The notes under the pieces were generated by a model. That model ran no database searches. It was not told the DNA's origin and was given only the letters and a program-made list of their open reading frames with translations. A stretch of DNA of 64,000 nt, taken from contig JAPMXV010000056.1 in NCBI GenBank assembly GCA_026936335.1, positions 310,001 to 374,000 on the forward strand. The letters are read 5' to 3'. This document shows positions 1 through 64,000 of the stretch, piece by piece. The DNA comes from Mantamonas sphyraenae STR306. Its lineage: Eukaryota; Protista; CRuMs. Numbering within the stretch: position 1 is the first letter of the stretch; the number at the start of each line of letters is the position of its first letter. The position numbers were made by a program, and so were the translations under genes.

Positions 1-3000
1 CACTGGTCGACCCTGCATGCTGCCCCGTCGGCGTAAACAGATACTCCAGCATGTCCGCCTTGATCTTGGCCACCGATTCGGCTTCAATGCGTCCCTTGGG
101 GTAGCGCTTGCCCGAAAACGTCAGACGCAGGTACAGGAGGGTGCGGAACAGAATGACCTCCAAATCGTCGGCGTCTGCGCCTTCGTCTCGCCGCAGACGT
201 GCCAGCTCCTGCAACAGGTCCTTCAGCGGTGTCACATAGTCACCGAGGGCGTTGTTGAACATGTAGATGAGCGCGTTGTACAGGTGACCCTGACGACACA
301 ACTTGACCACGTTGTGAAAGTCCAGGTTGGTCACATTCATGTGTAGGATGCACTGTTCCACACGTCGCAGCAGCCCCTGCTGCTCAAAGTGGGACACCAT
401 GGCCTTCATGACCCCCGGTGACAGGGTGGGCAGCTTGTCGTTCAACACATACGGCTCCAGCAACTCTACAAACAGGCCCGCGTGTCCAATATCCCTGAAC
501 TTCCACCAGATCTGCTCAAACAGCAGGTCGGTGCGGTCGATGGTCTGGCAGTAATCAATGCACGTGCCACCCACGTTCCGGTAGTGATTGCTGATCGCCT
601 GTGTGTTCAGACCCAGCTTCAGCTCCATCGACGGCGACATGGCACTCTCCACGTACTTGAGCAGCAACTCGGCAATGTAGTCGCGTGTGATCTCGCGGAT
701 GGCCTCCATGTTGCGTGGCAGACCCACCACCGCCTTGCCGCGACCCTCGTAAAACTCCAGGGCCAGACTGAGGGCGTCCAGCCAGTCGTGGTTCACCACG
801 TGCAGCTCGATGCGGTCCTTCCACGAGAGGATGGAGACGGTCTGCACCTTGTCCACCCCCAACAGGTAGCACACGTTGCGGAAGCAGCACATGCTGTTGT
901 GAAAGCAGTTTTCCATGCTGCCCGTGGGCGAAATGAAGCGGTTGTGAAACACCAGCGCCGCGCTGGACACGTCGACCACCTCCAGTTCCTGCAGGGCAAA
1001 CGGGTCAAACACACGCAATTGAGAATCGGTGGTCAGAAGCAGCACCACCTGTTCACCCAGCCATGTGATTCCGGCCAACTCGGTGTCGGTGACATAGTCC
1101 GCCACTGGCAGAAAGTCAAGCTTCACAGGCGCACGTGGGTCGTCCTGCGAGGCAAACACTTGATGCATCTGAATCTTGGTGCCCCACACAATCGTCAAAA
1201 TGGGAGGCAATGGCTTGCGGGGCACACTGGCCTGCTTCTCCTTGCCGTTTTTGCCACTGCTGCTACTGCTGCTCCCACTGCTGCTCCCACTGCTGCTGCT
1301 GTCGGTGGGACTTGTGGCTCCGTCGGGCAGCAGCACGGGACGCCACGAGAGACACGGGAGGGCTCCCGAACGCACGTTCTTGGGCACGTCCAACGATTTA
1401 CAGATGATGACCTCAGGCTTCAGGGAAATGATGAGGCAGCGTGTCCAAGTGCAGATGGCAATGAGGGCAAAGTGGTCTGTGGGATGCTGCACGGCGCCCG
1501 GAGGCAGCACGGCCAGGGCGACGATTTGTCCGCCGCTGCCGTTGACCACACACTGCGAGTCCACCATGTGCATCATAAACATCTTGGAGATGGTGTGGAG
1601 AAACACAGTGCCTTTGGCATCCACAGAGAGCACCGAAGAACGACCCTCGATGAAATGCACATTGGTGATGGGTGCCGTGTGCTGGTCGGCAATGTTTTTC
1701 AGCACGTCCTGGTTCTTCAGCTCCCACACAAGCACCTCGCCTGAAAGATAGCCCACCACAATCCACTCGCCGTCGTCGGAGATGTCCAACGCCGTCACCG
1801 AACCATGGTTGGTCTCCTTCTCCCCCAGGATGATGCGCAGGTTCTCGCTTTTGTCAAACACAAAGATGATCCCTGTGCTCAGGCCAATCGTGATGTAGTT
1901 TGGATGCACCGCCATGGCTGCCGGTTCCCCTGCTGTGCTACGCACGTCGTCCTTGTCCAGCTTCTTGGTGATCCGTTCCATGATCGCCACCTTGCTCAGC
2001 GGCTTGCCCTTCTTGGTCCGCTTCACACGCAGCGGTGCTACCATTTCAAAGTTGCTGTCCTTGCTGTCTGCAATGGACGTCGTGCGTGTCATCTTGCTCA
2101 CGGCTGCCCCGCCTTCCTGCCCAGAGGCTGCTGCCGAGCGCCCGCTCGAGCTGCCTGCCCGTTCGTCCAACACTGCACTCGACGCCGACATCGACCGTGC
2201 TGCCAGCTGCACATAATCACAGTCGTGGGTGGGTTGAAAGTGGTGCAAGGGGATGGGGAAGGGATGGTGTAAGTCTACGCATGTGTGTGTGTGTGTCTCT
2301 CTCTCTGTGGCCAGAAATGAAGAGGTCATTTTCACCGCGTCTGTACGCGGTGGTTGCATGCATGCTCTGCCTCACCCTCACACACACACAATACACATAC
2401 ATCTCCTTCTAGGGATTCCATGAGGCCGTCCACGTCCATGGACATGCTGTCGTCTGCGCCAGAGGCCACTTCCGCCTGAAGGGCATTGTCGTCCTCATCC
2501 ACCGATTCCAACAGCCGCCGCACCTCGTCACTGCCGCCTTCCTTGCTCCCACCCGTGCCTAGAAGGGTTTCAACGCCTGGGAACTGGTCCTTTGAACCCG
2601 ATGTATGTTCTCCACTGGGTGTGCGTGTGTGTGTGTGCGTGGAGAGTGAGTGCGTGTTTGTGTCAGCTTCCCCTCCCTGCCGCTGCCTTTGCTCTGCGAC
2701 TCGTGTGCCCATTTCTCTCCTCTCTGTATGTCTCTCGTCCCTCCCTCTACGCATCTCTTCCCTCCCCCTCCCCATCCCTTCCCTCTATGCACACTCACTC
2801 GTCGTCAATGCTCGCCAGCAGATCTTCGAGCGAGACGCCAGCGACGTCCATTTCCCCCGCCCTTCCTGCAGCTCCACTCTCTCTCCTCTCCATGTCTGTC
2901 TCTTCCACTTCTCCTCCATCTCCTCCTGTGTCCATTCCTTCTCCCTTCCCGACGCCGTCACTGTCGTCGTCATGGCCCTCTGCGTCGTCCAACAGGCCCG

Positions 3001-3349
3001 TGTCGGCATCACCGCCTTCGTTACCCTGGTTTCCGCCGCCTACTCCGCCTCCAGTCAATGCCAGCAGGTCCAGGTCGTCGTCTTCGGCGAGAATGTCTTC
3101 AATGGTCAGTGTCGACGCGTCTGCGCCTGCCTCGCCGTCATGTGCGCCTGAATCGGCGCCAACTGCGCTCGGTCCTGATCCCGAGCCGCGCCGCAACGAG
3201 TCAAAGAAGGCGTCGTCGTCGTCGTCCTCCGCCAGGATGGCGTCCAGGTCCACGTTGCCATCTCCACCACCGCCTGCAGAGGTGTACGCAGACAGGTCCA
3301 GGTCCAAATCCTCGTCGCTATCGCCGAGAATTTCCTCCAGACTCGCCAT
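1..3349 (-). CDS. VPS8: Vacuolar protein sorting-associated protein 8 (CORVET subunit), 3' end runs off the window
   Basis: Inferred exons 3349-2799, 2614-2401, 2206-<1 with GT..AG introns in compatible phase. Acidic N-terminus, then WD40-like GEPAAMAVHPNYITIG..GSVTALDISDDGEWIVVGY, then the Vps8 core EPYVLNDKLPTLSPGVMKAMVSHF..VEQCILHMNVTNLDFHNVVKLC..LYNALIYMFN. Confidence 0.88.
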
Positions 3350-3391
3350 GCCGGATGGATGCGTTTGCTCGAATTGCGCACGGAGTGGAGG

Positions 3392-3392
<1 letters not shown>

Positions 3393-3430
<38 letters not shown>
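3393..3430. repeat. (CA)n microsatellite; similar tracts recur in introns and intergenic gaps throughout the window
   Basis: Directly visible CA run between the KARS stop and the VPS8 start. Similar tracts near 5795-5822, 7068-7111, 13735-13758 and 32684-32727. Confidence 0.95.
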
Positions 3431-3433
<3 letters not shown>

Positions 3434-3497
3434 AAGGAACAGAAGAAGAAGAAGCTCATTTTTTGTTGTTGCTGTTTGGTTCTTGGACAGATTGGAC

Positions 3498-5703
3498 CTA
3501 TGCCACGACATCCACGTTGCCGGCCTCGGCGTCGGCGGCGGCGGTGCTTGTGGACTCGCCTGCCTCGTTGCTGCTCTCCACGGGCTTCATGGCCGGGAAC
3601 AAGAGCACCTCACGGATGGTCGAGTTGTTGGTCATGAGCATGGTGAAGCGGTCAATGCCCAGGCCGAATCCAGCAGTGGGCGGGAGGGCATGCTCCAGGG
3701 CTTCCACGAAATCGTCGTCGCCGTCCTGTGCCTCGTCGTCACCCTCGCTCTTCTGCTTCATCTGCTCGTCGAAGCGAGCCTTCTGCACCAGCGGCATGTT
3801 CAACTCGGTGTACGCGTTCATGATCTCAAAGCGCGAGACAAACGCCTCGAAACGCTCGGTCAGATTGGGGTTGTCGCGGTGGGTCTTTGCCAGCGGGCTC
3901 ATCACCGCCGGGTGGTTGATCAAGAACGTCGGGTTGACACACTGGCTTTCCAGGAACTCGCCAATGAGCTCATCCAAAAGGCGAGCGCAGGTGAGCGGAG
4001 GCGTGGGCTCCACACCCATCTTGGCACACACACCAATCAGGAACTTCTTGGCGTCCTCGCTGGCCAGATCCTGCGGGAACTCCACCTCACAGATCTTTTC
4101 CAGTTCCGGCACAATGTCGATGCGCTTCCAGGGGCGGGAAAAGTCGATGGTGAGCGCCTCGTCGGAGCCGTGCGGGGTGTACTCAAAGGTGAGCGAGCCC
4201 TGGATCTTCTCCACAATGTTGCAAGCCATCTCCTCGGCCATGTCCATCAGGTCGTTGTAGTCGTGGTAGGCGGCATAGAACTCCAGGGTGGTGAACTCCG
4301 GGTTGTGTGTCTGGTCCATGCCCTCGTTGCGGAACACACGACCAATCTCATAGACCTTGTCCAGTCCACCCACCACACTTCTTCAGGAACAGCTCGGGCG
4401 CAATGCGCAGGAACAGGTCCATGTTGAGCTCGTTGTGGTGCGTCTCAAACGGACGCGCGGTGGCACCACCGGCCTTGAAGTCCATCATGGGGGTCTCCAC
4501 CTCCAGGAAGCCAAGGTCGTCCAAGTAGCGACGGATGCCCGAAATGATGGCAGCACGCGTCTTGAACACCTCCACGGAGCTCTGGTTGCAAATCAGATCC
4601 AGGTAGCGCTTGCGGTAGCGGATCTCGTTGTCCTTGAGACCACTCTGGGCCGGGAGCACATGGAGACAGGGCGACAGGAGCACCATGTTGCTTGCATACA
4701 GAGTGAACTCACCCGACTTGCTGTAGCCCGGATGACCCGTGCAGCCGACAATGTCACCACGACGCAACAGGGTGTGCAACTCGATAAAGTCATACTCGGC
4801 ACTCTGGGCATCGGCCATGACCTGCACACGCACTCCGTCCTGCATGAGGTCGTAGAACAGCAGCTTCTGGCCAGACGCACGCTTGCTGTACAACCTGCCT
4901 GTGATCGACACCGTCACGCCCGTCCTGATGTCCCCATTGTTCAGGCCCACGTTGTACGCCTTGACAAACTCACGCACATCCATGTCCGTGTGGAACTTGT
5001 GCGGGTACGCCGTCTTGCCCTTGGCCTCGTACTCTGCAATGTCCTTCAGGCGGTTCTCGTAGTATGCCTGGGAGCACCAGAGGGTGGAGGTTCACACAGA
5101 TGTGATGCATGTTTCCATGTGTGTGTGTGTTGTGTGTCAGTGCGCTTGTTTGGCGTCGGGTGCAAGGCGAGAGAGGCAAAGCCCCGTCCTTGGTGCGGCA
5201 CCGGGGTGTGTTCGCCGAAATGCGCTCGCGTATGGAAAACCCTCGCCGGCCTTACATTGGCGTCCTTCTCGTCCACTGCATCCAGCTTGAGCTTTTCCTG
5301 CTTGGGTCCGGCCTCAGCCTCCTTGGCAGCCTGTGCACAGAGGGCAATGGGTGGAGGGAGAGTGAGTGACGGGTGTTGGACGGCAGAGAAGCTTGGGCGT
5401 GACGTACGCGTTCGGCAGCCTTCTTCTTCTTGGCCTCCTCCTTCTTGCGCTGCTTCTCCAGCTTCTTGAGCTGGCTGTGGGAGGTGAGAAAAGTGACAAC
5501 AGAGGGGACAAAGGAGCATTGAAGGGTTGTGAAAATCAAAGTGGCGTGTGTGAGCAGTCAAAAAAAGCAGCACGGACGAGTGCAACACCCAGGGGCACAC
5601 ATGCGACGCACTTCTTGCTCAGCTTCTGCTCGCCTTCCTGGACAGGCTGCTGCTCAGTGGGCGGCTGGTCTTCTTCTTGCTTCGACGACGGCTGGTTGCT
5701 CAT
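3498..5703 (-). CDS. KARS: Lysyl-tRNA synthetase, class II, cytosolic type (3 introns; apparent frameshift near 4370)
   Basis: Anticodon OB fold ([18 protein letters not shown]), then [64 protein letters not shown] and [14 protein letters not shown]. Confidence 0.97.
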
Positions 5704-5849
5704 TGTGCGTGTGGTTGGAGATTTGGGTGGTTGCGAGGGCGTGCGGGGATCGTCGGAGTTGGCAGCAAGACAAAGAAGTTGCCTGCAACAACAGCACACA
5801 CACGCACACACACACACACACAAGCAAGCACTGTGGGAAGGGGTTGATC

Positions 5850-6488
5850 ATGAGCACAGCAAACGCAAACGCAAACGCAAACGCAAAGGCAGTGGAGGAG
5901 GTGATCATCGCAGTGGGCAGCACAAACCCGGCCAAACTGCGGGCTATGGAGCTTGTGGCCGATTCCCTCTTTGCCCATCTGGGCTCCAATGCACCCACAG
6001 TGAGTGTGGTGGGTGTCAAGACAAATTCGGGTGTCTCTGATCAGCCGTTTGGGGCAAAGGAGACGATTCGTGGGGCGATCACACGGGCCAAAGGAGCGTT
6101 GGAAGCGGGTGAGGCAACGTACGGCGTGGGGATGGAAGGAGGCATTGTAACCATAGAGGGGATGTACTTCCAGGTGGGCTGGTTTGCCGTGGTGGACCAG
6201 GAGGGCAAGGTGGGGTTGGGGAGCTCGGCCATGTTGCCCCTGAGCAGTGCCATGGTGACCAAGCTGAGAGATACAGGCATGGAAATGGGCGATCTCATGG
6301 ACGAGATGACGGGTCAAACCGATGTCAAGCGAAAGGGGGGCATCATGGGCGTGGTCACCCATGGGGTGGTCGACCGAAGTGCCGCCTACAGCACAGGCGT
6401 TGCATTTGCCTTTGCTCCGTTTCTGGCCGAAGGGAAATTCTACGAAGGTTACTCTGTGGAACAGGAGGGCGAAGGGACGGAGGAGTGA
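5850..6488 (+). CDS. yjjX: Non-canonical purine NTP phosphatase (inosine/xanthosine triphosphatase, YjjX/DUF84 family)
   Basis: IAVGSTNPAK, SGVSDQPFG.KETIRGAITRAK, GVGMEGGI, EMGDLMDE..DVKRKGGIMGVVTHGVVDRS. Intronless. Confidence 0.9.
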   Translation: MSTANANANANAKAVEEVIIAVGSTNPAKLRAMELVADSLFAHLGSNAPTVSVVGVKTNSGVSDQPFGAKETIRGAITRAKGALEAGEATYGVGMEGGIVTIEGMYFQVGWFAVVDQEGKVGLGSSAMLPLSSAMVTKLRDTGMEMGDLMDEMTGQTDVKRKGGIMGVVTHGVVDRSAAYSTGVAFAFAPFLAEGKFYEGYSVEQEGEGTEE

Positions 6489-6575
6489 ACGGGGGTGGAG
6501 GGAGGGAGGGAGTTGCGCCAAACGAACCAATTCTTCCGCACAACTTTCATTCCATCTGTTGCATCATCCTTCATC

Positions 6576-7067
6576 ATGGCTGAGCAGGAAATGAGTGAAA
6601 TCCCTGCCGGGGACATGAAAGGCAACCCGGTGTCGGTGAACAGTGACCTGCAAGACGGCGACGAAGAGATTCACATCCGTGCCATCCACCGTGTCATCCA
6701 CGACCGGCCCGGCAGGATCATCGGCGTGTGCTTTGCCGTCTCCATTGTTCTCATTGCCATCCCATGGGTGGTTGGTCTGGAAATCACAGACATTGGCAAC
6801 TTCTACGCACGTCAAGACCCAATTGCGTGAGTTTTTGTGTTGTGCACCCGTGTCACACCGCTGCCGTCCGTGGGAAAGCGCGCACTTCCCACCGCGCCCC
6901 TCGGCCACAGCTTCCCATCGTCTGCATGTGTCCCAGCCATGCGCATGTGTACACTGTGCACCGTGGTGCATGCTGTGTGTCTTCTCTGTGTCTCTGAGAT
7001 CCTCCCATGGGAGTCACACCGGGAAGCTGAGCTTTTTGTGCGTTTTGGCTCCCACTCGCCCGTGTGT

Positions 7068-7100
<33 letters not shown>

Positions 7101-9861
7101 ACACACACACACCGGGTGCATTCGATCACACCTTTTCCACACACATCGACAACGTTTTTGGTTTTTGTTTTCCATCCAGGACGACACAAGATCGGTTGTA
7201 AGTAATGCAATCGGCTGACGTTTGACTTTTTGCGTGCAACCCTTCCACAGCGAAAAGTACGATGCGTACACCTCTCTGGCCCAGTTCAAGCGTGAAGAAC
7301 AGGCTGGAAACGATGTTCAACCTCAACAGAGGCAGGCACTGGATGGCTTCTCCATCATCTACATGGTGCCGACGTCGGCGAGTGATCGCAACATCTTCAC
7401 AGCGAAGCGACTCGACAAGATTAAGGAGATTGAAACGAAGCTGCAGAGTGTGCCCAACTGGAGCAAGTACTGCCTGCGCGTGCCCAACCTCAATCTGACG
7501 GACTGTGCCAAGCCCCTGTCGCCCGTGGAGAATCTGGGATTCTACGACAGCAACGGGACGCAAGTGGATGTGCCTGCACGTCTCAACACCCTGGCCAATC
7601 TGCCCGAGAATGTGTTGCTCACCTCCGGGGCGTCCTACTTCTTTGACAGGGAGTTTGGACCCAGCAATCCGACGAGCAAGTTTACCCGCACCAACCTCGC
7701 CTTTGGCGGCCCGCTGGAAGGCTACAAGAACATTGTGGACCAGCGCAAGCGTTTCGAGCAGCAAAACAAGCTGGTGAGCACGGCCGAGGAGTTTGACAAG
7801 ATCCTGTCGCCGTACAGGAACGACACGGGCAACAGCCTCAACGATCCGGATCTGCAGATCCTGTACCTGGGAGCACACGTGACAAACCTTGAGGTGAACC
7901 GTGTGATCAACGCGGATCTGACTCTGTTTGCCATCTCGGTGGTGATTGTGCTTGCCATCGTGATGGTGCACACGGGCAGCCAGTTCCTCGCGGGCATGGC
8001 CATCCTGCACATTGTCGGCTCCGCACTCATCTCTCTGTTCTTCTATCGCATTGTGTTCTGGTTCCGTGTCATGACCCAACAGAACCTGTTGGCCCTGTTC
8101 ATCGTCCTGGGTGTGGGTGCCGACGACGTCTTTGTGTACAAAGATGCCTGGATGCAATCCTACCAAGCTGGACGCCAGGCCAATGCCAACATGCTCAACC
8201 GCATCGCATGGACATGGAACAGGTCTGCCACTGCCATGCTTACCACCTCACTCACCTCGGCTGCTGCCTTCTTTGCCACCGCAGTCAACCCCATCCCTTC
8301 CATCCGAGTGCTGGGCATCTACACAGCCACCTGCATCCTGGTCAACTTTGCCCTTGTCATCACCTACTTCCCGGCTGTCGTCGTCATCTGGTCCCGCAAG
8401 GGCTGGGAGGCACAGTGCTGCGGCAAGGAACGCGAATCTCCCGAGGCGGCCGCTGCTCGCCTCAAGGACGTGCCCCCCGAGGCATTGGACCCCGAGGCTG
8501 GCTTTGACATGGGTGGACAGTGTGGTACAAAGGTGCAGAAGCACACAGAGAAGCTGTCGGTCAAGGAACAGCGTCCCGTGGAGCGATTCTTCCACTCGAC
8601 CTACACCCCGTTCCTGTACCGTGCACGCTGGGCGGTGATTGCCGTGTCGCTGGCCATGGTGATTGTGGGCGCTGTGTATTCAGCTCAGTTGCAGGTGGAG
8701 GAGGGCAACCCCAGCTTCTTCCCGGACAACTACTTCATCAACGTCTTCATTCGTATTGCCAACGAACGATTCCGCGCAGCCGCCCAGAGCTTTGTGGTGC
8801 CCGTGTACACTGTGTACGGCATTGCACCGCCTTATATCGATCGCACGGGACTGGATGCGAACGGACGATTGGATGGCACGCCCATCTTTGCCACGGAGAA
8901 GCAATTCAACCTGAAGAGTCCGGCCTCGCAGTTGTCCGTGCTCAAGACCTGCGAGGAGGCCGCCAAGAAGAGTCTGGTGCTGCAGGGACAGGTCAAGTGC
9001 TTCATGCAGGCGTTCAAGGAGTACATCAACGAGACCAGCGGCACATTCCCGGTGGCAGAGGGTGACTTTGTGACCAAACTGGGTGACTTCCTCAAGGTGA
9101 AGAAGTACGAGGATCAAGGGTACCCCAACCTGGTGGACATCAAGGATGGTCGTGTGCGCTACGCCATTGTGCAGTACAACTCCTCCATGCCTCTGGTGCC
9201 ATCGTATTCGCGCATGCAGAAGGACTACGCCGCATGGGAGGCCTTCCAGAAGGAACGCAACGCAGACAGCCCTGACGGTGTCAACACAGCGTACCAGACC
9301 ACGTATGTGTGGTCCAACATGCGCACACAGGAGGTCCTCATCGAGAACGCCCTCATCGGCGTCGCCGTCTCTATGGTCCTCGCCTTCTTTGTGCTCGTCA
9401 TCGTCAGCCGCAACCTCATCATCTCGGCTCTGGCCACCCTCTCCATTGCCTGTGTCGTCATCTGCATGATTGGTTTCATCCCGCTGGCTGGCCTCACACT
9501 TGGCTTCATGGAAAGCATCTGCATCACGGTCCTCGTCGGTCTCAGCGTCGACTTTGTGGTCCATTTGGCCATTGCCTATCGTGACAGCGAACGTGCCACC
9601 CGCTACGAGCGTGTCCAGGATGCCTTCACCGAACTGGGTGTGTCCATCTTGGGCGGTGCGGCCACCACGGTCTGCACCACCTCCTCTCTCTTCTTCACCA
9701 CAGTGGTGCTTCTGTACAGGTTCGGCCAGATCGTCCTTGTGGCAATCTTGTTGAGCTTCTTTTTCGCCAACGGCCTCTTTATGGTGCTCATGATGATGAT
9801 GGGCCCCGAGGGCGAAACGGGTGATCTGAAGAAGTGGTGGAAACGCATCCGGGGTCAGTAG
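6576..9861 (+). CDS. Patched/Dispatched-family RND membrane protein with a sterol-sensing domain
   Basis: Exons 6576-6826 and 7251-9861. About 12 TM helices with two large luminal loops. GxxxDD (LGVGADDVFV) in TM4 and GLSVDFVVH in TM10, as in Dispatched-like proteins. Confidence 0.88.
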
Positions 9862-10063
9862 AAGTATAAGGAAGCAATGAATGAATAACATCAGATCCGA
9901 CACGTCTCCAAGCATGCCTGACGGCTGGATAGTGTGTGCGGTGCACTAGAGCGAGGACTTTGAAACGACCGCCTGATGGGTATTGAAATTTTGATTGAAA
10001 GTGGAATTCATCCAGGGTGTCGTATGATGGGAATTTGTTGTGAATCAAAATTTTCATTGTGGT

Positions 10064-11369
10064 TTACGCGTCGATCTCGCGGATGCCGTCAAACTTGCTG
10101 TCTTGCATCACGGTTGCTGCAGCGACGCCTCCGCCACGCGTGGAGGCTTCTCGTGTCTTGCCCTTGCTGGGCCGATCGTCCATGGAGTAGCTGGACTCCA
10201 TGGTGCGCGACATGGAAAAGGGGTTCTGGCCGGCCTCCAGAGCCTTCTTGACCTTCTTGTAGATGATGAGGGCATAGGGCAGGGAGAAAACGATGCCGTT
10301 GCACGTGACGGACACAGTCATACCCATGATGAAGCCGAAGCTTGGAGGACCATCCTGCTTGGCAAACACGGTGAGCAAAGGGAAGGCCCACACACACAGA
10401 AAGACGGCAGGAAAGGCAAGGAGACGGCTGACGACCTTGCGCTCACGCTTGGACAGGGAACGCATGACGTCCTTGTAGTTGCCCAGCAGCTTGTAGGCCA
10501 CTGCAGAGTACACGATGATCATGAGGAAGAACACTGTGATCATGGGCACAAAGAAGAGCCAGATGTCGTTCAGCGGGTCCAGGAACCAGCAGTTGGCATT
10601 CTGCACAGCCCTGCCAAACTGTGTGCATGATGTGCATGGGATTTCGGGTGTGAGACATAGGGTGAACACCCTGGGGGGTTGAGCGGGGGCGGGAAAAGGC
10701 CAGCGGCCGGGAAACGACGGAGCGCCGACGGGAGTTGGAGAAACACACAGTGCCAAGGGCCATGGTGGGAGGGGGAAATGGACGGTGCTTTGGAGGGAGG
10801 GAGGGAATGGAGAGAGAGGGAGGGCATGATGAGACGTACAAAGCCAGCAGCAAGGGAGATGATGCCAAAGGTGAGGGAAACACCCCAGCAGAGGAAAAAG
10901 GCAACTTTGTCGACGCGGCGTCCGGCAAGCTCCTTGGTTTCGGCACTGCCATTCTTGTAGATGACCACCATGAGACGCACGGCAGTGGCCAGGGCCCAGA
11001 ACACCAGAGACAAGTCAAAGGTTTGGATCATGACACCACGCAGCTCACACCAACCGTCAGCACGCATGTCCTCTGAGAAGCCGTCGACCAAGGCAAGGAT
11101 GAACGCGGAAAAGACAACGTAGGCTGTGGGGAAAGCATGGGCAGATGGTGTTGGGTCGTAGCGGGGGAGGTTAGACACAGACATGGGCAAGCCACAAGTG
11201 GGCATGGGTGGAATGAAAAGGTACCTGGCATATGGAGCGGGCGGTTCTTGTGCATCTTCAAGGCAAAGAAGGCAACGAGGACGGCACCAGAGAAAGCAAA
11301 GGAGGTAAAGGCCAGGACACGCCTGGTGACTGAGATGGCCAGATCCTGCTCAGGGGTGAAGGAGGACAT
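10064..11369 (-). CDS. 7TM GPCR-like protein, cAMP-receptor/GCR1-like family (2 introns)
   Basis: Hydrophobic helices spread over three ORF segments. WCELRGVMIQTFDLSLVFW (TM3 Cys), ANCWF (ECL2), RLLAFPAVFLCVWAFP (TM6). Confidence 0.7.
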
Positions 11370-11426
11370 CGTGGGATGAAGGGGTTGGGGGGGGTGGGGA
11401 AAAAGATTGGCTGAGGATGGGCAAAG

Positions 11427-12906
11427 TCAAACGTTCATCATGACACGTGCAGGATCACCAGAGGAAGGTGTGGAGGCACGGTTGTTGCGAGCATGGGTGG
11501 GTAGCATGGGAGCCCAATCGAGAGGAGTGCCTGCGGGGGGAAGACAGCAGACCATGCGGAGGTTTGTGATGAGACCCCGATCAAACGGGGTGGGCATGAT
11601 TCCCAAGCCACGAAGGTAGGGGATGGAATCATACTTGATCATCTCCCAGGTGGTGGCATTGGTGACCATGAGGTAGGTGTGGAAACACCACATGGAACAG
11701 GAGATGAGGAGAAAGACCCCACAGATGGCCTGCATGATCATCAAGGGAAGGTTGTTGAGCATCCACACGGTGACATCACGTGTGCTCACATAGGCTGAGC
11801 CCAGGAGCTGCAGACCCCAGAGCATGAGGATGCTTTCCATCAGGAGCATCCACCAGAAGCGAGCATGGTTCCGTTCACCCACACACGTGGACACAAAGAA
11901 GCAGTGGTGGTCGAACCGAAGCACACATCGTCCACAGAACTGACAGTGCTTGGCACGCACAGGCAACACAATGTTGCACTCCAGACACAACTCCTCCTCT
12001 CTGTACACACGGTCAGACTGTGCCGTTGCCGATGGATACCCATTCTCTGGCGTCAGTGCCCCCATTGCTCTCCTCATCGTTGTTGTTGCTGTTGTTGTTG
12101 TCGTCGTCGTTGTGCTTGTTGTTGTTCGCTGTTCAGACCCCAACAGTCGTTGGGTCTCCTGCGTATGCTGTGCTTCCAAATCATCATCATCATCATCATC
12201 ATCATCGTCATCATCTCTATGACTATCACCAACTCCAGTGCTTCCATCACGAGAACTATGATGTTTGTCCCCATGCCCATGGGCTTGCTGAGTCTCATCC
12301 TGGCTCACCACCTGTACCCCTGCCCCATGTCCATCCAATGGATCCTTGCTCTGCAATGTGCCCGTCCTGTTGCTCCCTTCCCCATCCTCTTCCCTCCCAG
12401 AATCCAATGCCAGCAGCGACGTCAGCCGTGCTCGCGGGGCTCCCGGAAGAGCCCTTCGTGTCCGCCTCCCCTGACTCGTTTGCAACTCCTGTGGTCGTTC
12501 TGTGATCCATGTTCCCCATGTCATCGTCACACGGTCATCGCGGTATGGATGCAGAAGGTGTGGTGGGTGGGTGCATGGGTGGGTTGTTCCGTGTGTCAGT
12601 CGTTGTGGGTCCGGTGGGAAGGTAGGCGCCAAAAACGCTTCCTGCACACACCACACACGAGTGCGTACCTCGCAACACGCGCAGCTTGGGAAGACGCTCC
12701 CGCTGTTCAATGTAGCCTGGAGAGGAGCCCCAGGTGCGATTGTACAAGATCCAAGCTGCAAAGAGGACAGCGAGGAAGGAGAAGCAGTAGAGGTAGTTGC
12801 CGTGTTGGATCAGTTGTTGTTTCCACGTGTTGTCTGTCCACAGCATCAGTGCCAACGCTGTCCCATGCACTGCATTCACAAAATACAATGACACCCGGTT
12901 GGGCAT
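11427..12906 (-). CDS. DHHC palmitoyl S-acyltransferase
   Basis: CLECNIVLPVRAKHCQFCGRCVLRFDHHC..CVGERNH, TTWE and PFDRGLITN motifs. SSPGY follows TM2. Intron 12500-12668 (GT..AG, phase compatible). Confidence 0.93.
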
Positions 12907-13051
12907 GGGTGCTGCTCTACGGGGCATGGGGTCGGATTGGCCGGCCCTGCGCCGTGGCAACCAGTTCCGGCCCACACACACCCCCAACCACACACACAAA
13001 CACCCCCACCCAAACACCCCCACACAAACACACAAGAGCACCCTACAAACC

Positions 13052-14499
13052 ATGGCATGGACAAAGGAGATGTACACCACGCTGTTTGAAATCACAGCCG
13101 TGTCATCCTCACTGTCGGTGGCTGGTTCCCTGTTCATTCTTGGCACCCTCTTCACCTTTCCCGAAGCGCGTAAGGGTGTTTCCAAGCTCCTCCTGTGGCT
13201 GTCGGTGTCCGATCTCTTTGGTTCTCTCAGCTTCCTCGTGGGTGCAGGCCACACCCTCAACGGTGGCAACTGGCTCGTCGACACCGAGCTCTGCCAAATC
13301 CAAGGTGGCGCCCTCCAAATGTTTTCCCTCTCCACGGCTCTCTGGAGTCTCTTTATTGGTGTCCACCTCTACCGATCCTTCATGCTGCGTCGTCACAATG
13401 ACCTGGAGAAGACCATGAAGTACTATCACCTCGTGGCCTGGGGCCTCAGCATCATTCTGGCCATCGTTGGCGGCGTTGCGGGTCTTTATGGCCCCGCCGG
13501 AGGCTGGTACGTCCCTTTTCCTGTCCAACCCTGCCCATTGCCGCCTCTTCCCATTGCTTCTCTGTGTGTTCCACCCGTGTGACATGGCCATTGTCTGCGC
13601 CTGCTCGTGCAAATCGCCTCGGAAAGAGCGGCGGCACACTTTTCCCCATCCTTTTTTTGCGTCGGCGAGGACCGTTCTTTTTGTGGGTTTCGGCCCAAAC
13701 GTGGGTATGAAAGAGCGCTTCGTGTGCGCGCGCGCGTGTGTGTGTGTGTGTGTGTGTGCACTGGCGATGGTTGAGGGACGGGTGTGTCCATGGCATGCCT
13801 GCTGGGCTTGTATGGGGCGCGGTGAGACTCACACAAGCCGTCGCCGCGAACTTTCTCCAACTGGGAACGCCACACACGCACAGGTGTTGGATCACGTCTG
13901 CGACGGCAGCAAACAAGGTCTACCAGCAGGTGTTCTTCTACATGTTTGTGTACATGGTGTTCCTGGCCCTGGCAGCGCTGTATGTGCGCATTGGGGTGGA
14001 GATTTACACGACGATGAAGGAGACGGCGGCGACGCTGGAGTACAGCGTTCGCACACGCAAGCGTCAGGTGAAGAAGCGAGACAAGGTGCTGGGCAAGATG
14101 TTCTTCTTCCCAGCTGTGTTCCTTGTGACATGGTTGCCTGGCATCATCAACCGTATGCATGGTTTGACGGGCAACCCACCCGTGTACGGTCTGTTTGTGG
14201 GCCATGTCCTGTTCACTCCATTGCAGGGATTCCTCAACGCCATTGTGTATGGACTCACAGGCAACATTGGACGACTGTACATGCGCAAGATGTCCACGGT
14301 GACCAGCAACGAGTCGGCCACCAACAGTGCCAGCACGTCGACAGGCAAGGCAGGTGGACGCAGCATGTTCTCCCGCAGTGGCAACAGCGGTGGAGACAAC
14401 AGTGGTGGGGCAGCTCAGAATGCAGGGTATACCCCTGCTTCAGTGCCCATGAAGGATGCTGCATCCAACCGAGCTGGCACCTTCTCTGCCACTGTCTAG
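13052..14499 (+). CDS. 7TM GPCR, cAMP-receptor-like (CAR/GCR1 family)
   Basis: SSSLSVAGSLFI, LLLWLSVSDL, LCQIQG..QMFSLSTALW, YHLVAWG, YGPAGGW|CWI split by an intron (~13507-13883), FFPAVFLVTWLPG, PLQGFLNAIVYG. Confidence 0.88.
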
Positions 14500-14600
14500 C
14501 CGGAATGCAATTGATTCATTCATTCTCATTCGAGGTGGGGAGTGAGGAGTGGGGAGTCATCCATGCGTGGTCTTCCCTGCCACTCACTTTGGCTGCTGGT

Positions 14601-16004
14601 TCAATCACGGCGGATGTACATCTGCCAGAGACGGTGGGGAAAGTCTGGGGTCACCTCCCAGGAATGCTCACCCACAAGGGCAATGTCATAGTCAGGGTTG
14701 TTGATCATCTCCTTGGCCCATACCTTGTGCTCCTCATGCACGTTGGAGTTGTGCAGGATCAGGTACTTGGGACGGCATGTGTTGATCACCAGACGCCACT
14801 CTTTCCACGCCGCCTTCTTCTGTTCCTCCGTGTTCTTGCGGGGTCCATCCACAAGCACTGCATCCACATCCATGCTGTTGCCTGTGAGAATGTGTGGGTG
14901 TGTGGGTGTGGGTGTGTGGGTGTGTGTGTGGGTGTCAGCCAAACCGCACTCGCGCCTCTTCTCCTCGCTCCATCACAGCACTCCACACGCAGACACGCCA
15001 TATCCCAATCCATGACATCACACGCGTGCACACAGGCACACCCCAGGAGGATGGTGTCGGCGGCTCCCTTTCTGCCTGTGTCGTCCAGTGGTTGACAGGG
15101 CAGCCGACCCCAACACTCCGCCCCGGCGAAAAACGCCCTCTTGCGTTTGGGCTTCGTGTGTCTGTGCACGAGTCGTACAACGGCCCCATGAAACATGTGT
15201 ACGGACGCAGGGGCAGCCATCAATTCGGCAAGGGGGAAGGGCGGGATAGGGGAGGACACGAGGGAGGAGTGCATGGACGGGAGGGAGGGGCAAAGCAGAC
15301 GTACAGATAAACTCGAGGAGGGGCCCATGGGGCTTGCGTTGGACAGTGGCACCGTAGAGGGACATGACAGGCAACCCGGCCAGGTTCTTCTGCTGGTTCT
15401 CCCAATAGCCTTGGTCGTGCTCAATGTTGATGAGGAAGTTGGAGGGTCCGCTGTCGTGCAGACCGTGGGCAATGAGGTAGGAGGAACCCTGGCCGACGTG
15501 ACCAAACACGTCAAAGAAGCGATTGATCTCGGGCTGGGCACCCATGCAGTAGAGCATGCGACCAAACAACAAATGGCCTTCAATCTCAACACCGGCAGTC
15601 ACAGGCGGCTTGACAGGCAGTTGTTCAGGCTTGATCTCGTTGGCACAACGTTGCAGACGCTCGGCAAAGCAGTATCCCGATGGATTGCGTCCGCTCTTGA
15701 TCTGTTCGTGGATACGCATGCTGCCATGACCACTGCCTGTGTACTTGGTTTGTTTCTCCTTGTCCACAATGGTCTCTGCGGGTGGGTTGTGCACCACCGT
15801 GCTTGGCAGCCCAGGCACCTTGGGACACACAAACTTCCCTGTCTTCTCATCATACTCACTCTCATCCGCATACTTGCTGCCATCAATCCCCTTGCTGAAT
15901 GAACCCACTTTGCACTTGCGTCCTGCAGGCTTGGGTCCCATCATCGTCACAAGCATCGTCACCACAATGACCCCTCCCAGGATCATCAGATTGCGTTGCT
16001 TCAT
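14601..16004 (-). CDS. Type II membrane protein with a putative SAM-dependent methyltransferase-like luminal domain
   Basis: N-terminal signal anchor (LMILGGVIVVTMLVTMM) and a Cys-containing stem. Then FFDVFGHVGQGSS (motif I-like), LINIEHD (acidic residue ending beta2) and DAVLVDGP. Intron 14882-15304. Confidence 0.55.
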
Positions 16005-16120
16005 GTCCTCTTCACTCTTTCTCTCTCTCTCGCTTTCTCTCTCTTTTCTCTCTCGTTCTCTCTGTGTGTATGTGTGGATTGGCAACACAAGACAACACTT
16101 GAGATTCCAGCGGGAAATGA

Positions 16121-18732
<2,612 letters not shown>

Positions 18733-18832
18733 AATGGGGAATGGAATGGAGTGTGTGGCCATACGCACAATTCATTTGCTGCTTGTTGTTGTTGTCACCA
18801 CTCACTCACTCACTCTGTCGTGGTGGGCTCGC

Positions 18833-20848
18833 TCAGACGCTGACGGTGTCGTAGATGGCCAAGACCTCCTCGTCGGTAGCCCACAGCTCGTTGGTGTTGG
18901 AGGCAAAGGAGAAGCCATCGGGAACACGCTTGCCACCACGGCCAAACATGACCTCCTCCTGCGACTTGTACTCGCTGAACTGGAACTGGCGCGGGGCAAT
19001 GACATAGCGGTCGGGAAACTCGTAGGTGTCACGAGAGTCATCCTCAGAGATCATGAGCTCATGCAGCTTCTCACCCTCACGGATGCCAATCATCTTCTGG
19101 GAGGCCTCGGGGGCAATGGCCTTGGCCATGTCTGTGATCCTCATGGAGGGGATCTTGGGCACAAAGAGCTCGCCGCCGTCCATGACCTCGAAGCAGCTGA
19201 TGACAAAGTCGGCCGCCTGGGGCAGAGTGATCCAGAAGCGGGTCATGCGATCGTCGGTGATGGGCAGCTCCGTGGCACCGTTGGAAAGGAGCTTCTTGAA
19301 GAAGGGGAGGATGGAGCCGCGAGAGCCGAGGACATTGCCGTAGCGGACGACAGCAAAGCGAGGGTAAGGACCACCTGCGTAGGCATTGGCAGCCACAAAG
19401 AGCTTGTCGGAACAGAGCTTGGTGGCACCGTAGAGGTTGACAGGGTTTGCCGCCTTGTCGGTGGACAATGCAATGACCTTCTGCACACCACAGTCGATGG
19501 CAGCGTCCACAATGTTCATGGCACCAATGATGTTGGTCTTGACAAACTCGGACGGGTTGTACTCTGCGGCAGGGACCTGCTTGAGGGCAGCTGCGTGCAC
19601 GACCACATCCACACCACGGAAGGCACGGTACAGACGGTCACGATCACGCACGTCGCCCAAGAAGAAGCGAATGTTGTCAAAGGCCTTGAAGAGTCCCTTC
19701 TGCAGTTCCCACTGCTTGAGTTCATCGCGGGAGAAGATGATCACCTTCTTGGGCGAGTACTCTGTCAGCAGCTTCACCACAAAGGTTTTGCCGAACGATC
19801 CCGTGCCACCCGTGACCAGGACCACCTTGTCGTTGAGGAAGGACGCCTCCTCTGTCAGCCCTGTGAACGGATGCGAGTGCAGGGTCTGCTCGTTGATGCC
19901 ATCGGTTGACATGGAGCCAGTCAGCCTGCGAGTCGTCCCCAAGGACCACAAAATGATGTTGGACGACGGTGCAGTGGTGCAGTGGGATGGTGTCAGCATG
20001 TGTGTGTATGCAATTGTGGATCCATGTGGTTGGTGTGGTGACCCACTCGCTCTCCTGCACCACAGGGAGGGACGGCAAGGGCGGCGGAAAGTGCAACATG
20101 GGCGGCTGCCATCCGGGATCCCCCATGACAGCCGAGTGTTTGGCCACAAGCGCGTCACACATGCTCTCACTGTCCACGCCATAGGTGGCAGATGGTAGAT
20201 GCAGTCGGTTGGGATCCATGGGGTGCTTCGCATGCATGGTGACACCTCCACGTAGCGAGTACCGGCCAGGCGAACCATGGGCTGGGTGGCGTTGTGGCCA
20301 AAAAAACGGACAGCCGGGGTTCGTCGGGAGGTGTGTCCGGGGAACCGGGGCGAGTGCACACTCATGCAAGGGTGGGACGGCCCATGATGCACAGAGATGG
20401 GCATGCGAGGCTACAGCATGCGAAGGCGGAGGCGAGAGAGCGGAGGCCGGTCGGCTGCGGGCTGCTAGCGAGGCTGTCATGAAACAGGGAAGGGCAAGGC
20501 GGCCAATTGTTGCATTGGGCCCCTTTGGCAGACAGGCTAGGGAGGAAACCACAGAGGGGGAGGGGGCGAGGACATGCACACATATGCAGACGGTGATTGT
20601 GGCAGGAGGGAGGGGCACATGCATGGAGAGCGGTGCTGGAAGGTAGGCCATAGACGTGCGGACAGGGCACAAGAGGCGGAGGGGAAGGGAGAAAAATTCT
20701 CTCTGGGGACGTACATGCCACTGCTGCTGTTGCCGGTGGAGGTGATCTGACCATCCTGGGTGATCTCGGCCTCAAGGGTGATCTCGCCATCGGTGGCGTC
20801 GATGGTGACAGTCTTCTGCTCTGCGTTGGGAGAGGTGACGTTGGACAT
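18833..20848 (-). CDS. pseB: UDP-N-acetylglucosamine 4,6-dehydratase (inverting), PseB/FlaA1 family
   Basis: VLVTGGTGSFG, IFSRDELKQ, GDVRD, HAAALKQVPAAEYNP, ALSTDKAANPVNLYGATKLCSDKLF, VRYGNVLGSRGS, RMTRFWI, GIREGEKLHE. Inferred exon 1 is 20848-20715 and the intron is 19926-20714. An alternative start lies at MSTDG in exon 2. Confidence 0.92.
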
Positions 20849-20963
20849 GGGTGTTGGTTGTTTGGTTGGGGTGGGCCAGACAGCGCGAGGACAGATGGGG
20901 CTCAGTGGGGGGGTTGTATGACAGATGCCACTCACACTCACTCACTCACTCACTCAACTCAAC

Positions 20964-22773
20964 TCAGACAGAGAAGTACATGGGCACGTGGGAGACGAGA
21001 CCACCCCTCCAGGCGCAGGTGAGGAGGGCGCCGTTGGGGAAGTTGGGTTGGAACTCCATCATGTCGAGGGGCATGGAGTTTGGCGAACGGATGAAGCCAA
21101 TGGTGGTGAGTTGGAAGGAGAGGGTGGAGCGAACAGCAAAGGTGGCGACAAGCTCACTGCCAGGATGGTTGCCATCAAAGGCGACGGCAAGGCGTTTGCC
21201 AGTGGGGTCGAGAGCAAGCTGGCGGATGTTGCCACCGACGTGGAGGAGAGTGCCAGTGGAATGTGTGCGCACACTGGTCATGCCCATGTACTCGTAACAC
21301 AGTGGGGAACCACTGATGCGAGGGGGCAGGTTGTCAAAGACAATGTTGTGCACAATGCATGTGCCATGGACGTTGACCAGCAGCATGTGGCCATCGTGAC
21401 TCCAGCAGGCACTCTGCACGTAGCGTTCAATGTTGCTGAACGCCTGACAAGTCCACCACAGGGTTTCATAGACGAGGAAGCGTGCAGAGGTGAGGCCGAC
21501 AAAGAGGTAGTGGCCATTGGGAGACCATCGGAGCATGGTGACCCCACCCCAGGCACGACCACGGTTCAACAGCATGTGTGTTTCGTGGTGGGTGTCCCAC
21601 ACGACCACACTGGCGTCGTTGCACGAGCCCGTGGCCAGGTACTTGCCACACGGGGACCACTCCATTGCCGTGATGGGTGCATGGCCCTCGGGAGACTTGA
21701 AATAATTCATGGTGGACCCATGGGTGCCCCCACGCATGCGGTTGCGTCCTGCCACAAGCAGGGTGCTTGCATTGCCGCTGGCATCTGCGTTGCTCAGAAG
21801 ACTGGCTCCGGCAATGGGCGACACCAGAGGCGAGGCACCGGACCGGTCGATGCTCATCGACGTGGCCAAGCCACTACGTGCCAGTGGAGAGGCGTAGACG
21901 GAGGAGGACGATGACGACGAAGATGATGACGATGATGACGATGACGAAGAGGTGCTTGTGTTGATGGGGTCGGCCATGGACGTGCGCAGGGGTGATCGCA
22001 GCATGGAACCATGGTGTTGGGGAGAGACACCTGCACGCAGGGGACTGGTAGCACGTGGAGAGGTGAGCAGGTCGCCCTGGGAGAGGGAGAGGGCACTCAT
22101 GTGCATTGGGTCACCACCATGGTGGCGGGTGCCATAGCGGGGAGCAGATGCAGTGACATGGAGGGCAGAGGAGGAAGAGGAGGAGAGATCGTCCGTGGCA
22201 GCAGCGGCGGCAGCTGCAGCGGCAGCCACATCCCAGCCTTGGGTGGCCACCGTCCACAGACACACACCGTGCTGGGAGGCCACAGCAAGGACGTCGGTGG
22301 CGTTGGGTTGCCATTGGACACAGGTGACGTTGCGTTGGAACTCATGCACAAGTACCTCTTGGGCTTCAGCCAAGGGCATGGCAAACACCTGCACGCAATG
22401 GCTGGCGTCGGCCACAGCCAACAGATCGCGTTCACGATGCCAATTGATGCTATGGACACGCTGGTCGGCACGAGGACGCAGCGATTGAGGCTGTCGTGCC
22501 ATGCTGGGTTTGCTACGGGCTGGTACAAGGGGACGCACAAGCATGCGCAGCAGGTTGAGCAGCAGAAGAACGATGCCTGCCACGACTCGCCGAAACACAC
22601 CACGGGACGAGGACACAGACGAAGACGCTGCTGCACCAGATGCAGACTTGGTGTTGCTGCTGCTGGATGATTGTGCCTTGCCATTGCCCTGCGAGTACAA
22701 TGCAGCAGAGGCACTGAGCTTCTTGTCTTGGAACAGGCGAGTGGCCAGCTCCGCCTGCTGTGATTCTTCACCC

Positions 22774-22810
<37 letters not shown>

Positions 22811-24218
22811 GTGATGATGTGGTTGTTGATGATGCGCCTCCTTCTGTCCTGTAATGGGCCAGGTCACCGTCGACAAAGGCCTGGAACCAGTCGCGCATCC
22901 GCGTGCCCCACGTGCTTGCCTCGGGCACCCTTCGCACAGGATTGCGACCCTTGCGTTGGCGGGCATCCACAATCTCATGCACAGGCAGCACCACGCCGCC
23001 GTTGCGTTCGTACTGACGCAGTACTTCCTTGTCACGGTCCGTGATGAACAGCGAAGCTCGATCAGACGTCACCGTCACTGCGACAAAACCGTGTCAGAGA
23101 GAGTGTGTGAGTGTGTTTGTGTGCGCATGTGCACTCGGGAGCACAGAAGATGGCAAAGGGTGTGCATAGGTCCAGGGTGGATGGGCATGGGTGTGGGTGC
23201 CAACGTACAGAGCTCTGTGTGCATCTCTGCCAGTGTGTGTTCGCCGTTCGAGAGGCCCCTCAGCGGGGGTTCAGGCACCTGTGCACCTGTGCATGGCATG
23301 GTGTGGAGTTCATGCCATGGTGTTCCACATATGGTAGGAGTGGGCGCGTGTGGGTGTGAGTAGGATGCACGCGCGAGTGTGTGCAGGCGAGAGACGCTCC
23401 ATGCGCGCGCGCAAAATACCTGTAAAGAGCTCGTGGTCGGCAAAGTCCGCGTCAAAGTCGCTCATGACCGGGTTGCGTGCACGTGCATCTGGATGTGGGG
23501 TTGCCATGTGGGTGTATGCAGTCGCTGTGGGCGATGTGGGTGTCTTTGCGGGCGAGTTGACGGACGACGATCCTTCCGGATACTTGGCGGCGGGGGTACT
23601 GGACGACGCCGCCGCCTTGCCAAAGGGTGACAGCAATGACGAGACAAAGCTTTCGTCGCCATCGCTAACAATCTCCCCCACCGCACTTCCCTGCCTGCTC
23701 TCATCCACCGCGTGTTCCCCCTGGCCCGTGGGAGGCGACACCGCGGTGGGCGGCGGCGGCGCCTTGCCGGCTGGCGTGCTGGCCACCACAGGCTGCCCTG
23801 CATGCATTTCCCTTTCGATGGAATGCGACGATGCCACCGACAGGTTGTCGTCGTCGTCATCCGTGCCCTGGTCGTCCCGTCGAACAAGGCTATCCTCCTC
23901 CACCTGCTGTCGAAGGCCTCGATTCTCCGGCCGCCGTGCATCCAGCGCGCTCACACGAGTCTGGTCACGCAATCGACGCCCCATAAAGAGGGAGGAGGAG
24001 GAGGAGGAGACGTCGCTGCGCACAGACGTGTCCAATCCTGACTCGTCGCCGTCTTGTCCACTCGCCGAGGTGTCTTCTCTGCCACGTCGCTGCAGCCGTG
24101 CAAACAGATTGCCCCCTGCAGGACTATTCAGATCCACCGGTGGCGGCATGCCCATCCGTCTCCGACTGCTGTTGCTTGTGCGTGTGCTGGGACTACCCAG
24201 CTGCGCTCGCAGGGACAT
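20964..24218 (-). CDS. AAAS: Aladin (AAAS) WD40 nucleoporin with a long low-complexity N-terminal extension
   Basis: LVHEFQRNVTCVQWQPNATDVLAVASQHGVCLW, GHAPITAMEWSP, GGVTMLRWSPNG, VYETLWWTC, DPTGKRLAVAF, FQPNFPNGALLTCAW. The upstream exon is joined by an inferred GTATTT..CGCAG intron (~23078-23419). Confidence 0.85.
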
Positions 24219-24328
24219 TGTGCGTGTCTGCGGGGGAAGCGGGAGATTGTGGCGCCACCGGCGCGCGGAGTCAGGATTTTGAACCAGAGGCGCACCCGCA
24301 GTTTGATCCACCCCAACATCGACGCACG

Positions 24329-27225
24329 ATGGAGCAAGAGAGCAACAACGGCGGCGAGGACGTGATGGCCATCTCCCTGCATACCAGCAGGGTGTCTGCG
24401 CCCTCTCCCGAAACAGCCAAGCAGCTGCAGGAGGAGATGCACAATGTAGCTGTGGAAGCTGGCAAAACACTGGCCGCCTCTGCCAAGCACACGCCGCACA
24501 CGCAGGACACAGAACAGGCACAGGCACACGTGTCTGCCCCACACAGTACAGATGAGAAGGAACAGGAGATGGATACAGCCAAAGAACAGAAGCAGGAAAC
24601 CGCTCAGGAATCCTCGCGTGCAAACGCAAATAGCGGCGGCCTCGACGCGTACAACCCCACAGGTCTGACCTATCGCCAACAGTTGGCGCTCATCAAACGC
24701 ATGGAAGAAGGTATGCACGAGGACACAGGACGCGTGTCAAGGCCATTTGCGAGCGGACGAGCAAGGGAGGCTGCGCCGCGGGCTTTTGGCGCCCTTTTTT
24801 TTTTTGGCGGGGTGATTTCGCTGACGTACAAACGGGGGACGGGTGTGCGACACAGATGCGACGATGAGCGAGGAGCAGCTGCAGGCGGAGATCAAGAGCC
24901 AGGTACTGCGCAGTAGCGGTGGACAACGGTGGAGAGTGACGACAGCATGGAGGAGGAGAGCGAGGAGGAGAGCCGACGCAGACGACGAGCAGGGAAAAAA
25001 CGCGCCAAAACACAGAACGAGGGAGAACGAGGCGGACGACGCAGCACCGCCGCAGAAATGGCAGCCAAGGTGGGCAAGCCCAAGTACCAGGCCAAAGGGG
25101 TCATCCAGAAGGACGGGGTATGGTACTTGCAGGTGGGAGCACGGCTGATCGAACTTCCGCAGTACGAGACGTGGAGCAACGCCAAGAGCAAGGCTCTGGA
25201 CTGCATCACCAGCAACCCCAACGCGTTCTTCTACCGACACACCACCGACAGCCAGCTGACGGGCAAGTGGACGGTGGAGGAGATGCACTACTTCATCGAA
25301 CTGCTGCAAACGAATCCGCCAGACAACCATTGGGGCCTGTTTGCCATGAATGTGCCGGGCCGTGTGGGCTACCAATGCCGTAACTTTTACCATCAGCTCC
25401 TGTCGCAGGGAGTGCTTCAGGATCCGGACTACCTGGACGACAACGGGCAATACATTGCCAAGAAGCGACGGGATCGCCCCAAGAACGCGCCGCACAAGAT
25501 TGTGGTGACGGACAAGGCTATGGAGATTGCACGCGAGGTGGAGTCCAAGCCAGCTGCAGAGCGAAAGCGCCTGGAGGAGGATCTGCAACGTCGCATTCGC
25601 ACAAAGCAGGCGTTCTGGAAGTCATTGTTTGCCAGCGACAAGGACGAGGAGGAAGAGGAGACACATGCGCAGGAGGAGAAGGGCAAGGCAAAACAGCAAG
25701 AGGTGATTGTGATTGGACGTGCAGCACGCCAGCGACGCAGACATCATTCCACAGACGGGGAACGGCGATCAAGCAGCAGCAGCAGCAACAGCAACAACAA
25801 CAAGGAAGGGAAGGGATCACGGCGCAGCTCACGACGCACACGCTCACGGCGCAGCAGCATGGATGAGCAAGAGGACGAGGAGGACGAGGACGAGGACGAG
25901 GATGCGCTGACAGAGACAGAGGATGAGATGGCGATGGAGAGTGTGGGTCGTCGACGCGGACGACGTTCCATGACCGTGGCCAGCGAAGGCGAGGATGAGG
26001 AAGAGGAAGACAAAGACGAGGACAACGATGAACAGATGATGACGACGACGGCCCAGGAGAGCGCTAGCAGGACAGATGAGAAGGTGCCCGTTCCCGTCAT
26101 GCATGAGGTTGAAATGGAGACGGTCGCCGCCCCTCGCGGGCAAAAGCAGCCGAACAAGCAGAAGCAGGGCAAGCAGAGCAAGCAGGGAGGCAAGAAGAAG
26201 CAACAGAAAGAGAAGAAGGCCAAGGGTAGTCCCAGCAACAGCGGCAGGAAGCGAAAGGAGACGCATCAGGAGGAAGTGGAGACACTGGATGCGTCGTCCG
26301 TGTCAAGGCAACAGGGAGAGACGACGAACGACGACAGGATGGCGGTGGCACACAGTGTAGAGTCAGCACACAAGAAGCAGCGTGTGGGGCGCAACAACAA
26401 CAGCAACAGCAAGGCAAAGCTGGCTCGAGAAGAGAAGGACTCTGGGATGTTCGAGTTGGCCAACCTGTCTGAGGAGAACAGCCAGGTGACGATTCCGGTG
26501 CCTGTGGTGGCAGAGGTGGCCAGCAAGCCGATGAGCAGCGGCACTCGTCCGGTCAAGTTTGCACGCATCCGGGGTGTGGACAGCCCTCCGCGAGACCGCA
26601 ACGGTATGGTGGTGGAGGTGGAAGCACGAACACCGAGCAATCTTGGATCGCATGCTCTGTTCCACAGCCACGATACGGTGGCCACAACCGTGCCTGCAGT
26701 GTCAAGAAGCAGCAGCAGCAGCAGCAGCAGCAGGCGAGGCCGTCACTGCAGGCCACACAGGCAGTGGAAAACCTGCAGGCGGCACAGGGTAAGGACAGGG
26801 CATACCTGGAGGCACAGTACGAGATGCGATGCCAGCGATTGTTGAGCATGTTTGAGAGCGAGATGCAACGCGAAGCGGCGATGGAGGGTCTGCAAACAAG
26901 CAAGCAGAGCCATGCAGAGAAGCAGAGCAAGTGGCAAAGCAAGATGGCGCCGTTTAGTGCGCTGGTGATGGCAGCGCAGTCTTTTGACCCTCGTCCGCAG
27001 ATATCCGAGTCGGTGGAGCTGAAGCTGCGTCGCAAGTTCCACGACCTTGTGCACGAGCTCATGTACCGCTTCAACGACGAGGTGGACACTGTATACGCCA
27101 TGCACAAGCAGCAGATGCAGCTTGTCTTTCGCCAGTATGGCGTCACGCTGCCCGTCGACGGGTACGTCACACGCCTTGCCCTGACGCTGCCCGAGGCGCT
27201 TGCCAGCGTGTTGGAGGGAGCGTGA
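24329..27225 (+). CDS. Myb/SANT-like domain protein (1 intron; two apparent frameshifts near 24921 and 26703)
   Basis: NPNAFFYR..GKWTVEEMHYFIELL..HWGLFAMNVPGRVGYQCRNFY. UIM-like helices at the N-terminus, acidic/basic low-complexity middle. Intron ~24711-24855. Confidence 0.75.
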
Positions 27226-27311
27226 GTGTCATGAAACGAAAAATGAACGGCAAAACCGCCATAACATCAACAACAACAACAACAAAGTGGGGATGCATTG
27301 ACATGGATGGA

Positions 27312-29476
27312 TCACAGTGAAATGCTGCCCTGGCGAAAGTCGTTCTTGCCGATGAGACAGTTGACGAGGACGGGCACGCCGTTGCGAGCACACTCCTTGG
27401 CACGTGCGAGGGCGTCGGGCAGTTCGTCCTCACTGGTGACCAGGATGCCCTCTGCGCCAAAGCCCTTGACGACCTCGTGATAGGGCACAAAGCCGAGTTG
27501 GGTGGCGACGTCGTCCTCAAAGATTCGGATCTGGTCGCGGTACATCTGCTGCCAGCAGCCATCGTTGCCAACGAGGGCAATGATGGGCAACTTGTGGCGC
27601 ACGTAGGTGTCAAACTCGGCAATGGTGTAGCCGCAGGAGCCGTCGCCATAGACAATCCACACCTCGCTGTCGGGCTTGATGAGCTTGGTGGCCATGGCAA
27701 AGCCAGCACCCACACCCAGGGTGCCAAACGTGCCCGGGTCCAACCAGGAGAGCGGGGCACGGGGACGGGTGAAGTAGGCAGCGGTGGCAACAAAGTCACC
27801 GCCATCGCCAATCATGATGCTGTTGTCGTCCAGGGCCTGGTCCAGGGCAAGGCACACGTTGACTGGGTTCATGTACTCCTCGGTGGGCTGCGTGGCAAAG
27901 GCCTCCAGGTTGGCCTTGTACTTGTCGGTCTCGCGTGTGTGGCACGTGTCCACCCACTGCTCCCAACTCTTGCGATTGGGCTTCTTGGATCCCTTGGCCA
28001 GGCTGGCCTGGACGTCGACAATAAACTGGCCCGGATCACACAGGACACCCAGGGTCGGGGCGCGGTTGTTGGACAGATCGTGGCTGGAGCGGTTGGCACT
28101 GATGACGGCCGTCTTGGACGGGATGCTGTAGCCATACTTCATGCGGAAGTCCAAGGGCACACCGGCCAGGATGACCAGATCGGACTCCTTGAGGGCCTTG
28201 CTGCGGTTGAGACGGAACTGGCAGGGATGGTTCTCACCCAGCAGACCACGTGCCATGCTGGACAGCCACACGGGGATGCCCAGGGCATCGATGGCAGCCA
28301 CGAGACGATCGATGTTGGAAGGCACAAGGAGGGCCTGGGAACTGACAATGAGCATGGGCTTGGAGGCACGTGCAAGCATGGCAGCAGCACGCTGGACACT
28401 GCTGCGAGGGGGTTGCATGGGATCGACGGGAAGGGGTCGAGGCACACGCACCATGTCGGGCACCGTGGCAAACTGGTTGTCCATGTGATAGTCGGCATAG
28501 GTGGCAATGACCCTGCTGGTGAGGCTCTTGCCCTTGCCCAGCATGGAGAGCAGTTCACTGCGCACCTGCTTCTCCTCGTAGAGGACATCCAAAGGGAATT
28601 CGACAAAGACCGGACCCGGGGTGCCCTCCTGGGCCATGTAGAAGGCTTGTTCCAGGGTGGGCACAATGTCGCGGATGGTGGACACTGTGGCAGTGTACTT
28701 GACAATGGGGGCAAAAAGGGAGATTTGGTCGATGTCCTGCAGTGCACCACGTCCCTTGAGCAGAGTGGGTGCACAGCCACCCATCAGCACCACCGGTGAC
28801 TGGGCCATCTGTGCGTTCTTCACGGCTGTGATGGTGTTGGTCAAGCCGGGGCCTGCGGTGACAATTGCTGCGCCTGCCTTTCCCGTCAAACGGGCCGAGG
28901 CATCGGCCGCAAAGACCGTGTTCACCTCGTGGCGCACATCCACCACTGCATGACACGCAAGAGAGCGGAACGAGGGGGGAAAGGGGGGGAAGGGGGGAGG
29001 GCACAGGATCAGCACAGGCGGTGAGAAAGCGAGAGGCGGAGGAAGAGAAAACATGCGACCCAAAAACACGTGTGTGCGGCACGGTAACGAGACAAGAAGG
29101 AAGTGGTGGAGGAGGGGAAGGAGAGAGGGGGGAGGGGACAGGGGACAGGGGGGGCAGGGGATGGAGACATTCACGTACCGTTGATTCCCTTGGCCTTGGC
29201 GGCAACGAGGATGGGAGCAATGTGGCCACCGGTGAGGGTAAAGAGGTTGTCCACACCGTGGCTGACGAGGGCGTCCGCCACAAGCTGGCCACCGTATTCA
29301 AACTTGACAGCGTTGGTGCGCTTGTTGCTCTTGCCCATGAGCCAAAAGACAAACACATAACGGTCGTTGGCGGCATAGCGGACAAGCTTGGAGAGGTAGT
29401 ACAGCGCAGCTGCGGTCACGATGGCGTTGCGCAGCGACAAGTTGCTATGGAAGAGCGACGAAATAGAGTTGCCCAT
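27312..29476 (-). CDS. ILVBL: TPP-dependent acetolactate synthase-like protein / 2-hydroxyacyl-CoA lyase 2
   Basis: N-terminal membrane anchor, FTLTGGHIAPIL, DVRHE, TAGPGLTNT, GRGALQDIDQ, GDGGDFVATA, WLDPGTFGTLGVGAGF, and the GDGS..ND TPP-binding motif. Intron 28946-29178. Confidence 0.93.
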
Positions 29477-29605
29477 TGTGTGTAGTGTGAAGGAAGTGGG
29501 GGGGGGGGGGGGGGAAGGAGGAGTGGGTGGGTGTGGATGTGGGTGTGGACGTGTGGTTGCACGTGCGCACCCCCTACCAATCCACACACACACACACACC
29601 CAACA

Positions 29606-30717
29606 ATGAGCGACGAACAACTCGACTCTGCTCTGGATTTGATGCGCCGTCTGCCACCGCAGGATGTGGACGAGAACCTGGGCGGTCTGCTGGACCTGGT
29701 GCCGGATCTGACGGACGACCTGTTGGCCGCTGTGGACCAGCCCCTGCAGGTGGCTGTGGACTCGTCCGGCCGCGACTACCTGCTCTGTGACTACAACCGT
29801 GACGCAGACTCGTTCCGGTAGGTGCACACGTGGGCGCAAGGAGAGGCGAGGGGGAGGGCAAGGGCAAGCGAAAGAGGAGGCAGAAGCGAGAGAAAGAGAG
29901 AGAGAGAGGGTTGCGGCCAAGAGAAGCCCCCATTTTTCTCTTTTTCGTGAGAGCAAGTGCAGGAGAAGGAAGAGATGGCTGACACGGAAAGAGGGAATGG
30001 CACTCATGGGAATGTGTGCGTGTGTGTGTTCTGGCTCCAGATCGCCTTGGACCAACGAGTACGACCCGCCGCTGGAGGACGGAGCTGCTCCGACTGACGA
30101 GCTGCGAGAGCTGGAGGTGCAGCTGAACGACGCGTTCAACGCGTACCGTGAGCTGTACTACGACGGTGGCATCTCGTCGGTGTACCTGTGGGACACAGAC
30201 GATGGATTTGCAGGATGCATCCTGATCAAGAAGTGTATGTGGCGTGCGAGGGAGGCGGGCAGGCGTTTTTTTTGCACGGGGAGAGGGAAAAACGTGGACG
30301 TGGATTGAGAACGGGGGAGCTGACACGCCATCACACACAGCCGCTGGCGTGGGCAACTGGGACTCGATCCATGTGATTGAGGTGGAGGACAACGGCAGCA
30401 CGGCCAACTACCGTCTGACGTCGACGGTGATGCTGTTTATGAAGAGCGAGCTGAGCAAGGGTGGCGACTGCAACCTGAGCGGCTCCATGACGCGGCTGGC
30501 AACCAACGAGGGCCAGGGCGTGAGCAGCTCGACGCCGCACATTGTCAACATCGGCAAGATGGTGGAGGACATGGAGATTAAGATGCGCAACACGCTGCAG
30601 TCGGTGTACTTTGAGCGCACCTTTGACATTGTCTACGAGCTGCGTTCGTACGAGCACTCTTCAGAGACCAAGCGACGCAAGGATCTGTCCAGCAAGGTGG
30701 CTGCCAACCTGGGATAA
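29606..30717 (+). CDS. CAPZB: F-actin capping protein beta subunit (2 introns)
   Basis: [67 protein letters not shown]. Confidence 0.97.
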
Positions 30718-30876
30718 GCACACACTCACTTGAGTGCTCGCACACACAATGCACATGCGCAGCTGGGATGGTTTTCTGGAGGGGGGGGCGACGTCACAAA
30801 GAAATGGAAGTGGAACCCGCTGCATTGTTGCCCATTGTTGCATGTGTGTGTTGGAGAGAGAGAAGGGAATGGATGG

Positions 30877-31593
30877 TCATGAACTGTTGTTGCTGTTGTC
30901 GGTGGTGGTGGTGGTGGTGGTGTCTGCTTGGGATGGTTCAGCAGGGATGCCCTGTTCGGAAGGAGGCGACTGCTCAGAGTCCACCTTTCCGTCTTCCTCT
31001 GTGCTGTTGCTGCCCTTGCCCTGGTCTGGATTGCGGCTCCATGCCCAATGGTTAAACTGTTGGGTGTACAACGTGCGTGCATACGCCGCCTGGAGCAGTT
31101 CCGTGCGGAAGCGCTCCTTTTGCAGCATGTCCAGCATGAGAAGACACTGCGGATACACAATGTACCGTGCATACTGCGGCTGTTTCCAGTAGCACAGGTA
31201 ACGCAGGTAGTTGATCATCCGTGGGTCCTGCAACAGCTTGTTGACGGCGAGATCTGGGACGGCGTGCGCATTGGGATTGGAGGTCAGCGCAGCGAGGGGA
31301 AAAAACCCGGCACGTGCAAGCGTCCCACATCAGTCGGGTGGGAATTCAGTGCACGCGTGTGGAAACCCACAATGAAGATAGTCTGTGTTGGCCAGACACT
31401 GTACAAACTCCAGTTCGGCCTGGAAGCGACGGCGTTGTTGTTCGTTGTCCAGCTGCACGGAACGGACAACATACTGGGTGCCTGTGTCCTGTGAATGGCC
31501 CAGTGAAGAGGAGGAGGAAGAAGAGGCAGAGTGTGGTGCAGTGGCATCGTCTGCAGGAGTGGTGGTGTCACCGTGTACAGGCTCAGCATCCAT
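30877..31593 (-). CDS. MED31: Mediator subunit 31 (SOH1)
   Basis: RFQAELEFVQCLAN..YLH|YLA..FINYL-like MINYLRYLCYWKQPQYARYIVYPQCL. One intron. The start could instead be 31611. Confidence 0.93.
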
Positions 31594-31653
31594 GCCGTCC
31601 TCCACCTCCATCACCCCCAAGACAAACACCGGGTGTGGGTTGATTTGGGCGCA

Positions 31654-33609
31654 ATGTCGGGCAAGCGGGCACATTCCATCCAGGAGTTTGCGGCACACAC
31701 AGAAAAGATCAACTGTCTGAGCATTGGCAGGCGCAGCGGACGTGTCATGGTCACCGGTGGCGACGACAAGATGGTGAACATCTTTGCCGTCGGCAAAACC
31801 ACGGCCATCATGGTGGGTTGGCTGCAGGAATAGCCACAAGCAACGTGATGGATGGTGTTGGCCCTGGTATGACTGACCCCATGGATCCATCCACAGAGTC
31901 TGAGCGGCCATTCGAGCGCGGTGGAATGCGTTTCTTTCGACGCGGCCGAGGAGGTCGTGGTGGCCGGCTCTTCCTCAGGCACACTCAAGATGTGGGACCT
32001 GGAACAGGCCAAAGGTGCGTTTGTTTTCTGTTGCAACAACATCATGCAACACGCAGAACCACTGACAACCACGTATGCCGTGCGGCGTTCTCCCCCAAAA
32101 ATCCCCTGAACCCTTCTTCGGCTCCCACCCAACACGGGCCCAGTGGTGCGTACGCTGACGGGCCACAAGGCCAATGCCCTCAGTGTGGACTTTCACCCCT
32201 ACGGCGAGTTCTTTGCATCGGGTTCACTGGATACAAACGTCAAAGTGTGGGATATTCGACGCAAAAGGTGGGTTTGGCGCCAAATTTGGGCGCGAGCGAG
32301 ACCCGGTGCTGCGGGCGATGGGCTGACAACCGGTGACACAGCTGCATCCAAACATACCGGGGCCACGAAGAGGGAGTGCGTGCGCTGACGTTCTCGCCGG
32401 ATGGGCGCTGGCTGGTGTCTGGATGCGACGACGGCACAGCACGGCTATGGGATCTGACGGCGGGCAAGCAGCTGTTCTCGTTTGAGCACGACGGGCCCGT
32501 GACCAGTCTGCAATTCCATCCCAACGAGTTTGTGCTTGCCACAGGCTCTGCAGACAAGACCGTCAAGTTCTGGGACTTGGAGGTATGGAAAGGGAGACAC
32601 TCGCGTTGTGGGGACGCTGAAGAGGGGAGGTGGGGGGAAATGAGCACGTGTGTGTGTGTGGGTGGGTGGAGTTGTTGACGCAACACACACACACACACAC
32701 GCACACGCACACACGCACACACTCACACGCTCAACACACGTGCACACACAGAACTTTGAGTTGATTTCGCAGACGAGCAAGGACACGACTGGAGTGCGGA
32801 CGATGGAGTTCAGCGAGGACGGAAGCTGCCTGCTGGCGGCCCATCAGGACTCGCTCAAGGTGTGGCAGGTGGAGCCAGCGGAGAATCTGGATTCGCTGAT
32901 GGTGCCCTGGAACAACATTGCGCAGCTGTCGATCACAGACAACAAGCTGTTGGGTTGTGCGTTCAACAACACGCTGGTGAGTGTGTGGCTGGTGAACCTG
33001 CAACGGGTGGCTCCGTTCTGCGACCTCAACAACACAACCACGCCTGTGTCGATCGTCTCATCGGATAAAGTGCAACGACGCGTGGACGAGGAGCGTCAGG
33101 CTGAAGAGGCACGTCGGGATCAGCTGCGTTCGCGGTACGAACCCAAACAGCAGCAGAAGCAACAGCAGCAGCAGGATGATACGAACGGAAGAGGACGAGG
33201 CAGGGGATGGGGACGATGAGGCAGAGGAAGCACAGACACAGGGTTCACACGGGAGTGGCAGTGGACAGAAGCGGGTGCAGACACGAACCACAGTGACGTC
33301 GACGAGTGGCGAGAGTGTGACGACAGGGAACGAAGGAGGAGGAGGAGGAGGAGGCAGCAGCAGCCATTCGATTGCAGTGGGTGATTCGCAGCCATTGGAT
33401 CAAGAGACACTGTCTGGGATCCGGCGGACGAGCGAAAGTGGTAAACAGCATGACCCATACAGGCTGTCGAACCGGAAAGAGCAGCGGTGGTGGTGACGAC
33501 GAGTTTGCCAACATGGACGAGGAGACGGCGTTTGGATTGAGGAACAAACGACGGGGTCAGGATGCAGTGGTGAACAAGCGAAACACAAGCAACGCGGGGA
33601 TCGGGGCAG

Positions 33610-33645
<36 letters not shown>

Positions 33646-34319
33646 ACAGCGACAGCAGCAGTGGGAACAGTGGAAACAGTGGAAGGACAGATGGGATTGT
33701 GTCGTTGGGTGACCAGCCGGTGGGATTGGATCCGGAGGAGTTTATGCCGAGTGTGGGGGGCAAGGCAGGCAAGAGCAAGACTGCAAGCGAGGAGAGCATC
33801 ATGGCAGAGGTGTTGGGAGACAACCTGGCCATCCAAGGAGTGGTGTCCAACAGGCTGACCAAGACCAAGGCTGTGTTGGGGCTGTGGAAACGGGGCGAAT
33901 CGAGGGAAGCGATGGCGGCGCTGGTCAAAGCCAACGACACGGCGGTGTTGAAGGATGTGATGGATGCACTGCTGAGCCAACAGGGAGGGTTTACACTGGA
34001 CATGGCAGTGGAGGTGTTGCCGCAGCTGCCTCAACTGCTCAACTCCACGTACGAAGACCAGATTGTGACGGGACTGGAGGCGACCATGGGACTGGTCAAG
34101 GCGTTTGGGGCATTGATTTCCAACACGCGTGCAGCTGCCAAGAAGAGTGTGGGTGTGGACCTGTCCATGGAGGAGAGGCTGGAAAAGTGCAACACGTGCT
34201 ACGAGGCCCTGGTGCTGATCTACAACCTCAGCAACAACCTGACCACAGCACAGGGCAAGGTGGGACCTGCAGCACGACAGACTGTGTCGCTGATGGAAAC
34301 CAGTGTGATTGAGCCATGA
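31654..34319 (+). CDS. KATNB1: Katanin p80 WD40 regulatory subunit (4 introns; two apparent frameshifts in the linker)
   Basis: [67 protein letters not shown], and the C-terminal con80 domain [14 protein letters not shown]. Confidence 0.95.
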
Positions 34320-34384
34320 GTGAATGAGGGGGAGGGGGGGGGGCCAGCGCAAATGGAAGCAAGGATTTTCGGAAAGAGACGACG

Positions 34385-37300
34385 ATGACAACGACGCGTT
34401 TTGTCATTGCGGTTGTGACCATCCTCGCCGTGAGCATGCTTGCCAGCGCAGATCTGTCTGCGGTGCGCAACGCCTACTTCCAGTCGTCGTCGGCAGCCGG
34501 TGCCGGCGGCGCAGTGAGCGTGCAGCCGGGCAAGAGCGCCTTCAGCGCGCTCCCCGGCTCCATTGGCGCCTTTCAGGCCCAGAACGGTGGCTTCCGCAAC
34601 ACGGCCGACGCCAAGGCGCCCGTGACCCTCGAGGCCACCGCACACGCTCTCTTCCTGAGTGCCCTGTATGGCCGCGCAAGCGAGGTAAGCTGCAAAGCGG
34701 GCGGGAGCCACGTGGCAAAATTTGTGAACCGTGGAGCCGGCGCTGTGACACGGACACTGACACCCTCCTCGCACCCTCCCAGCCCCACGTGCGCACCTAC
34801 GAGGCAGCCCGCTACCTGGCGTCGCTGCAGAACGGAGACTATGGGTACGGAAAGGCACGTGGACGTGCGTCGGACCTGACCTCGGTGTACCTGAGTCTGT
34901 TGGGCTTGTCGTACGTGGGCCAGCCGCCCAGCAACCCGGAAAAGGTGGCCGCGTTTGTCAACAACAACTTTGACAGCGAAAAGGGCATGTACCACAGCCT
35001 GGGCTACGACGTGTCCATCAAGGCATCGGCCCACGCCGTGCTGGCTCTGCAGCTGCTGCAGCAACAGCCCTCGTCGGCCATTGTCACCGGCTTGCATGCG
35101 ACCCTGGACGCCGCCGCCAAGAGCGACGGTTCCTTTGACTTTGACGATTCGTCGCTGAGCAAGGTGAGTGTGTGTGTGAAGCCTGTGTGGGAGTGTGTGC
35201 ACACGCGTGGCCGTCTGTGGGGCGTGCGGGGCGGGAAACGACGGAAGCCCCCACACGCGCCAGAGGGAAATCAGACATTGTCGCGCGGTTGGCGAAAGAC
35301 GTCGACAAACACCAAAAAGGCAGCAAGCTGACACCGAATGCGTGATGGAACAACGACATCGCCACACACACACCACCATGTGCACACAGGTGGCAGCCAT
35401 CCACTATGCTGTGACGGTTGCAGCAGGCAGCAAGTACACGCTGAAGGCAGCGCAGAACACAGCCGACCTGCTGGCCAGCGAACTGGACTCGGGCGTGCTG
35501 TCGCTCGTGGACACACAGCGTGCCATCGGTGCGCTCAAGACGCTCAAGGCCGAGTTTGGCGTGTCGGCTGAGTTTGACGTGGAGGCGTGCCTGGCACGCG
35601 TGCAGGCTGGCGTGAAGGATGTGGTGTCTGCCGGCACGGCGCATCTGGCCTTTGCCCAGATGCCCAACGACCTGTTTGCCAACAGCTTTGTGGCCAAGGC
35701 GTCGTACGAGGTGCTGGACGCCCAGGCGGTGCAGTCGCACATCCCAGAGGGCACTCAGGTGAAGCCCGTGCTGCGTGTGAGCAACCAGGACGGATTGGCC
35801 CACGAGAACCTTGCCGTGAGCCTGCGTCTCAACGACGCCGACCCGGCCAAGCTGGCCTGGGACAAGAGCAGCCGTGGCTACCAGCATGGCGAGTTTATCG
35901 ACACCAAGCGTCGTCTGGGCAAGGCCGACTTTGCCTACAGCATGGCCTACGAGGTGGCAGGGCTGGGCAAGGTGGAGTTGTCGCTGTTGGATGCAAAGAC
36001 CATTGGGTATGGAGTGGAGGTGAATGCGGAGGCCACCCTGAACGGACGCCGCGTGGAGGAGGGAGAGGCAGTGAGCATGGGCACGGAGTTTGACTTTGCC
36101 CTGACGCTGAGCAACAAGGACGAGAGCAACATCCGCTCGGGTGACTTTAAGGTGCACTTTGCCGTGTTGGATGCATCGGACGTGGTGGTGCACGAGGAAA
36201 CCAAGGCGGCGGGAGGCGAGATTGCCTTTGGCTGGACGCTGGCCGCCGAGGTGAACATGCCCTCGGGAGCCGTCAAGTTCCGCTTCCAGGTCTCCAACGC
36301 AGGCGTGGGCGTGCACACGACGGTGGTCAAGAGCTACGCATTCACCGTGCCCATGGTGGCCTCGCAGATTGTGTTTACGGGCTTCTCGCGCAACGACGCA
36401 GCCGAGTACAAGCTGGGCGAGACGGTGCAGGTGTCGATGGTGCCTGCGTCGACGCCGGACCTGCGCTCACTCAACGCATTTGGCGTGGAGAGCATGGAGG
36501 CACGCACGTTTGTGATGGACGTCAAGACGGTGGGTGGCTACCTGTTGGCGAGCAGCAAGGGCGTGGGCAGCGGCGACCAGGAGGGACACGCCAAGTACAC
36601 GTTTGACATGGAGATTGCATCGAGTTTGGACATGGTGGGCACCAGCATGATCAGCTTCCGCTACGAGACGGCGGAGGGTGAGAGTGTGGAGCTGCAGTCG
36701 TACGACTCGTTCTACGGCGAGCTGTTTGAAGACACCAGCTCGCTCAACTTTACGGTGGAGGCGTCGCTGGTGGTGGACGAGGTGACCAAGGAGCCGCAGA
36801 GCAGCAGTGTGGTGTACGGCACGGAGCTGGAATTTGGCTTTGGCGTGAAGGACACCAAGAGCGGCGTGGCGGTGAAGAACGGCAAGAGTGGACGCGTGGA
36901 GATTGCACTGCAGTACGCCATGCAGAACGGCAAGCTGTTTACGAGCATGAGCAAGGCGGCTGTGGAGGAGCGCACGGGCGGATTTGCAGCCACGTGGGTG
37001 GTGGATCCCAACGCAGTGCGCGGCAAGGCGGTGCTGTCGGTGCTGGCCAAGAACGCGGACGGCGTGTTGCTGCCCCTGACACGCAAGGGCAGCAACAAGG
37101 CGGTGTCGTATGCTGTGGAGATTGGCGGCGACATCGACGTGCAGTCGCAGTCGTACTCGACGTCGACGCAGGAGTCGCGCGAGACTGTGTTTGCTGTGGA
37201 GTTTGACCTGTTCTGCAAGGGCCAGAAGCTGCGTGACGCGCAGCTGGTGGTGGACGTGGTGCTGGACAACGGTGGCGCCCAGGGCGAGGCTGTGGTCCAG

Positions 37301-37609
37301 CAGGCTCTGCCTGTGCTGGTCAACGAGTCGGGCAGCTACCAGGTGAGCTGGGCGCTGAAGCACGAGCAGGCCCCGACTGGCAACTACCAGCTGCAGTTCT
37401 ACCGTGAAGTGGACATGAAGAAGCAGCAGCAGAGCGCCAAGGGCTTGCCCAGCGCCCCGCTGACGCCCGTGTTTACCCTTGTGGTGGAACACACCGCCGC
37501 CCAGAGCATGGACCAACTTGTGCGCTCGCACTCGGTGGTCATTGTGCTTCTCACTGCCCTGGTGCTGTATCTGCAGGGCCAGAAGAAGGAGCTGTTTGCA
37601 CGTGGATGA
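34385..37609 (+). CDS. Large type I ER membrane protein: signal peptide, prenyltransferase-like alpha/alpha repeats, Ig-like domains and a C-terminal TRAP-delta (SSR4) domain
   Basis: Exons 34385-34684, 34783-35163, 35390-37609. Repeats FQAQNGGF, YLASLQNGDYGY, NFDSEKGMY, KSDGSF. C-terminus ETVFAVEFDLFCK..YQVSWALKHEQAPTGNYQLQFY..PVFTLVVEH followed by a TM helix, matching TRAP-delta. Confidence 0.72.
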
Positions 37610-37654
37610 TTTGAGCGAGCAAAGGGGAATGGAAAAGGATTTCGGATTTCGATT

Positions 37655-38034
37655 TCAAGCATAGACACGCCGGCCGTTCAGGTCATAACCCACCACTCGA
37701 CCTGTATGGGTGATATCCATGGCCAAGGGGTTTTCTGAACCGGTGGCGATGGCGTACTTGGCTGCAGTGCGTCGTTTGTTGCGTCGCTTGCTGTTGTGGT
37801 TGCGGCCTTTCTTCTTGCTGCTGCTGCTGCTGCTGTTGCTGTTGCCACCGCTGGTGCTCTTCTTCAACGTGGGCTTTGAACCCACGAGACCCAGAGCCAG
37901 GTCGGCTGCGTCGCCTTGGGATTCGTTGTAGTGGCGTCGCGCCGATCGAGACAGTTGTGGCGGACCCTGTGGCAGGCTGTGAGTGTCGATGCCCAGCGAG
38001 GTATCCAGGGTACGTTTGGCCTTGCTGTTGTTGG

Positions 38035-38070
<36 letters not shown>

Positions 38071-38369
38071 TGGAGTCTCTGTTTGCGTAGTGGCCTGTTT
38101 TGCGTGTGGAGGACGAGCTGGTGCGGTTGCGAGACGCGCTGCTGTTCTTGCGTTTTGCTCGTTTACCCGTGGAGGAGACACGCGTGGCTGCAGAGGAGGA
38201 GGAGGAGGAGGAGGGTGGGGTCGTGGTGGGCCCAGGGGAAAACGTCGAATGGGTGGACGGAGGGCTGGGAGGCGACACCTCGACAGAGAGCGTGGTGACG
38301 GGCAGATTGACCACGCGTTTGGCCTTTTTGGTGTGTACAGTAGTGGCGGTGGAGGAGGTGGAGGAGGGG

Positions 38370-38400
<31 letters not shown>

Positions 38401-41282
38401 TGTGTGGCGTGGACTCGAGAGAGGAGAGACGTGCGTCATAGTGGGAGTCTGAATCGCCACCGAGCATGACTTGGATGTCACTGGCGTCGTCTGTGTCGGC
38501 TGTGCCAGAGCGTGCTCTCTGCTGTAAAGGTTTGCCGCCGGCAGTGGTTGCAGACAGCTGGTTGTTCTGCGAATGATTGCTGATGGTGGAGGAGTTTGAG
38601 TTGGAAGAGGCGGCCACACCTCCCACGCCAGTGGAGGAGGAGCTGCGTCTGCGTCGAAGGGTCTTTTCGGTGCTTTCGGACAGCAGATGATACTGCTGCT
38701 GGGGTTGCTGCTGCTGCTGGGGCTGCTGTTGGCTGTTCTGCGAGGTGCGCCCACTGGTTGCGTTGTTGCTGCCCGTGCTGCTCCCACCACCTGTGAGCGT
38801 GGCCGTTGATGTGTGTGTGTGCTGTTGGTGTGTGTGATAGTCATGCAGCCATGTGTCGTCGTCGCTGGCAGTGCTGAGGGACGATTCAGGTCTGTCCCAG
38901 AAATCGTACTGGACAAGGTGGTCGAGCCCGTTGTCGACCAGGATCCTGCGCTGTTGGTCGATGATTTGCTGCTGGATGTCCAGTTGGACCTTGAGCTCCA
39001 TGGTGCTGACCTCGAGCATCTGGGAATGGATGAGGAGCTCGAGCACCTGACGCCGCTCCTTCTTGGTGATCTTTTCGCCCATTTGCGAACGCAGATTCTT
39101 GCTGAACTGTTCGTTCTTGGTGAGGCCTTCCTGAAGCTGTTCTTTGGTGCGTTGATTGCGCGCTTCGTTGCGCTGGAGCACGGCCTGCTCGGCCTCGAGG
39201 AGCTCGAGGCGTTCCCGCACCTCTTCCGACCCTGCACTGTAGTCGCTGAGCTGTGCGATTTCTGCACTGTTGCGCGCCATGGCCTGTTTGTTGTTCATGG
39301 ACGTGTCCTCCAGCTCGATGAGGCTCTTTTTCAGCTGCATGCGCTCCTCAAAGTTGCTGACAAACTCGCTCTGGAGGCGGGACATGAATTGGGACTCGAG
39401 GATGGAATCTGCACGCTTGCGCATGCCTCCTTCCTGTCGTAGCCTCTGTACCATGCGCGGTTTGGCCTGAACGAGGCTTGGTTGAGAGGAGCTGCTGAGG
39501 GTGGAGTCGCTACCGTCGTTGCTTTCGTTGCTCTTGCTTGCGGACAGGCGAGGGAAGCTGAACTTGCCCTGGTTGCGCGAATGAGCCATGGATCGTTGGT
39601 AGGGATTCATGAGCGACTCGTCCTCTTCGGGCAACTCGACTATTTGTACAAGTGGAGAGGACAGCGAGTGGGGGTCGTCATCGTCATCCTCGTCCTCGTC
39701 GTCCCCGATGTCCTCGTCCTCGTCATCGTCCTCGTCGTCCAGGGTGCCCTTGGAGGTGAGCTGGTCCTTGAGCTCGCTGATTTCCAGGCGCAGGTCGGAG
39801 ATGATGCGCTGGTACTCCTTGATGTGGTAGTTGACAGTCTTGACATTCTTGCGGCTTTCGATTTGGATGTTCTTTGCGCGGTTGGCATACTTGAGGGTGT
39901 TGAGGGTCTCTTCAAAATGCATGGCGGCGGGACTGACATTGGCAATCATGACAGTGCGACAGCTGCCGCCGAGGGAGTCTTTGAGAAGGCGTGTGAGCTT
40001 GGAGTCGCGGTATGGTACAAACTGGCCTTTGCGCTTGTTGTCGCCGAGGACGTTGATGACGTTGGCCAGTGCGAGGAGGGATCGGTTGATATTGGCCCCT
40101 TCCACAAGTCGTTTGCCCTTGTTCTGTGTGTTTGTGGCGCGTTCGGAGCCTGCAAGGTCAATGAGGGAGAGTTTGCCCGTGGTCCAGGCATGAGAGATGT
40201 CCGCGGTGCGCTTTTTACAGCCAACGACAATCTGACAGACGGCGTGGGATCGGGAGGAGGTGGCGTTGGCCATGGTGGGTTCGACGGTGCGGTTGCGATT
40301 GCCCATCTGGAGGAGTTCCATAACCTGGTCGGTGGAATGGACGGGGTGTTCGGAGAGATTGGCCACGGTGACGCCCTGCATGGGGTCCTCGCGCAGGTCC
40401 AGGTGCTGTTCGGTGTCGGCGAGCAAGTCGCGAACATTTTCGTTGTATACCTCGAGGTAGGAGATGGATACGGAAGTGGTGAGGTCTGTGCGGGAGGAAA
40501 TAGCTTCAAACAGAGCCTCGACGGTAAGGACCATGACGCCCGGGTGTTCCTCGGTGCCCAGCATGGTGTGTGTCTTGCCTGCTCCTGTGGCGCCATAGGC
40601 AAACACGGTGGCGTTGTACCCGTTGATGACGTTGTCGATGAGGGGACTGTGGGAAAGCAGGGCGGAGGCAAAAGACGGCGGGGGTCGGTGAGCAGGTTGC
40701 TGGGAAAACGGTTGTTGTGGGAATAGGCAAGGCGGCAGAGGAGGTGTTGTGGGAGGGTAGGAGGGGGCAAGGTGGAAGCAGGAAAGGGAGAGAAGGACGG
40801 GGGAAAGGGGGAGGGGGAAGTGGTGTGTGTGGGGTGGGAGTAACACACCGTGTGGAGTTGTCAAAGACGTGTTGCTGAGAAGCGGTTTCGCCAAAGACAA
40901 GGTCAAAGGCAAACTGCTTCTCACGGGAGCGGTTTGCACGGAGGTAATCCGTGGAATGATGTGTGGGTTCGTCAACGACCACGAGGTTGTCTGGCACAGT
41001 GCGCACAATGGCTTCCTCGCCGTTGCGGAGTTCGCGCTGGGCGAGGGGTCGAATCCGGACGAGGACGCGAAGGGAAGAGGCAGGCGATGAGGAGGAAGAT
41101 GAGGACGATGAAGAGGCCGAGGTACGTTCCACTGTGTTTCGGGAGCGATGAGGGGACTGTCTGTGTGGCTTGGGGGAGGAAGATAACCGCGCCAGGTCGT
41201 CGTCGGGCGGTATGCTGGAGGACGAGGTGGACACGGGTGACGTGGGCCGATTGGAAGTGTCCTCCTGCGCGTGGGTCGACAT
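37655..41282 (-). CDS. Kinesin-8 family motor (KIF18/KIF19-like)
   Basis: VLVRIRP, DYLRANRSREKQFAFD, GYNATVFAYGATGAGKTHTM, NATSSRSHA, LIDLAGSER, EGANINRSLLAL, VPYRDSKLTRLLKDSLGG. Intron 40647-40848. Confidence 0.93.
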
Positions 41283-41448
41283 GACCACGGCTGAATGGGG
41301 GGGAGGGAGGGAGGGTGTGGAAGGGGAAGGGAGGAGTGTGCGACGCTTTTGAGTTTGTGGAGGTCGGGCGAGAGTGCACGCGAACGAATGAGCAATGGGT
41401 GTCGGGTGGGTGGGACATTGAATGAGCAGAACGGGTGAATTGGTTCAT

Positions 41449-42513
41449 TCACGGACTGACCCAGTCGAGAAAGAGGAGGGAGACGCTGAGGATGATGAAC
41501 ATCACAAGGAAACAGAGACGAAAACTACGCAGATTCTTGCTGGCTTCGTTAAACTGTTTGTGTGCGTCACGTACGAGCTCGGTCTGCTTGTGGGCGTCCT
41601 GTTGCAGCTGCTCGATCTTCCCCTTCTGCTCGAGGACGTTTGTTTCGAACAGTTCCTGCAGGGCCGAGATCTGCTGCACTTGCTGCTGAATGTGTGTGAC
41701 TTGGTCCAGACGTGAGGATAGCTTGTCGACGAGGGCATCGTTCTCCTCCTGAAGCTGTTCAAGGATGCCGCTTGACTCAAGTTGGCGCTCGATGTGCGGG
41801 TCGAGCTGAATAATGGGTGCAGAGAGGTTGTGGAGGGAGGATGGAGAGGAGCGGCCGTGTTGTCGAGGGTTGGAGTCGTTGGGCGGGCTTACGTGAACCT
41901 TGAGTGTGGTCTGCTCTCGCTCAAGCAGGCGTTTGAGGCGCAACTGCTTGCTGTGGGCAAAGCGGGCAAAGACACGCTGCAGGCGGGTCTCGAGGATGTG
42001 CACGACGCCATGCTGGTGGAGAAGTTGGTGGGAATGTGCAGAGTCGTCTTGGGCAGGGCTGTCCATGTGTTGGGAGAGGGCAGCGATGCGTGAGCGGCAG
42101 GTGTGCATCAGCGAGGTGAGCTCCACGTCAACGGCGTCCTTTTCAGACTCTGAGAGGCTGTCGTGGGCGCCATGCACTCGATGGACGCTGGTATCTACAT
42201 AGCGAGGCAGCACCTGTTCGATGGCCTCGTGGAGGTCGCCAATGGAGCGCAGGACGGCGCGTGCGTGGCGGTGGAATGGGCTCGCGTTGGCGTTGGCCGA
42301 AAGGAGGGAGCCATACAGAATGGTGTTTGCGTTTGTGCGTGGGTTGTGCGCTTTGTGGGAGGACGTGGTGTGTTCCGGGGACGAAGTGGAAGAAGGTGCG
42401 GGAGAGGAGGGGGTGGAGGAGGAGGATTCTTGGTCGAGGGTGCTTTGAGTTTGCTGGGCCGATTTCAGGGCCCCAGCCACGAGGGTGGCAAAGTGACGAG
42501 TGCGGTCCCTCAT
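41449..42513 (-). CDS. STX18: Syntaxin-18 / Ufe1 ER Qa-SNARE
   Basis: MRDRTRHF N-peptide, LSESEKDAVD, HQHGVVHIL, SNARE heptads (LQEEN..QISALQELFETNVLEQ) and a C-terminal TM ending LLFLDW. Confidence 0.85.
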   Translation of the reverse strand: MRDRTRHFATLVAGALKSAQQTQSTLDQESSSSTPSSPAPSSTSSPEHTTSSHKAHNPRTNANTILYGSLLSANANASPFHRHARAVLRSIGDLHEAIEQVLPRYVDTSVHRVHGAHDSLSESEKDAVDVELTSLMHTCRSRIAALSQHMDSPAQDDSAHSHQLLHQHGVVHILETRLQRVFARFAHSKQLRLKRLLEREQTTLKVHVSPPNDSNPRQHGRSSPSSLHNLSAPIIQLDPHIERQLESSGILEQLQEENDALVDKLSSRLDQVTHIQQQVQQISALQELFETNVLEQKGKIEQLQQDAHKQTELVRDAHKQFNEASKNLRSFRLCFLVMFIILSVSLLFLDWVSP

Positions 42514-43132
42514 CGGGGGCAGGGAGAAAGAGAATGAGAGAGAGAGAGAGGAAGCAAGAGTTGCTGATTGGGTTGGGAGAGGGAGAGTTTGGGACGAGTT
42601 GGTTTTGTTTCGACTGGAGGACCGGTGATGCCATGCATGGTTTTGGAGACACACAAATCCAATGGCACAAACATTGCACCCATGGCTGGTGATGTTGTGG
42701 ATGGACGGGAAGGGGCGCACTGGTTTGGGGAGGGGGGCAACTGGGGAGGGGAGGCACATGCAAGGCAAGAATGGCAAAAAGTCGGTGCACTGAAGGCATA
42801 GGAGGCATGGAGAGAAGAGGGAAGGGGGAAGAAGGGCGAAAGGGAGGAGAGAAATGTCCACCTTCCGATTCGGAGTGCGTCAGGGAGCAACAAAGGCTCT
42901 ACGCGTCCGACTCAACAAAGGAAGGCAGGATTCAAAAGGGCTCGACGGCCCCGGAAAACTCGGGTCATTTGTCTGCGGGCATTCGGTTGTGGACTAACCT
43001 GGGGCACAACCGCGCTCGGGTTGTTAGGCCGTGCGCAGTTACTATCTGGTCAACGTCCACACCATCATATCCCGGCCGCACATTTACGCTGGGGGGGTTT
43101 GGGCGGTGGCGCCATCGAAGCCAAGAAGAACG

Positions 43133-44464
43133 ATGTGGATTGTGCAACTGGCATGGGAACGGGCACGGAAGCAGCCTGTAGCGGCAGCGGTGGTGTCGTG
43201 TGCGGTAGTGTACGGCCTGGAGCGCATGCGACAGTGGTGGTGGGCAGGAAGAGGATCGAGCTCGGGTGGGACGCGCGCAGCTGTGGACGGGAAGGGGAAG
43301 AAGCTGGTGGCTCAAGAGACGATAGAGGATGTGGAACAGGCAGGGGCAGGGACAGTGTCTCGTGTGGCAAAGCAGGCGTCAGCGGGTCTGTCTGAAGTGG
43401 ACCAACTGCGGCTGGAGCTGAAGCGAAGCAACGAACGGCTGACGGCGGAGATCTCCAGGCGCAAAGAGGAGCGAAGAGGGCGCACGACGGCGGAACGACG
43501 CGTGCGAGAGCTGCAGGAGGCGTTGGAAAACGCAGGGACGGTGGAGGAGGGTGAGGAGGGGGGTGTGAAAGAGGGTGAGGAGGGAGGATCGTCGTCGTCG
43601 TCGTCGTCGGGAGGAGGTGTACGGCGACATACGATGTACGAGTTGGGACGACTGGAAAGTGTATTTCGAACACGCAACGGATGCCCGCGTCAGGGGAACC
43701 TTGTGCCAACGGGAAAGGCGCAACTGAAGCTGGACGCTCGACTGATCCAAGGGGCGGCACTGGAGGGGTTGGAAGAGTATTCGCATGTGTGGCTGTTGTT
43801 TGTGTTTCACGAAAACACAAATGTGGCCTCGCAACGGGAGATGGGCACGAAGCAACGAGCGCTGAAGGCAAAGATCAAGCCACCTCGATTGGGGAGGAAG
43901 GTGGGCCTGTTTTCGACTCGTACACCACACCGACCAAATGCACTCGGGTTGTCTGTGGCCACACTGGAGGGCGTGGAGGATGGGGTGGTGTACTTGAGCG
44001 GAGTGGACCTGATCGACGGCACCCCGATCCTGGACATCAAGCCGTACATTGCCGAGTACGACCGAATGATGGACACACGCCAAGCCGAATGGTTGAGTGC
44101 GTCGCTGACGCCGCAAGTACGCATTGGGTCGGTGGAGTGGACGGAAGAGGCAGAGGCGCAGTGGGAAGCGTTGGAGGATGCAGCGCTGAGGTTGTATGCC
44201 GACGACAAGGAAGCATTGCGAGCAACTGTGGAACAAGTGATCCATCTGGACCCTCGCTCGCACTATCGTCGGACGCGAGGCAAGGGAGCAGGAGAGGAGC
44301 CGGCGAGCTCGACACACTGGATGCGTCTGGATGCCATCCAAGTGGGCTTTGACGTGGTGGCACATGGACACAGCAGCAGCGGAAGTGAAGAGGGTGACGC
44401 AGACGCAGATGGGGAGCAGAATGTGGCACGTGTGGTCCACGTGGCGTTGGCGGAAAACGGCTGA
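43133..44464 (+). CDS. TRMO: tRNA (adenine37-N6)-methyltransferase TrmO/YaeB family
   Basis: FRTRNGCPRQG, LEGLEEYSHVWLLFVFHEN, GLFSTRTPHRPNALGLS, GVDLIDGTPILDIKPY, DPRS. Confidence 0.95.
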   Translation: MWIVQLAWERARKQPVAAAVVSCAVVYGLERMRQWWWAGRGSSSGGTRAAVDGKGKKLVAQETIEDVEQAGAGTVSRVAKQASAGLSEVDQLRLELKRSNERLTAEISRRKEERRGRTTAERRVRELQEALENAGTVEEGEEGGVKEGEEGGSSSSSSSGGGVRRHTMYELGRLESVFRTRNGCPRQGNLVPTGKAQLKLDARLIQGAALEGLEEYSHVWLLFVFHENTNVASQREMGTKQRALKAKIKPPRLGRKVGLFSTRTPHRPNALGLSVATLEGVEDGVVYLSGVDLIDGTPILDIKPYIAEYDRMMDTRQAEWLSASLTPQVRIGSVEWTEEAEAQWEALEDAALRLYADDKEALRATVEQVIHLDPRSHYRRTRGKGAGEEPASSTHWMRLDAIQVGFDVVAHGHSSSGSEEGDADADGEQNVARVVHVALAENG

Positions 44465-46093
44465 TCCGTAGCTAGAAGCACGACGGAATGAAAACACACA
44501 CGATGTGCAGTATGGGCTGGATGAAGCTGGCAATGAACGAGGGACATGTGCATGGATGGCCTCCACGGTCGACGGTGGTGTCCCCATAGAGTGTGGTGCG
44601 GGCAAACTACACTCAGGTTACCTTTCGGATGCGGCCACTGCTCGTCCAGTTCTCTACAGCAAACTCCACCACCACCGTCGGGTACTGTGGCGTGCCACAC
44701 AGTCATGTGTGTGCTTGAATCAATCACACACGTCGTTCTCGACACACATCAACCATCGCAGAAACTGGAACGGACTTCCAGAACTCTCCGAAAGAGCACG
44801 GGAAACGGCTTTTCCTGCGTGTGGGGTAATCGTGGCCTCCACTGCACGATGGATGACTCTGTGACCACTGAGGAGGCATGCTGATCCGGTCGATGGCCGT
44901 TCCTGGTTGTACACGCGCATCCCTGCTTGGAAACCGCGCCACCCTCCCTGTTCCCCGCGAGAATGTGTGAATACGAACACGTGTGCGTTGCACGTTTCCA
45001 CGCACTGCCCACGTCCCTTTGGTCGCCTGGCACAGCCACACGCGTGCTTGGACCATAGGACCCTGTGCAACACTCTCCACACGCACTTGTCCGCTTTGCC
45101 GATAGCCGGACCCGCTGCACAAAAAGTTCCCAAAACCCTCCTCACCCACGTATCCAGCGCTACATGCAACCCTGCCTTCTTCATTGCCTCCAACAGCCCC
45201 GCGCCTACTCATCTGCACACCGCGTGTACGCCCTCTCTTGGCGACTGCAGTGTGGAGGCGCTCAATAGTCCTCGTGGCTTTCCTTCCTGCGTTTTGCCCA
45301 CCGCAACCCACATGCATTGCACAGCCTATGTACATCGTCACATCACACACGCGTGTCAGCACCCATGTACATCCCACACCACGCACTCTCTGCCCTTCCC
45401 CGTCTCCACACACTCTCCTACACACCCGCTAACCCTCGTCCCGAAAAAGCAATCCCAAAATGGCTAATTTTGGACGGCCTTCTCTCAACTCATTACACTC
45501 TCATGCACTCCCTTGGCAACAAACACCACACTTACGTGTTTGGTCCAGCATCCGACGTGCGCCATTCTGGTGTCTCTGTCGTCCCGCATTGGATGCACAC
45601 CGACGAGATCTTTGCGCTGCCACGCAATCGCTTGCGCTTCTTTGACGCAGGCTTCTTTCCTCGCTTCCGGTTGCCTGTCTTGTTCGGCTTTGTGTTCAGA
45701 CGCAGTTCCTTTTCGTAGACACGTCGGTTCGATGCCGCCATTCGCTTGCTTTGCCGTTCTCCGGCTTGTTCGTCAACCGGAGATTTCAGTGTCAGCGGCA
45801 CCTGGCTCGTGTACGCCTCGTATCCACTGCCGCTGCCGTATCTCCTGTTGCTGTTGCTGTTGTTGCTACTGTTGCTGATCATTCTGTTGCTGTTCTGGTT
45901 CTGTACCATGTCCAGCTGCCGCTCAAATCGGCCTGTTCCCTGCGTTCGTTGCAAAGCTGCGAGTTGGGCCTGCAGCAATTTCTGCTGTTGTTGCAGCTCT
46001 ACGCCACGTACAGCCTGAACCAGCTCTTCAAACTGTTGTCGCTGGTTGGTGTTGCTGTGAGACTCTGTGGTCATGGCATCCACGCGCTGTGTG
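44278..46093. repeat. Left arm of a ~1.8-kb near-identical inverted repeat
   Basis: Reverse complement of 47275-49097 with only scattered SNPs and indels. Weaker similarity continues inward to ~46350. Confidence 0.95.
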
Positions 46094-46479
46094 GTGGTGT
46101 GCTTCTTCTGCAAGGGCAGCCAAAGCTGCGGCATGTCCACGCCGTATTGCGACAAAACGCTTTTTAGCGGCGGAAGCTTGTGCTCGCCCTCCGCGCTGCT
46201 CACGGACAGAGCACGGGGCGAGTTCAGTGCACTGGTATTCATGGACGGTAAGGAGCTGCCGCTGCCGTGCTTGTGCAGTTCAGACAGCATATAAGCCATC
46301 TCCTTGGTATATTGAGAATGCGAGCCCTGGGAAGAGTTCTTGTCCTCTGCAAGGCTACGATTGTTCCCGGAGGCCTGGGAGGCCTGGGATGTGCCGCTAG
46401 ATTGCTTGGACGCACCCGTACGGCCTGTATGTGTGCCACTCTCCACGTTGCTGCGCCCCTGCGCTTGTTGCATTTGCAT
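45262..46479 (-). CDS. GATA zinc-finger transcription factor, copy A (intact; C-x2-C-x18-C-x2-C)
   Basis: CIQCGTTETPEWRTSDAGPNT|LCNACGLRWAKRRK. The finger is split by intron 45326-45535 (GTAAGT..TAG). The start is uncertain because in-frame ATGs also occur upstream, e.g. 46749. Confidence 0.9.
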
Positions 46480-46957
46480 TACACAAAAAATGAGGAAAAG
46501 TGGTGGGCGTTCCGGCGCTTTTTCGCTGCACAGAATTTTCGCTTCTGGAAGTTGCCTGTGGTTCCCCCGGTCAACGCCAACGACCGTGTGTTTGCATGCC
46601 TTCTGGATGTGCCCAACATGCTTCATGTGACTCTGTACTGCAACAGGGCTCCCAAGGAACTTTTTCCGCCTTCTGTTCGGCGATGCTGAGGCCACCTGCG
46701 CAGCAGCTGGTCTCAGGGCGATGTGGGGCTGTCGGGGCGTGTATGACATGAGAGTGATGGATGCGAAAGGCGTGTGATTTGGTTCAACGAACCGGTCCCG
46801 GTTTCCGTTTCGCCAAGTCGGACCCACCTTGGGTCCGCAACGTTTTCCGCCGTCGCATCGGGCGCCGGGGTCGGCAATCTTTTCCCCGACGAATCGCACA
46901 CGAGGTGCAACAAAGACGCAGGACACATTGACGGCATCGATTGGCAAAACACATAGG

Positions 46958-48111
46958 ATGACGTTGACGACAGAGATTACCAACGAGCACACCACGCAAC
47001 AGAGTGTTGCGGAGGACAAAACGGCGAAGCGCTCTCGAAGCCCTCGTGAACTGGCGTCGATGCTTACCGAGCTCCACAAGCATGGCAGCGGCAACTCGCT
47101 GCGCTCCATCACGCACAGCACCACGAGTTCCACCAGTAGCCTCAACTCGCCCCGTGCTCTGTCCGTGAGCAGCGCGGAGGGCGAGCACAAGCTTCCGCCG
47201 CTGAAAAACCTTTTGTCGCAGTACGGGATGGACATGCCCCAGCTCTGGCTGCCAATGCACGGCGGCAATGGCCACACACAGCGCGTGGATGCCATGACCA
47301 CAGAGTCTCACAGCAACACCAACCAGCGACAACAGTTTGAAGAGCTGGTTCAGGCTGTACGTGGCGTAGAGCTGCAACAACAGCAGAAATTGCTGCAGGC
47401 CCAACTCGCAGCTTTGCAACGAACGCAGGGAACAGGCCGATTTGAGCGGCAGCTGGACATGGTACAGAACCAGAACAGCAACAGAATGATCAGCAACAGT
47501 AGCAACAACAGCAACAGCAACAGCACAGGAGATACGGCAGCGGCAGTGGATACGAGGCGTACACGAGCCAGGTGCCGCTGACACTGAAATCTCCGGTTGA
47601 CGAACAAGCCGGAGAACGGCAAAGCAAGCGAATGGCGGCATCGAACCGACGTGTCTACGAAAAGGAACTGCGTCTGAACACAAAGCCGAACAAGACAGGC
47701 AACCGGAAGCGAGGAAAGAAGCCTGCGTCAAAGAAGCGCAAGCGATTGCGTGGCAGCGCAAAGATCTCGTCGGTGTGCATCCAATGCGGGACGACAGAGA
47801 CACCAGAATGGCGCACGTCGGATGCTGGACCAAACACGTAAGTGTGGTGTTTGTTGCCAAGGGAGTGCATGAGAGTGTAATGAGTTGAGAGAAGGCCGTC
47901 CAAAATTAGCCATTTTGGGATTGCTTTTTCGGGACGAGGGTTAGCGGGTGTGTAGGAGAGTGTGTGGAGACGGAGAAGGGCAGATCGTGCGTGATGTGGG
48001 ATGTACATGGGTGCTGACACGCGTGTGTGATGTGACGATGTACATAGGCTGTGCAATGCATGTGGGTTGCGGTGGGCAAAACGCAGGAAGGAAAGCCACG
48101 AGGACTATTGA
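46958..48111 (+). CDS. GATA zinc-finger transcription factor, copy B (apparent frameshift at ~47524)
   Basis: Same C-terminus and intron (47838-48047) as copy A, with a different N-terminus. An extra AGCAC (5 nt) in the AGCAAC repeat shifts the frame before the finger. Confidence 0.8.
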
Positions 48112-49097
48112 GCGCCTCCACACTGCAGTCGCCAAGAGAGGGCGTACACGCGGTGTGCAGATGAGTAGGCGCGGGGCTGTTGGAGGCAATGAAGAAGGCA
48201 AGGTTGCATGTAGCACTGGATACGTGGGTGAGGAGGGTTTTGGGAACTTTTTGTGCAGCGGGTCCGGCTATCGGCAAAGCGGACAAGTGCGTGTGGAGAG
48301 TGTTTGCACAGGGTCCTATGGTCCAAGCACGTGTGTGGCTGTGCCAGGCGCCCAAAGGGACGTGGGCAGTGCGTGGAAACGTGCAACGCACACGTGTTCG
48401 TGTTCACACATTCTCGCGGGGAACAGGGAGGGTGGCGCGGTTTCCAAGCAGGGATGCGCGTGTACAACCAGGAACGGCCATCGACCGGATCAGCATGCCT
48501 CCTCAGTGGTCACAGAGTCATCCATCGTGCAGTGGAGGCCACGATTACCCCACACGCAGGAAAAGCCGTTTCCCGTGCTCTTTCGGAGAGTTCTGGAAGT
48601 CCGTTCCAGTTTCTGCGATGGTTGATGTGTGTCGAGAACGACGTGTGTGATTGATTCAAGCACACACATGACTGTGTGGCACGCCACAGTACCCGACGGT
48701 GGTGGTGGAGTTTGCTGTAGAGAACATGGACGAGCAGTGGCCGCATCCGAAAGGTAACCTGAGTGTAGTTTGCCCTCACCACACTCTATGGGGACACCAC
48801 CGTCGACCATGGAGGCCATCCATACACATGTCCCTCGTTCATTGTCAGCTTCATCCAGCCCATACTGCACATCGTGTGTGTTTTCATTCCGTCGTGCTTC
48901 TAGCTACGGATCAGCCGTTTTCCGCCAACGCCACGTGGACCACACGTGCCACATTCTGCTCCCCATCTGCGTCTGCGTCACCCTCTTCACTTCCGCTGCT
49001 GCTGTGTCCATGTGCCACCACGTCAAAGCCCACTTGGATGGCATCCAGACGCATCCAGTGTGTCGAGCTCGCCGACTCGTCTCCTGCTCCCTTGCCT
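47275..49097. repeat. Right arm of the ~1.8-kb near-identical inverted repeat
   Basis: Reverse complement of 44278-46093. The outer boundary is at AGGCAAGGGAGCAGG. Confidence 0.95.
48911..49097 (-). pseudogene. Duplicated 3' fragment of TRMO (last ~61 codons)
   Basis: Encodes GKGAGDESASSTHWMRLDAIQVGFDVVAHG..VHVALAENG*, almost identical to the TRMO C-terminus. No catalytic domain. Confidence 0.85.
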
Positions 49098-49221
49098 TGG
49101 GGTTGTGCGTGCACAGTTGCGTCCATCAAGGTGTTGCACATGTAACACGTGCGTGGAAACATCGCTATGTGCTGTCGATCCTCTTGGAGGCATCGCGTCA
49201 CGTGCCCATGCTCAAAACGCC

Positions 49222-50208
49222 CTACATTTGTCCATCCTCCTCCACGTTGGCCTTGACCAGTGTGATGGAGTGCAAATCCAGAGAGAATGGCCCCTCTTGC
49301 TTGTCCGCCAGTGTGAACCCCAGGGTTTGAAGCTTGCTGGTGTTCATGAGCGGTTGTTCTTCCTGCACCATCCCACGCCACGTCAGCACGAAATCGCGCT
49401 CAAACAGCAAGCGCACACGGTGGAACCCTTCCATGCCCTCTGCCTCTCGCGCCTGTACAATCCCGACACTTCGTCGGGGCCGTGCTTGAGGCGGCGCCAC
49501 AAATGCTTGATGCAAATGATGAGGCACCAGGTTCTCTGTCTGTAAATTGAAAAAGTATGTGCGCTCGTCGTTCTGCACAGGCGCGGCTGCGTTAGCCATG
49601 GTGTCTCTTTCCCCTCTGCCAATTTAAGCACATCTGCGTCGGCCACGTCCCATACACTGGCGCCCTCACGACACGTACCCACCGCACCGTCAACTCCACG
49701 CCGTCGTACTCGTCGATTTCGTCCAAGTCCATCAACGTGGCCTGAATGTGTGCACAGCAACGTGTCAGTTCATCACTTTCTCACCACGGTGGCCGCCGTT
49801 CAACCTTTTCTGCGTCACCTACAGGCGTCACAATGTTGGCAAACCCGCTGCGGATCATCTCGCCACTTGTTTCCAGCGACAGCTCGCCATGGAAGCGTGC
49901 TGTGACTTGCGTGTCAGCTCCTAAACATGTGCGCATACACCGTGCCGTGGCGCATTCATTGCACAACACCTACCGCACTGGTCCTGCTCCACAAACACCA
50001 GATCCGCTCGTGAAAACCCGCCTACTGACGAGTCCGCCCGCACCTGCCACGCCTCCACGTCCTGCGCTCGGGCAAACTCCACCAGTGTCTTTCGTTCGGG
50101 CACTGCATCAAACGACAACGAGAACGCCTTGCGTGTTCGATTCTTGAACGTCTGCAGTTTCCGCTTCCACATCGCCGTGGCTGCTCTCGCGCTCTCTCGC
50201 TGAACCAT
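49222..50208 (-). CDS. NDUFAF1: Complex I intermediate-associated protein 30 (multi-exon)
   Basis: WQVRADSSVGGFSRA, ARFHGELS..RSGFANI, DERTYFFNLQ, DFVLTWRGMVQEEQ, LGFTLADKQEGPFSLDLHSI. The start could be 50172. Confidence 0.88.
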
Positions 50209-50349
50209 GCTCACTCAACTCCGTAACGCCTGTCTCAGCATCACTTGGTCTCTCTGTGGTGCCGCCCCCTTGGTCCCATCTCTCTTCTACTTCCCGCAGC
50301 CGTCGCATCCGCGTCGGCTCCGCCAAAACGACCGTCCACACCTGCCATC

Positions 50350-50928
50350 ATGTCTAGTGATCTTCCCGAAGGCTGGGAGAAGATGGAGTCCAAGTCCAAC
50401 CCGGGCAAGTACTACTACTACAACCGCACCACAAACGAGAGCACCTGGAACAAGCCGGAAAGTGGGTGCTGATTCGCGCGCGCGCCCGCGTCACTTTGTC
50501 CCGCCGTTTGATGACAACAATCCACTCTGCTGACACACATCCCTGTACACCCGTCGCTCGCGCGTGTGTGGCTTTCTCTGCTGTGCACAGAGCTGCAGTA
50601 CCGAGCCTCGCACATCCTGGTCAAGCACACCGAATCTCGTCGTCCAAGCTCCTGGCGCGAGGACGTCATTACCCGCTCCAAGGACGAAGCCATCGACATT
50701 CTTCAGGGCTACCGTTCACAGATTGTCGACAACGAGCGCTCGTTTGAGGAGATTGCCAGCGAGTACTCCGACTGTGGTAGCGCCAAGCGCGAGGGTGATC
50801 TCGGCACGTTTGGGCCGGGCGACATGCAGAAACCCTTTGAGGACGCCGTGGCGGCTCTGGACGTGGGCGAACTCAGTGGAATCGTCGAGACCGCATCGGG
50901 GGTGCACATCATCAAGCGAACGGGATGA
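50350..50928 (+). CDS. PIN1: Peptidyl-prolyl isomerase Pin1/Ess1 (WW + parvulin)
   Basis: LPEGWEKMESKSNPGKYYYYN..STWNKP, RASHILVKH..SRRPSSWR, SDCGSAKREGDLG, MQKPFEDA, SGVHII. One intron. Confidence 0.96.
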
Positions 50929-50979
50929 GAAAAGGGGCGTGGCAAAAACAAAACTGTTTTCTTTCCAATGCCATCATTG

Positions 50980-52563
50980 TCACGCACTGCTGCCGCTCAC
51001 GTCCAACACACGCTTTTCCACCGACGACACGGGTGCCAGCAGCATCTCGCCCTGGGCCAGGCTGTCGAAAAACTCAAACACAACGTCGATGATGAGCATT
51101 CCACGCGGCGAACCTTCCACGACCACGCCCGGTTGGTATGCGGTCAGACCATCGCCGCCCGTGTGCAGAAACTCGGTAATGGCGATGGTGTACTCGGCCT
51201 CCAGGTCCATGGGCGTGCGTCCTTCATCCAGGTCTGTGGTCGACTCTGCTTCCAGTTCGTCTTTGCGCAGCACATACTCGTCCACACCGCCGGCGAATGT
51301 GCGTGTACCGTGCTCCGGAGCGAGATACAGAGCACGCATGCGACTTCCCGGCTCTGCGCCTTCGTCGTAGCGCACCACAAAGCCGCTGACCTGTGGAAAG
51401 GCGCCACTTTTCAACGGCGCCGCTGCAAGTTGCTGCTCCATGGCCTCCCAAATCTGCTGGCCCTTGATACGCACCATCACAGCCGGTGCAGTGAAGGGGA
51501 GTTCCGTGGCCATGTGGGCACGCGTCATTGTGGTGCCCGCAGGGTAGGTGACGTCGCCTCGGATAAAGCCGCCGTTGATCATGCCCAGATCGGCGCCCAT
51601 ACGCAGGCGCATGGCATCTGCAATCATGCTGCCCATTGACGAGCTGCGTGTGCGCACCACACTGCTCAGAGAGTGCATGTCCTGTCCAATGTGCAGCGGC
51701 AGCGCTGCGTCCGGGTTGTCCACGCTCACCCGATACTGCTTTACCACCTCCAGCAGCTCCTCGTCCGCCTCTTCGTCTGCGTTCAGCGCAAACCTCCAAT
51801 CGTAGTCGATGCGCGCAACCTCTCCTTTCGCCCCGCGTCGCACGTGCGCGTCGATGCGGCCCAGCCAGTACGCGTTTTGTCCGCACTTGACAATCAGCGT
51901 CTTGTCGCCCACAATCTCGCTAAAGGGCTCGTGTACGTGGCCTCCCAGAATCAGGTCAATTTGTGGCAGCTTGCGTGCCAACTGCCGGTCCTCGTTGTTG
52001 CTCAGGTGCGTGTATGCCACCACAAACTCTGCCCCGTCCGCTTGCAGCTGCGCCACGCACCTCTCCGCCGTCTCCAGAATGTCTGCAAACACAACTGCCT
52101 CGCTGGGTGACGACAGCTTGGGAGTCATGAGCGTGCACACGCCAAAGAAGCCCACCTTGACGCCTTGCACCTCCTCCACGTTTGTGTCCACGCATCCAGG
52201 CAGCAGGGCGTCCTCCAGCAGCACATTCGACCCATACCACATGAACGACGACTCGGCCATCCGTTCCATCAGCACCGTTTCTCCGTAGTCAAACTCGTGA
52301 TTGCCCAGCACCACCTTGTCTACGCCCATCCGTTCAAACAGTTCCACCATGTGCGCGCCTTTGTACTTGTTCGCCGCCGCCGACGCACTCAGAAAGTCGC
52401 CGCACACAGACACGACAGGCGTCTTGCACGTCTCTCGTTCTCGTTTCAGCATCGTTTGCATCTGTGGCAGGCCGCCCTTGCCCTGCACGGGCTCCAGCGC
52501 GTACACATCGTTGATGGTCAGAAACGTTACCACGCTCTTTTCCGCATTTTCCTTGACACTCAT
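50980..52563 (-). CDS. 5'-nucleotidase/apyrase family (calcineurin-like metallophosphoesterase + 5'-NT C-terminal domain)
   Basis: TINDVY, GDFLS, LGNHEFDYG, YTH, LILGGHVHE, INGGFIRG, ELPF, GAFPQVSG, GGDG. No signal peptide. Confidence 0.92.
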   Translation of the reverse strand: MSVKENAEKSVVTFLTINDVYALEPVQGKGGLPQMQTMLKRERETCKTPVVSVCGDFLSASAAANKYKGAHMVELFERMGVDKVVLGNHEFDYGETVLMERMAESSFMWYGSNVLLEDALLPGCVDTNVEEVQGVKVGFFGVCTLMTPKLSSPSEAVVFADILETAERCVAQLQADGAEFVVAYTHLSNNEDRQLARKLPQIDLILGGHVHEPFSEIVGDKTLIVKCGQNAYWLGRIDAHVRRGAKGEVARIDYDWRFALNADEEADEELLEVVKQYRVSVDNPDAALPLHIGQDMHSLSSVVRTRSSSMGSMIADAMRLRMGADLGMINGGFIRGDVTYPAGTTMTRAHMATELPFTAPAVMVRIKGQQIWEAMEQQLAAAPLKSGAFPQVSGFVVRYDEGAEPGSRMRALYLAPEHGTRTFAGGVDEYVLRKDELEAESTTDLDEGRTPMDLEAEYTIAITEFLHTGGDGLTAYQPGVVVEGSPRGMLIIDVVFEFFDSLAQGEMLLAPVSSVEKRVLDVSGSSA

Positions 52564-52720
52564 TCGCCCACGCTGTCTCCTTTCTGTGTACTGTGCTATG
52601 TATTGTCTATGTATGCGCGTCTCTGTCACTGATTCCTGTCTCTGGGAGCGTGCAGGTGGTTTTGCGCAGTGGGACGAAAAGGTGGGTTTGCGCTTTTGAT
52701 TGGCATGGCACGCGCTGGCT

Positions 52721-53812
52721 TCACTGAAGAGCGCACGACGACACACACGATGACTGGCCCGCTTGGCCATGTTTGTTGCCCTCTCCCTCCAGTGCATCCT
52801 CGTCGCTGCCATCCCAGGAGCTGCCCAGCCAGCAAAGGATGCGAGCCATCACCTCGTCCGGCACTGTCGTCCACTGGCCAGCAGACTCATATCCCTCCAT
52901 CCCACCTGCCTCAAACATCCTCTCTCTCTCCTCCATATTCATCACCAGCGCCGTCTCCACCTGGACATCCATCCGTGGCGACACGCGCCAGTGTTCGCGT
53001 GCGCTCCATGCGTCCAGCGTCAGACCGTCCAACAACTCCACGCACTCTTGGTTCCGCCTCATCCAAGTGGCCAACTCCCGCCGCTTCCATCCTTTGATCA
53101 GCGATCTGCACACCAGCGGCTTGCGGATGCCAAAACTCAGCGGCTGTTCGATTGCCATGTCCTTGCGACGCACACACGCGAGCAACAGAAGCACTGGCAC
53201 TCCCTGTAACGCCGCAAACGTGCATTCCACAAGCCCGTTGTCGCTCATGAGCACGTCCAGCATCGCTGCGTTGCGGTGCCGTTCCAAACCCCTCACAGCC
53301 GTCTCCAGCGGCGTGTCCAGCGCACTGCCAGCCTCAAAGTACCGTGGCACACCCATATCCAATAGATCCTGCACTTCCTCCACGTTGTTGTCCGCCACAG
53401 CTTCCATCAATTCTGTGCGAAGCCTCCGATTCCGCAGGAGGTGGAGATGCAGCCACTCCGACTCCTCCACGTCTCCAATTTGCAGTTCCACCATGGCTGC
53501 GTTCAATGTCAACGCATACGCCATCTCGCTGGCAACGTCCTCGCTCAAGTCGCCCAGCAGTTGCAGCTGCTCCACGGCGCTTCCCTGTCGCACCGCCTCC
53601 ACAAACACCAAGGCCGCCTCGTCCGACGCCACGCGCACGCTCACTCGTCGCAGAGTGTCGTGGGCCATCCATCGCGCAACTTCCTCAGCCTCTTCCACGT
53701 CGATCGTGCCTATTCCACGCAAATCCAGCCACGTTGCGCTTCCGTCGTCCAGGTTTGCCACCTTGCCCGTCGGCAGCTTCCTACGCATGTGCTGAACCCG
53801 TGCGCTGTCCAT
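52721..53812 (-). CDS. Hypothetical protein with degenerate RNI-like LRRs and an ankyrin-like repeat
   Basis: Intronless ORF with coding-like composition. LMEAVADNNVEEVQDLLDMG..TPLETAV is ankyrin-like, and WLDLRGIG/EQLQLLG are LRR-like. Confidence 0.5.
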   Translation of the reverse strand: MDSARVQHMRRKLPTGKVANLDDGSATWLDLRGIGTIDVEEAEEVARWMAHDTLRRVSVRVASDEAALVFVEAVRQGSAVEQLQLLGDLSEDVASEMAYALTLNAAMVELQIGDVEESEWLHLHLLRNRRLRTELMEAVADNNVEEVQDLLDMGVPRYFEAGSALDTPLETAVRGLERHRNAAMLDVLMSDNGLVECTFAALQGVPVLLLLACVRRKDMAIEQPLSFGIRKPLVCRSLIKGWKRRELATWMRRNQECVELLDGLTLDAWSAREHWRVSPRMDVQVETALVMNMEERERMFEAGGMEGYESAGQWTTVPDEVMARILCWLGSSWDGSDEDALEGEGNKHGQAGQSSCVSSCALQ

Positions 53813-53920
53813 CCTCTCTTCTACTGTACAGGCGGCACCTACCGACACCTGTTGTGCGCAAGCAAGGAGGGGCAAACCGGTTTTGTTTGGTCCGACGCGA
53901 CCGCACACACTCTCCGTGCA

Positions 53921-54691
53921 CTATGATGTGTCCCACGTCTCCACCATTTCGCCAATCTCCTTCCACACACCCAGCTCCTCCTTGACGCGCTCCAACCAGT
54001 TGCACACGCGTTCAAACGCGTCCACGTTGATGTCGCTTGTGGTCAGCGCCAACTCCAGCCAGCTGGCTACCGCCACGTCGGCGATGCTCGCCTGTTGATT
54101 GGCTACAAACTTGTGCTCGCCCAGCTGTGCCTCCAGCCATGTGAATGCGGCTAGAATCTGGTCGTTGCACTCTTCAGCCTTCCCTTCCTCTGCCTCTTCG
54201 CTGTCCTGCAGCAACCTCAGTGCCACTGTGGGTTCTCGCAGCTCACGCAGCGCCCAGTCCAACACTGCGTCCACCTCTGCACGCTTTCGCACATCCATGG
54301 GATAGTGTGTACCGCCCTGCTCGTGTGTCGTGTCCCCGATAAACCGGAGCATCGTGTTGCTGCTTCCCCGCAGCACCAGGTTCGAGCTATGGCCCGGCTG
54401 CGTATCCAGTCGCGGAAACCGCTCTCCCAACTCAAAGGGCGATTCGCCCAGCTTGGTGTCCTCCACAGGAACCACTTTGTTTGACCCCTTGCTCTTTCCT
54501 TGAGTGCGACCCTCCCCTTCGTTGCCCACACCTCCGTCCGCAACAGTCTCCACGCTGATCTCCACGTCGTTGGCCAGGCACAGATTGTACACAGCCAGCA
54601 CATCTCCCAGCAACTCTGGCCGCTTGCCGTCCACCAGCAAGCGCATTTGGACGTTGCTGGCGACAAGAAAGGATTGGCCAAACGGGGGCAT
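53921..54691 (-). CDS. Glutathione S-transferase-like domain protein
   Basis: GSSNTMLRFI, YPMDVRKRAEVDAVLDW, LEAQLGEHKFVANQQASIADVAV (N-capping box S-x-A-D), NWLERV. The start could be 54646. Confidence 0.7.
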   Translation of the reverse strand: MPPFGQSFLVASNVQMRLLVDGKRPELLGDVLAVYNLCLANDVEISVETVADGGVGNEGEGRTQGKSKGSNKVVPVEDTKLGESPFELGERFPRLDTQPGHSSNLVLRGSSNTMLRFIGDTTHEQGGTHYPMDVRKRAEVDAVLDWALRELREPTVALRLLQDSEEAEEGKAEECNDQILAAFTWLEAQLGEHKFVANQQASIADVAVASWLELALTTSDINVDAFERVCNWLERVKEELGVWKEIGEMVETWDTS

Positions 54692-54789
54692 GCCATTTCA
54701 TTTCACAAAAACATTTGTTTTTCAATGCCACAATGCCACTCACTGTGGAAGCAACACACACGCACGCTCCCACTCCCGTTTCCCCAGGC

Positions 54790-55449
54790 TCACATGTCCC
54801 CGTGCACCTGGACCCCGTGCACTGTGCAGAACGACTCGTAGCCGTTCTCAATCACAAACTTGAGGTACTTGGCAGGCATCCGGTTCAGTTGATGCGTCTC
54901 CATCACCATGTCCCCTTCCCGGTCTGCCAGTTCCACCGTAAACACCGTTTCAAACGAGTCTGGCTCCCCGCTATCGCTTCGCTCCACCGTCAGCGTTTTT
55001 ACTGTGTGTCCAGCACACGTGGACGACCCACAACACCACAGTCCAATGTCCGTCGCCGTGGATCCGTGTTTTGTGTTGCATGTGCCCATCTCTCGGTGTC
55101 AGTCTTCCTGTGGCTTTGGCACGTGCGCCCAACGCGTCGTTGATGATCGCGCCCGTTTTCGCTGCGCCCTCACTCTTATTTCTCCACTGCCCAATTGCCA
55201 CCACCCATGCCTTCCACGATTCCCCCTCCCCTCTCTCGGTTCCTTCCACCTACCATTGGTGGTCACCGTCTTGATGTTCTGCACCTCGGCCACGCCGGCC
55301 AGCGCCACGACAAACTCCTGCGGGTACATCCCCGTGCTGCTCCAGTACGACGTTTCGTCGTCATCGATCATGTTCTCCGGCGGGTGCTTTTCGTCGTACG
55401 ACGTGGCAAGCACAATCGACCCTCCTGCAGATTCCAGTGCAAGATCCAT
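54790..55449 (-). CDS. IFT25: Intraflagellar transport protein 25 (HSPB11)
   Basis: ATSYDEKHPPENMID..YWSSTGMYPQEFVV, LKFVIENGYESFCTVH. One intron. Confidence 0.93.
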
Positions 55450-55542
55450 GTCACAACAAGAAGCGGGGGAAAGAAGCCGTTGTTTGCGTCCGGCGGCGCG
55501 CCAAAAAACCGTTTCCACGCACAGCCGCGAAACACACTCAAT

Positions 55543-56117
55543 CTACACTTCATTGTTGCTCATCAACCTGTCAATCGTCTGCTTCTGGGTCTGTTCAACC
55601 TTGAGCAGTGCGTCGTACTGCGCTTGCAGCCTGTGGTGAAAACCCGCCAAGCACCGCGCAGCACAGCGTGAGCTCCCCCGATCTCTCTCCTCCTTTCCCC
55701 TCCCTCTCTTCCCTCCCACGGCTCCCCTCACCTTTCCAGCTCTTGCTTTTTGTCGTTGTACTGTGCGTCCAGCTCGGCTTCAAGCCGCCTGCGCCGCTCC
55801 TGCTCGCTGTGAAGCCTGTTTGCTTGGCCAATGGCCTTCAGCTTCAGCTGCTCCACCTTGCCCCCCTGCTCGTTGATCAGCTTTACAAACTCATCCGTCA
55901 CGTTGTTGAACTCTCCGATTTCTGCGTGGTGTGTGTGTGTGTGCACGGCGCGAGTGAGTCAGCGCTTGCTATGTGCTGGCCGAGGCGAGCTCTCCCCCAT
56001 CAACCTACTCGACACAAACTGGTCGCACGACTCGCTCAGTTTGATTGAATCGTCGAAAACCTGCGGGTCCAGAAGTCGGATGTTGAACTGGTCGTCAAAC
56101 GTAATGTCGTCGCCCAT
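55543..56117 (-). CDS. IFT20: Intraflagellar transport protein 20 (2 introns)
   Basis: ITFDDQFNIRLLDP, C..FV|SKI, VEQLKLKAIG..N, KKQELER|LQAQYDALLKVEQTQ. Confidence 0.93.
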
Positions 56118-56218
56118 GCCGCCTTTGCTCCTGGTATTAGGTTGCTTTGTTTTGCCTGCTCCCGCGGCCCCACCGCAAATCACACACCGTTCATCCCCAC
56201 CCCCGTCCAGGATCAAAT

Positions 56219-57453
56219 ATGGTTTCTGACCAGGTCCAAGGTCTGCTGGGCGCCCTCATCGCCATCGTCTGCTTCGGCTCCAACTACGTGTTCATCAAGG
56301 GCCGGCCTGTCGGCGATGGCATCATTGTGCAGTGGGCCATGGCCAACGGCATCCTCCTTACGGGTCTTGTGGCCACCATTGCCAGTGGCACCTTTGTCTT
56401 TGAGCTTTCCGGCCTTCTCGGAGGCGCCCTGTGGGCATGCGGCAACGCAATGGTCCCGCTCATCATCCGCTACATTGGCCTGGGCCTGGGCCTGCTTCTC
56501 TGGAGCGGCTCCAACCTCATTATGGGTTGGGCTGCAGGCCGCTTTGGCTTCTTTGGCATCCCCATTGTGAGTGGAGTCTGTGGGCGCCTTGTTCCCGGCA
56601 CGATTCCCCCATTTCCCGCTCCTGCAGCAAGGTTCCCACGCTCACACGCGTACGCACTCCCCTGATCACCCCAACTTTGTCCGTCCGCACTCAACTCGTA
56701 CCCAATGACCTCGTGGGCACCCTGTAGAAACCACTCGACCTGCCCGTGCTCAACTACATTGGTGCGGCGACGGGCCTTGTGTCGCTCGTCGTCTACTTTT
56801 TCATCAAGCCCACCGTCAGTGACGAGACCCTCACCGTGGAGGGCGGCAGCGAGTTTGCTCGCATCGGCACCAACGTCGAACAGGACTTGATCCGCCAGTC
56901 CATCACACAGGATCAAAGCATCCAGGCTGGCTACTCGCTGAAGAATGCAGAGGATGCAGCTCGACACCGCCGCCTGATGGGCATCGGCATGGCCATGCTG
57001 GCCGGCGGCGTGTTTTACGGCTTTTGCATGATCCCTTTCCAGCTGTGGTACGAGACCAAAGGCCAGGCTCAAGGTGTGCCTCCTGTGGCCTTTGCCTTTT
57101 GCCACTTTACAGGCATCTGGCTCCTCAGCACCCTCCTCATGGTCGTGTACATCGCCCTCCGTCGCAACCAGCCTACTGTGTATTCCAGCACCTTGCTGCC
57201 TGGATTTGTCAGCGGCGCCGTCTGGGGAATTGCTCAGGCCTCATGGTTTGTCACCAACGCCCACCTCAACATGGATGTCGGCTACCCGCTGGTCACCATC
57301 GGACCCTGCATCGTCTCCTCCATGTGGAGCATTTTCTACTACAAGGAGATCCAAGGAAAGCACAACCTGTCCGTTCTGGCCGCCGGCATGTTGCTCAACG
57401 TGGCCTGCATCGTCTTGACGCTGCTCAGCAAAATTGGCACCTCTGGTCTCTGA
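56219..57453 (+). CDS. TMEM144: TMEM144-family DMT-superfamily transporter
   Basis: CFGSNYV..GDG..QW, GGALWACGN..VP.I..IGLGLGLLLW, GWAAGRFGFFG, PGFVSGAVWGIAQ.SWF, GYP..GP..WSIFYYKEI. One intron. Confidence 0.9.
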
Positions 57454-57522
57454 GGAGAAGGAGGAGGAGGAGGAGGAGAAGAAGGAGCATCTCAACAATG
57501 ACTGTACATTCTACTTTCCCGT

Positions 57523-59395
57523 TTACGCCTCATCTCCCTCGTCTTCCAGCAGTTCATCACCAAAGCGTGCGAGGGCGTCCAGTTCACGCTCTGCTTCACC
57601 CGATCCGCCGGCCTCGGCTGCTGCGCGTGCCTGCGCTGTGCCGCCCATACCCATGCGCTCGTACTGACGCAGCGTTGCCAGCACAGTGTTGCGCTCTTGC
57701 TGCACGTTGCGCAGCTGCAGTTCCTTCTGAGCAAGCCGTTCTTCCAAGTACTCTGTCTTTGCGCGTTCCTCTGCACTCGCATCCATCTTGCGTCGCTCCA
57801 TGTCTCGCTCCAAAGTGCGTGCGTTGATTGTGGCCTTTGTCAGCTCCTTCTTCAGTTCAGCGTTCTCCAGCCTCAGTTTGCGCTCGCGCTCCTCGGCCTC
57901 ATCGCTCTGCTCTCGGGCAAGTTCTGCCAGCGCCTCACGGTGAATGCGTCGCTCTTCCTCCAACTGTGCGTACACCTCGTCCATACGCTCGCGGTGTTTC
58001 TTGTTCTCCTTTCCGCTGCTTTCGTGGATCAGCTTCAAGCGCTCCACTTCGCTGCGTTTGGATCCCAGTTCCCGCTTCAGCTCGCCAATCTCCTCCTTGT
58101 ACGCTTCCAGCTGCTTGGCAACACTGTTGCGTACAGCTTCCACTTGCGACTGAGTCTGGTTCTGCTCCTGCGACCGCTGTGCCAGCAGCATATCCCGCTC
58201 TCCCCGCAGCCGCTCCACTTCTGTTCGCAGCAAGCGAGTCATGCGACCGTGTCCGGCACCACCTTCGTTGTCATCGCTTTCGTCGCCACTTCCGCTGCCG
58301 CCCTGCTGGCCGCGCTTTGCCTGTTCGACTACCTTGCGCTTCCACATGCCGTCCAGCACACGCAGCCGGCTTTGCATGAACGACAGCCGCTCGACGTATG
58401 TCGACACCGTCACCATGCCTTCCTTCAGCTGCGCTTCCACTGTTCGCAGACCTGCCTCGCGTCGCTGGATGGCCACCATGGCCTGGCGCACGAGTTGCTT
58501 TTCGCGGTGCGCCTGGGTCGTCGCCTGCTCTTGCGAAAGCTCCAACTTGGCCACCTGCGTCTTGAGTTTCTTGCTCACGCTGCATTCCAGTTCCAATTCG
58601 GCCTGCAGACCGACTGCAGTCTGGTGTAGCACCTCGCGTGTGGCTTCCAGCGTCGTGATTTCCTGTGCGGCTTCACCCAGCCTTCCCGTCAGCTCGTCCA
58701 CCTTGTTGCGCAGGGTCAACTCGTCTGTCTTGTGTGCAACCATGAGTTCAAAGACCTTTTCGCGCCAGCGTGTCACCAGTCGCTCCTCTGTTTCTGCCTT
58801 GCTCACGCCATCCTGGCGCGCGGCGGCAATGTCGCCCTCCTGCACACGAAGGATCTGCTGCAGTGCCTCGGTGCGTGTCTTGAGCAGATCCACCTGCGTT
58901 TGAAGCGCTTCCTTCTCCTCTTGCAACTTGTCGACCTGTGCCGCACTCAGCAGCGCCTCCGAGCCCGTCGTCTTGGTCGAGTTGGGGAAGTACGCCTTGA
59001 AGTTGTTGACCAGGCGTCGCTCCTCCTCCAGCTGTGTCTCAAGCTGCTTGATCTGCTCCTGCAGGTCCTTTTGTACCGCAGCGGCCTCCATCTGCACGGA
59101 CTCCACCTGCAGAGCGAGCTTTTCGTTGGCTCGCTTCACATCAAGCATCTCTGCTGTTGTCTTGCGTCCTTGCTCCCTGTGCTGCGACAGGCGTTCGTTG
59201 GCGTCTTTCAGTCGTCCTTGCAGCTCGTCCATCTGTTCTTGCATCTCTGCCATGCCAGCATCGTCCTGGTACACAACTTGCGGCTTGTCGTTCTCCTTGT
59301 CTCCCAAGTGTCTTGCCATCGACTCGAGCTGCTGCATGAGCTGCGCATTGGTTTGCTCCAGGGTACGCAGACGAGCGTCGTTTGCGTTCCACTGG

Positions 59396-59430
<35 letters not shown>

Positions 59431-62400
59431 TCCAGTGCTGGCCCGCAGCAGTTCGTTCAGCTGCGCCTCCAGCCTCTCCATACGGGCGTTCTCCACCGAC
59501 GACGAGCTCATGGACATGCTTGGGAAAGTGTGTTGCTGTTGCTGCTGCTGCTGCTGTTGTTGCTGCTGCGCGTGCGCACGTTCTGTCATCTGCAGCTGCG
59601 TTTCCAGTTGTTGTGTCTTGCCCTTGGCTTGGATGAGTTCGATCTCCAGATCCCGGTTGCGTTGTTGCAGCGTCGCATTGTCCGTCTGAGCGGTGTTGAG
59701 GAGGGATTGCAAGTGTTGCACCTGCTGCTGCTCCATCCAGGAGTTTTGTTGCGGCTGCATCTGCGCTTGCGGAGCTGCCATGCTTTGGTTGGCCATGCCC
59801 GAGGCACTTGTTCGTGTGGAGCTGCTCTGCAGCTCTTGGGTCTCACGCTGCATGCGTTGCAAGCGTTCACGTGCAGCCTGAAGTTGCACCTGAGCGTCGC
59901 GCTGCACATCGTCCACAGTCTGCTCCAGCGACACCACCTGACGCTGCAGGCGCTTGATGTTTTGCTGGGCGGTGAACAGCTCGTTCTCCACCTCTTCCTT
60001 TTCCTCCACGGCAGCGCGCAACTTGTCCTTGGCCTCGCGCTTGGCCTTTTCCAGCTCTTTCGCCGGGACGGTGAGTTCATCTGCCACGAAGCTCAGTTCC
60101 TGCTGTTGCTGTTGATGCTGCTGTGTCTGTCTGTGCGTAGCAGCTTCGGCGGCTGCCTGTAGAGCCTGCTGCAGGCGTTCGACCTCAGCTTCGAGAGTCT
60201 CTTGCGTGCGCGTAGCCATCTTCTCGGCTGCTTCCAGTTCGCGCACACGCAAAGTCTTGTCCTGAACCTGTGCACTGAGCTCCATCACAGCCCGGCTTTT
60301 CTCCTCGCGCATGGTTTCCACCGTGCTGCGCATCTGCTCCCGCAGAGAATCTGCAAGTTCGGTCTTGGCCTCGGCCTCTTGCGACGCCTTGGCCAGACGC
60401 GCTTCGCTTGCTTCCAGTTCAGCTTGCAGAGTGTCTGAAGCGCGCTGCAGTGCCTCTTTCTCCCGCCTCTCGTCCTTGAGGTCATCCTGGGCCTCTGTGA
60501 GGTAAGTTCGCAGTTGCTCCAAGGTCTTTGTGTTCTCCTCAAACTGTTTGGACAGCGATTCGTGGTTGCGAGACAGCTCTTGGTAGCCGCGATCACCCTG
60601 ACTGAGGGTGGACTGCAACTGGTCGTTGGACTCCTCCAGTTTCGTGATCTTGTTGCGCGCCTTTGCCAGGTCCAGCGAGCGCTGCTCGAGCTCCTCTTGC
60701 ATGGTTTCCACCTGCTTGCTGGCCTGCAACTGCTCGGCGGATGCATCAGCCAGCTGGCTCTCCAAATTGCGGATGCGGTCGAGATCTTGCTTGACGGCGT
60801 ACTCGAGCTGCTGGTTGCGCGCACGAGTCTTTTGGTACAGTCCTGGGAGCTTCATGAGCTCGGCCTTTGTGCGCTGGAGGCCGTCTAGGGTTTGCGTCAC
60901 TTCGCGTTGCTTCTCTTGCAGCGCCTTGTTTGCGGTGAGCGCTTGGTCGAGCTGCTTGGCCAAGGAAGCGTTTTTGGCCTCCATGTCGGCGAGCTTCTGG
61001 CTGGTGCTCTCTGCATTGCCCTGGCTGACCTTGCGCTGCTCCACGAGGACGTTGAGTTGGGCCTGCAGACGCTTGAGCTCCTCCTCCTGGGCGGCACTCT
61101 GCAGTTGCAGCGTGTCTGCGCGCTTGCGCTGGGACACAGCCACCGTGCCGGACGAAGCCAGCTTGTGCACGTGGTCCTCCTGCTCCTCCTTGAGCTGTGC
61201 AATCTTGTCGCGCAGCTGCTTGGTCAGGGCAGGAAGCTTGACCAAGTGTGCGTGCTGGCCCTGTAGGGCATCGAGGGCCTCCTGTGTCTGAACACGGCGC
61301 TGCGTCTCGGCCGTCAGCTGCTCTTCGGTGGCATGCAGCTGGGTGGTGAGCGACTGAATGCGTTCCTCGAGCACGCGCTTGCCCTCCATGGTAGTGTGCA
61401 GCTGTTTGTTAACAATGGCAGTTTGCTCGCGCAGTACGTTGACCTGCTGGTCGAGGCTGTTTGCTCGCTGCAGCGAGGTGAGCATGTTGCTGCCCGTGCT
61501 CTCCAGCTGCTTTTGCGTCTCTTCGCGCTCCCTCATGAGGGCGTCCTTGCTGGTCTGCGCTTCTTCTTGCAGTTCGCGAAACTTTTTGAAGGCCATGCGC
61601 TGAAAGACCTCCATGCGGCGCACCTGGTCGCGAAGCTCGCGGTTCTCTTTGTCGTGGGTCGTGGTGGCCTCTTGCAGCCGTGCGTTTTCCGAGCGCAGCG
61701 AAAGCATCTCGTTCTGCTGCTTCTCGAGCTGGTCGAGCATTTCGAGCTGCTTCATCTTGCTCTTGTGAGCCTGTTCTGTGTGCTGGCGCATCTGTTGAAC
61801 CTGATCGAGCAGCTCCTCGTTGTCATTCTGCAGCTTGGCGAGCTGGGCCTGGGTCTGGGCAAGCTTCTGCTGCACAGAGACGGAAGAATCGACACTGAGG
61901 GAAAGGGAGTCGGCTGGGTGGGTGACGCTGGAGCTGGTGGAGGCGGTGGCCGGCTGGTTGCGCTGCCATTGCTTGCGCTTGCGCTTGGCGGTGGCCTGCA
62001 ACAGCTCTGGGTCCTGGGAAGGCTGTGGATCCTCGGGCGTGTTCGGGTACAAGGTTTTGATGTACTCGCTGCTGTCGTCGTCGTCATCGTCGTCATCATC
62101 ACCGTCGCGGCCATCTGTCTTGGAATCGTGCGGGCGACCCTCGTCGGACGGAGTGCTGGCCGGGGAAATGATGGGGTTGTGAGAGGAGGAGGAGGAAGAG
62201 GTGGAGGCGTTGGTGGGTTGGTTTTTGCCAGCAAGGGAGGTTGTGCTGGAGGAGGTGTCCTCGGGAGAGATGGACTGAACGGGTTGCGGCACGGTGTTCT
62301 CTTCAGGGCTTTGGTCGAGCTCGGAGGTGTGCTTGACGTCGTGGCGATCCGGCCTCGAAGCGGGCTGAGGCGTGCGAAGAGAGGGCCTGAGATCGCTGAC

Positions 62401-63278
62401 AGACGAGTCTGTGCTGGAAGAGCTTGCGGTGGAGGCGTGTGTGTCTGCGACGCGGTGGAGGGCGGAGGAAGAGGGAGGTGTGGCCGGGGGAGGTGAGGAT
62501 GCGACGGAGGACTCGTCGTCTGCTTGCATGAGGGCGACGACACGGCGCTCGTCGTCATCGACGGGTTGACCATCGAGAGAGTCGAGGTGTGTGAGGAGCG
62601 AGAGGACGAGATAGCGGTAGTTTGTAGAGTCGCAGACCGGATTGCCTGAAAGAGTGAGCTCTTGCAAGCCAGGGAGGTCCTGGAGGGCACCGAGCTGCTC
62701 GATATCGCTGATGTGGTTGTTTTGAAGGTCGAGGGTGCGGATGTTGGGTGCGCCCGAGAGGTCGCCGAGAGTTTCACTGGAGGTGCGGGGGAGAAAGCGT
62801 GTCAACGGATTTTGGCGCGTACAATTTGCGCGGGCTTGTGGCGCGGAAGGGCGTAGGCGGGCAACGGGAAGGTGGAAGGTGCTGGGCATTGGCAAAGAGG
62901 GGCACAGAGGGGCACTTGACACACACGAGGCATGGAGAGAGCGGATGGGCAGATTGGGGCGGTGTGGAGTGGGCGGGAAAGCACGGCGGCGGATTGGCGC
63001 GAAGGAGAGGCTGCGCGGTGTGGGTGGTCGTGCGGGCTGGTAAATGGGACGCACATTGCATTGTTGCCAAGGTAGAGCTCGGTGAGGCTGGGCATGTCGT
63101 CTGTGATGGAGAGGGTTGTGAAGCGGTTGGAGGCGAGGTTGAGCTTGGCGAGTTTGTCAAGAGGCGCCAAGTTTGCAATCTTGCTGATCTCGTTGGAGGA
63201 GAGGTTGAGGGAGGTGACGTTTGCATATTTTGTGCGGATCTCCGAGACCAGCACCTTTGTGATTTTCTGGATGGTCAT
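57523..63278 (-). CDS. Large N-terminal LRR + coiled-coil protein with a CCHCR1-like C-terminus (probably centrosomal/basal body)
   Basis: SDS22-like LRRs (LNLSSNEI, LNLASNRF, LYLGNN, LDLQNNHI, LTLSGNPV) and an LRRcap (YRYLVLSLLTHLDSLDG). About 1400 aa of heptads follow, containing LVTRWREKVFELMV. Intron 62777-63054. Confidence 0.75.
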
Positions 63279-63336
63279 GGCCAGAGGTGCGGTTTTTGGG
63301 TTGGCGGAGAAAACGGCGCCAGCGCGCGAAAGTGAA

Positions 63337-64000
63337 ATGGGATCGTGTCTGAGCAGTAGTAGTAGCAGTGGTCGTGGTGGTAGTAGCAGTGGTAGTGGTG
63401 GTAGTGGTGGCGGTGGCGGCGGTGGAGGAAGCAAAGCAGCGGCGGCAGCGGGCGGAGAAAAGAAGAAGGAGTACAGCTGGGACAAGCGGGAAAAGGCAGA
63501 TCCGGCGGACTACCGGTTCCGTGGGGAGGAGGGCAAGGAGCTGGTGAAGACGCCGAAGCAGCTGAAAGGGTACGAGTTTAAGCTGGAGTCGTGCAAGGAC
63601 TGCGACATCTTTCTGTGTGGGCAGGCGAGCGAAGTGTACGTGGACGATCTGGAGGATTGCCGCGTGTTTGTGGGCCCCGTGAGCGGGAGTGTGTTTGTGC
63701 GCAACAGCAAGCGGTGCGTAGTGGTTGCGTTCTGCCAGCAGCTGCGTACGCGAGACTGCGACGAGATCGATTTCGTGCTGTACAGTCAAACGCGGCCGTC
63801 GATCGAAACGTCGACGGGCCTGCGTTTCAGCTGCGTAGGCATGGAGCACCAGTACGGGGAGCTTGCGGGGCAGATGCGCAAGGCAAATTTGGACCCGTAT
63901 GCAAATCGGTGGTGGGACATCTACGACTTTAACCCGGAGAGCAACTCGTGGAAAGTGGTCGGGGAGAGTCCGGCGTTCAGCGGGTTTAGCAGCGAGTGTG
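63337..64000 (+). CDS. RP2: Retinitis pigmentosa 2 (XRP2) ARL3 GAP, TBCC domain; runs off the window
   Basis: MGSC acylation motif, KEYSWDKREKADPADY, VGPVSGSVFVRN, CQQLRTRDC, TRPSIETS, NRWWDIYDF. Confidence 0.92.
   Translation, partial: MGSCLSSSSSSGRGGSSSGSGGSGGGGGGGGSKAAAAAGGEKKKEYSWDKREKADPADYRFRGEEGKELVKTPKQLKGYEFKLESCKDCDIFLCGQASEVYVDDLEDCRVFVGPVSGSVFVRNSKRCVVVAFCQQLRTRDCDEIDFVLYSQTRPSIETSTGLRFSCVGMEHQYGELAGQMRKANLDPYANRWWDIYDFNPESNSWKVVGESPAFSGFSSEC

Follow-up and report, generated by a model that had tools for sequence, protein, structure and literature searches.

A 4.8-kb palindrome in Mantamonas sphyraenae carries two head-to-head GATA-type genes with diverged 5' ends and nearly identical 3' parts

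The window, that is, the whole 64-kb stretch of Mantamonas sphyraenae DNA analysed here, contains a palindrome of 4.8 kb that spans a pair of predicted transcription-factor genes. An inverted-repeat search paired 44278-46093 with 47275-49097 in four gap-free blocks that are 98-100% complementary, and the palindrome reported in an earlier note is thus real, down to its exact coordinates. The arm pair is the sole inverted repeat of at least 150 nt within the window, and the arm sequence is found just twice across the 25-Mb genome. The features of the locus are given below; X1 to X4 are comparison samples, of which X1 and X2 are other isolates, X3 is clearly RNA and X4 is either RNA or DNA.

43031-44464, + strand: open reading frame of TrmO (tRNA methyltransferase O), with a match to TrmO_N (E = 6e-38)
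44278-46093, no strand: left arm, 1816 nt, defined by alignment and by twice the single-copy depth in X1 and X2
45262-45325, - strand: GATA-L exon 2, encoding LCNACGLRWAKRRKESHEDY and the stop; second half of the zinc finger, PF00320 positions 20-35 (24.3 bits)
45326-45535, - strand: GATA-L intron, 210 nt, GT..AG, between the two zinc-finger halves
45536-46479, - strand: GATA-L exon 1, 314 codons and 2 nt from the ATG at 46479, without a stop through the first zinc-finger half
46094-47274, no strand: core (spacer), 1.18 kb, with both 5' coding ends; single-copy depth in X1 and X2
46166-46224, no strand: left 59-nt perfect patch within the diverged core, identical to 47144-47202
46958-47837, + strand: GATA-R exon 1, ATG at 46958; in the assembly the frame is broken at 47524-47528, with a stop at 47579-47581
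47144-47202, no strand: right partner of the 59-nt patch, from sequence comparison
47275-49097, no strand: right arm, 1823 nt, defined by alignment, occurrence in the genome and depth in other isolates
47524-47528, + strand: inserted CACAG where an AGCAAC repeat ends, in the reference right arm only
47838-48047, + strand: GATA-R intron, from sequence comparison and contigs
48048-48111, + strand: GATA-R exon 2, with no difference from GATA-L exon 2
48911-49097, - strand: TrmO 3' tail, duplicated at the right arm's outer end, without the TrmO body in front
49222-49599, - strand: last exon of a CIA30/NDUFAF1-like gene (CIA30, E = 5.5e-13), ending 125 nt from the right arm

A neighbouring gene encodes a 5'-nucleotidase, for which a look-up of the exact product returned no match on record.

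Judged from their sequence, GATA-L and GATA-R are head-to-head copies of a gene for a GATA-type transcription factor with predicted DNA binding. Zinc fingers of the GATA class bind (A/T)GATA(A/G) DNA. Read across the intron, the cysteines of the finger fit the pattern CX2C-X17/18-CX2C, with CIQC, 18 residues and CNAC. Because the intron splits the finger, each half scored below the curated PF00320 cut-off of 26.8 bits in the profile search: exon 1 reached 19.6 (GATA-L, positions 1-19) and 22.1 bits, and exon 2 reached 24.3 bits. The GATA-L splice was confirmed by a spliced X3 contig that links 45325 with the end of exon 1, and the RNA contigs of GATA-R begin near 46899. An Atlas feature search placed GATA clusters at 0.87, which served as a lead only. 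Relatives of GATA-L exon 1 were found neither by a word-based protein search nor by a metagenome scan, and the genome held no close GATA paralogue elsewhere that might have acted as a conversion donor. Rfam and tRNA scans gave no matches at the locus, and the core contains no GATA motifs of the kind that would hint at autoregulation.

In a global alignment the arms differ by 17 substitutions and 3 indels (1, 1 and 5 bp) in 1816 nt, and are thus about 99% alike, intron and 3' flank included. At the outer edge of the arms, identity drops to random. At the inner edge, 100% identity over 249 nt gives way to 86-91% for about 140 nt and then to random, and about 650 nt of unrelated DNA, the promoter region, separates the two 5' coding ends. 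Each arm takes in the intron and about 1 kb 3' of the stop codon. The earlier note had described some 800 bp of this shared sequence as non-coding; the identity of intron and flank was recovered, while the label is only partly right, because the last 187 nt of TrmO, its coding end, lie within the left arm. The copy of this tail in the right arm is dead and still 98-99% identical to the real one.

Divergence between the two genes changes abruptly at the arm border. In the core coding sequence dS was 0.67-0.87, dN 0.18-0.24 and dN/dS about 0.27 (69-85 codons), versus dS = dN = 0 in the arm coding sequence (82 codons compared). The arms are thus far younger than the duplication, and these values, together with the identity of intron and 3' flank, bear out the idea of an old duplication whose outer arms were later homogenised. 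As had also been proposed, the core copies are homologous yet diverged, with a step in identity at 46093/47275, and the contrasting peptide pairs cited for them were found again. Protein homology extends almost to the N-terminus of GATA-R. The differences between the arms are clustered (P ~0.003), and none of the 17 substitutions falls in GATA coding sequence. The 59-nt patch in the core, which in X1 forms its own 59-nt contig at twice the single-copy depth, is either a separate conversion patch or a product of strong constraint. Since this perfect patch lies in the diverged core and the arm differences are clustered, more than one homogenising event is suggested. Non-coding arm divergence amounts to 17 in about 1200 nt (1.4%), versus a between-isolate core difference of 0.2-1%. 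Because the arms do not fall below this difference, conversion appears recent and not demonstrably ongoing.

The description of the pair as two paralogues with homogenised C-termini does not hold as it stood, since it misses a frameshift in the reference GATA-R. The CACAG insertion puts the coding sequence out of frame ahead of both basic region and finger, which leads to a stop before the finger. At 249 nt from the inner border, the indel belongs to the one part of the arms that is perfectly identical, and the 31-mer adjoining it is unique to the two arms. In the reference, the sole genome with phased arms, the right 5' end is followed by CACAG and four marker SNPs in the intron. In an X4 contig, the right-specific 5' end continues into an arm whose alleles are left-type at each of these five markers; X4 has a low depth (6.8), and its contig may cross popped bubbles. 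In the X3 RNA, the in-frame form occurs at a depth equal to that of the right-specific exon contigs, and contigs cover the right 5' end only, likewise in X4. The right-type 5' end is combined with the in-frame form in both of these samples. The X1 and X2 contigs, in which the arms are collapsed and unphased, stop exactly at the CACAG indel, so both indel forms coexist in these isolates. Allele patterns over the unphased arms differ among the samples. Shared and private SNPs mark the samples as different strains. The frameshift of the right copy may be strain-specific or mis-phased. Two contig placements on "opposite strands" were considered as inversion junctions and rejected: one is a spliced mRNA aligned across both copies, and the other is a contig of the right copy that, over the arm, matches the left side more closely.

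The best reading of the locus, and in our judgement a probable one, is that the inverted duplication is old and that its outer arms later underwent non-allelic gene conversion. A GATA-type zinc-finger gene would have been duplicated long ago and inverted into a head-to-head arrangement, the duplicated piece extending from inside the TrmO 3' end to at least the GATA coding start. The two promoters and 5' coding parts would then have diverged, constrained by purifying selection. Arm-to-arm conversion through the general homologous recombination of the cell would have re-homogenised the outer 1.8 kb, probably in more than one event; this portion encodes the last two thirds of the protein, with basic region and finger, and also contains the intron, the 3' UTR and the TrmO tail. 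At its inner limit (46093/47275) lies a short block in which every residue differs and indels occur (LQKKHTT vs MHGGNGH). We infer that such a block would halt heteroduplex extension, and it may be held in place by selection for distinct N-termini. Inversion of the core through a crossover between the arms is an expected occasional by-product of this history and is not needed to explain it.

Palindromes are a known class of assembly artefact, and the arms could in principle stem from a fold-back chimera or a falsely duplicated haplotype in the long-read assembly. This is highly improbable here. The mean word depth of the arms was 74.6 versus 37-39 in X1 and 95.1 versus 44-53 in X2, and the contigs of both isolates bridge both outer and both inner junctions. 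Since the arms have twice the single-copy depth and all four junctions are bridged in two isolates, the palindrome is not an assembly artefact, and two arm copies are present in three genomes. Furthermore, the core is unique and carries two different conserved 5' coding ends. That the arms remain alike through purifying selection alone, with fast-evolving N-termini and no conversion, would account for the lack of substitutions in the arm coding sequence, but is practically untenable: it is contradicted by the intron, the 3' UTR and the dead TrmO fragment, which are also about 99% identical, and by synonymous sites, which are identical in the arm, whereas dS is about 0.8 in the core immediately beyond the border. 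Less easily set aside, though still unlikely, is a one-off re-copying from 46093 to 44278 that replaced the 3' portion of an older paralogue and carried the TrmO tail with it, with no recurrent homogenisation. Long-tract conversion, break-induced replication or a fold-back template switch could each have produced it. A single long-tract event would yield much the same picture, the outer border is sharp, and the arms differ as much as isolates do from one another. Moreover, a RAD51 inverted pair in the same genome, with arms of 2.74 kb, is sharply bordered on both sides and its arms are equally alike, at about 99.2%, which would fit a burst of similar events. The 59-nt core patch and the significant clustering of differences suggest instead several tracts of different ages.

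The earlier note also named the locus as a candidate for inversion; we found no evidence of an invertible switch. Because both promoters and both 5' ends lie in the core and the arms are nearly identical, a flip of the core rebuilds the same two genes; by anatomy, and position effects of the flanks aside, orientation does not determine which regulator is expressed. The note's observation that the window contains no recombinase was borne out and extends further, as tyrosine and serine recombinases (PF00589, PF00239) had no match across the whole 25-Mb genome. The repeats, at 1.8 kb, are likewise not the short inverted sites of a site-specific invertase. Besides GATA and RAD51, PABP and RPL23A also form kb-scale inverted pairs, so such pairing appears to be a genome-wide habit, as judged from 30 kb sampled for inverted versus direct repeats and otherwise from family searches without loci. 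Since several of these other kb-scale inverted duplicates are housekeeping genes, a general mutational process is indicated rather than a dedicated switch. A functional switch, in which an arm crossover inverts the core and cells toggle between two GATA isoforms, is thus improbable. Were the crossover to fall within the perfect 249-nt inner segment, the in-frame finger arm would be re-paired with either promoter and N-terminus module. The linkage of CACAG and the intron SNPs to the right 5' end in the reference, the left-type alleles at that end in the X4 contig, the in-frame X3 RNA at right-specific exon depth, the coexistence of both forms in X1 and X2 and the exclusive presence of right 5' contigs in X3 and X4 would all agree with it. 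However, the samples are different strains, so polymorphism, conversion or mis-phasing of the reference explains the same data; the X4 contig carries the uncertainty of its depth; and short-read contigs fall short of the arm length, which they cannot cross, and hold no information on core orientation. A plain flip changes nothing, the genome lacks a recombinase match, the core lacks GATA sites, and housekeeping genes occupy similar palindromes. It is a shade more doubtful still that recombination near CACAG, whether by flip or conversion, hands the intact finger arm to either module and that the palindromes form a family of toggles. If so, a clone would make only one of two GATA isoforms and could switch.

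An old duplication with converted arms has counterparts in other systems. In human Y palindrome P6 (PMC3723533) and the X palindromes (PMC8981503), arm-to-arm, intrachromosomal conversion with multi-kb tracts maintains identity, and inversion of the spacer is a rare by-product. The GATA palindrome resembles them in having inverted arms at least about 99% alike around a unique spacer. It differs in its arms of 1.8 kb rather than tens to hundreds of kb, and in that the border between arm and spacer runs through both genes, which confines homogenisation to their 3' parts. In the flip/flop region of Saccharomyces chromosome XIV (PMC9731477), inverted repeats of paralogous genes, as here, are continually homogenised, and the inversions are passive and recurrent, require no dedicated recombinase and are stable on laboratory timescales. 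There, 15 genes in 24 kb lie between repeats of 4 kb and have been observed in both orientations, whereas the GATA spacer of 1.2 kb holds only two 5' ends and the locus is known from one phased assembly and short-read contigs. Mating-type flip/flop in Ogataea polymorpha and Komagataella (PMC4238957, PMC5720833) proceeds by general recombination between kb-scale inverted repeats with two alternative regulators at the two ends, an arrangement shared by the GATA locus. As described there, the Ogataea flip places one MAT locus under centromeric repression, whereas a flip of the GATA core would rebuild the same two genes; furthermore, the GATA factors are not mating-type genes and have no known silencing neighbour. 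In Drosophila, staggered breaks leave inverted duplications at inversion breakpoints (PMC1885836). Such breaks explain the origin of an inverted flanking segment and fit the gene-bearing inverted pairs of this genome, but leave unexplained why dS within a single gene steps from about 0.8 to 0.

Partial homogenisation at the GATA pair is a known kind of duplicate evolution. Partial concerted evolution with islands of divergence has been reviewed (PMC3924837) and described for Caenorhabditis paralogues (PMC3966223); there as here, one part of the duplicates is homogenised and the other diverged, with no essential difference, and the GATA pair is a clear example in inverted orientation. For annotators, it carries the warning that for two thirds of their length the GATA copies cannot be told apart by short reads. 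As a case, the locus is clean and small: the border is resolved to the base, dS falls there from about 0.8 to 0, and the dead TrmO fragment inside the arm provides a neutral marker. Together with the other inverted pairs, it makes this compact 25-Mb genome tractable for studying the origin of palindromes, the rates of conversion and flip, and selection at their borders.

The inverted repeat claimed in the earlier note, with arms at 44278–46093 (left) and 47275–49097 (right), was recovered at exactly these coordinates as four gap-free blocks with 98–100% complementarity. The repeat search added a fifth block of 128 nt immediately inside the arms (89% complementary). We aligned the left half globally with the reverse complement of the right half and computed identity per 100 columns. 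The arms were 96–100% identical; beyond 44278 and 49097 identity was random (~50% with many gaps), and inward of 46093 and 47275 it was 86–91% over ~140 nt, then random. Between the arms there were 17 substitutions, two 1-bp indels, and one 5-bp indel. The 64-kb window has no other inverted repeat of at least 150 nt, and arm sequence occurs in two copies only in the whole genome (25 Mb, 78 contigs).

Short-read contigs of four samples from one sequencing study (X1–X4) were compared with 44000–49400 (5,401 nt). Several core positions differ between X1 and X2, and between each of them and the reference; thus, X1 and X2 represent other isolates. The mean word depth of the left flank, core, and right flank was 37–39 in X1 and 44–53 in X2, while that of the arm contigs was 74.6 and 95.1, twice the single-copy depth. 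In both isolates, contigs bridged the outer borders by 30 nt (k − 1; end at 44307, start at 49068) and the inner borders at 46064–46195 and 47173–47304. The core was covered by one 979-nt single-copy contig; these are de Bruijn graph contigs, which do not reveal how a segment flanked by inverted repeats is oriented. Arm depth and junction-spanning contigs rule out an assembly artefact, and the palindrome is real and present in at least three genomes.

The palindrome holds two divergently transcribed GATA-type genes, enclosed by TrmO and a CIA30/NDUFAF1-like gene.

Gene models in and beside the palindrome
ends 44464, + strand: TrmO open frame (TrmO_N, E = 6e-38), left flank, last 187 nt inside the left arm
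45325–45262, − strand: GATA-L exon 2
45535–45326, − strand: GATA-L intron
46479 (ATG) to 45536, − strand: GATA-L exon 1
46958 (ATG) to 47837, + strand: GATA-R exon 1
47838–48047, + strand: GATA-R intron
48048–48111, + strand: GATA-R exon 2
ends 125 nt from the right arm, − strand: last exon of the CIA30/NDUFAF1-like gene (profile match), right flank

The CX2C-X18-CX2C finger is interrupted by a 210-nt GT..AG intron. The exons, each encoding half a finger, were scored apart against PF00320: exon 1 matched positions 1–19 (19.6 and 22.1 bits in the two copies) and exon 2 positions 20–35 (24.3 bits), all below the cut-off of 26.8 bits. The splice was confirmed by an X3 contig in which 45325 follows immediately on the end of exon 1, and no X3 contig lay over the intron. 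Despite its label "DNA?", X3 is RNA, as shown by contig depths ranging between 33 and 3500, by adapter ends, and by the spliced contig. A single RNA contig (44213–45325) runs from GATA exon 2 through a ~1 kb 3' UTR into TrmO coding sequence; therefore, either the convergent TrmO and GATA-L transcripts overlap or the assembler merged them. A protein search with the exon 1 product and a metagenome scan detected no relatives of the GATA protein outside the finger, and no close GATA paralogue was found elsewhere in the genome. An Atlas feature search gave a weak pointer to GATA clusters. The core had no GATA motif, Rfam match, or tRNA.

The two proteins are alignable from residue 42 of GATA-L and residue 17 of GATA-R onward. 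Over 69–85 core codons, dS was 0.67–0.87 and dN 0.18–0.24, whereas both were 0 over the 82 arm codons up to the 5-bp indel (Nei-Gojobori). The core dN/dS of ~0.27 means that purifying selection acted on both copies during most of their history. The ~99% identity between arms extends to the intron, 3' UTR, and TrmO tail; therefore, protein-level selection cannot account for the arms. At its outer end, the right arm holds a second C-terminal tail of TrmO that lacks the TrmO body in front, and, judging from the core divergence, this non-functional copy would have decayed at dS ~0.8 unless re-copied. The contrast in dS and the likeness of non-coding arm DNA support the gene conversion that the earlier note had proposed. 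At the inner border lies a block of seven residues, all differing, with indels (LQKKHTT vs. MHGGNGH), a heterology of the kind that stops heteroduplex extension. Two differences between the true TrmO tail and its right-arm copy (49075 and 49079) appear private to the reference; in X2, the contig of the outer arm, whose depth is twice that of single-copy sequence, shows left-type letters at both. The right outer border contigs of X1 and X2 each differ from the reference at two unlisted positions.

Three other inverted duplicates were tested.

Other inverted pairs in the reference assembly
C1, 20807–23546 and 26000–28739: RAD51, arms of 2.74 kb, ~99.2% alike, spacer of 2.45 kb, both borders sharp
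C28, 51601–51807 (+) and 58963–59169 (−): PABP, equal-scoring inverted pair, 7 kb apart
C60, 269812–269994 (+) and 273802–273984 (−): RPL23A, equal-scoring inverted pair, 4 kb apart

Differences between the RAD51 arms are concentrated at the outer edge (9/23 in the outermost 100 nt, C1:20807–20906), with four more in a 16-nt cluster (22589–22604); a similar four-SNP cluster is seen in the GATA arms (45379–45399). Palindromes of kb scale and ~99% identity seem unusually frequent in this genome. Candidate sources are staggered-break inversions (PMC1885836) and fold-back replication, either of which would be followed by conversion.

The best reading, which we consider probable, starts from an old inverted duplication, after which promoters and N-termini would have diverged; the outer 1.8 kb would then have been converted non-allelically via general recombination, recently and probably repeatedly. 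That the arms were re-copied only once is rather unlikely, and excluding it is hard, as it would take phased arms of several isolates. More than one conversion event is suggested by a 59-nt perfect match within the diverged core (46166–46224 vs. 47144–47202), which in X1 forms a contig of its own with twice the single-copy depth, by the clustering of arm differences (median gap 27 nt, P ~0.003), and by the ~620 nt of GATA coding sequence in the arm, where none of the 17 substitutions falls. A putative functional switch by inversion is very improbable. Both promoters lie inside the core, so a plain flip restores the same two genes, and a change would come only from recombination in the interval from the inner border to the indel. 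The occurrence of housekeeping genes in the same geometry argues for a general mutational source and against a dedicated GATA switch, and the whole 25-Mb assembly had no match to the tyrosine (PF00589) or serine (PF00239) recombinase families.

Going by the abstracts, the closest known systems are the palindromes of the Y and X chromosomes (PMC3723533, PMC8981503), duplicates under partial concerted evolution (PMC3924837, PMC3966223), and the Saccharomyces chromosome XIV flip/flop region, which re-inverts passively between homogenised paralogues (PMC9731477). The Ogataea mating-type flip/flop (PMC4238957, PMC5720833) has the geometry of the GATA palindrome, but the position-dependent silencing logic of Ogataea is not shared.

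The right arm of the reference has an extra CACAG (47524–47528) at the 3' end of an AGCAAC repeat, and the GATA-R frame reaches a stop at 47579–47581, ahead of the basic region and finger. The 31-mer next to this indel occurs nowhere but in the two arms, and the arm contigs of X1 and X2 terminate exactly there; thus, X1 and X2 also have both forms. In X4 (RNA or DNA), a 989-nt contig joins right-specific core (47144–47273, 0 mismatches) to 854 nt of arm that is left-type at the indel as well as at each of the four intron SNPs, although the depth of X4 is low and a contig may run through popped bubbles. In X3, right-specific 5' contigs (46899–47311, starting near 46899) had a depth of 1816–2218, the left-specific coding part (46172–46508) had no contig, and a 143-nt contig spanned the indel in its in-frame form at a depth of 3063. 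Together with the X4 linkage, the expressed copy in X3 and X4 thus looks like an intact right copy. This difference in indel linkage leaves three readings open: arm exchange among strains, either by conversion or by a crossover that falls in the perfectly matched inner 249 nt and would thereby invert the core; ordinary polymorphism; or mis-phasing in the reference. GATA-L, the intact copy in the reference, looks silent in X3. Both copies contain a CAG/CAA microsatellite coding for Gln/Asn/Ser (47464–47530 and 45840–45900); it is similar to stretches at a dozen other genome sites and draws unrelated contigs, and the frameshifting indel lies at its 3' end.
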